A stretch of 63,907 nucleotides of DNA, counting the filler, from Folioceros fuciformis (lineage: Eukaryota), in NCBI GenBank assembly GCA_049999805.1. It is 9 parts of 9 records of this genome, joined end to end, with 100 filler letters (N's around TTAATTAATTAA, not from the genome) between each part and the next. Parts side by side here need not be neighbours in the genome. Positions count along the whole stretch, not along the records: positions 38,053 to 49,137 come from JBNGIO010004101.1; positions 49,238 to 55,413 come from JBNGIO010004102.1; 7 more parts are not named here. One strand, written 5' to 3'. Shown piece after piece: positions 1-63,907 of the stretch (the stretch's first letter is position 1; the number at the start of each line of letters is the position of its first letter). Both the position numbers and the translations under genes were made by a program. The notes beneath the pieces are model-generated. The model was not told where the DNA came from. It did not search any database and saw nothing but the letters and a program-made list of their open reading frames with translations.

Positions 1-165
1 ATCTGGACGTGTTGCTGTGCGCTGGAGGATGGCGGATAGGACGAGCCGATTCCGCTGACGCTACTGCTACGGTGGAGGCAAAGACGCGTTCCATGAGCGG
101 TGTGTGAATTTTCGAGCAACGGGCCTGGGCTGGTGGGAGCGCTGGGAAGGTGCGACGACTACGAC

Positions 166-2943
166 ATGGACGCGATTCGGAGTGGCCAGCCGTTCCACTG
201 CGTCATCTGTCTGTACGTAGTCTGGGAAAGAGAGCAGTTGCATTGATGGGGCTTCGATGCGGCCATGAATCATGCCCCTCACGGAGTGCTGTTTTGTGCA
301 GGGAGCTGGTGTACAAGCCGATTGTTCAAGGTGCGTGTACAGCTTATTTGCAGACTCGGAATGTTGAACAAGTGTGTCTCGCTTGTTGCGCATGAAGATC
401 TGACTGACCCTGCTGGTTTTGGTTTCTGCATGCAGCATGTGGTCATCTTTTCTGCTTTTGGTGTGTTCACCAAGCTATGAACTCTTCATCGGAGTCATAC
501 TGTCCACTGTGTAGAAGGCCTTACATGTACTTCCCTAGAATATGTGAACAACTTCACTTCTTCCTCTTGAAAGCCCTACCACTGGAGTACGGGAGCAGAG
601 CTAAAGAGGTGAAAGGTCGGTCCATGCAATAGCCTCTCTGAGTTATCCCCCTCCCTGTATTGCCATCTTTGACTACACCTACAGGTTGGAGGGAATACAC
701 TTGTATGACTGCTATTCCTTGATCTATCAAGGAACTTCTAACCCTTCTTCTTGTTTATGCAGAAGAGGAAAAAAGAAGGGGAGTATTTTCACCACAATTT
801 GAAGGGGAGTGTACCAGCTCGGACGAGCTATCAAAATCAGATAGCCATACCCATCCTCAAACTGCACCTTCCCCAGATTGGGATTGCGGACAGCCTGGGG
901 CTTTACAACTGATCCCGCCACTTGACGCAAGTCCCTCAGTAGATGTCAGTATCATGACAGGTGCGGATTCGTCTGGTCGGGCTGCCAGGGAATTTATTGA
1001 TTCTAGTCCCATGGCAGGAGGTCAAACTTCTGCCATCGTTGTCGCACCGGCTTTTGCCGGTGGAACTTCGGGGGCGGGTATCTTGCTACTTCGAAGTCCC
1101 GAGCCTGACACACCATGGAATTGTCCCTCTCCATTGGCCATGGATTTTACTGGTGCTCAACTCGTTGCTTCAGCCGCATTTACATCAGACAGTAATGGAG
1201 GTGCTCTGGATTTGAGCTCTTTTGTGGCAAATGAGAGCAGGAGCCCGACTTGTGATGCAGGTCACGGTGAAGCCCATTCGCATTCAGAGATGTTGTCAAC
1301 TAACCCTGAAGTGAGGCCTGCCCCGCCTGACTCTACCCCTGTGCTACTCTCCGGTTCCACAACCTCTGCCAGTGGCATTCCATCAAGAGTGGGAAGGGCT
1401 GTCGAAGGCAACAACAGCAGCTCCCTGTCCTCCTCAGGGGAAGTAGGAAGCGCAGGCCCGGAGAATGGGGATGGGGCCGGTTTTGGAATTGAAAGGTCGA
1501 CTACGGAGGCTAATGTAGCCTACGCAGATCGACGTGCAGGTTCACCGAGTACAGAAGTGAATGTATCTGTGCTTGACAACTCTCCTGGGGATGCTCGTGA
1601 CCAGGCACCTGCTACTTCTCACAGAGATACTGCTGCAGGGGCCGCAAGATATGGGGGCAACTCTCAGATTTTACAAAATCTCTTTAGGACATATGAATTC
1701 GTTAGGGAAGGTCTCTTTCCCACAGCATCAGAATCAAATCCTGGACCGGGTTTTGCAAACAGTCAGCAACATGTTGGGGAACTCGCACGGCCTGATCGAA
1801 GTAGTGGTAAAGGTGTTCAGACATTGGGACTCTCGCCCCCACCTCCTAACGGGACCGAACTGGAGGTCGGATGTTCAAGTATCATTTGCAGTGGAGAAGA
1901 AGTAGCCATCCTCCCGCGTCTGCTGGCGGCAGCCTCCCTTTCTGACTTTCTGTGCTCAGCCTGCAACCAGCTTCTGCATCGACCTGTGGTTCTCAACTGC
2001 GGGCACGGTGCGTTCAATGCCTTGTTTGCCACTTGTCCGAACAACTGCTTTTTTCCCAGCTTCTGAAGAGGTTTGCCCCTTGTTATTTTTGCTGGCAGCG
2101 TACTGCAGACTGTGTGTTGTACAATCCGATTGTTCAACTATGAAGTGTCCATCCTGTGGAAGTTTCCACCCAGCAGGCGAGCCACAAGTATGTTTGGAGT
2201 TGCATTACTTCCTTGAACTTGCATTTCTGCAAGAGTATGCTCTGCGGCAAGAGGAGCAGAGTTTACATGAAGAGCAGCGACGCCTGGATAAGGCCTCAAC
2301 CAGTAAAGTTCTATTTTCCTTTCAACTTTCTGCTTGAACTTCATCCTTCATGTAAAGTAACACAGGTACGTATCTGCTGCCGTTGCTGAGTTCATGCCTG
2401 GTTGTCAACAGGTATGGATGACATTGAGGACCCTGTTAGCTCATCAAAAGAGGAAAATAGGGAGCCTGTGCACCGGGGAATTGGCTGTGATGGTTGTGGG
2501 GTAAGATTGCCGTGTATTTCACACGGTTTGTCGAGCTCTTGCCCATCTGAATGCGCAAATCATCTTCCTGATCCCTTCATGCTGTTTTGCAGATGATGCC
2601 AATAGTTGGTCGGAGGTTCCATTGCGAGGACTGCCCCAAAAGTATAGGATACGATTTGTGTGGAAACTGCCATAAAAGTGCAGTGGCCCTCACTGGGGGA
2701 TTTAATCAACGGCATGGGACTGATCATCATATGGTAGAGATGTTTGTCCGCCATCGGAGCTCAATGCCTAGGCTTCTCAGAGAATCAATGGAAATACTAC
2801 AAAACGTAGAGGAGGACGTCTCCCGCCCACGCGCACTGGGTGCTGATGGGTTTGAGGACGCGGAAGTTGATCCTGACGAAGTTGGTGAGCATAGCCAAGA
2901 TGAAGGGGATATTGAATTCTTCAGTGTAGTCTATCATGCATAG
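166..2943 (+). CDS. PRT1: E3 ubiquitin ligase PROTEOLYSIS 1 (RING-RING-ZZ), 7 exons: 166-212, 302-330, 436-615, 763-2007, 2099-2302, 2412-2500, 2593-2943 (~714 aa)
   Basis: Manual splicing at GT-AG sites gives one open frame. RING1 is CVICLELVYKPIVQACGHLFCFWCVH...CPLCRRPYMYFPRIC, followed by EEEKRRGVFSPQF. RING2 is CSACNQLLHRPVVLNCGHAYCRLC...CPSC. The ZZ finger is HRGIGCDGCGMMPIVGRRFHCEDC...YDLCGNC...FNQRH. Domain order matches plant PRT1. Confidence 0.92.
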
Positions 2944-4914
2944 ATCGGTGCATAAGCTGCTTTGTGTTACAAGTCTGAAACACGTAGAGGTGTCAAATGA
3001 TCAGCTTTCGTGACAAGTATATGTTGTTTTCAGCAGTTGCCCGATTACCAATTTGAGTTTCATGTATTCCTCACCTGAACTTTTGAGGGACTCATACTGT
3101 GACAGAAAGAAAAAAGCGGTGCGTATTTGTTACAGGAAAAATATTTGTATACATAGAATGAATAAATACAGATATGTATATGGATAATAAGTTGATTATA
3201 CAATGCTTTACAATTTCTTTCTTGAATATTTTAAAGGATGTAAATACATATATTTATTATCCAGTTGACATGTTTTGTTAACTTTGTTTGGATCCATAGT
3301 TGGGATGGTATTGGTGGTGGTTGTGTAATTGCAAGTGCTTACTAATAATACAAAGATTATGTAATTTTAAAAATATCATTTTCACAAAGTAATAGACTAG
3401 AATTATAGTCAGAATTGTTCGAAGGGGCTATTACCCTTTAAGCTTTGCTCGAGTTGTTTCACGGGTTCCGGGTTTCTCCAATCTTTGGAGAAAGACTTTT
3501 CATCTCTTTTTCAATAATCATGATTGCAAGTGCTTACTAATAATAACAAAGATTATGTAATTTTAAAACTATTATTTTCATAAAAGAATAAACCAAAACC
3601 ATAGTCATAAGGAAAACAATCTTGTGGGCTATACATATTGCATATATTATTTTCAATCTATATAAATTATGATATATTTCCATTCATTCTAGAAGAAGAG
3701 AACACCTAAATTTTGCAATGCTTGAATTTACTTTCTTGAGTTTTACACCTTGCACCATTTATAACTCCCTTGACCTTGTTTGACTAAAATGATCTCGCAA
3801 TACTTCTTTAGTTGACTTTTTTTTGTAATGGATTTCTATGTTACTTTTGCTTAGTCTTAAAGAATGGTTTAGTCATGATTTTCTTGGTTGTTGCTCCAAG
3901 CACAAGAGTGCGAGCTAGTAAAGGGCTATATGCTTGGAGCCCACATGTATGGAGATATATGGAGGGTGTGACTAAGAGTACAAGACAAAGACTCTTTGGG
4001 CAATTCAAGGACATTAACATGTTAACTTGGATGTGTAGTACTTGTTTAGTTTATCCATGGAGCAAGTGCAAAAATAGCAAAGCAATTGCCATAGTATTGC
4101 AAGTTATGATATCTACAACAAGGAAGAAAATCTAGATAAAGCACATATCTCGTGTAGCACTAAACGGCATATCTAAGCTTTTCAAGCTAGTCACAGCTCA
4201 CCATAAATTTAGTGCTACACAAGACATGTCCTAGCATAACACTCAACAATAAGAAGGGATAGAGCTACAACACCAAAATGTATTAATAAATGTGTGCACA
4301 CTCACCAAGGACAATCCTTCACTTTTGGCACCCTATTAGAATCCACTCCAATTATAAAGGTAAAGTTTCCACAACCTAATTGCTAGTGGTTAGGGATTTT
4401 TTTCCTTCATTTTTCTCTTGGACGACGATCTAATTGATGTATTGATGTGAATCTTATGATGTTCTACTACATTTGCCCCAATCATTTTCGTCACATTTTT
4501 CATTGCTGATGTTCTCTCCTGTTTCTTAGAAGAGTGGGAGGAATGAGCTCCTTTCTTAGAAGAGTGGGTGGAATGAGCTCCTTCACTATGTCAATTCTTA
4601 ACTTTGTGACCTCCCTTTAGTACCACCCTAGTTTAGCCACCTTTGTCATAGATGTACTCCTCAACTTGTGATGCCTCCTTCAAGACTACATTCTCCATCT
4701 TGACCTACTTCTCAATGACCTTATCCCTCAACTCAATCATGAGTGTGGCTATCTTTAGAGCTTGGCTTGTGTAGTCCGATATAGTTGAAACTTTAGCTAG
4801 TGTTTATTTGTAGTTGGGTCTCTGAAATATCCTTCTCCCATTTTCTCTTGGTGTTGGTGGCCTCCAACTCCTTGCATTGCCTAGTGACTTTTGTTAGTGC
4901 CTTGTCCCTACTCC

Positions 4915-5065
4915 ATAGAATGCATAATTTGCTATTAATGATAATATGAGAATGATGTTTTACTTGCTTTACTCTACAGAATGCATAATGTGCTATTAAT
5001 GATGATATGAGAATGATGTTTCACGTTGCTTTACTATATAGAATGCATAATTTGTTATTAATGTT
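4915..5065. repeat. AT-rich tandem repeat, ~61-bp unit, ~2.5 copies
   Basis: AGAATGCATAAT(T)TGCTATTAATG recurs at ~4917, ~4978 and ~5040. Confidence 0.7.
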
Positions 5066-5215
5066 TCATGGTGCTTTAAGACACGGGCTAAATTGATTCA
5101 CCATCATATCCCCATCATTATTGTGTAATGGTGTTAAACTTCATACTCATGGTTCATTAGTTAATCATTACTGGAGAGTTATATATATAGTATATATATA
5201 TATATATACACACAC

Positions 5216-6614
5216 AAAACTACAGCACCATGTGCCAAAGGCAAAAGCCAAGGGTAAAAGGAGGTACTCTCCCTTGCGAATGTTATTTTTAAAAACTACC
5301 TACTACTCCCAAAATGTCATGATGTAGAATAACAAAAGGCCTACCTACCACTGGTGGCGAAGAAGCCGCTTGACCTGCGCTTGTTGCTGTTCTAAAAACT
5401 GCATTGGCCAATACTCGTTGCAAAGCAATGGATACACGTTGTCGAAAGAAGGCCACCACAGAGGACAGAGGGAGAACACCATTCCTATTGTTCTGATAAA
5501 CCATGGCACACTCCGAGAGAACACCATTCCTATTGTTCTGATAAACCATGGCACACTCCGGGAGAACACCATTCCTATTGTTCTGATAAACCATGGCACA
5601 CTCCNNNNNNNNNNCCGGGAGAACACCATTCCTATTGTTCTGATAAACCATGGCACACTCCTTGATAAACCTTGAAAAGTTCTTGCTCATAGCTCCATGA
5701 GTCTCAAGAGCAAGGGGGATGAAAGTATGCCCATCTTGCGAGGGAGAATACTTATGGACTTTGGCACTTGCACAACCCTCTTCTGCCCAACCAGGGGGGT
5801 TGATGATGACGTGCTCACAAATCGAATCCTTAGTAGGATCTGTAACAACCACATCAGCAACACAAACTTGTTCTCCCATAGTGAAGAAAAGATTGGCTCT
5901 AAGTGAAACCCCATTGCGCAAAGTATATGACAGAAGAAACCCACACTCCCTAGCCATTGAGAACATGACATCCCGAACAGCATCATGAGTGGGAATGCGG
6001 TCCCCCCCAATAGGCAACGTGCCAAATGAGACCATGTATCGACAATGGCAACCTCACAACTGCATGTAGAGAGAAAAAGCCAGAGGGTGGGCCAAACCTA
6101 AGCGAAATCTCATCGCGGTGGCGAAAGTTGCTGGTGCGATTCGAAACGCCTGGATGCAAGGTCGAGTTAAAAGCCAAGAGCCCGCTCCTTTACCTGAACA
6201 AGATCGAATACGAGCTCGAGAAGACCTAGGGATGGATGAGTCTGAAAGAAGAACTATTAGTACTTGGCCATATTGCTTTTCTAGGAGGGAGGCTTGAAGA
6301 CCCTTCAACCCTTCCCTAGAAAAGGACGTGAAAGGAGGTAGAGCCTCACGAGCCTCCAAAGGTAGAGAATCCCTCACTTGCCTAAGAGACACTTGTAAAG
6401 GGAAAATGCCCTCCTCAATACCTGAAATAAAACTTTCAAGAACAGGGGAATCTTGTAGCAAAAAACGAGAGGCCAAAATTGGAGCTGAGAGGGCCTAGCT
6501 GCCGAGAAAGGCAACTGGGGCAGAGGCCTCCATGACCAAAAGACCAACCCCTCCAAAGGCGGCTGGCAAAGAAGCCTGCTTATGAGCGAAATCACCGACA
6601 GCACACTCGAAGGT
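5216..6614 (-). mobile_element. 3' part of a non-LTR retrotransposon with a restriction-like endonuclease (CRE-like), frameshifted
   Basis: Minus-strand frames give GAGSWL...MRFRLGL, a C-x-C...H-x3-C finger, THDAVRD, ADVVVTDP, K-HKY, FIPLALETHG and FRQRVSIALQR. The 3' end runs into a (TG)n(TA)n microsatellite at ~5180-5216. The 5' side is cut by an assembly gap. Confidence 0.8.
5470..5661 (-). repeat. In-frame 45-bp tandem repeat (ECAMVYQNNRNGVLP x4) inside the LINE endonuclease
   Basis: Three contiguous copies, one with a P>S change, plus a fourth after a 10-N gap. Confidence 0.8.
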
Positions 6615-6714
6615 NNNNNNNNNNNNNNNNNNNNNNNNNNNNNNNNNNNNNNNNNNNNTTAATTAATTAANNNNNNNNNNNNNNNNNNNNNNNNNNNNNN
6701 NNNNNNNNNNNNNN

Positions 6715-9536
6715 GGCCCTAATGAATAGTGCCCTAAATCTAGACTTATTTCATCACTCCCCTGCCACCCAGGCCCATCTGGTTCCATCCTGTAGAGCTC
6801 ACTTCCGTTGCAAGTGAATGGTCTTGCGTAGTGCACAAACAGCTGCACTTGTTGCTTTGACAAATCTTGCGGGAATGACTCCCGTCTCCAGGAATTCTAG
6901 CACTTTTTGATAGGTGGGTCTGATGAAGCCGACCCTCCCCTTCTCATTTCCAGTGCGCCTTCATTCTCAGATCATCTTCGGTTAGGCACGGCCGCTTCAT
7001 CCTCCATCTCTGCCGCGAACAGTGTTTCATCGGGAAACTCATCTTCCTGATCCTACACCACCTCCTCCATCTACAGTCGCGAGAGGTAATCAGCGTTTAC
7101 ATGCTTCCGCCCCTCTCTGGTTTCCACTATAAAGGTGAACTTCTAGAGCAATAGGATCCACCTGGCGATCTTCTCCGACAAATCTACCTTATTCACTAGG
7201 TGCTTAAGTGCGAAGTGGTCCACATGAAAAACAAATTCGTACGAGATCAGGTAATGGCGGAATTTCCTAACTGAATATACCATCCCCAGCGCTTCCCTCC
7301 CGACTGGTGCCATTTTCGACATGTCCGCCAGTCGCAAACCCTTGGCTGTATGCTCGATCTCCAATCCCAACTTCCGGGCTGTGTCTTCTGTCATGATGTT
7401 CACTCCAGACCCTGTGTCCAGAGGTACCTTCTTAATCACACACCCTGCAATCTCGATCTGTAACTCCGCCTGGTCCTTGGTCTGCCATAGCCACTAAATT
7501 CACGGAGTGAGCCCTCGGCCTCACCCTTGGTAGGCTCTACTTCCTCTTGGGCTATGCCATCTTCAGCGCGCATCGCAGCTGCTGTCTGTATCGCGGTGTG
7601 TCTTGAAGTAGTTGGCCAAAAGTCACCATGAATTTTTGATCCATGATGGCTTCCGCCAAATCAAGAACCTCCTACACTCGCGTCCTCCCCTTCTCAGCTT
7701 CTGCTCCAGGTCAATCGTTCTTCTTTCTAGGCCCCTCCTGATTTCCCACAGTCGCTGAGTCTAGTTGCCCTTCACCGACCGTTGCTAAGCGCACAGGAGT
7801 CTAGTCCAGCTCTTCCCGAATCATCTCCGCCACTTCCCTTCGAACATCTGGAGGAAAACCCAGTGGTCCTCATTCCCATTGATGCGTTGTTGCACAAGTG
7901 TGGAGGATAGGACGTCTTCGGGTACCCCACCATTGGAGTCACCTCCTAAATTTGGTAGTTGTCTTCTAGGTATGCTTGCTCCTCCCCCTCCTCGTACTCC
8001 ATCAACTGCACCTTCACTTGCGGACAACTCGCCCTTGAGTGGCCCAGCTGCCCACAAGTCAAACCGAAGAGGTTAGCTCTTCCCCTCATCGCGGCTCTCC
8101 GCCTTTTGTGGTCCTTCACAGCATTGATTTGCAACTTCTCCAACTTGGACAGCATCTCCTCCATTTTGTTCCCTTGCTGCTCAACCTTTTTGGCTGCCAA
8201 CTCCACCTCTTTCCTCACTTGTTCGGCTCCCCTTCTCGCGCTCGCAGACTCTGGCTTTGTCTTCCCCGACTCCTTGCTCTTGGACTAGTGCTTCCGACTC
8301 GATCCTACCTTCGACAACTTTTTATTTTTCCTTCGCCTCCTCTCATCCCCAGATGATTCTTCCTCTGAGCTAAGTGACTCCTCGGCTGATGAGCTGTCTA
8401 AGAAAGCACTGGAGGAGTCTTCTCCTTCTGACGAGTCATCTTCTGAGGTAGAAGAGTACTTCTTCTTCCCCCTCTGATTCTTCTTTTTCCCATCGCGACT
8501 CCGCTTCTCCTCCTTGCGCGATTTTTTCTTCACCATGGTGTTAGACTCCTCGTAGTTCAGCGCTGCCCGTATCGCTCTCTCCAGGTCCTTCTCCGCTTGC
8601 AGGCGCACGTGCCTCCCCATGGCTGACCCCTGATCTCTTGCAAACCACCGTATGGCCATCAGCTCTGAGTGAGGTCCTGCTCGATCTCGCAGACTGTGGA
8701 ATCTCTCCACATAAGCTTGCAGTGTCTCCCTTTGTCTTTGTCGCAGCCGCTCTAGTTTAGACAGGACATAGCCTTCCAAATTCACTCCTCGAAATCTTTC
8801 ACAAAAAGCTCTCTTGAGCGCGTCGAAAATAGCTGGTGGTGTGGCCGTCTTGAGGTACTCTCATTTGCACCACTTAGCTGCGGCTCCTTGCATAACTCCA
8901 TAGAACAACTGCACACGCTGCGCATCACCCGCCTCCTAGTTCGAAATTGTCAGTAGCTCAAAACGCTCCACAAAATTGTCAGGATCCTCATACCCCTTCC
9001 TCTCTCCATACAGTGGGTAGGACTATTTAGTGGTCACGGCTACTAGGGTAGTGTTCATGGCTACCGCCATTGTGTTTACAACTACCGGGGTAGCTGCTAC
9101 AACTACCGAACCCGTACCAACTACGGATCCCACGAAATTTGTCTGAACGGCAACTGGACCGGGCTGGTTGGAATGGGTCTCAACCCTTGGACGTAGGTTA
9201 GAGTACCTGATCCCAAATACCTCTTCCTCCTCAATCGGTTCAGCTTCGGGGGAAGGTTGCCTTTCCGCGACGACTTGACTCCTTGGCTCCCTTCTTCGCA
9301 CAGCAGATACACGCTCCCTCTACGTCCTTTGGGAAACTCTCTGTAGCCTTTCTGCCGCCTCTCCAACAGTGGTTCTCCCAAGTCATACTCCGAGTCGCTG
9401 ATCCTTTCTCGAGGCATCCATCAACCCACGACTACCTACACTCTCTATCCAGGCTAATCTAAGCTTTCTACTCAACTGTTAGTCACTCCTACCTGTGTTT
9501 CTAACATTGATTAATTCCTTGGCAATGGCGCAAAAA
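6715..9536 (-). mobile_element. Decayed Ty3/gypsy (Athila/Tat-like) internal region: gag, zinc knuckle, protease, RNase H, start of integrase
   Basis: Gag motif LRQRQRETLQAYVERF, knuckle TCGQLGHSRASC, protease LDTGSG, RNase H REALGMVYSVRKFRHYL...DHFALKHL. Many stops. No RT is visible. Confidence 0.85.
9515..9536 (-). promoter_or_regulatory. Primer-binding site of the gypsy element; its 5' LTR ends at 9537
   Basis: Minus strand reads ...CCCCACA|TTTTTGCGCCATTGCCAAGGAA, resembling the Athila-type PBS TTTTTGGCGCCGTTGCCGGGGA directly after a CA LTR end. The far LTR boundary could not be fixed. Confidence 0.6.
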
Positions 9537-11230
9537 TGTGGGGGAAAATATTGCACCCGAGGGTGCTGCGAGGTCCACACAAACCCTCTTTGTCGTTATA
9601 GCATTGGGATTCGATCCCAAGGGAATGATTTGTGCTAAAGAACATAGGTTTTTCTCTCAAAGTTAGGTACTACCCAAGGTCAGGCTTTACCTACCTCCCA
9701 CTCCTCTACCTGCCGTTCAACTACCGCTACCTCCATTGCGGCCCAGCTACCTCGGTCCCTGAACTACCCTCCGGACTCACTCAACTACCGGTGGGGGGGG
9801 CGGGGGGGTCTTCAACTACCGACTTCCTAGCTACCCCGGAGGCACTTCCACTACCTCGACTCTCGCCTACCTTGGTCGTTACTCCACAATGGTAGCGGAC
9901 TCCACTACCTCGGTGGGTCCCACTCTCTCTTTCTCTCTCTCTCTCTCTAGGTGCGACTTACCTCTCCTGGTCTCGCTCAAGGTCTAAACAGCACTCCAGG
10001 GTCTCACACTACCCCAGCTTTCACAGTCAATTAGCCACTCCCACCAATGGTCGCCCTCACCTCCGACCCCCGCCTTCTCACACTCAGGGTTTCTCCAGCC
10101 AACCTCACACCCATCCACAGCCACGATTCAACTACTCTCTCTGCTCGTGGACAACGCTCTACGGGACTCTTCACACGACCCTCACTTTGTGTGCTCAACA
10201 GACTCTCAGCCAAATCCCTCACACTATCAAACTTAATGCACACCAGCTTCTCGGTCACTGTCCAGCGACAACTCGCTCACCGCGAGCTCACTTACCTTCG
10301 GTCATACACACACCCTCAGCAGCACTCGGTTCCACCAGGACCGCACCACAGGTGCACAACACCTTTGGCCGCGACACCCCGATCTCCTCCCACTCGCACG
10401 CCTTACTCAGGAAAACCCAGGCCAGAACACTTCACTCACAGTTCACTTACATTCCACTCCACAACACATCAGACACATATACATTCAGCCCCGCCCTCGT
10501 CTCTCAGGCACACACCCATAGCGCACAGCCACGCCGGTCCTCAGCCTCTCAGGTTCTTCAACACTCCGGTCACTCTTCCGTCGGCCACATTCACGACTCC
10601 ACCGCGCAACGCACCCACAAACTCAGACTTACCTCACATCTTCCACACTCGCCAACTTTTCTCCTCTCCACGCACTTTCTCCTTTCAGCCACTCTTGCAC
10701 ACTCAACTTCAACTGGTTCACTTCTCTCATCTTTCCTTTCTCCAACTCATCCACCCTAGGCCTTCTCCTCCTTCTCAGAATTTATGGGAATGGTAGGAAC
10801 ATTGGGGGCTAAGGGAAGCTATTGCCACTTCCACTCCGCGCTGGCAGATTCGGCCCCTCTTGCCCCACCACCCTACGCAACAGTAACGGGGATAGCTGGG
10901 AAGCGCGGCTTCCACTCAGCGAGGCTCCTCCTCCCGATTCGTCCCCAAAACCTCCGTCACGAAGCAGCCACCACCTGCACTCCACACCCTCAGAACACTA
11001 CTTGCGCTCGCCTGCTTGGTCCAGCAGCGGCTATCGCTAGGCTTTCGCAAGGTTGGAATGTCAGGATAGTTTTTGCTGAATTTTTTGAGGCCCAACCCAG
11101 CCTCTTGTACACGCTAGTGGCGGGTTCTTTCTGCCATAAAGTCTGTTAGGGGGTCAGTCAGCACTCTTAATTTTGAGCGGCTTAGGTCCAAGCAAAAGCA
11201 ACCTAAAAAAACTATCCTATGATGCATTTA

Positions 11231-12250
11231 CTATCGCCTCTCTCCTTGTCGCGGTCGCCTCCCTCCTGGCCGTCGCGCTCCTCCCCTCACTGGCCCGCCT
11301 CTGGCCCTCCTACCCCGCCATTGGTCGAGCAGATCCTCCCATAGGATCTCCACCTCGCTGCTGCTGGACCTCGCTGGCGGCGGCGCAGGTGGGTCCCATC
11401 GTAGGGAACTCCTCTCCTCCCTCCGTCGCCTATTGCTTAGGATGAGGATAGGCTCCCACTCAACCCACTGCTGGGCCTCCTCGTCAGTCAGCTCCACCAT
11501 GACTGCCTCGGAATACCAGTGAGGTAGTCCCCACACCCTCCAGCAGTAGTGGTACGACCCCTTGCGGGTCCTTAGTTGCAGGCTGTAGCCCTGCGTCCCT
11601 CCTAAGCCCATACACACATATAAAAACACTTTTAGTACTCGGGCTCCTTCCACATAGAGGCCTGGCACATAAGAGGCCTCCTCCTCATACTGTAGCACAA
11701 TCCGACCCTTTGTTGCAAAGGAAGTGCTTACCCTTCCTCCCTTGGGCTACCTTGGGTTGCCTGCCCTCTGTTCTCCTAGGGTGCTGGAGGTTCGTCCATT
11801 CCCCCAGCTGCCGCTTCGCCCTGCTCAGTCCTTCTGGCTCGCGTTGCCCTTCCAGAACGTCGGGTCGCAGGCGCCTCCACTACCACCTCTTCGACTACCG
11901 GGGTCGGGGCTTCCGCTACTGGCATTGTCTCTCCTCTACCNNNNNNNNNNNNNNNNNNNNNNNNNNNNNNNNNNNNNNNNNNNNNNNNNNNNNNNNNNNN
12001 NNNNNNNNNNNNNNNNNNNNNNNNNNNNNNNNNNNNNNNNCCTTTCCCTTCACCCGCTCTTTGGCCTCGTCCCGTTCTCGCTTGTACTTGTCAGCCAACT
12101 TTTGGGCTTGCTCCACCGAGGCTGCTTCTTGCTCCTGTGCCCTGGCTACCTCCTGTTGCATCTCCAAGTTAGTGCCATGGGCTTCCCTCACCTGAGCTAG
12201 GAGCAACTCCTGCTGCTCCTTCAGTGCCTGAACTTCTGCCCTTACCTGGG
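11231..12250 (-). mobile_element. Decayed coiled-coil / Arg-rich accessory ORF, probably gypsy-associated
   Basis: QQELLLAQVREAHGTNLEMQQEVARAQEQE...KYKRERDEAKE and an Arg/Gly-rich C-terminus. Lies next to the gypsy LTR region. No recognisable enzyme motif. Confidence 0.35.
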
Positions 12251-12274
12251 GGGCTGTTAAACCCCATAAGGGAT

Positions 12275-12483
12275 AGTTAGAAATAATAGCAGGCCATGTT
12301 GGTTCTGTACCACTATGGTTAGTCAGCTAGACCTAGCAACTGAGTTAGTATACGTAGTTAGCTAGGCTAGCGAAAGGACACACCCCTTACGAGACCACCT
12401 ATAAAAGCCCACCTATGAACACACTTAGTTTAATTGTTAATATAGCATCTTTGTTTAAGACGCTTTCGCATGCAATTCTAACT
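12275..12483 (+). mobile_element. 209-bp 5' LTR with AGT...ACT termini, followed by a tRNA-iMet PBS (12484-12495); internal region continues to the gap at 14154
   Basis: Starts AGTTAGAA, ends TTCTAACT, then TGGTATCAGAGC. Similar in sequence and length to the LTRs at 42432 and 46576 (shared TGGTTCTGTA, GGTTAGTC, CTAGACCTAG and CACCCCTT blocks). Confidence 0.85.
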
Positions 12484-15269
12484 TGGTATCAGAGCCACAG
12501 GGCTCTTACCATGGTCTCTAGGTCCAATGGCTAGATTACGTATGTATCACTACCTAGGTGAGCAATGGACGCATGAACCTCTACTTGCTCGCTTATGGAT
12601 AGAAGCAATAGATATGTCGTTCTCGTTAGCATATTGAAATGACAAGACCACCATTGGAAGTTACGACAATATCTTTGTCGTCGCTTTCACACAACTGTGT
12701 AGCTGGGCTCACCCATGTCTTACACTAAAATCTAGACTCACTATTTTTATAGGATTAGATTTAGTGTCCTACAATTTTTCCTTTAGAAGAAATGAAAAAA
12801 AAAGAAATGTATGTTTCTTTTTTTTATCATTTTTTTATCTTTTTAAAATAAAGAAAAGGAGATTTGATAGGGTTCTCTATATAGGTTTATAAGCATGGCT
12901 TTGTGTTTAGGGGAAGGCATTCAGCCTTGCTCCTTCTTACACATTGCTCTTCTAAGCTTTTCTCCTATTCCAGCAACCATTTCAACACTTGCTTCGACTC
13001 ACCAACATGGCCAGAAATCGGCGCAACGCTGCTCATTCTCGGCGCTTTGGTGATGATGTGGAGCGTGCTCAAGGGTGATCAACTCAACGAAGGAATTCAC
13101 GGGGATTCGGATGGCAGACTGCACCTCGCTACTATCAATCCTTGGGTGACAACTTCTTGGATGCTTTGATCCAAGCTTTGGATAATAGAGGGTGGACTCC
13201 CCAGCCTGATGCGGCCCACAATCGTCGTGAATTGGGACCCATTCAATCTCCAAGTCACCACAATCGACAACACAGGAGATTGCAGGAAAGATGCAGGCGT
13301 TCTGGTTTTCCTACTGATTCCCAGCTCAATTCCTCACCTTGCATGACATCCTCAAGGCGCCATGAAGAATCAAGCACGTCTCTCTAGCAGGATTTGTCCG
13401 ACGGCCTCAATTCTGTTGGAAATTCTGCTTGGGGGGAGAGCGACGACGATTTGATCGTCACCGAGTTTTCCCCATCCAGGCAGCTAGAGTGGAGAGGCAC
13501 CCAATTCGATCAGCCCCTAATGGCGCCCCATCGGTCAGAAGCAGAGACACAGGCGGTGGCCCAATTCCTCAGCCCCAGCTGGTTTCCATCGCCAAGATTG
13601 CAATCGGCGCGCGCATCGCAGGAGACGCGCTCGAGCGAGGGGTCATGGCCCTTGGCGAAACGGTGCCCAACTTAAGTTGGGCAACCGCTCACGGGGCTGG
13701 GCCTGCTCACGAATTGGTGCCCTTAACTTGGGCACCCGTTCGCGAAGCGGTGCCCCGCGACGAGCTGCCACCTGTTCGGGTCAACGGGGCGCCCATTCAA
13801 CGGAATGACGTGACCACTCCGTGAACGGGCGTGACCCCTGTCGCCTTCAACAAGGCTACCGGTTCTGTTTTTCCTATCACTCCTGTTAATTGCTTTTCGA
13901 GCTCTTTTCCAGCAGATATCAGTGGCGATTTTGGTGGCCATCCTTCTCAACTCTGACGGTTTTTGGCTATGCGAAGTGTGCCTCCTAAACACGATTTCAA
14001 CACTGGGACATCGTCAAAACCTGCCCTCGTAGTTGTTAAGGAGGAACCAATATCGTCCTCCCCTGCTTTCGAGACTTTGGAAGCTGCCTACAAGGAGTTA
14101 AGTACGACGAAGCCCAAGCCCAAGCTTCTGCTCCTGAGCAACGCTCTCTCCATNNNNNNNNNNNNNNNNNNNNNNNNNNNNNNNNNNNNNNNNNNNNTTA
14201 ATTAATTAANNNNNNNNNNNNNNNNNNNNNNNNNNNNNNNNNNNNNNNNNNNNAGCATTGTATGCAGGTGCGCGCCACACTGGCTCACTTCTGCCGCGCA
14301 AAAATTGAGTTGCGATCCCCTCCACGCTTGCGCGTTTTTCTCCACCTACAGCGTTCTCTCCTGCCACACACAACACAATTTTTTTTTGTGCCCGTTTTTC
14401 AAGTTGCAACTACCAAAACGGGTTTTTCATACCCATTTTTTAGGGCCTTTTTTATTTTTTATTTTCTTTTTCCTTATTTTTCTCATTTAGGTATTAATCT
14501 ATATATATAACTTAAAAAAAGGGGAAGGAGGAGGGGATAATATATTCTCATAAAATAGTTTTAGGCTATAGTTTTAGGCCCTAAAATTTTCCGTTCCCCT
14601 AGTTCGTAGTGTAGTGAGTGGGAGTGATGGAATAAATAATTAATTAGGGCACTACTCATTAGGGTGTCCGTAAATCCTAGAATTAAGGATAATTGACTTC
14701 TAGGGTTTAAGACACTTATTTATGCGGTTATGCAAGTAGTTAGTTGTTATGTTTGTTATAACAACTTTGTAACTACCTTGTAATCGCTTGTGCTATAAGA
14801 ACACTTGCTCTAGCACCATAATGTAAGTTTTCTTATGTGAAAGAGCAATTTTTGATTTTCATTAGGACAATTCCTTTTGTATAATATTTTCTCCATGGGC
14901 TTTTGGAGGTAAATACTCTAATGGCCGCTATGGGCCCTTTCCCCATAGTGGTTGTGCCTAATAGCCGTCACTAACCACTATAGGGGTGTTGCCAAATCAA
15001 TGGTCTCAATTGTGGTCATAACCTAGGCTATTGCCAAACCAAGGAGCCTTAGCCTCATGTGAGGCTAGGTCATCCCTCCATGGCCCCCTTGTAAAGTGAG
15101 GGTTGAGGCAAGAGATGTGGCACTACACGAGGGTTGAGGACCCATGTGAGAATTGAGGCCTTACTCCTCAACCCAAAACTTGACTTTAATCCTAAATTCT
15201 TGTTGGTTCTAAATACCAACCTTAAATTTTTTATCCTATTCTACACCTTAAATAAGGTTTAGGAAGTTC

Positions 15270-15520
15270 ATGGTGGGTTGTCATTTTCAGAGGCAAATGT
15301 TTATGCTAGGCAACATAGGGGTCATGTATAGGGTGTTAAGAAAAAGTTCTAAAACCCTCCCCTCTATTTTGTTTGGATGGCATGATCTCATTCTACAAGG
15401 TAGAACAAGATCATGACATCCAAAGAGGTGTTGCTTAATTTGAGTTTAGTGTCAACTCATCCCACGGGTTGTCATTTTTAGAGGCAAATGTTCGTGCTAG
15501 GCATCATACGAGTCAAGAAC
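15270..15520. repeat. Dispersed repeat, two tandem units; homologous to 21280-21610
   Basis: GAGTTTAGTGTCAACTCAT...GGGTTGTCATTT...AGAGGCAAATGTT...GCTAGGCATCATAC is shared between the two loci. Confidence 0.7.
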
Positions 15521-15861
15521 ACCTCTTGCCCACCATGCTCTCAACTTTGGACATATAAGTAAAACTAACATTATGCGAGGTAGCATAACTTTATAGATCT
15601 TTACTCTAGCTTCTAATGAAACCATGTGGTAAATCAAGATAATAATATTATATGAAAAATGGAGTAATACATGGAATTTGTAATGAAAGAAAGTCGAGAG
15701 AAAAAACTATAATTCTTTAAGTAAAAATATAATATTTGAAATAGATTATAAATCATCTTTTTTAATTTATAAAAATAAAACATGGGATTATAAAAACCTC
15801 AAGTTATAAGCTGATGGGATAATCATACGAATAATAAAAAATATATATAGAAACTCTTTTT

Positions 15862-16445
15862 TTAATGGAGATTGAGCTTGGTGATTATCACCCTTTCCTT
15901 CTTTGAAGACCTATGACGTGTGTTTTTATTAGGCCTTGCTTTTCTTCTAGAATTCATGGTATTGGAAGGGTCTTTAGAAGGAAGTTGATCTTCATCATGT
16001 GAATCATTAATGCTATTAGGAATTGTATTTGAATTATTTTGAAAGTCTACAATAGAATTGTTATCTTCAACACCCATTGACATTGATATATTTAGAGTTA
16101 ACATCTCATCATATTTTTTTGACTTGATTAGCATTTAATATAAATTTCTCTTCAAATTTAGTGCTTTGTCAATATACTTTGAGAGCTCATGAGAATTTCC
16201 CTACAAGTACTAAACAGCTACGTATTTTAAAATCATCATTAATGTTAAAACAAAGAAAAAAAAAAGTTGGCACTTAAGTTGTGATTAATGCTTTTCTTTC
16301 AAGGAATTTGGTAGATGTTTATGTTTTCTTTCCAAAATTTGTTGTTAGCACTTGTGGTTCTCCTTTGGGTAATTCTATGGATGCTTGCACAGAACCAATT
16401 GTGAACGTCTTTGGTCCAAATGATCCGTCTTTTGGGAAATGCAAC
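15862..16445 (-). pseudogene. Possible C-terminal remnant of a Mutator/FAR1-like transposase
   Basis: Fragments KRRIIWTKDV and RKARPNKNTRHRSSKKE resemble the RWTKD and KGRP..R.KS motifs. Stops are present; similarity judged by eye only. Confidence 0.3.
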
Positions 16446-17199
16446 AAATATATATATACAAGTCAGCTATTAATGCTCATTCACTTGAAGGTATTTTCTA
16501 TTATTAAAAAAGAGATAGAAAGTCCCATCTACTCCAAAGATTGGAAAAACAACCCAAGCAAGGCCAAAGGCCAAAACAGATACTAGCCCCTTAGGACTTA
16601 CATATCACCGGCATCGAAGAAGCCGCTTGACATGCGCTCATTCACTTTCAACTATGAATTGCTCTAAACCCTTTCTAAGGAGTGTTGTAAATTTTTGTGG
16701 TGCCCTGTTGGGCAATAAAAAGGATTCTTGTTCAACTTGCCTTTTTCTTCTTTTGCAATATATTTTTTTAAACTTGATAAGAAAACAAAGAAAGAAGCAA
16801 CCATCTTAAGCAAAATAGTTTACTCTATTTTTTTTCGCGAGAAAAAAAAGATAGCCTACCCTATCTAAGACAATTGTACATTTTAGAGTGCTTTAACTTG
16901 AGTGAGGTTCATATTCCTTCGATTATAAAGAACAAATAAAAAAAAACCTCAAATCCTTAGGTGTTCATCTAAAATATAGATTTTCTTTGGATTATAAGAA
17001 TAAATGATAAAAAAATTATGTCTATCCTAACGTAGAAGTTTATCAAAAATATAGAATGCAAATGGCATGGACTTCGATCTTTGTGGATCTCACTAACTAA
17101 TTATCGTTTACTTCTAGGATCTATATGTTTTTATTTATTTTAAAGAAAACAAGATGGAAAACCTATCCCCTAAAAATAAATCATGATTGGGACACCAGG

Positions 17200-17700
17200 G
17201 ACTAACCCTGACGCTTAATGACTACCAATAACACCTAAAATATCATGGTCTGGAAGGAAGAAGAGTTTACCTACTATTAGAGCTATTGCTTCTCTTATCA
17301 ATGTCGATCTTGTGTATGGCAATAGCGAACGCTCTATAAATGCCATTAACCAATGTTCGTTGCAGAGCAATGGAAACCTTCTACTGAAAAAGCACTCTGT
17401 ATATGCCATTAGCCAATGCTTGTTGTAGAGCAATGGAAACTCTCTACCAAAAGAGCTCTGTATATGCCATTAACCAATGCTCGTTGTAGAGCAATGGAAA
17501 CCCTCTAGCGAAGGAGCCCTATGTATATGCCATTAGCCAATGCTCGTTGTAGAGTAATGGAGACCCTTTACTGAAAGACTGCTCTATATATTCCAGAAGC
17601 CAATGCTCGTTAGAGTAATGGACACCCTTTACTAAACGAATGCTGCAATATAAGCTGGAGAAAGACCAAACCCATTTTTCCCTATTATGAATAGCATTGG
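17200..17700 (-). mobile_element. 3' end of the CRE-like LINE with ~61-bp tandem amplification (~5 copies, ~17330-17640)
   Basis: C-terminal DHDILGVIGS matches HHDILGVVGS at 5289. The unit TATATGCCATTAGCCAATGCTCGTTGTAGAGCAATGGAAAC is the reverse complement of the VSIALQRALANG-coding segment. Confidence 0.75.
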
Positions 17701-18619
17701 CGTAAGTTTAGGACTACTATCTCGAAGTCTCTTGTGCAACAAAATAATATTATTCCATAATTCTAGTATAACATACAAAATCCGATATAAAATCCCTACT
17801 CCATAATAAGTTTATCACTTGCCTACTCAAGAGGCCAAGTCCCTTCCATGCCTTTATGGGACATGGCAGTTGCTATTACCTAAAGCTGGTGCATGTTCAC
17901 TCCGTGCTAGGGTACTATACCAGGGACATCACTACTATAAAACAAGGTTGAATATGATTATTTACTTTACCGTATATAATTTAAATACAGCTATATATAA
18001 TAAAATGTAATGACATTTGTTTGTGCAAACAATGGATGTGTCAGCTAAGCTTCACAGCAACTCGGCCAATGGTACATGATGGCCGCTTACTGGGCATTCA
18101 TGACACCTTACTAAAGTCCTCACCGGCGCAGGCCGGTTATATCTGACCGCAATCACGTGTAAATGGATCAATGACTTCTACTCCTGTGTGACACAGGGCC
18201 AAGTATCCGCTGGAGGCCCGGGGTTCTGCCAGAGGCTTCGACGGCCTCCCAGCCTGCCCTGGATGGGGAGGCCAAGGCCAGGGCCAGGCTAGGATGGGGA
18301 GCCGGAGCCAAGCCTGCCCGCCCCGGGGCCGCGGAGCCCCGAAGGCCTGAGCCGGGCCTCCTCCCGGCGGAGCCAGAGGCTCCGGCCGAGGTCTCGGCCG
18401 GGACGGCACGGTTGGCCCCCGATGTCGCGGCTGGGAGGCCTCCTGGCAGCCGGGGGCACCGAGGTGCTCCGGCAGCGGGGAGGCCCCGAGGCTGCGGCCC
18501 AGGGTTCTCCATGAACTACGTCGTGCTGTGAAGGATGTGGTGTGGTAGCGTCGTCTTTGGGTTTGGCGGTTTTCTTGTGCCGTCGACTTTCCAGGTTTTG
18601 CCAGCAGTCTGGCAGCAAT

Positions 18620-20950
18620 CTGGAATATGGGGTGGCCCAGGTCTAATATGCCTGTCCAATTGTTGGACGATTCTGATGACCCGTCCACTCAAGAACCTAT
18701 CAAGGCGGAGGTGCAGAAATGGTCCCTCAAGGGCGTGCATACTGTTTACAGGCACAGGCGCAATCGAACTGGTTACAAGGCTGGAAACTTGAAATCTGGA
18801 ATGTTGTGCGACTATGTCAAGGCTCACGAATATGTTGCTGTTTCGATGCTGATTTTCCAACCTCAGCCTGGCTTCCTCAAGCGAACTGTTCCCCATTTCA
18901 TTGTATATTCAGTACCAGCTTCTGTGGAAGGTTGTCTGCTTGATGTTCTGTTCGTGACCAAACACTGAGCTTGGGCATTCTCTGACGTTTTGTCTGAATT
19001 AGCAAACGTAACAGAGCAACTCAGTGACTGTGGCACATTTTATCATTTTTTCTTGTGACTTCCTAGCTGTGGGCTTGACCTGATTGGAGAACAAGTGAGT
19101 CGAGAAATCTCAGGCTGCTGTGAGCAGACTCGTGATAACAGAACGGAAGGGTACTATCTCGTATGCGCATCTTATCGAAGGATGCTAATTTCAAGGTGCT
19201 TTGTCGTCAGGTTTCTGCTGGGTATTATCTCCTGAAGGAGAGTGAAAGCTAGAGGCAACAGTCTGGATGAAAACCGAGTATACGTATTTATGGGTGTCTA
19301 CTGGGTGGCAAATTGGAAAGATGGCTCATAAGCAAGCACGTTTGTAAGAACACCATTGGTCCCTGTCAAAGGGAGTCGGCACTTGGCTATCATGAGCTCG
19401 GGGATACCTTTCAGCTTCTGTTTGCCACTATACCTGCTGGAAGAGAGGTCTAGAAAAGTCAGTGTTCTGTGCACCGCGGGCTGTATGGCATCGGCATCCT
19501 GGATTTAATAGGCCTGGGACCTTCTGTGGGGCCAAGTGAGGTTGATAACACTCTCCCGGGTTTCAGCTCCCAACTGACGGCGATCGCCGCTATTGCTAGA
19601 CAAAGCGGGGAAGCCTTGCGGTTTATGCAGCCCGGATTTGGCACTTGACACCCTCGGTGAGATCGCATCGGAGGAAACGCTTCGTATGATGTGGCAGGTG
19701 CGTGGTGATCGTCTGGGAAGTGGCTGCCATGGCCCGACCGGACATGGAGAGAAAAATACCTATTACCTGCCGTCGCAGTCCAGCCAGCGGACAATGCCGT
19801 CGAGTCGATACTCAACACGGTGCCTGCCTGTGCAAAGTGCGAAGCCACGCATTACAGCATGGGCCACCTGGTTGATCGTTGTCACCTGAAGGCGTGGCTG
19901 GGGACTAAGGTAGGCCCATGGTGTGGAGGCCTTGGGGGTGAAAAATTCGCCTCCCCCAACAGATCCAGGCTCTACAACCCGGGCCTAGCCTGTGTCCCTA
20001 TCACGCACAGTTCAGAAGATAGCGTGGGTTATCTCGAGTGGTGCAGCGTGCCAAGTACTATGTTGTCCATTCATGGAGGTCGGACATGGCGCACTCATGA
20101 CGGAACCCTAGCGGGGCGAATGACATCTCGTGATTGTGGACGGCCGGTGAGCGAGCCGTTGCAGTCTGTGGACTATAGTCTGGTGCAGATGAGGTGGTTC
20201 CAATCCCTGTGCCGAGCTCGTGCCCGGCTGACAAAAGAGTCAGACATGCTCTTGCTCGCTGCCTCTGCGGTGGATGGGACCGGTCGGGGCCACTGGTATG
20301 TTAGAGGGTTCGGCCAATCGGGCGGTACGAAGAAAGCCTGGACTCCATCTCCACTTGCATCGCTGCACTGGCTCGCCTGATGATCGGCAAGTCCGGGAGT
20401 TGGAATTTTTACAACATGCTGACGGGTAACTGGTTCTTGTTGGCCCCATTTGGAGGGGTCAAACAGGTAAGGCGATGGCAGGGAGCAAGCGGGTCCAAAA
20501 AAACACCACCTTGGTACATGAACATCTGGCAGGCATGGTCCGGATATTTTCCAGAGCTTGGATTGCATGTTTTCCAGTGTAGTTGTCTAGGTTTGTGATG
20601 GACGAAGCACATCATGTGGGTTAAAGCTGACGGAAGGCCAGAATCCATCTCTTGTGAAGGGAAGATTTTCTGATGTGACGAGGTACCCAGTTTGAAGTTT
20701 CCAAAGTTGATGGAGGTCCAGTTGCAACCGGCTGTGAAGGTATTGCCTTCTTATAAAGCAAATACACAAGATTTCTTTGGACCAAGCTTACACACGATGG
20801 GGTTACTTCGGCAAGACTGTATGGGCGGCCCGAGCAATTCTGAAGCAGCAGTACTAGATTGTTCCTTCGAGTGCCTGTCACGCCATGAGCACCCCACCAA
20901 CACAAGATTGCGAGGAGGCGGGATGGGTTTGTCTTCAAGTGAAGTAGGCA
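18620..20950 (+). pseudogene. Degenerate gene-like sequence, possibly tandem F-box-family pseudogenes
   Basis: Host-like GC content. Fragments YSLVQMRWFQSLCRARARLTKESD (F-box-like), FYNMLTGNWFLLAP and a C-terminal-type LYNPGLACVP. No continuous ORF. Confidence 0.3.
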
Positions 20951-21279
20951 GGCCGCGCAGGGAAGGCAAGGCAAGGCGAGGGAGCGTTCAGTATATACTT
21001 TCCTACATTCAATATATGAGCGTGAGAAACACGCATATGTTTAGTGAAAAAAAAGCAATTCCGTATGTCATTGGTTAGGATTCGTTAGATGCTGAAAGCC
21101 ATTTTATTAAAGAATGCCCATTTCCTTCCAAGGTTTGGGGCCAAATTATTAAGGAAAAAGGGGCTTTTCCGCGGTCCGGGCCGCATGCCTCCGGCTTGTG
21201 ACGCAACGCTAGTTGTTAATGTAGTAACCTAGAGCAACATTAATTGAGTGCATGATGCAAGGTAGTTGGATTGCTTCAT

Positions 21280-21607
21280 TCGAGTTTAGTGTCAACTCAT
21301 CGCCACGGAGGCAAATGTTCGTGCTAAGCATCATACGGGTCATCATTATCTACATGACCCTCCCCTCTATCCTCTTTGGTATGCTATACCCTTGTTTTAA
21401 AGGTAAATCTTCTATGTTCAATCTCAATTGCTACCACATCCAATAATTGAGATTGAGAGCACAAGCTGCACAAACGTGTTGCTTAATTCGAGTTTAGTGT
21501 CAACTCATCCACGGGTTGTCATTTCAGAGATAAATGTTCTTGCTAGGCATCATACAGGTCATCATCATCTACAGGACCCTCCCCTCTATCTTCTTTGGTA
21601 TGCTATA
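21280..21607. repeat. Dispersed repeat, two tandem units (same family as 15270-15520), interrupted by a copia LTR
   Basis: Units start at ~21280 and ~21488 and share GAGTTTAGTGTCAACTCAT and ACCCTCCCCTCTATC-TCTTTGGTATGCTATAC. Confidence 0.7.
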
Positions 21608-24600
21608 CGCAGGATCTCTAGAGGAGCCACATGATGAAGGAGGAGAAGAGGAGANNNNNNNNNNNNNNNNNNNNNNNNNNNNNNNNNNNNNNNNNNNNNN
21701 NNNNNNNNNNNNNNNNNNNNNNNNNNNNNNNNNNNNNNNNNNNNNNNNNNNNNNTGTGACTGTGTGTGAGAGTGTGACCTCTCTTTCTCCTCTCCTCCTT
21801 CTCTCCTCCTCTCCTCCTTCATCATGTGGCTCCTCTACCTCCCACTTAAAGGCCAATTTACCTTCATAGGAGAGCGGTCTACCTCATGCCCATAAGTGTC
21901 TGAGGTTGTGCGAATTGTTTCGTAGAGAGCCCCTTGGTAAGAACATCTGTAGGGTTCTGACTGGTGTGAGCTTTGACAAGCTGTACCCTCTTGTCTTCCA
22001 ACACCTCTCGAATGAAATGATACTTCACCTCCACATGTTTGGTCTTCGCATGAAACAATGGATTCTTCGCCAACTGGATAGCACTCTGGCTATCACAATG
22101 CAACACTGACAGCTCAACCTTGATCCCCAAATCTCCCACTAAACGAGCAAGCCATATGGCTTTCTTGCAAGCCTCAGTCGTTGCAACATACTTGGCCTCC
22201 GTGGTAGATTACGATATGCATGATTGCAAACGAGGTCGCCAAGAGACTGCCCCTCCAGTGCACATGGAGACATTTTTTTTTTTTTTTCTCCTTTTGTCCA
22301 TATCCCTTGCATAATCAGCATCCGTATATCCCACTACAGATGCATCTTCACTACCAAAACATAAGCACAAAGCTTTCGTACCATTCAAGTACCTCATAAC
22401 TCCTTTCACTGCCTCCCAATGCTTCCTGCCAAGGTTTGACATAAACCTGCTAACCACTCCCACTGCAAAGGCAATGTCGGGACGTGTAGCAATCATTGCA
22501 TACATCCAACTCCCTACAGTTGATGAGTATGGAACCTTCTCCATTTTAGCTTTGTCCTGCACAGAGCTTGGGCAATCCTTGTATGAACCTCCAAAGTTTG
22601 GGGTAGTAGTTTGTTTTGGTTGGAAAAGGGTTAATAGTGGTATGGTTTGGTTTTCTTTTTCAACTTATTTTCCCTAATTTTCCTTTATTTTCTGGTTATT
22701 TTTCCTATTTTTCTTTGTGCTNNNNNNNNNNNNNNNNNNNNNNNNNNNNNNNNNNNNNNNNNNNNTTAATTAATTAANNNNNNNNNNNNNNNNNNNNNNN
22801 NNNNNNNNNNNNNNNNNNNNNTTCATCCGTTCAGCCACACCATTCTGGGGAGGAGTATACGGCGCAGTCAATTCTCTCTTGATTCCCTTGGAATCACAGA
22901 ATGACTGGAAAGCCTTCAAAACATACTCTCTCCCATTGTCTGTCCTTAGACACTTTAGTCGGAGGTCAGACTGATTCTCCACAAGGGTGACAAATGTCTG
23001 AAACACTATCTGAACATCATCCTTTTTCCTTTAAGGATAAACCCACACCTTGCGTGAGAAATCATCCGTAAAAGTGACAAAATAGGATACACCGCCTAAC
23101 GATACAATGTGGATAGGTCCACAAACATCATTGTGAACCAACTCAAGAGGTTTACTTTTGTGTTTACCTCTTGCTCCATGTGGTGACTTCGTCTATTTCC
23201 CATACAAACAGTGCTCACACACGGAGAAATCGGAGAAGTCAAAAGCAGGGACGTAACTAAAACGAGATAGTATCTTCATTTCTTTTTGAGACATATGTCC
23301 TAACCGACTATGCCACAAGAAAACACTTGGCTATTCCGTTACACAAATCACATGATCCTTGACAGTGGTTACCTGAATTGAGTACAAAGTACCACACTTC
23401 GTTTCACGAGCTAACACAAGAGAACCTTTGGAGATCTTCCAAGAACGATCTCCAAACCAACAGTGGAAGCTAGCGTTATCCTACTGCCCTGCGCTTATCA
23501 TGCTTTTGGTCAACTTCGAAACATGCCTAACATCCTTCAGTACGAATGAAGATCCATTGTCGAACTTCAGCTGCACATCATCAACGCGTGCAATCTCGCA
23601 TGTGTAGTTATTTCCAAGCCGAACACATCCTTTCCTAGTAGCATCATAAGTGCTAAACCACTTTCTATGCGGAGTAACATGGAAAGATGCTCTAGAGTCA
23701 ATTATCCTATTAGAGAATAAGTGACTCTCCACGGCTGTCAGTTGTGCAGAATCGAAAGAAGAAGAGATAAGAACATCTCCATCATGAACAGAGTTCACCT
23801 CGTCACGCTTGACACTCGAACTTGCCTTGTTGTCGCTTTGCTTCTTCTCCTTTTCTTTGTCGTTTTTGAACTTCTCACAATCCCTCCTGATGTAACCCTT
23901 CTTGTGACAATGGTAACACTCAACATTGTTACGACTACGAGACTTACTACGGGAAAGACTTCGCTCCTTGTACTTCCCCTTTGAAGTGGACCTTCCTCTT
24001 ACCATGAGGGCATTGGAACCTTCGAAAGGTTCCATATTCTTCTTATTCACATCCTCTGTTAATAGGCTACCTTCTACATTTACAATGGTAAGACCACTGG
24101 CAGGAGCGGAATTACTCATAGCTGTACGAAAAGTGTCCCAACTCTCTGGTAATGTGACCAACAGAAACATAGCTCTCACGGAATCTGGGAACGAGATACC
24201 TTGAGATGAGAGCTGGCTGAAAATGGTATTGAACTCATTCAAATGATCTGACATCCTCGTCCCTTCCTTCATCTTCAAGTCCACCAGCTGTTTCAACCAA
24301 TACACCTGAGAAGCCGCACTTTGCTTCTCATAGCGGTCACACAACTTTTGCCATAGCTCGTAATTTGTGGTCTTGTCTTTCACATTGAAGTAGACCGACT
24401 TCGACAATGTTAGCATGATGGTAGACCTAACAAGCTCATCTAGATCCTGCCACTCATCCTGAGTCATGCTAACAGGTTTCACTCCTAGCAGCTTAATGGG
24501 CTTGATCTGCTTCTTCTATACGAGAACATTATACACTTGTTCTTTCTAGAATGGGAAGTTAGTATCATCTAACTTCTTGATATTGAACATGACGTTTTTC

Positions 24601-25110
24601 TGAGGACCTTATATTTTAAAATCGATGCAAAACAAGCAAAATGCTAGTTAGAAACTGTCGGAATGTAATGTAGCTTGTAAAAGTTACCCTCACAACTTGT
24701 TCTGAATCGGCTGTCCACAATTCAGGCCTCCATCGCTCCCAACTGCAGTCCTGTCGTCCGATTCAAGATCCCGATGCCTCACGGCTGGGATCGGTTTGAC
24801 GCCTGTGCCCTCGCTCTCGGCGTCGGCGCTCCAGTGCCCGCAATCCCGCGTATGCTTGCGATACCCGCACTGCCACTGGCCTCGTCCACGTCGTCCACTG
24901 GCTCGATGGCCGCGACCTCCGCGGCGATTGTGGCGCCAGGCGTGACTAGGCGTCCCTTGCCCGGGCGTCTGCGCCTAGCTCTGTCGGGCCGGCGCCAGAG
25001 GCCGGGTTTGCACCCACGCCCCGAGCGTCGGCCGGGTTGGCGCCCACGTCAAGCGAGCGCCCTGGTCGGGTCTGGCGCCCTTACCCGCCGCCTGGGCAGC
25101 CTGGTGCCCG
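21608..25110 (-). mobile_element. Decayed Ty1/copia family A, copy 1: GC-rich leader, gag, protease, integrase, RT end, RNase H, PPT, partial 3' LTR
   Basis: Gag with CYHCHKKGY knuckle, IIDSRASFH protease, CLRTDNGREY...[10 protein letters not shown] integrase, ATRPDIAFAV RT and CDSQSAI...TKHVEVKYHF RNase H. PPT complement CCTCCCACTTAA at ~21838. Two assembly gaps lie inside, so it may be a composite. Confidence 0.9.
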
Positions 25111-28100
25111 CGGCCTTGTTTGAGAGGTGGTGGTTCAGGTTCAAGAATATTTACCTTATGGTCCTCCCAGTATTGAATGAGAGGGTGTTCCACATGGTTG
25201 TTTAGTAGTTGTACATGAGTTGGGATAGCTGGTGGTGCTTGGACTAGGACAGTTGGAGATGCTTACATTGGGATAGTTGAAGGTGCAAGAGTGGCTAGAG
25301 TAGTTGGTGCTGGACTTGGAGCTGAATAGATAATCTGGTTTTCCTCTTGAGCTTGCGGCTCTTGTCATCCCATTTGCGATGAGTAGCATCTAGGATATGT
25401 CCAAAAGCAAGACTGCCGAAGATGCGTAGTAAGAGATTCGGGGTTTATGACCTGTCTAGCCCTTGAAAGGGGTAGTACCTAGCAGCTCTTTTGTAGGAAG
25501 CCTGTTTTTGAGGTAGTTTGTTGTAGCTACAACCTTAACCCAGTAGCCTTGTGAGAGAAAGGATAACTTCAGAATGGAGCAAGAAATCTCAAGGAGGGAT
25601 CTGTTGAGGCGTTCTGCAAAAGAATTCTAAGCTGGGGTGTGTGGTACGATTAGCTAGTGAAGGATCCTCTTGGATCTGCAGAACTCATTAAAGGTTGTGC
25701 TGGTGTATTTGCCGCCATTATCACAGTGGAGGGTGCAGACTTGGAATTCAGTTTGTCATTCTGCTGCTAATACAAAACCTTGAAAACAGGTAAGGGCCTC
25801 ATCCTTATGGCAAAGGAAATAAATGTGGCAGTACTTGCTCCACTTGTCTACAAAGGTAAGGAAGTAGGAGTGGCCTCCGAAGTTGTGCGTGCTCATTGGG
25901 CCACAGATATAGAAATATACAGTCTTCAAAAGTCGTCGAGCTCTTATTGGTGAGAGGTCTTTAAAAGGAAGTTGGGTTGGTTTGGAGTATTTGCAGATTT
26001 CACAGAAGAAGTCCTTGTTGGGTTTAATGTTAATGGGATCTTTATACAAAGCACGATTGGCAAAGGCATCCAAGTAATGCGGATTTATGCGGTCGGCCCA
26101 ATAGTGCCATAATAAGGTGTTGTTGCGAGAGGTTGATGAAGAGCTATCAGCTACAAGAGATGAAGAGGACTATATGTTCAACAGGTACAGATCATTTTAG
26201 CGTAGTTTGTGAGTAAGTGTAGTTTGATGTTTATCCCTCGAGTGATAAATTGTGCAATGATTGCCTTAAAAAGAAATTATGAGATCGTGCTCTATGACTA
26301 ACTCAAACTTCCTCACTTATAGAAGGTTCTTGGTTATTTCTAGTATGTGGAGCACTCCATTGATGGTGAGAGATTCCCTGTTAGACAACCTCAATGCAAC
26401 TTTGCCTATACCTTGGACAAGGAGTGAGTTATCATTGCCAAGCAACACATGCTGGTCAAAGAGGACATCGTGGTAGGATGTGAACATATCCTTGCTTCTA
26501 CAAATATGAGTAGTTGTCCCTAAATCTAGGAACCATCGACAATTGTCAATCCTGGTCAACATTAGGTGTACAACTAAGAATTTGTTGGTGGCGACTTGGA
26601 AGTCATTAGCATATTTGACTTGTTTCTGGTTGAGTCACAACAGGGTTCTCCTGATAGCTTCTTCCTGCGCTTGTGCTCGAAGTGGCCTAGGATCTTGCTC
26701 TAGTTGTAAGATCCTTTGATGTTCCTTTTCTGACCATTCTAGTTAATTTTGTTGTAACCTCTAGGTGATTGTTGTTGCTGCTATTGCAAGTCGTAGGATC
26801 AATAGCTTAAAAAGTTATTGCGTTCTTTGCCTTTTCTATCGCTTCGGCCTCGAGAGGTGAAGAGTGCATGATTAGTGCTACCTTGGCTAGTTCGTGGATT
26901 GGAAACACTGCTTAATTCCTCCTCAAGTAGAGCTCCTATGATTTCGAAGAAGATGTTTGCTTGGGCACCTCTGGCTATACTTGCTTTTGCTTATTATATG
27001 ATGATGGAGTTTTGGGAGCTAACAAAGGTATGTAAGATACAGGCAAGGATGTAAGAAGATTACTGCAGCTTGGTGTTCCGTAACTATGATTGCCAGCTGC
27101 GGCGAGTAGTGCCCTTGTTGCTTGATAGTTGCTGATGTGTTATTCAATACTCTCGCTATTCCTCATCTTTAGCTGGTAAAACAATCTTGTTGCGTTTACT
27201 AGCAACATAGAGTCTTGGGCGTGGAACATATTGTTGAATGTCTTCCAGATTCCATGAGCGTCTTTAGTGCTTTGAGTGTGTTGAAGCATACTCTTGTTGA
27301 GTGCAAAGATGAGGACGTTGTGTGTGCGCTTGTCCCTTTTGGTGTAGGCTAGAATTGCATCAGGTGTTCCAACGGGATTGTAATTGGGCCTTGGCACAAG
27401 GAGTGTGCCATCAAACAATCTCCATTAAGTCGTGCTCTTTAAGTAGAGCGGTAACCATTATCTGCCACACCACAAAATCAGTTCCGTTAAATCGGTCTTG
27501 GTCACATAGCTCAATTTTAGTGGTGTTAACCACTATGGGGACTAGTGCACTCATGATTGTTGTGTCTTTCTCAGTTTTTCTCTTGTAGTTCTTAAAAGGA
27601 TCGAAAGCGACCATAAACGCCTTCTAAGTGGTGTGTAGAATACTAGAGTACTATTTACAATCTATTGTTAAGAGAAATTATATCAATTGCAAGATGGAGT
27701 GACTTGATTTGATACTCTATTGCTGAAAGTGTGTCTTTAAGTCTTCATGTGTAACAATTGTCCTGGCGAAAAGTGTGCTTAAATGATTGCGCAAGCATCC
27801 TACAAATATTGGGTTAGGAAACTCGACATGGTGATGGTGAGGTGGTAGCGATGATGGGCTTAAGTAGCTTGTGTGGCATGATGGAGTANNNNNNNNNNNN
27901 NNNNNNNNNNNNNNNNNNNNNNNNNNNNNNNNNNNNNNNNNNNNNNNNNNNNNNNNNNNNNNNNNNNNNNNNNNNNNNNNNNNNNNNNCAGGTCCAAAGG
28001 AAGTGGCTCATGGGATTGCCCTTTCAAGCCATGTTGCCATGTGTGCCTTGTAGCTCCATATTGCGACACATCTATGAAGACCAAGCGAAGGGTGTTAGTG

Positions 28101-28620
28101 GGACAATGAATGGCCTTCATGGCAGTGGCTTTGATACCATAACGTGGTCAAAGATTGCTGGCCATATACAAATTTGAGAGCGTGATTTACTCATACATGA
28201 AGGCTTGTTCTTATATTGTATAGAGTCGGTTCTTTAACTAACTTTGTACAATTTACAAACAATTTGGAAGCGAATATTCTTGCTTAGCAATAATGGTGTA
28301 TTCAGAGAAAGAAGATAAAAGTGTATTCAAAGAAAGAAAGGCTGATTCAAATGAAGAGGAGGGACTTGGAGACGGAAGGATTACAAGAGATCATAGACCA
28401 GCAATGCTAAACATGGGCAGCAAAGAACATGCGAAAAGCACACAATGATGAACAAGCTGAATACTCCACTACCTCATGGGTAGAGATGATATGCTCTATT
28501 TGTCTTTGGTTGTCATTGTGTATAATTTATTTTTCTAAACCTATAATTTATGTGTGCATGAAGTAGGGTGGTGAAGAGCAGCAATCGAAGGAGGAAAAAA
28601 TAAACATGTGAATGCCAACA
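25110..28620 (-). mobile_element. Decayed Ty1/copia family B: 5' LTR (~28140-28620), PBS (28127-28139), gag, protease, integrase; 3'-truncated
   Basis: Minus-strand LTR starts TGTTGGCA at 28620. PBS is TGGTATCAAAGCC. Gag FNGTDFVVWQ, protease WFLDLGTTTH, integrase FCEICKYSK...ICGPM...FLTFVDKWS. Many stops. Confidence 0.85.
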
Positions 28621-29937
28621 TGGAAAAGAGGAGCCATAAAAGTCAGAGTACTAAAAGCCATGCCCGGCCTAAAAAATCGCAAGGTGTACGTGACTCTGAT
28701 TGATTAATACACTCTTGCAAAGATGTAATTAGGCCTAACATCACATAGCAAGACACAAAGATAATTTCTAGGGCTTGATGTGCAATTTTAGAGCATTAAA
28801 GTGTGAATGCAAAATGTTATGCGTGCAATGTCGTGATAATAACCGGGTGCCGAGGTGTATAAGAAACATTTAAGCTGGCATATATAGCTGGTCAAACGTA
28901 GTAAGGTAATTAGGCTGAAACACCAGGTAATAAACGTCGTAGAAAACCCGCGTATGAAACGTAGGCAGGAAACCCGTGAGAAAACTCGCTAGCTCATCAG
29001 GCCGTGACTCGGTTAGGCACTTGGCGAGAACTCGTGGGACATGGCATACGTGACTAAGCTGGGCATATTAGGAAATGATCACAGAAGTGATGCGCCGTGA
29101 GCATGGCGGCACGAGAAGGACAGCACCGAAGGCACCGCCGGCGTACACAACGGCCTGCAAGTACCAGGCGGCGGCGAGGAGAAAACCAAGAGCGAAACTC
29201 CGAGATAGCAGTTGGTGAAATCGCAAGGAGCGGGCGCTGCCGCGATGCCTAGCATTTTGTCTTGTCAAGAACGATTGAGCCTGTTGCAGCCTGGATTCTA
29301 AACAAGACTGTGGCTTGGTGTTGATGCTCAGGCAGTGTCGATTCTGGCGATTTACCCAGTTCAGGTTGTTGCAAAGCACCCCTTTTTCACTTAAACGAAG
29401 TGCAGAGCGTGATCGGTTCCAAGTCCTCCGTCGTGATGGTCCTCTTGACTTTAAATACCACCCAGCTTGGAAGCCTCGACGTGCTATGCAACCCGCAGGT
29501 TAGGCAGTTGGAAGGCCTGTTTCCATGAGTAATCGGGTCCAGAATTGTGTAGAGCGGGTGGAGTCATGGACATTGCACACGGGCGACGAGAGTGGCATCA
29601 GCCACGGTATCTACTAGCCCAGCTCAGCTGATAATTAAGTGAATCAGAATGGTCCATCGAATGGTTCGATCTTTGGAGTAGGTCTGTGAAGGCGTAGGAT
29701 ACTCAATAGCTTAACACCAAGCGGGTCCGCAAGCTAGTGACAAAGTTTACACATCTTCCGAACTGCACAGTAAAAGATGCCAGCCGACCTTATGGGTGCT
29801 GGAGGCTACTTCTGTTCAGCTAGAGGCCCGATCTTCGTAAGTACTCTGCTGTCTAGTCTACGTCAAGCGTTCTTGATTTCAGGTCCAATTCCTCACCAGC
29901 TGCAGGGAAAGTATTAGGCTTTCACTGTGCTAGCTCG

Positions 29938-30320
29938 TCAATTCTTCTTGACCTCCACTCCCTTCCAAAACGCCACATGATCCTGCCAGGAGGTGGCAAA
30001 GGTGAAGGAAACCACAACGCAGATTTGAGTTCAGTAAGACGGAGAGCAGGGGGTTCGGAATTCCAACGGACCTTGATTTTTGCGGCAGCAGGCAGTGGCT
30101 CCGGGTAGTACCAGGCAGCATCTTTGTTCTGCTTGCCATCTACTTCCACAGTGTAATACGAAGCCACTCCCTTCCAAGGGCACGTGGTGTGTGTGGCGCT
30201 TGGCTTGAAGAACTCCATCTTCACAGCCGATTTCGGGAAGTAGACGTTGCCTTCCACAGTCTCGAAGGTGTCAGTGGCGGCAATGGTCTTGCCATTCCAG
30301 ATAGCCTGCGCAGCCGACAT
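29938..30320 (-). CDS. DUF427 (NTP_transf_9) family protein, 97 aa, 2 exons (30320-30072, 29982-29938)
   Basis: AIWNGKTIA...VEGNVYFP...THTTCPWKGVASYY...AAWYYPEP...KIK|DHVAFWKGVEV. An 89-nt GT-AG intron restores the conserved VAFW C-terminus. An in-frame upstream ATG at 30395 could add 25 aa. Confidence 0.92.
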
Positions 30321-31654
30321 CGTACAGGGGAGCCAAATTCTTGGAAAGCACGATCGAAATGCTAAGATGAGATGGAGGGGAAAGTGCGTTAGCATGGTAA
30401 ACGCCACGCTCTTTTATCCGAATGCGGTTGCGGGGTTTGCGCTGTGCTGACGAGACACTGTTTGTGTAAGATGTTGGCTCCAAGTGGACACCGGATCGCC
30501 ATTCATATTCTGCGATCTTTCAGGAATCTCTCAGCCTAATCCGTCACACCCAGTTTGACGCCATTACACCACTTCAAATTTTTCAAACTGGACGTTAGTT
30601 CCGTTCCCACCGCAGTGCCTGAACTAGATAATGTCCTGAACAAAGAGACAAGAATCTGGTGACCTTCGAAGGATTCGGGGCAGGGAAGAGCATGGACAAC
30701 ACTGGACTACCACTGTCGACCGCTACGACTTACGCTACGTCTGTTCAAGATCGCTCTTCACCAGATTTTTGAGCCTCAGACTCACAATCGGTGTACATAT
30801 GCCCTTTGTGGCTTGGAATGAATCCGCGTTGAGGTTGTGGAGCAAATGAGATTCACCGTGCTAATCAAAATGTAGTGTACTCATCGAGATGGATACACTT
30901 CTCTCAGACGGTGAGATGGCTCATATCTGCCCGCTACGTGACGTCCCATGGATTCAGTGAGCTATACTCATGAACGTGAGAAGAGACGATCACCCCTGCA
31001 AGGTATGCAGACTTTTCAAGTCATATGAGCTACTGGGGTTTGATCGCTTACACACCAAGATCAGTTCAAATATTTTGATTTTGAAGTAGAGTCTTCTCAG
31101 CAATGAAAATTTCCAATTTTGGCCAACTTTGAAGTGGATTGGCCACCGAACGTCATCAAAGTGAAAGGATGGATGAACATCATTTGAAGGACGTTGTCCC
31201 CTGGATTGATGGAAAGGCTCAACCCAAACTGGGCTCCATATTCGAGAAATCTAGCGTCACGAAAGAGTCAGATGGCAACAAGCGTCACACTGTTGAAACG
31301 ATGACCTACGATGACCTGCGAGACAGTTCAGGACGTCAGGAATGGGGAAGACTTCTTGCCAGCGGTGAAACATTTGATCAGGGTTGGGATCAAAAGCAAC
31401 TTACATCACATGGATCTCTCTTCTTACTTCATATCTGGTCACTGCAGACGTCCGTATCAATACTTGGCCAGAAAGTTATCGCTCAATTGGCAACGTTCTC
31501 AGGTTAGAAACGCGATGCCAAGACTCCTGGTTAAGGTGCCGAAACAATTACCCTGCAAAGGGCAGAGCCTCTACATTGCCATTAACTTGTTCAGAGCATT
31601 AGGCAAGTCCTGCGCCAGATGAATAGTGCCCCAGATAAGCCATGCTGCAGAAGC

Positions 31655-34600
31655 CTACCTTTTAGCTCCTTTTTTTTGACGGGCTACTTCAACAGCTAGT
31701 GCAATGGAAGAATTGACTTCAGGATAAGAGCCCTTTTCCTCAATCTCGTCAAAAAGGGCGCAGGCTTCAGCCATTCGTCCTACTTTTCCAAGTCCATTGA
31801 TGAGCATCTGATAAGTGGCAATATCTGGAACACAGCTCTTTTTCTTCATCTCCTCGAACAGAGCCAGTGCCCCATCCAGGCGACCAGTCCTGCTTAAGCT
31901 GTTGATAAGAGCGTTGTATGTCACAAGATCCGGGGTCAGTCCTTCCTCTTTCATAGTGTCAAAGAGCTCCACAGCTTTGTCCACTTGACCTGATTTCCCG
32001 AGAGCGTCGATTAGCTCACTGTATGTGAAGAGATCTGGAAGTACCCCGGTTTGCTTCATCTCATGAAATAGTTGGAAAGCATAAGCGAGCATACCCGCCT
32101 TCCGAAGCCCATCAATAAGGATGTTATAAATGACATTATTTGTCACAATCCCTTGCTCCTTCATCTCTTTGAAGAGGCTTACAGCCTCCGTCACTCTTCC
32201 TGACTTACCAAGCCTATCAATTAGGCAGCTGTACGTGATGACATTCGGTGGTGTATGTGTTTTCATTTCCTCAAACAACTTGAAGGCATCATCCCATCGA
32301 CCCGCTTTGCATAGTCCATCCACAAGGAAGTTACAAGTACTGATGTTGTGAATGCCTGCAGACTTCATCTCATCAAAAATTGAGCAAGCTTCATCAACTC
32401 GGTTTGCCTTAACAAGGCCATCAATCATGGAGCTGTATGTGACAGCATCAATGGTGATTCCTGCTTCTTTCGCTGTGTTAAACACTTGCCAGGCATCCTC
32501 AGTCCTTTCTGCTCTCACCAAACCAACAACCAAGGTACTGTACGAGATAACGTCTGGCGAAACTTTAACCCTTTCCATTTCCTTCAGCAGGGCACGGGCT
32601 TCGTCTATTTGATCAGTTTTGCAGAAACCATCTATGAGGATATTGAAGGTCACCACGTCCGGGCTAACTCCCACCTCATGCATCTTCCTATACAGAGCAT
32701 AAGCCTCGCGCACTGCCCCCACTTTGCATTGGGCATCAAGGAAGCAATTATACGTCGTTACATTATGTTGCACATTGTTCTCTCGCATTTCCTTCATCAT
32801 CCTGACAGCATCACTAATTCTGCCGGCTTTCCCTAATCCGTCAAGAAGAGCACAGTATGTGTAGGCATCTGGTTTCAACCCTTTCTGCACCGCCTCTGCA
32901 AACAGCTTGCGGGCTTCATCAAGTTGTCCTGCCTTGCCCAATGCACCAATCAGAGTGTTGTAAGAGATCAAATCCGCCGCTGCGCCTGTCTGTTTCATTT
33001 TCTGGAATAGCTTGAAGGCGACATCTACCTGGCCAGCTTTGCTCAGCCCATCAAAGAGCGTGTTGTACGTGATGACAGAGGGCACAATCTCTTCCAGAGT
33101 CATTTTGTGAAACAACTGGTACGCCTCCCTTGTTTTACCAGCTTTGCACAGCCCCGCAATAAGAGTACCATAAGTCACAACATCAGGTGCAATTCCTTCT
33201 GCTTTGATCTCCTCCAGAAGTGCAGACGCTCTGTCTAGATGACCTATTCTACTCAGCCCATCTATGAGAATGTTGTAAGTGATAATAGAGGCACCAAACT
33301 TTCCCTTCATTTCATCCGCAAGATGAAAGGCCCGGTCAACGAATCCCGCCTTGCAAAGCCCACGTACCAGTATGGTGTAAGTGACTAGACTAGGGCTGCA
33401 TGATTTTGTCAGTTCTTCAAGAATCTCGAAGGCTCGGTCCATCTGACCTGCTCTAGACATGCCATTGAGAACCGAGTTATATGTCACGACATCGGGAGCC
33501 ACGCCTGCTTTTCTCATGTCATCTAGGAGTTCCAACGACCGCTCCATATCACCTACTATTCCTAAACCGCTGATCAAAGAATTGTACGTGATGAGACTAT
33601 GGTCAAAACCTGCTTTCTTGGATTGCAAGAACAGCTCTAGGGCCTCAGATACTCGTCCCGCTTTCACAAGGCCGTCAACCATTGCTCCATAAGTATGCAT
33701 ATTGGGAATACACCCATTCTCACTCATCTGGCCATAGATTTCTCTAGCCGTATCAGCTTCACCTAACTTAAAATGACTGAGGATAATGCGGTTGCATGTG
33801 AAGGTATCTGGCAGACAATCACTCTGGAGCATTTCCCGATAAACCTCAATGGCATAGCGATAGTCACAAGATCCTACAAGAACGTCTATCACACGGTTGT
33901 AGATTAACAAATCTGCCTTAGTTTCGAATTCCTTGATCCTTCGAAAAGCAGCAACCACGTTCGCACACTTTCTTGGACCCCTGAAGCTCAAAATCATGGT
34001 CTTAAATGCATCTCTCAACTCACAGCGGGCAGCTCTCAAATCCTCAATCAGCTCCCACATCTGCTCATGTCTCCCAGCCGCTGCAAGCTTGGCCATCATC
34101 TCCCTGCACGACGTAGCAGAATGACGGTACCCATCTTGCCGAGCGGCCCAGTGAAAGAAGCTGAGGGCAACGTCACAGTTTGCCAATTCCTTAACCACTT
34201 CACTGACGTGACTCGGCCCCAACCTGACGCCCAGCTGCTCAAGGGCCCTTACTGTCTCCTCGCCCCACCCCAACTGCTCCAGAATATTGCGTACAATACT
34301 GACTCTCACAGGAGGGAGGGGACCTCGAAACTCTAACTCAGAAGTCGAAGCAGCAGTGTCCTCCTCACTTGCAGACAGGGTACTATCCACCCCCGCTTCC
34401 GCTGTCGAGCTGCCAGCGACTTGTCCTTCACGGTCTGGGTTCTCCAAAACCAAGCTGCCGGCTTCCTTTCCTGCAACATTTGGATTCTCCACAGCCAAAC
34501 TGCCTACCTGCCCTTCAAAATCTCCCTCAGACTCCCCAGTGTCCGCGACGGACGAGCAGCACAGGCTCTCCCTACGTCCAGGTGTCCGCTGTCTCCACCC

Positions 34601-34852
34601 TCGACACGTCAAGGGCACCACTGTGAGAAAATCCCCTGTGAGCAAGCCTCCAAAATCCTGATACCGATAGAAAAATTTCCTCGAGAATGTTCCCACCCAC
34701 TGATAATGCAAGGCCCAACTTCTACAGCTCCCAAACCCTGCACTGGCAACCGACGCAACCTGGCCTGCTTGGCAATCCTGAGGCGGGCCTCGTCGTTGAC
34801 AGCAGAAGAGAGCCTTGAAGTTCCCGGGAGCCAGGCTCAGGGGAGGCGACAT
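31655..34852 (-). CDS. P-class pentatricopeptide repeat protein, 1065 aa, intronless, probable organellar transit peptide
   Basis: About 20 or more tandem 35-aa motifs (P(D/N)VVTYNxLIxGLxKAGxxxxAxxLFxxM) preceded by ALSFFHWAARQDGYRH. No E or DYW domain. Confidence 0.95.
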   Translation of the reverse strand: MSPPLSLAPGNFKALFCCQRRGPPQDCQAGQVASVASAGFGSCRSWALHYQWVGTFSRKFFYRYQDFGGLLTGDFLTVVPLTCRGWRQRTPGRRESLCCSSVADTGESEGDFEGQVGSLAVENPNVAGKEAGSLVLENPDREGQVAGSSTAEAGVDSTLSASEEDTAASTSELEFRGPLPPVRVSIVRNILEQLGWGEETVRALEQLGVRLGPSHVSEVVKELANCDVALSFFHWAARQDGYRHSATSCREMMAKLAAAGRHEQMWELIEDLRAARCELRDAFKTMILSFRGPRKCANVVAAFRRIKEFETKADLLIYNRVIDVLVGSCDYRYAIEVYREMLQSDCLPDTFTCNRIILSHFKLGEADTAREIYGQMSENGCIPNMHTYGAMVDGLVKAGRVSEALELFLQSKKAGFDHSLITYNSLISGLGIVGDMERSLELLDDMRKAGVAPDVVTYNSVLNGMSRAGQMDRAFEILEELTKSCSPSLVTYTILVRGLCKAGFVDRAFHLADEMKGKFGASIITYNILIDGLSRIGHLDRASALLEEIKAEGIAPDVVTYGTLIAGLCKAGKTREAYQLFHKMTLEEIVPSVITYNTLFDGLSKAGQVDVAFKLFQKMKQTGAAADLISYNTLIGALGKAGQLDEARKLFAEAVQKGLKPDAYTYCALLDGLGKAGRISDAVRMMKEMRENNVQHNVTTYNCFLDAQCKVGAVREAYALYRKMHEVGVSPDVVTFNILIDGFCKTDQIDEARALLKEMERVKVSPDVISYSTLVVGLVRAERTEDAWQVFNTAKEAGITIDAVTYSSMIDGLVKANRVDEACSIFDEMKSAGIHNISTCNFLVDGLCKAGRWDDAFKLFEEMKTHTPPNVITYSCLIDRLGKSGRVTEAVSLFKEMKEQGIVTNNVIYNILIDGLRKAGMLAYAFQLFHEMKQTGVLPDLFTYSELIDALGKSGQVDKAVELFDTMKEEGLTPDLVTYNALINSLSRTGRLDGALALFEEMKKKSCVPDIATYQMLINGLGKVGRMAEACALFDEIEEKGSYPEVNSSIALAVEVARQKKGAKR

Positions 34853-35265
34853 CCTGCAATGGGCCTTACACGAGGCTTCAGTGACCTCGACAATTCGGTA
34901 TCCCTGATTGTTTTCCGCACACTGTTTGATCTCTTAAGCTCTCAGTCCGGATCAGGAACGTGTGTATTTCTGAAAAGAAACCTTCCTACAAGATGGTCTC
35001 GGTGACCGCGCTACATACATGTGCCTATATATCACCCGGCCGCACAGATGTCACGACCCAGCCAGATTTGGGCGCTACGGACGAGGGTGGTGCGGCTCAC
35101 CCGAATTCCAACCCATTCGGAGCGGGCTGCTGAGGGTTACGGGCCGTAGGTGTCAGGGCCCCACCGGTTCGGTTTTGTCGCCTGACCCAGCTCGTCGTTA
35201 ACATCCATCCCGCTTGACAGCGTGGTTTGCGGTAGGAAACACTGTTATCGGGTGACTGACTGCCC

Positions 35266-36058
35266 ATGGCTTGGGCGGGCCAAAATCCGCAACAGCTCCA
35301 ACCGCAGCAGCAGCCGCAGTTCCAGGTGCTCCAGCAGCAGCAAGATGGACCCGAGGATTTGGCTTCCCACTTCAATCTCTTGCCGGTGCGCTTTGTGATG
35401 GCCTGATGTTGCATCGCGAGCGTGAACTCCAGCACGCACCATGCTGATTGCTGTGGCGCGGTGGTGTGCAGTTCGCAGGGGCTGTGGCTGAGGCTATGGA
35501 CAGGGGAGCTCGGGACCCGCAGCTAGAAAGCTTGGTATCAGGGTTTAGCTGTTTCAATTGTAGAGGCTTAAGCTCAGCTCCCGAGTCCAGGTGAGGACTG
35601 TGACTGATGCAGAAATGTTGGCCATCGCAGTTAAGCGAATTTGTTCTCTCTTTCGACAAGTGCCAAACGATTCTGAACAACTTTCCAAGCTCCTTGACGT
35701 CGACGGTAGAGTACTTTCGCCCTTTCTTTGAGTGAGAGGACATGGCGAGCAGTTGATCATGTTTGCTTCTGTTTCAGATTTGTTGACCTAAAAGCCTGCA
35801 ACGTTCTCCAACTTGCAGAGTGTCCAAGCCGAGAGACAGAGGTTGGCTGCGAACGAAAAGCTGCTTGAAGAGCGAAGGTTAGCAACCAGTCGCTCTTGCC
35901 TCGAGCTGCATGAAACATGGGTGCTCTGAAACATTCTGTCGTCTCATAGTCGAGCTGCATGTTGCCGTCACTCGTGCAGAGAGATGCTCGCCAAGCACAA
36001 GAGCCAGGGGGAACAGTGGCTCAAGCTTGGTACGTCTTCCCCGTTGACTAAACCCTAG
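35266..36058 (+). CDS. MED9: Mediator subunit 9, 5 exons: 35266-35385, 35472-35534, 35631-35705, 35819-35877, 35980-36058
   Basis: Spliced product has a Q-rich N-terminus, then DLASHFNLLP|FAGAVAEAMDRGARDPQLESL|LSEFVLSFDKCQTILNNFPSSLTST|SVQAERQRLAANEKLLEERR|EMLAKHKS. This matches the plant MED9 motifs LASHFHL...G.RD...FDKCQQLLN...EQLL.QRR. All introns are GT-AG with consistent phases. Confidence 0.85.
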
Positions 36059-36529
36059 ATTACGAAAACTGCATTCAACCGTAGCCAGAACCTTCGGACA
36101 TAGAAGGGAGGAAATGGCTCTTCCTGACCACTGAACAGTGCTTCTGATTTTATCATATATTTTTTACAATAATAATAAACTTCCTCACAACAACAAAGAA
36201 GGATTCCACGTCCGAGGCTGTCTTCCAAGCGGCTTGGGACATTCCTAATGCACTCCGATACTTCCAACACCAGGAAAGCTGCCACACCGGATTATGGCAA
36301 TCACACCTAAGCTGTCCTCAAACTTTGAGGATTTGTCGCATAGTCTTCTAAACAAACTTCCAAACCCTAATACATAGTGGCTGCTTTTTCTTTTCCACTG
36401 TCTTCTGAATAGAGGTTTATTTTGTTGCATGATCTTCAAAACAAACTTTCATACTCTATTACGTAGTGGCCATACTCTATTATATAGTGGCTTTTTTTTC
36501 TGTGGCATAATCTTCAAAATAAACTTTAA

Positions 36530-36840
36530 TACCCTGTTACATATAGTAGCTTTTTCTCGCTTTCTACATACAATTTTAGCTTTTTTTATCTCTACATGCA
36601 ATTTATAGCTTTTTTTCGCTATCTACATCTATTTTTGGCTTTTTCTCTCTCTACATGCAATTTTTGGCTTTTTTTGCTCTCTACGTACATTTTTGGCTTT
36701 TTCTCTCTCTACATGTAATTTTTGGCTTTTTCTTCTCTCTACATACAATTTTAGCTTTTTATCTCTCTACATGTAATTTGTAGCTTTTTTTCACTCTCTA
36801 CATACAATTTTGGCTTTTTCTCTCTCTACATGTAATTTAG
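36530..36840. repeat. T-rich minisatellite, ~30-32-bp unit, ~10 copies
   Basis: TTTTGGCTTTTT(C)TCTCTCTACATG(C/T)AAT repeated. Confidence 0.85.
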
Positions 36841-36859
36841 GGTTGCTATTATCGATACA

Positions 36860-36985
36860 CGGTCCCATCTAGCACATTGTCTCTTTGGGGGCATTGTTTG
36901 GTCCAATCTAGCACATTGTCCCTTCAGAGGCATTGTTCGGTCCCATCTAGCACATTGTCCCTTTGGGTGCATTGTCCGTTTAGGG
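36860..36985. repeat. ~38-bp tandem repeat, 3 copies
   Basis: GGTCCCATCTAGCACATTGTC(T/C)CTT(T/C)GGG.GCATTGT repeated. Confidence 0.8.
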
Positions 36986-37680
36986 GCACCTCATTGCCAC
37001 CCATGATACAGTTCGAGATGTCATGTTCTTTATGTCTAGAGAAAGTGGATTTCTTCCATATAGGAGTGTCTATATACTTTATGCAATAAGTTTGACTTAG
37101 AGCTAACCTTTTTTTCACATGTTATTGTCGCTCATTTTGTTGTTTTGGACACCACTAGGAATACAGGAGTGTCTATATACTTTATGCAATAAATAGGTTT
37201 CACTTAGAGCTAACCTTTTTTTCACTAGAAGGAACAGGTTATTGTTGCTCATTTTGTTGTTCCGAATACCACTAGGAATTCGATTTGCGAACACGTTGTC
37301 ATCAACCCTCTTGGATGGGCTCTGGAGGGTTGTGGAAGTGCCAAAGTTCATAAGTATTCTCCCTAGCAAGACGGGCATATTTTTATTCCCTTACTTTTGA
37401 GACTTATGGGGCCACAAGCAAGGACTTTTCAAGGTTCATCAAGGAGTGCGCCAAGGTTTACTTAGAGTCATAAGCACAGTGTTCTCTCTCTTTCCTCTAT
37501 GGTGGCCTTCTTTCTCTTTCCTCTATGGTGGCCTCCTTTTTTTCGACAATGCGTATCCATTGCTATACGAAGAGCATTGGCCAAAGCAATTTTTTAAACA
37601 GCAACAAGCGCAGATCAAGCGACTTTTTCGGCATCGATGATAGAACTTTGTTATTCCACATCATGACATTTTGAGAGAAA
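36985..37680 (+). mobile_element. Second degenerate copy of the CRE-like LINE endonuclease region
   Basis: IATHDTVRDVMF, VHKYSP, CATCATGACATTTTG and other blocks align with 5289-6000 in the opposite orientation. Contains internal duplications. Confidence 0.8.
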
Positions 37681-37829
37681 CATGTGGTTTTTGTGTAAAT
37701 CAATGTTTGAAGTACCCTTCTTGGCTCCATTAGTTCGTCTAATGTTTAGAGTGGATGGGACTTTTCATCTCTTTCTTAATAATTGGAAAATAATTATATT
37801 TTCTTGTATATTCTATCTCCGTCTTAAAT

Positions 37830-37935
37830 ATGCAAGGCCAAGACGAGTACGCCTTCTCCCCATCCTCAAAGCAAAGCAAGGCGAAGACGAGTACGGCCTC
37901 TCCCCGTCCTGAAACGCAAGGCGAAGACGAGTTGG
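37830..37935. repeat. ~42-bp tandem repeat, ~2.5 copies
   Basis: GCAAGGC(C/G)AAGACGAGT occurs three times. Confidence 0.65.
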
Positions 37936-38052
37936 TTGTGTTTTGTGTGAGANNNNNNNNNNNNNNNNNNNNNNNNNNNNNNNNNNNNNNNNNNNNTTAA
38001 TTAATTAANNNNNNNNNNNNNNNNNNNNNNNNNNNNNNNNNNNNNNNNNNNN

Positions 38053-39700
38053 CCCTATCTCCCCTTCCAACCTCGTTTACTCCTCTGTGGTTCAACTTCT
38101 CCCCTACATAGATGGCTCCTTAGCAAGTCCTCGAGGCCGGCAACCCTTGGAGGATCAATGAGGATGAAATCCAAACTTGGGCGTACCACAACTTTACACC
38201 TTGGATGACGGCGCTGGCAACCTAATGGAGCCATGGGAATTGGGCATGTTTCAGTTCCCATGGAACATCCAATCCACAGCAGCAATTCAAGAATTTGCCT
38301 TTAACTTCGTGGCGATGCACAAAGAGGAGGCAGGAATCCACCAAGGTCCAACACAATCCACTCCTCTAGACCATACATATGATCTACAAAGTTTACAGAA
38401 GGTTGGCTTCGAAGCAAGGAGGACTATACCTCAACTCACATAGGTGCAAGGCTCTCGTTAAGGAGGCCATGAAGGCCCTATTAATGGATGGGTCCTTCAA
38501 GACCACCAATGGGTGGCTCATCCACAATATTAAGGACCTGCAAATCCGAGGAGGAGCCTAGCTAATTGTCAATTGACTGCTGGTTACCAAAATGGACCAT
38601 GTGATTGATGAAGTATTAATGCTCCTATGTGGGCTAACGTAGGGATCCCCAGTAGATTGGGAAAAGGTAGTGCCACATTGGATCCAATATGATGTCAGAA
38701 GGTTGAGGTAGGAGAAATTACCCAATTTAGGCCTTTCCCCTGTCCTTTTTCATATTTGGGGCCACAACAAGGCCCTAATAGATTTGGAAAAGCTAATAGT
38801 TGTCCGTCTTACGCCTCTCACTCCAGCTCCTCCCTACTCCTATTCGGGCCCCAAGACCAACTCTGGCTCCTAAGAAGAAGGCTGTAGCCCCTTTCACATA
38901 ACCGGTAGCCTTGCCCACGAAACCAGCTCTGCTCCCATTCTTTGACAGACCAGAGGAAAGGTGACCAATAGGGCCCCTCGATAGGAGTCCACTCCGATGG
39001 CCTAGGCATCTATTATGAGCTTTCTTGCCAGCCCTCCACCAACCAAGAAACACAAGGCAGCAACTGCACCGGTCAAGGTCATCCTCGCTCCCAAACAACA
39101 AAGCACTAAGCTCACCCCCCCAATACCCAACAGGATCTTGATTCAGAGTGCCCCTCCGCCTCCCAATTAGGAGCCTGATGATTTACTAGTAGCCAAACCT
39201 TGGTCTCAGGCAGTCCCCATGAGTAGGGAGTAGGCAGAGCGGGCAAAACCAGTTTGGTTAGCTGCACAACTAGACTATAATGAGAAGCATGGAATCAAAC
39301 CATCGGGGTGAAGCGACCACCTTCACCATATAGAAGGAAGAAAGGGAGGGGACCTCAATCCCTCATTCCACCCCCCAACCAAAGTTGTGCCAGCCCCTGC
39401 CCCGTGACCAACAAACAAAGCCCTGACAGGAGGAAGAATCTACCCCAATCAGTAGTCCTGGAGGACCTAATCGACGAAGGAATCATGGAACCAGAGGCCA
39501 TGACACGGGACATTTGGACTTCCTTTGGGAGGGTGAAGTTGCCTCCCAATGACAAGTTCTACACCAAGGTTACCTTAGAGGGAGCTATGCATGTAGCCCA
39601 GGGGATTGTTACCTCGGTGGCCAAAGGGCTAGCTTGGTGCAAGGACAATTTTAGACGATTGGATATAATAGGGTAAACGGAACAGAGGAGATAGGAAGTT
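38053..39700 (+). mobile_element. Decayed ORF, probably a retrotransposon accessory gene
   Basis: Frameshifted and stop-ridden plus-strand ORF pieces (WELGMFQFPW...IQEFAFNF, GWLIHNIKD, Pro-rich middle). No recognised catalytic motif. Confidence 0.3.
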
Positions 39701-42431
39701 CAAACCGGGTACCAAAGTAGCAATAAGAAGACAGGTATTGAGAGGCACGACGTGGTCCAAGTGGAACAATGACAACAGTTGGGGTGGAATGGATGCCCGC
39801 GAGAAGGGGAGTGGAGGTAAGGCGGGAGGGTGGAATTCGGGCAAAGGTCCAGCAGCCCGTGCAAGGGATGTTAGACCTTACCAAGCCTTGGGGTCGTTGA
39901 GGGCCACCGGTGCAATTGGGAAAGTGCGTGAGGGAGGAGACGGGTGAAGAGTAGGGAGGGAAAGGGGTTATGATGTGAATGGAGAGGTTCAGGGGGCAGG
40001 GTCGGCACCCACAGTAGGATGTTTGTTGTCGGAGTCATTGCAGCTAAGTCTAAGGAATATGGTGGGTGCTTTCCACAAGCGTCGTGGATCGTGATTGATT
40101 CTGAGCTGAATCGGACAATTGACAATCGCTATGAACTTTGGAAGGCCAGGGCGGCTTGCTGCTGCTACTGCTGGCACAATCATGGCATGTGGGTGATATT
40201 GCCTTGCTGTAGTTGTGTGGCCACCTCCACCAGCTCACTCGCCCTTAGATCTTGCATGCCGTGCTCTAGACACCAATAAGTTGCCTTGGTGGCCCATCTC
40301 GTAGCAAGCCCCCTTCTTCATGAAACCACTCCAACTCCAGCCAAGTTGCAGCCCACAGAGCCGTAAGGATGTGTGGCTGCCTTGCTGCAAGCAAGGTTTT
40401 CTCAAATCAATTGAAGGGAGTTGTCGAAGTAAGACTTCAGGCTGCTCACACGTGCCTTTCTTCACTTGTGGCTGCAAAACTGAAGCATCGCTCAGGGAGC
40501 AACATGATGAAGGAGGAGAGGAGAAAGCAAGGTCTCAATTGCAAGGGAGCTCAAGAGCGTATTTATACCCTCTAGAAGAGCTCCCAAGGAAGCTTCACAA
40601 GAAGCTCACAGGAAGCTGAGCAAGAAGCTTCCTAAAGATTAGCTTAAGCTAATCTAAACAAATGACAATTAATTAGACACTAATCTTAGACTAAACACAT
40701 TCGTCTAAGCACATTGGCTTTAATAACCCTACAACCTCCCACTTAAAGGCCAATTTACCTTCATAGGAGAGTGGTCTACCTCATGCCCATGAGTGTCTGA
40801 GCTCGTGCGAATTGCTCCGTAGAGAGCCCCTTGGTAAGAATATTAGCAGGGTTGTGATTGGTGTGAAATTGAACAAGCTGCACCTCTTGTCTTCCAACAC
40901 CTCTCGAATGAAGTGATACTTCACTTCCACATGTTTGGTCTTCGCATGAAACATTGGATTCTTTGCCAATTGGATAGCAATCTGGCTATCACAATGCCAC
41001 ACTGGCAGCTCAACCTTGATCCCCAAGTCTCCCACTAAACGAGCAAGCCACATGGCTTCCTTGCAAGCCTCAATCGCTACAACATACTCGGCCTCTGTGG
41101 TAGATAGTGTTATGCACAATTGCAAACAAGATCGCTATGAGACTGCCCCTCCAGTGCACATGAAGACATAACCTGATGTGGACCTCCTTTTGTCCATATC
41201 CTTAGCATAATCAACATCTGTATATCCCACGACAGATACGTCTTCACTACCAAAACATATGCACAAAGCTTTTGTACCATTTAAATACCTCATAACTCCA
41301 TTTACTGCCTCCCAATGCTTCTTACCAGGGTTTGACATAAATCTGCTAACCACTCCCACTGCAAAAGCAATGTCAGGACGTGTAGCGATCATTGCATACA
41401 TCAAACTCCCTACAGCTGATGAGTATGGAACCTTCTCCATTTCAGCTTTGTCCTTCGTAAAGCTTAGGCAATCCTTGCTCGAAATTTTCATATTTGGAGG
41501 CAACTGGGTACTCAATACCTTCCCCTTCTCCATATTGAAACGTTGAAGCACCTTGTTAATGTATTTAGTCTGAGACAAGTAAAGCAAATGCTTATGTCTG
41601 TCTCAACAAATACGCATGCCAAAAATATGGCTGGCCTCTCCCAAGTCTATCGTGTCAAAGCGAGCATTCAACTTTGACTTCAACACTGAAATCTCATCAC
41701 TGCTATTCCCAGCAATTAGCATATCATCCACATAGAGGACCAAAATGATCAAGCTTCCATCCTTAGCTTGCTTCGTATAGAGGCAATTATCCTCATCGCT
41801 ACATTTGTAGCCTTCAGAAAGCATAAATGAGTGGAACTTGTAATACCACTTCCTGGGTGCCTGCTTCAAACCATAAAGACTCTTCTTTAACCTGCACACC
41901 AGATTCTCTTTGCCCTTTTCAATGAAACCCTCTGGTTGCTGCATGTATACCTCTTCCTGGAGATCACTATGTAGAAATGCAAACTTCAAGTCCATCTGGA
42001 CAAGTTCCATGTCGTGCCTCGCAACCAGACCAAGAACACATCGAAAGGTTGTCATTTTGACAACTGGAGAGAAAATCTCATCAAAGTCAATACCTTGCTG
42101 TTGCTTAAAACCCTTAGCAACCAATCATGCCTTGTACTTGGGTTTGCCATAATGGGATATGTCCATCTTATACACCCATTTGCATGGCAACGCCTTCTTG
42201 CCCCTAAGCAACCGAACCAACTCCCAAGTTTGGTTCTTATGGAGCGAATCCATCTACGACTGCATTGCCTTCTCCCACTTGTCCTTGTCAGTCACTGACA
42301 TGGCTTCTTGATAACAAGAGGGCTCCCCACAATCCGTCAGCATGACATAATCAAGAGATGCAACATACTTATCAGGAGGATGTGAGATCCTTCCTGACCT
42401 ACGAAGCACTGGCGCCTCGAACGGAGCTGGT

Positions 42432-45400
42432 AGTCAGAATATAAGGCAGACCACGTGGTTCTGTATCACGTTGGTTAGTCTAACTAGAACTAGTTATAAG
42501 TGCAGTTAGTTAACTGGCAGGCTAGTTATAGGACGCACCCCTTCGTAAACCGCTATTTAAGGCCTACCTTTGTATCCACCTATTCAGTTGCTAATAGATC
42601 ATCTTCGATGCATCTGCTTCCGCGTTAGCAATTTTAACTTGGTATCAGAGCTACGGCTCACATGGTTACTGATCATGGCTAGAAAGATGTTGTTGAGTTT
42701 GTGCAAGATCTCTGGGGAGATCTCTGGATCTCTTAGGATGTTTAATAGAAAGTTGCTTCTAATTAAATCTGCAGATCAACAGGTTTAGATTAGAGTAGCA
42801 ATCTCTAGACATTCTACTTTCAGAATAGAACGTTCTGATATAAAAATCCACGAGAATGATACCATTGATCGATCCCCCACCTCAATACTGATCCTACCCC
42901 TAGGCGGNNNNNNNNNNNNNNNNNNNNNNNNNNNNNNNNNNNNNNNNNNNNNNNNNNNNNNNNNNNNNNNNNNNNNNNNNNNNNNNNNNNNNNNNNNNNN
43001 NNNNNNNCTTTCAGAATAGAACGTTCTGATATAAAAATCCACGAAAATGATACCATTGATCGATTCCCCACCTCAGTACTAATCCTACCCCTGGGCACTT
43101 AACTTCAGAGTTTTGATGTGGAGCGGGTTACTTACCCGACTCATACCTCAGCACATTATACATCTGGTTTGGTATAAAGATATGAAGAGGCAAACGCCAT
43201 AAAAATGACTTTAATTTTCGCAGAGAGGCTCGCGGCCTCTCCCTCTTTGCGCTTCGTTCACATGCGCGACGCGAGACAATTGTCGCGGGGGCAATTCTTC
43301 TCAATCTCTCCAATCAGATCACCATGGCAAGAACTCGCAAGAGATCTCAACGTCCAGGCTCACGGTCTCAGAGGCAAACTAGGCCTCAACCTAATAGAAT
43401 TGCAATTGGATCAGGCATCCGGACGATGTCCAATCTTCGGAATTCTGAATCCTCCCAGGGAATTGCAAGCCCGGTCTTCTTCTTATCAGATCGCAATTTG
43501 GCTCTCTGCCCATGGCTGGCTAAATGGAATCCAGGTGTCTGTACCTCTCTCAAATTCACTTGAGAGTGCTGCTTCTAGGCCTGAGATTGCCCAAAATTGC
43601 CCTTGCTTCAGTCCAGATTGCACACACAGGAATCCCAGATTGTTTGCTCTTTAGGTAGGAGCTTGCCAGGCGGATCTAGCAGCAGGGGGAGCACGATCCT
43701 TTCCCAACCACAATTCTTTGCAGGAAGTGCAGGTTCAGGGAGAGGCCTCCCACATCGCAGCAGCGCGTGAGGATGCCCTCGCAGTGCGCGGAACGGCGCG
43801 GGGGTCCGAACCGGTGCCCGTGACTGGGTGTGCACCGGTTCATAACCGAACCGGCAAACTTAACACCGGTTTGGGCCCGGACCTGACCTATCCCTCCCCG
43901 GATGTAACTAATCCTTACTTTTCTAAGAATTCTGGTTTTCAGGACTTTGCTGGTGGCCTTTCTACACTTAATTCAGCCTCTAATTTCACATCTTCGTGTT
44001 TTTGGCTGCCCTGCCTATGCTCTTGTCCCTTCGCAGCACCGCGCCAAGCTTGATGCTCGTGCTCGGAAGCTGGTCTTTGTGGGCTATGGTGATGATCGCA
44101 AAGCCTACAAGCTCGTGGACATCAATCTTGACATTGATGACTCTAATCTATGCGCGCACTGTCACCTTTGATGAAGCCAAGATAGTTCCTGCTCTCAGGA
44201 CGTCCTTGGAGCTTCCTCTTGATGTCTCTGATGGTGCTTCCTCTGGCTCGAGCACCTCCGCTCCCCTGGTGACATCTCTCTTGAACACATTGTTCAGCCC
44301 TTTACTTTTCCGGCTGTTGGTGTTCCTCCTCCTCCTCCTGTGGCTCCTATCCCTCAAGCAGGTCCGGTGCCGCCAGTTGCTGGTCTTGCTCCTCACATGC
44401 AGCCCGCTCCTGCGCCCCTTGTTCCTGCTCGAGAGGGGGACATGGAGATAGACCACGAGGCAGTAGCGGAGGACCCTCCTATGGAACAAGGTGGTGTTGA
44501 ACATGTTGGTTTTGATCAAGTGGTTCCCCATGATATTCCTCCATCCCCTCCTAGGCCATTGGCTGCTCCCGAGCGTAGATATCCCACTCGTGTGCGTCAG
44601 CCTAGGCATCTCTGGAAGGACCTACCATTTGACATTGAGTTTAATCAAGCTCACTTAACCCATGGTGATTCTATGGATGCTCTCTATGCCTTAAGTGTTG
44701 TTGTTGCAGAGGGAGATCCTTTAACCTTACAGGAGGCTTACTCCAGACCTAAGGCAGCTAAATGGAAGCTGGCCGTCGATGATGAGTATAACTCATTAAT
44801 CAAAAACAACACCTGGTCTCTTGTCAGCCTGCCCAAGGGTAGAACTACCGTCAAATGCAAATGGGTTCTTAAGACTAAGTTCCAGGAAGTTGAGCCTAGA
44901 ATCCGCTACAAAGCGAGATTAGTGGCTAAGGGGTATAGTCAGAAAGAGGGAGTTGATTATCAAGGCGATAAGGTCTACTCACCCGTAGTTAAAGCTGCGT
45001 CCGTAAGGATGCTCCTTGCTTTATGTGCTGAACTAAACTTAGCAATTTATCAGCTAGATGTGTGCACGGCCTTTCTCTATGGTCATTTATAGGAAGAGAT
45101 CTACATGGATCAGCCTGAGGACTACGTAGACAAAGCGCGCCCACACAAGGTGTGTAAACTCAATCGATCCATTTATGGACTCAAGCAGAGCCCACGTTTG
45201 TGGTATGAGAGGATGGACTCTTATCTCAAGAAAATAGGGTTTGTCCAAAGTGAAGCTGACACTAACATCTATGTTCTACGCAAGGATAGCTCTCTTGTGC
45301 TAGTCGCTCTCTATGTGGATGACTTGGTCATTCCAGGGAACAACGTAGACCTAGTCAACAAGATCAAGGCTGACCTTAGCAGGGAATTCGAGATGAAGGA

Positions 45401-46783
45401 CCTGGGAAAGGTTAAGTATATCCTTGGCATGCATGTACACAGAGATAGTACATGTGCTATTTACCTTCACCAGGGTAGATACGTAGCTGGTATGCTCAAA
45501 CGCTTCAACATGGAGAATGCAAGGGCGTCAACCACACCAGGTGCCTTTGGCGTCAAGCTCTCTTCTGCCTCATGTCCATAATCTAAAGAAGACAAGAAAG
45601 AAATGGAGAATATCCCTTACCGTATGGCCGTAGGTACCCTTATGTTCTTGAGTAATCAAACAAGGCCCGATATCTCCAACACTGTAAATGCAGTTGCTCA
45701 GTTCTCTGAGAACCCAAGGAAGGTTCATTGAATAGCCCTCAAGCGTATCATGAGGTACGTCAAGGGTACACCCAATTATGGTCTTTGCTATAAACCCAGC
45801 GGGAAGAAGCATCTGCAACTCACCTGCTACGTAGATGCAGATTGGGCTCCTGACACTGATACCCGCAAAAGTATATCAGCCTTTTGCTTTCTCGCCAGCT
45901 CCTCCGTAGTTAACTGGTCTTGTAGAAAACAAGCAGCCATCTCTTTATCTTCCATAGAGTCAGAGTACAAGGCACTCACCAAAGCTACAAAGGAGGCTGA
46001 ATGGGAAAGGAAGCTATGCGAAGACTTGGGTATGAAGCAGGAAGGGCCAACTATTTTGCATTGTGATAACATGTTAGCAATTGCTTTGGTTGCCAACCCC
46101 GTCTTCCACGCACGCACCAAGCATATAGAGATACAACATCATTATATCAGGGATGCTGCTGAAAGAGGTATCGTCAAGGTTCAATAAAAACCTACCGACG
46201 ACAACATAGCAGATGTGCTGACCAAGTCCTTGCCCAAGTTTAAACACTGTTACCACAGGGAAGGGCTTGGATTGGTAGATTGTAGTAGTTACGTGACACT
46301 AGATAAGTAACTCATTTGGTAGGACCTTTCACTACACCTATGTTCCGTCACTTGGGTTGGTGTTTCAAAGCAGACGACATGCTTCTCTTCTGGTCTCTGG
46401 AGTGGTGTTCTACTTTGAGAGGTCCTGTAGGCTACAGGCTCTGCAAGAGTGAGGACGACCGACTCTTGGTGATAGCCGATTTGAAGATGTTTGAAGCTTG
46501 GCGTCAACGGCGGTGATCTCCGTTTGTATTTAGGAGCTCTCAGTTCACAGCAACCAGCACGTGTCTGAGAGGGAGAGTTAGAATATAAGGCAGACCACGT
46601 GGTTCTGTATCACATAGGTTAGTCTAACTAGACCTAGTTAGAAGTGCAGTTAGGTAACTGGCAGGCTAGTTATAGGATGCACCCCTTCGTAAACCGCTAT
46701 TTAAGGCCTACCTTTGTATCCACCTATTCAGTTGCTAATAGATCATCTTCGATGCATCTGCTTCCGCGTTAGCAATTCTAACT
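42432..46783 (+). mobile_element. Nested Ty1/copia element with non-canonical AGT...ACT LTRs (42432-42639 and 46576-46783), TSD CTGGT
   Basis: Two 208-bp LTRs with 8 mismatches by manual comparison. PBS TGGTATCAGAGC at 42640. PPT GAGAGGGAG ends at 46575. TSD CTGGT at 42427-42431 and 46784-46788. Integrase C-terminus [21 protein letters not shown]...LYVDDL and RNase H are in copia order. No gag, protease or integrase core is visible. Confidence 0.95.
42815..43100. repeat. ~90-bp tandem repeat in the leader of the nested copia element, spanning a gap
   Basis: CTTTCAGAATAGAACGTTCTGATATAAAAATCCACG...CCTACCCCT occurs on both sides of the 100-N gap with several substitutions. Confidence 0.65.
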
Positions 46784-49238
46784 CTGGTTGCACTCTCTCT
46801 TCTACAAGTGGAGGAACTTGTTCCTGCACATCACAACATTCAACCTGCGTGGGACGGTTAAGTCCATCTTCTTGGAAAACCACCCGTCGCACCTCCACAG
46901 TTGGAGTAGGCTTCTTGTGCATCTTGGTCTCATTGAAGAACATGTCATTGCTGCGAACCATCATCTTGGCCTCCAGATCCCACAGACGGTATCCCATCTC
47001 ACCAGAGTCACCATAGCCAAGAAAATTACATTTTCTAGACTTGGGTGCTAACTTGTCCCGAAACTCCTTTGGAACATGGTCGTATGCCTTGCAGCCAAAC
47101 AGTCGTAGATGCTTGTAAGATGGCTTCTTTCCATAGCACAGTTCCTATGGAACCTTCTCATCCAAAGCCTTGTTAGGAGATCTATTAATAAGATCCACCG
47201 CTGTAGACACTGCTTCTATCCAAATCCATTCGGCAATCCAGAGTTTGACAACAAACTACGCATCCTCTCCTGGATGGTCATGTTCATCCGTTCAGCCACA
47301 CCATTCTGGGGAGGAGTATACGGGGCAATCATTTCTCTCTTGATTTCTCTCCATGTGGTGATTTCGTCTATTTCCCATACAAATAGTGCTCACACATGGA
47401 GAAATCGAAGAAGTCAAAAGCAGGGACGTAACCAAAACGAAATAAGATCTTCATTCCTTTTTGAGACACATGTCCTGACCAACAATGCCACAAGGAAACA
47501 TTTGGCTATTCCGTTCCATAAATCACATGATCCTTGACAGTGGTTACCTGAAGTGAGTACAAAGTGCCACACTTCGATCCATGAGCTAACACAAGAGAAC
47601 CTTTGGAGATCTTCTAAAAATGATCCCCAAACCAACAATGGTAGCCAACGTCATCTAATTGCCCTATGCTAATTATGCTTTTTGTCAGCTTCGGAACATG
47701 CCTAACATCCTTCAGTATGAATGAAGATCCGTTGTCAAACTTCAGCTGCACATCACCAACGCTTGCAATCTCGCATGCGTAGTTATTTCCAAGCCGAACA
47801 CATCCTTTCCTAGTAGCATCATAGTTGCTAAACCACTCCCTATGCGGAGTAATATGGAAAGATGAGCCATAGTCAATTATCCAATTAGAGAATAAGTGAT
47901 TATCCACGATTGTCAACTGTGTAGAATCTAAGAAAGAAGAGATAAGAACATCTCCATCATCAACAGAATTCACCTCGTCAAACTTGATACTTGGACTTGC
48001 CTTGTTATCGTTTTGCTTCTTCTCCTTTCCTTTGTCCTTCGTGAACTTCTTCCCCTTTGAAGTGGACCTTCCTCTCACCATGAGGGCATTGGAACCTTTT
48101 GAAGGTTCCATATTCTTCCTGTCCACCTCTTCTGTTAACAGGCTTCCTTCTACATTTACAATGGTGAAACCACTAGCAGGAGCAAAATTACTTAGAGTTG
48201 TACGAAAGGTGTCCCAACTCTCTAGTAATGTGACTGATGAAAACGTAGGTCTCACTGAATCTGGAAATGAGATACCTTGAGATGAGTGCTGGCTGAAAAC
48301 GGTATTAAACTCAATCAGATGATTGGACATCCTCGTCCCTTCCTTCATCTTCAAGTCTACTAGCTGTTTCAACCAGTACACCTGAGAAGCCGCACTTTGC
48401 TTCTCATACACGTCACACATTTTTTGCCATAGCTCGTAACTTGTTGTCTTGTCTTTCACATTGAAGTAGACCGACTTCGGCAATGTTAGCATGATGGTAG
48501 ATCTAGCAAGCTCATCTAGATCATGCCACTCAACCTGAGTCATGCTCACAGGTTTCACATCTAGCAACTTTATGAGCTTGATCTGCATTTTCTGCACTAG
48601 AACATTATAGACTTGTTCTTTCCAGAATGGGAAGTTAGTACCATCTAACTTCTTGATATTGAACATAACGTTTTCTGGGGACGCCATCATTCAAAATCGA
48701 TGCAAATCAAACAAAGGCTAGTTAGAAATGGTTTGAATGTAATGTAGATTCTGAAAGTTACCCCCATGCCTTGTTGTGCATCGGCTGACACAAGTTGTAG
48801 ACCTCAAACCATCGCACAAGTCTGTCCACAATCTCGGTGATCTGCACCACCATTCTTGCCACGACCGAATGCTCTACTCTTATTGCCTCGTACGTTTAGA
48901 ACCTGTGGAACATAGAATTTCGGGCTAGTGTTTCAATTTTGGTACAACTTGTACAAATGCGGCTAGTATAGGGAAGGTTGGTTCCTTCCTAGTTGGTTTT
49001 GGTTTTATTTTCTATTTTTATTTTTTTCAGCGGCTATATATGTGAGTGAGGTGTTCACGCATGGTAAGGAGAAGAATCTATCGAGGGATAGGAGTCTTAT
49101 GGATTTGTCAAGGGGGTAGAAGTGGTTTGGTACCAAANNNNNNNNNNNNNNNNNNNNNNNNNNNNNNNNNNNNNNNNNNNNTTAATTAATTAANNNNNNN
49201 NNNNNNNNNNNNNNNNNNNNNNNNNNNNNNNNNNNNNA

Positions 49239-50119
<881 letters not shown>

Positions 50120-50229
50120 TCAAATCCCTCATCAAATCTGTGCATCAACCTTGCTTCCTGACTTTGCAGGCAACCTGGCAAACTTATTTATCAAAGGTCT
50201 TGGTCTCTAAACTGTATATACCTGAAGCC

Positions 50230-51950
50230 TATTACAGAATTGAGCTTGACAATGCCTCGATCTCGCACGGAGCTGAAGAGATCGAAGCCGTCGTTATGTC
50301 TTGTTATCGAGGCACCCACGTTAAGCATGTCCTTTTCCACCAGTCTGCTATAACCAAGTATTTTGAGAATGAAACTGCGTTCCCTGTCCTTTGAAGTGGA
50401 CATACATGAAGCGTAATACAGAATTGAGCCTGACAAATGCCTCACTCTCGCATGGACCTGAAGAGATGGAAGACGTCGTTATGTCTTGTTATCGTGGCAC
50501 CCACGTTAAGCATGTACTTTTCCACAAGTCTGCTACATCCACGTGACGAAATTCTTTTGCCCAAGTCCACGCCCTGAGCGTTGTCCGAGCTGCTGCACTA
50601 TGCAAACATGTTTTCCAGGATGTTGGCTACGAACCCATGAGCTTCAAGCCCGTGGTCTGTAATGAACACATGAAGCTGCTTTCTCCTTTCCAAAGCTTTC
50701 GTGCCAACTTTTGCACATGCGTGCAGGACGGACACAATCTTGCTGCAACTATGCATAGCCCTCAAAGACCAAGGGCTTCCTGCCCCATGCCCTGATGAGC
50801 ATACCTGTTACTACGGCATCCCATGACACCAAGATCAAGATCTTGTGGACCGCGTCATCAAACACACTCCGGGAATCCTATCGATCACCACACTTTGCAT
50901 ACATGTCTACCAAACCGCTGCCTCAAACACATCCTTTCCAAGCCCTTGTTCCCTAATTTGGGCATGACGCTGCTCTCCATCATCCAAAGCAGCGGGGCCA
51001 GACTTCCACACAAATGTGACCACATCGGGTGCAACGATACCTTCCTCCGGCGTACGAGTCCACCAAACAACTTCCAACAAACAAATCATGCTCAGCGCCA
51101 GCAGCCAACACGTCAGCATGTACCTCCTGCCCCGAGTTCAAGTCTGCTCCCCTCGCACGAGGCTGGACAGCTTGACCTGCGCGTCCTGTGATACAGCTCC
51201 ACAGCCTACCTGTCTTGTCCATGGTTAACATGAGCAGAGATCGTAACAGACCACGTTAAGGTATCTGGTTTGACAACCCTTGCGAGCACATTCATAGCTT
51301 CCTGTAACCTGCCATGAGAAGCGCGCATTCGCAGAATGTGATTTCCAAAGAACGTGCCCGGGTCATGCCCTTTCCTCACCCTCAGACCACAAACACGGCG
51401 GCCCAGACAAAGATCGTTCTCAGCCACACACACTTCGGGCACCGAGTGGTATACAGAATACGAGATTGGACAGTCTCCGCCACCAGAACTCCCAGAGCGC
51501 CCATGGCCTCAACGGGCTGCCCCTGCAGGAACAGTTTGCTAACGGTTTCAGCCAACACCCATCTTTCGCATCCTGCTTGTCTGCTATGGCCAACATCACG
51601 CCCCATCCTCCAAGTGGAAGCAGGTGCAGCATACCCATCAAGAGCAGCCGGCTGCGGATCCATCCATCCAACCGACGTGCAGAGATTGTTCACGACCCCA
51701 TGCCTGTCATTCCACCAAACCTAGAGTCCAGGAAAAGTTGGTACCAGACGAGCCCGTCCCCAGCCAACCATCTTGTTGCACAGACTGGCTTGCTCACAAC
51801 CGTGGTGCCGCACACGGCTTCGTTACTTGCCAAACCTGCATTCTTTGATCTCATTTGAGAGGGAGCTCTCCCTGGAATGCTTTCAGCATTCATGTGCCCA
51901 GAAAACTGCTCAGTTCAGCGGGAGCTCTGCGTGGGATGCCAGCGTACTCT
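50230..51950 (-). pseudogene. PLS-class PPR pseudogene, heavily frameshifted; includes a ~185-bp tandem duplication at ~50230-50540
   Basis: TFFGNHILRMRASHGRLQEAMNVL, PDTLTWSVTISAHVNHG, DLFVGSCLVDSYA, APDVVTFV, QIREQGLGKDVF and VSWDAVVTG in shifting frames. Confidence 0.8.
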
Positions 51951-52469
51951 CAGCATTGGTGTGGCCAGAAACCTGTCTCCACAACTCGGAATGTGCTTCA
52001 CCGATCAACCGTGCCGTCACTATCTCCATGCTGACCAGATGTTTGAGCTTTGGCAACATGCCGACACTCACAAGAAGGCTGCTCACAAGAAGGCAATCTG
52101 GAGATTAGTGAAGGATGAACTGGAGATTTTATTAGGGGGAAAAAAGAGAAAAAAAAATCCCATCTATCCACGAACCACAATGCATTCCTCCTTAGGCATC
52201 CCATCCAGGCCCCTTGCGCTGCAAAGGAGCTTAGTTATGTGAGGCCATTTGGCCCTCGGACTTCTCTCACCCCGTGTGTGTTTCATGTATCATAATTATA
52301 AATTATAAAATTGGGAGAAAAAACATCCTTCACTTCCAACAAGAAGTCATACATAAGAGACACCTTAAGGTAAACAGCCATAATCCGCATGCTAAATAAG
52401 CAGACCGGGATTAAGTTTACAGATTATGAGTTAGTAGTAATAGAACTTGGCTTGGGTTCTAAGAAGATA

Positions 52470-63907: not shown

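Follow-up and report, generated by a model that had tools for sequence, protein, structure and literature searches.

AGT...ACT LTR ends with AGTTA...TAACT symmetry are known from insect Ty3/gypsy errantivirus-type elements (gypsy, 17.6 and 297). Non-canonical ends of other kinds are described for plant Ty1/copia retrotransposons. In a sacred lotus survey, TGCT, which has a CT-3' end, is the most frequent non-canonical type and TA..CT copia elements are also recorded (PMC9804982). According to this survey and a second one, the first LTR nucleotide is T in all cases encountered (PMC9804982; Ou and Jiang, bioRxiv 10.1101/137141), and mean LTR lengths of 272 and 316 nt are given for non-TGCA plant copia elements (bioRxiv 10.1101/137141; PMC9804982). 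LTRs that begin with A are known from Rosaceae, where Ale-lineage copia and TRIM families have AA..CA ends (Yin et al. 2017, PMC5659011); these families combine LTRs of 201-266 nt and elements of ~4.9 kb with 6-bp target-site duplications (TSDs), and for some non-canonical Ale families TSD lengths of both 4 and 6 bp have been published (PMC5659011). Tos17 of rice has its primer-binding site (PBS) directly after the 5' LTR, carries no gag and is helped in its mobilisation by a partner element (PMC3977881), and its ends are given as TG..GA in the second survey (bioRxiv 10.1101/137141).

The window (the whole stretch of Folioceros fuciformis DNA that was analysed, 63,907 nucleotides with filler) contains an insertion, element A, with ends of the AG...CT type. 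Its boundaries are defined by the following features:
42427..42431, plus strand: left TSD CTGGT, present as a single copy in contigs with the uninterrupted site
42432..42639, plus strand: 5' LTR, 208 nt, AGTCAGAAT...ATTTTAACT
42640..42651, plus strand: PBS TGGTATCAGAGC, iMet-type, adjoining the ...AACT of the 5' LTR without spacing
46567..46575, plus strand: polypurine tract (PPT) GAGAGGGAG, 9 nt, adjoining the 3' LTR start at 46576
46576..46783, plus strand: 3' LTR, 208 nt, AGTTAGAAT...ATTCTAACT
46784..46788, plus strand: right TSD CTGGT, seen in the sequence read and in contigs

A repeat search recovers 42432-42639 and 46576-46783 as direct repeats of 208 nt each that are identical at 200/208 positions (96%). 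Alignment of the pair reveals 8 mismatches, and the likeness breaks off immediately outside the left-hand AGT and the right-hand ACT. Both LTRs start with AGT(C/T)AGAAT and end with ATT(T/C)TAACT. The 3' LTR reads AGTTAGAAT...ATTCTAACT and therefore carries a perfect 9-nt terminal inverted repeat, in which 9/9 nt pair in register from base 1, as compared with 7/9 in the 5' LTR. The original prediction had described two 208-bp LTRs with AGT...ACT ends and a perfect 9-bp inverted repeat in the 3' LTR, and the alignment and end reads agree with it on both counts. It also holds for the PBS placed directly after the LTR at 42640, where the 12-mer is identical to that of rice Tos17/Lullaby (PMC3977881) and matches the window four times versus 0.00 expected (100 shuffles), for the PPT adjoining 46576, where a purine run occupies 46567-46575, and for the CTGGT duplication on both flanks. 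The LTRs, PBS, PPT and 5-bp TSD all stand in exact register, and together they are the set of features expected of a Ty1/copia element. No tRNA genes were found in the window.

The TSD cannot be extended in either direction: the left CTGGT is preceded by G where element A ends in T, and the right CTGGT is followed by T where element A begins with A. Contigs from public sequencing runs (samples X1-X4) were aligned to the window, and nine X1 contigs, among the loose ends listed, represent the uninterrupted host site, aligning from 46784 on. The 30 letters that precede 46784 in X1 contigs match the left flank at 42397-42426 at 29/30 positions. These contigs join both flanks across one CTGGT and are therefore other copies of the host family without the insert. 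Element A is the sole insertion in this analysis for which both ends and a TSD are available. The host is itself a copia element, split as follows:
[quoted passage not shown]
46784..47144, minus strand: host copia, upstream half, comprising integrase C-terminus and linker ending ...VEERVQP (tblastn)

The insertion point lies in the integrase-RT linker of this high-copy, canonical copia element. Separate minus-strand translation of the flanks gives ...VEERVQP as the end of the right one and PAPFEAPVLRRSGR as the start of the left one; the P codon falls inside the duplicated CTGGT in identical phase on either side, which is compatible with the host reading frame that had been claimed to continue across the insertion. 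Matches to TTCTAACT at 24646, 48720, 63243 and 63816 were considered as LTR ends and rejected, as they lie within the leader of the host family.

The interior of element A comprises the following features:
42652..42691, plus strand: leader common to elements A and B (element B is introduced below), within a local A/B alignment of ~45-52 nt from the PBS start
42908..43007, no strand: 100-N scaffold gap inside element A, absent from the original prediction
43008..43974, plus strand: low-copy non-coding DNA in place of gag, protease and integrase core, whose ORFs have no Pfam match
43975..44171, plus strand: integrase C-terminal part, SH3-like (PF25597, E = 3e-20, match span 43908-44171)
44805..45581, plus strand: reverse transcriptase RVT_2 (PF07727, E = 5.5e-26 and 7.2e-39), with an in-frame stop at 45090-45092
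45582..46298, plus strand: RNase H region and pol C-terminus, with the RT frame kept and three more in-frame stops

The scaffold gap begins 268 nt past the 5' LTR, such that this LTR is on one contig and the remainder of the element on another, with the gap at the join. The window strings scaffolds and contigs together and the host family is highly repeated (summed contig depth ~28,000 in X1), so that a misjoining of element halves over the 100 Ns has to be weighed; we regard such an artefact as highly improbable. The two junctions share one host position and one 5-bp duplication, the host frame is compatible across them, and the end motifs themselves are independent of the join. The gap flanks (42817-42905 and 43008-43096, 89 nt each) are moreover 94% identical, and at position 43065 every X1-X3 contig has C, in agreement with the left copy of this repeat. 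Given the identity of its flanks, the gap is likely to be spurious, in which case element A would measure ~4161 bp.

Inspection of the remaining interior indicates a defective element. Integrase C-terminus, RVT_2 and RNase H follow one another in the order of Ty1/copia, as opposed to the gypsy order, in which RT and RNase H come before integrase. This order and the RVT_2-type RT bear out the copia identity that had been claimed: element A is a Ty1/copia derivative. Its RT/RNase H region contains four in-frame stops in total, and its RNase H is 40-41% identical to that of the host copia (tblastn). The place of gag, protease and integrase core is occupied by ~1.3 kb of low-copy DNA; no ORF or Pfam match for gag, protease or the integrase catalytic core was detected within 42640-43907. 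Element A thus lacks the gag, protease and integrase core of an autonomous Ty1/copia element, losses that the original prediction had passed over, and is a defective derivative, unable to move by itself. Summed contig depth in X1 is 54-103 in the low-copy stretch versus ~450-2000 from 43932 on, that is, ~10-20 times the depth of 43008-43931; because summed contig depth does not equal copy number, this rise is taken only as a hint of several copies. Contig alignments show relatives parting from element A upstream of 43975, where five (X1) and four (X2) of the loose contig ends listed fall.

Comparison with further copies of the family bears directly on the position of the ends. A related element, B, is present in the window:
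12275..12483, plus strand: LTR of element B, AGTTAGAAA...AATTCTAACT, 73% identical to the element A LTR
12484..12495, plus strand: PBS of element B, adjoining its LTR directly

Elements A and B have in common the AGTTAGAA start, the TTCTAACT end, the adjoining PBS and the leader. Element B is truncated 1670 nt further on by the end of the scaffold segment at 14153, and a search of the window for a partner or an empty site turned up no second copy of either its flank or its interior. The bases just upstream of B (AGGGAT) resemble the end of the PPT of A; local alignment of the 80 nt upstream of B with the PPT region of A gives a score of 14, which is not significant against shuffles (mean 12.9, maximum 23, n=300). 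The 3' boundary of element A recurs in contigs of further copies: in X4, the match of a contig from another copy ends at 46783 (...AACT) and is followed by 241 nt of unlike sequence, and in X1/X2 an 85%-like copy aligns over 46452-46784 and then continues unaligned. The loose ends listed include none at the LTR start at 46576, which carries no weight either way. Both LTRs of element A and that of B are AG...CT in place of the canonical TG...CA.

The start of the LTR is known from these three LTR copies, and the base before AGT is T at the 5' LTR of element A and at B and G at the 3' LTR of A. The LTR might accordingly start one base earlier, as TAGT...ACT of the published TA..CT type with a 4-bp TSD (CTGG), the G before the 3' LTR being a later mutation. 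The T in two of the three copies agrees with this placement, as does the uninterrupted host site, where T follows CTGG; TA..CT copia elements are recorded in lotus (PMC9804982) and among the metagenome comparators described below (L061, TSD GATAA), and TSDs of 4 bp have precedent in the non-canonical Ale families (PMC5659011). We nevertheless consider it improbable. It leaves the G unexplained except by mutation, it sets the inverted repeat one base out of register where AGT gives 9/9 from base 1, and the base before AGT varies where AGTTAGAA is conserved. A 4-bp TSD would also be required, a length given for 483 of 43,226 intact maize elements in one survey (bioRxiv 10.1101/137141). AGT...ACT, with a duplication of 5 bp, is thus the most probable form of the integrated ends.

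A comparison with 5.8 billion proteins gave, as best relatives, sequences of 50% (P0122) or no more than 47% identity, and the Protein Atlas goes no further than an assignment to copia RT of Streptophyta. Viral contigs scanned for TAACTTGGTATCAGAGC gave 0 matches. A metagenome scan with TTNTAACTTGGTATCAGAGC returned 73 loci, none of which has a blastn match to element A or its LTR; on the main stretches their RT/RNase H is 28-45% identical to that of element A, which brings them no nearer to it than the host copia (40%). Both LTRs could be located in 24 loci of this set. Visual comparison condensed these to 8 distinct insertions, of which 7 start with T, one (L022) is ambiguous and none is AG..CT. 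L060/L071, from other plants, are of the TG..CT type, with TGTTA...TAACT ends and a perfect TSD (AATAA), L012/L049 are similar, and L061 has TA..CT ends. For 36 sets of loci lacking a 3' LTR, LTR starts deduced from the inverted repeat were discarded as too noisy in AT-rich DNA.

These comparators raise the question of whether the AG...CT ends, if real, need a specialised integrase. In a TG..CT family, base 1 of the parental 3' LTR could have mutated from T to A and a tolerant integrase could still have inserted the element, the A then being a passenger instead of a trait of the lineage. Since a single parental LTR serves as template for the U3 of the two progeny LTRs, one mutation would put A in both; the TGTTA...TAACT termini of L060/L071 and L012/L049 differ from those of element A at base 1 only, and the terminal bases required by Ty1 integrase are very few. 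Against this, LTR B also starts with AGTTAGAA at just 73% identity, so that the A persisted over a long divergence, and the change makes the ends perfectly symmetrical, as co-adaptation would. On balance, we find a passenger mutation rather unlikely.

We are fairly confident that element A belongs, as a defective copy, to a small green-plant Ty1/copia family whose cDNA would be blunt, 5'-AGTTAGAA...TTCTAACT-3', and would integrate with a 5-bp TSD. Since the tRNA-iMet primer site directly adjoins the terminal T of the 5' LTR, and the polypurine primer the initial A of the 3' LTR, the finished DNA would not have to be trimmed. On each strand, the T at the 3' end would then be joined to target DNA cut 5 bp apart on the two strands, yielding the CTGGT duplication. 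From this arrangement, we infer that 3' processing may be dispensed with and that joining would be performed by an integrase accepting CT-3' at both ends. This proposal is read from the DNA ends: element A has no integrase core, and neither an intact integrase nor an autonomous copy of the AG...CT family was recovered in this analysis. Element A itself may have been mobilised by proteins of its relatives or rearranged after insertion. The LTRs diverge at 8/208 sites (K2P ~0.040), which corresponds to an insertion age of roughly 1.5 million years at the grass substitution rate of 1.3e-8 per site per year.

Integrase grips and joins an LTR by its terminal bases. Element A has A first and T last, and its diverged relative B ends alike; given one well-delimited insertion of this kind and a relative with like ends, it seems that a copia integrase can handle a 3'-T at each of the two ends. 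The AG..CT pair is absent from the lotus and Rosaceae lists of published non-TGCA types (TGCT, TGGA, TACA, TGTA, TGGT, TACT, TATA, TGTT and AACA; PMC9804982, PMC5659011), and no AG..CT copia was found in the literature searched (CC-licensed PMC and bioRxiv), which was part of the check proposed alongside the original prediction. Its statement that the known non-canonical plant motifs all begin with T is wrong in view of the AA..CA Rosaceae Ale copia (PMC5659011). Novelty was likewise overstated insofar as CT-3' ends (TGCT, TACT) and AA..CA are already published, and stands insofar as the open literature searched holds no AG..CT copia. With CT-3' ends and A-first ends each known separately beforehand, the reach of the finding is limited. 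Ends of the AG...CT type are rare and would probably slip through standard annotation filters, such that families of this kind would be overlooked or wrongly bounded. LTR_retriever tries TG..CA and then a fixed seven-motif list (bioRxiv 10.1101/137141), and REXdb elements were predicted under a 5'TG/3'CA requirement (PMC6317226), which agrees with the claim that TG...CA-filtered annotation would pass over the element. A more far-reaching reading, which we put forward as a tentative possibility, is that of an old, self-sustaining green-plant copia lineage in which both LTR ends came to finish in a 3' T (AGTTAGAA...TTCTAACT), as a convergence with insect errantivirus ends, with a changed integrase end specificity, and which was overlooked through TG..CA and T-first filters.

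Among described systems, element A shares with TG..CT and TA..CT plant copia its domain order, short LTRs (208 nt), 5-bp TSD and iMet PBS TGGTATCAGAGC, as well as a 3' LTR that ends ...TAACT and is joined through its terminal T. It differs from them in that its first base is A instead of T, which makes both ends perfectly symmetrical (AGTTAGAAT / ATTCTAACT), and its protein identity to any metagenome comparator is 28-45%. Like the Rosaceae AA..CA families, it is a plant copia with short, A-first LTRs; in contrast to their canonical CA end, second A and 6-bp TSD, it has G second, a CT end and a 5-bp TSD. Its short LTRs and small size would fit the Ale lineage. Tos17 is likewise a small copia with short LTRs, an identical adjoining PBS, no gag and non-canonical ends, but has an entire pol and TG..GA ends, whereas element A is also without protease and integrase core. 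Errantivirus-type elements use other primer tRNAs and have 4-bp TSDs. They have the same terminal trinucleotides, AGT...ACT, as element A; unlike these elements, in which integrase follows RT/RNase H, element A has its integrase C-terminus ahead of RVT_2.

Element A, a defective copia retrotransposon nested in a high-copy canonical copia element on the minus strand (host copia), is a 4352-nt LTR element with a 5-bp duplication on either side. A repeat search recovers its LTRs as 208-nt direct repeats with 96% identity. When the two are aligned together with 20 nt of their flanking sequence at either end, identity sets in at AGT and ceases at ACT, confirming the termini originally predicted for both LTRs.

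Features of element A, the host copia and LTR B
42427-42431 and 46784-46788: target site duplication CTGGT
42432-42639: 5' LTR, AGTCAGAAT...ATTTTAACT
from 42640: PBS TGGTATCAGAGC, no spacer after the 5' LTR
46567-46575: PPT, purine run GAGAGGGAG, adjoining the 3' LTR
46576-46783: 3' LTR, AGTTAGAAT...ATTCTAACT
47126-46974, minus strand: host copia integrase C-terminus (tblastn)
42328-40892, minus strand: host copia RT/RNase H (tblastn)
12275-12483: LTR B, begins AGTTAGAAA, ends AATTCTAACT, then TGGTATCAGAGC directly

The predicted PBS at 42640 and PPT abutting 46576 were likewise found in place. The window contains the PBS 12-mer four times where 0.00 would be expected, and the 12-mer is the PBS given for rice Tos17 and Lullaby in the available text of PMC3977881. 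The AG...CT observation is thus confirmed, far beyond chance. Across 208 aligned sites the LTRs show eight differences (four transitions, four transversions), a K2P distance of ~0.040 by our own arithmetic, which at a substitution rate of 1.3e-8 corresponds to about 1.5 million years.

Inspection of the insertion site bears on the predicted duplication and restored host frame. The CTGGT copies allow no extra base at either end, with a G/T mismatch on the left and an A/T mismatch on the right. Translated separately on the minus strand, the two flanks are parts of one copia polyprotein, with ...VEERVQP closing the right flank and PAPFEAPVLRRSGR opening the left one; the P codon lies within CTGGT in the same phase on either side, compatible with one host frame across the insertion. 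Logan contigs of four public sequencing runs (X1-X4) were aligned to 43008-46950. Nine X1 contigs align from 46784 on, and their preceding 30 letters match the left flank 42397-42426 at 29/30. That is to say, other copies of the host family read ...CGGAG CTGGT TGCAC... with a single CTGGT, and natural empty sites of the insertion exist. A second partial host copy in another segment (21837-24720 versus 40734-41477 and 47349-48793, 87-89% identical) lacks the empty-site part at a linker.

AG...CT ends recur in a diverged relative. LTR B, which lies in another scaffold segment, has 73% identity to the LTR of element A across LTR positions 1-208 and onward into the PBS, and the leader of its element has ~45-52 nt in common with element A; that element has no second LTR, as its segment stops 1670 nt past the PBS. 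An open frame reaching into LTR B (12042-12326, minus strand) is coiled-coil-like and glutamine-/glutamate-rich, with only weak, below-threshold Pfam matches. Further copies appear among the contigs: one from X4 (a different sample and study, same species label) agrees with element A over 46697-46783, after which its next 241 nt are unlike, while a copy ~85% alike in X1 and X2 aligns over 46452-46784 and then continues. Summed contig depth from 43932 on is ~10-20x that of 43008-43931, which we take solely as several copies, since the depth figure is not a copy number. No loose contig end falls at the LTR start 46576 among the loose ends listed.

A T precedes AGT at both the 5' LTR of element A and LTR B, such that the LTR could instead begin one base earlier, giving TAGT...ACT ends, a TA..CT type already published, and shortening the duplication to 4 bp, CTGG. 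The empty host site is compatible with this boundary. In contrast, G precedes the 3' LTR, the inverted repeat falls out of register under TAGT where an AGT start gives 9/9 from base 1, and a 4-bp duplication is found in 483 of 43,226 maize elements in the portion available of bioRxiv 10.1101/137141. The earlier start is improbable, and AG...CT is the best and a likely reading of the ends.

In element A both replication primers lie directly against the LTRs, AGT and ACT form the ends as integrated, and 5 bp of target are duplicated. Linear DNA would be blunt at AGTTAG...CTAACT with no need for 3' processing, and the terminal T 3'-OH of each strand would attack the target with a 5-bp stagger. 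Of the original interpretation, the AG...CT ends stand and recur in LTR B; an integrase joining CT-3' at both ends is what we infer for the family.

Coding sequence left in element A comprises the integrase C-terminal SH3-like domain, RVT_2 and the RNase H region, all sharing one frame, with four in-frame stops in the RT/RNase H stretch 44649-46298. Upstream of 43975, five X1 and four X2 contigs of relatives have other letters, which in our own translation are in-frame integrase coding sequence. The corresponding ~1 kb of element A (43008-43974) is at low-copy depth and apparently non-coding, and its ORFs have no Pfam match, so that foreign low-copy DNA stands where gag, protease and integrase core would be. 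Contigs have an extra 30-nt unit near 43808-43819. The internal 100-N gap (42908-43007) is probably spurious, as its edges repeat 89 nt at 94% and all X1-X3 contigs have the left-copy base at 43065; the true length is then probably ~4161 nt. In run X3 on 43008-46950, C>T (127) and G>A (153) differences strongly outnumber other changes, and the run looks like a bisulfite-type library.

The window carries linkers at 6615-6714, 14154-14253, 22722-22821, 37953-38052, 49138-49237, 55414-55513, 60944-61043 and 62672-62771. Each consists of 44 N, the six-frame stop linker TTAATTAATTAA and 44 N, so the window is a chain of separate scaffolds whose adjacent segments may not be genomic neighbours. Blocks that are 100% identical with 10 N between them (61044-61852 and 61863-62671; 62772-63334 and 63345-63907) are probably assembly duplicates; on their minus strand a copia LTR with the canonical end ...TTACA is separated by 2 nt, AG, from the TGGTATCAGAGC PBS. 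Tandem arrays with units of ~40-120 nt lie at 17331-17652, 36501-36897, 52448-52914 and 53316-53649.

The ends of element A presumably resemble the AGT...ACT ends of insect gypsy-type elements. For copia, the literature searched held nothing relevant on AG..CT or AGT...ACT ends; the LTR_retriever S2 and lotus S3 tables may contain rarer motifs. REXdb elements were predicted with 5'TG/3'CA required, according to the accessible text of PMC6317226. Rosaceae Ale-lineage copia have TG..TT and AA..CA ends in an excerpt of PMC5659011, so an A-first LTR is already in print and the novelty is narrower than originally claimed.

The RT/RNase H of element A, with stops as X, was searched against 5.8 billion proteins. 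Among the 8000 scored candidates, those sharing most words, a selection that may have crowded out closer relatives, the best match of similar length (P0122) has 50% identity and the best longer polyprotein at most 47%. Comparison with other plants drew on a metagenome scan, in which TTNTAACT together with the PBS was found at 73 loci, none related to element A at the DNA level and with RT/RNase H 28-45% identical to its own. Two unrelated families among them (L001/L016/L021/L031/L042/L064 and L010/L045) differ in the last base between LTRs, where the 5' LTR ends ...AACT beside the PBS and the 3' LTR ...AACA beside the flank. Both LTRs are present in 24 of the 73 loci, reduced by eye to eight insertions. 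Seven start with T, as TGTTA...TAACT (L060/L071, perfect duplication AATAA) or TA..CT (L061, duplication GATAA), and one is unclear; none of the eight has AG..CT ends. Relative to the TG..CT type, the termini of element A differ only at base 1, where A in place of T makes its ends symmetrical.
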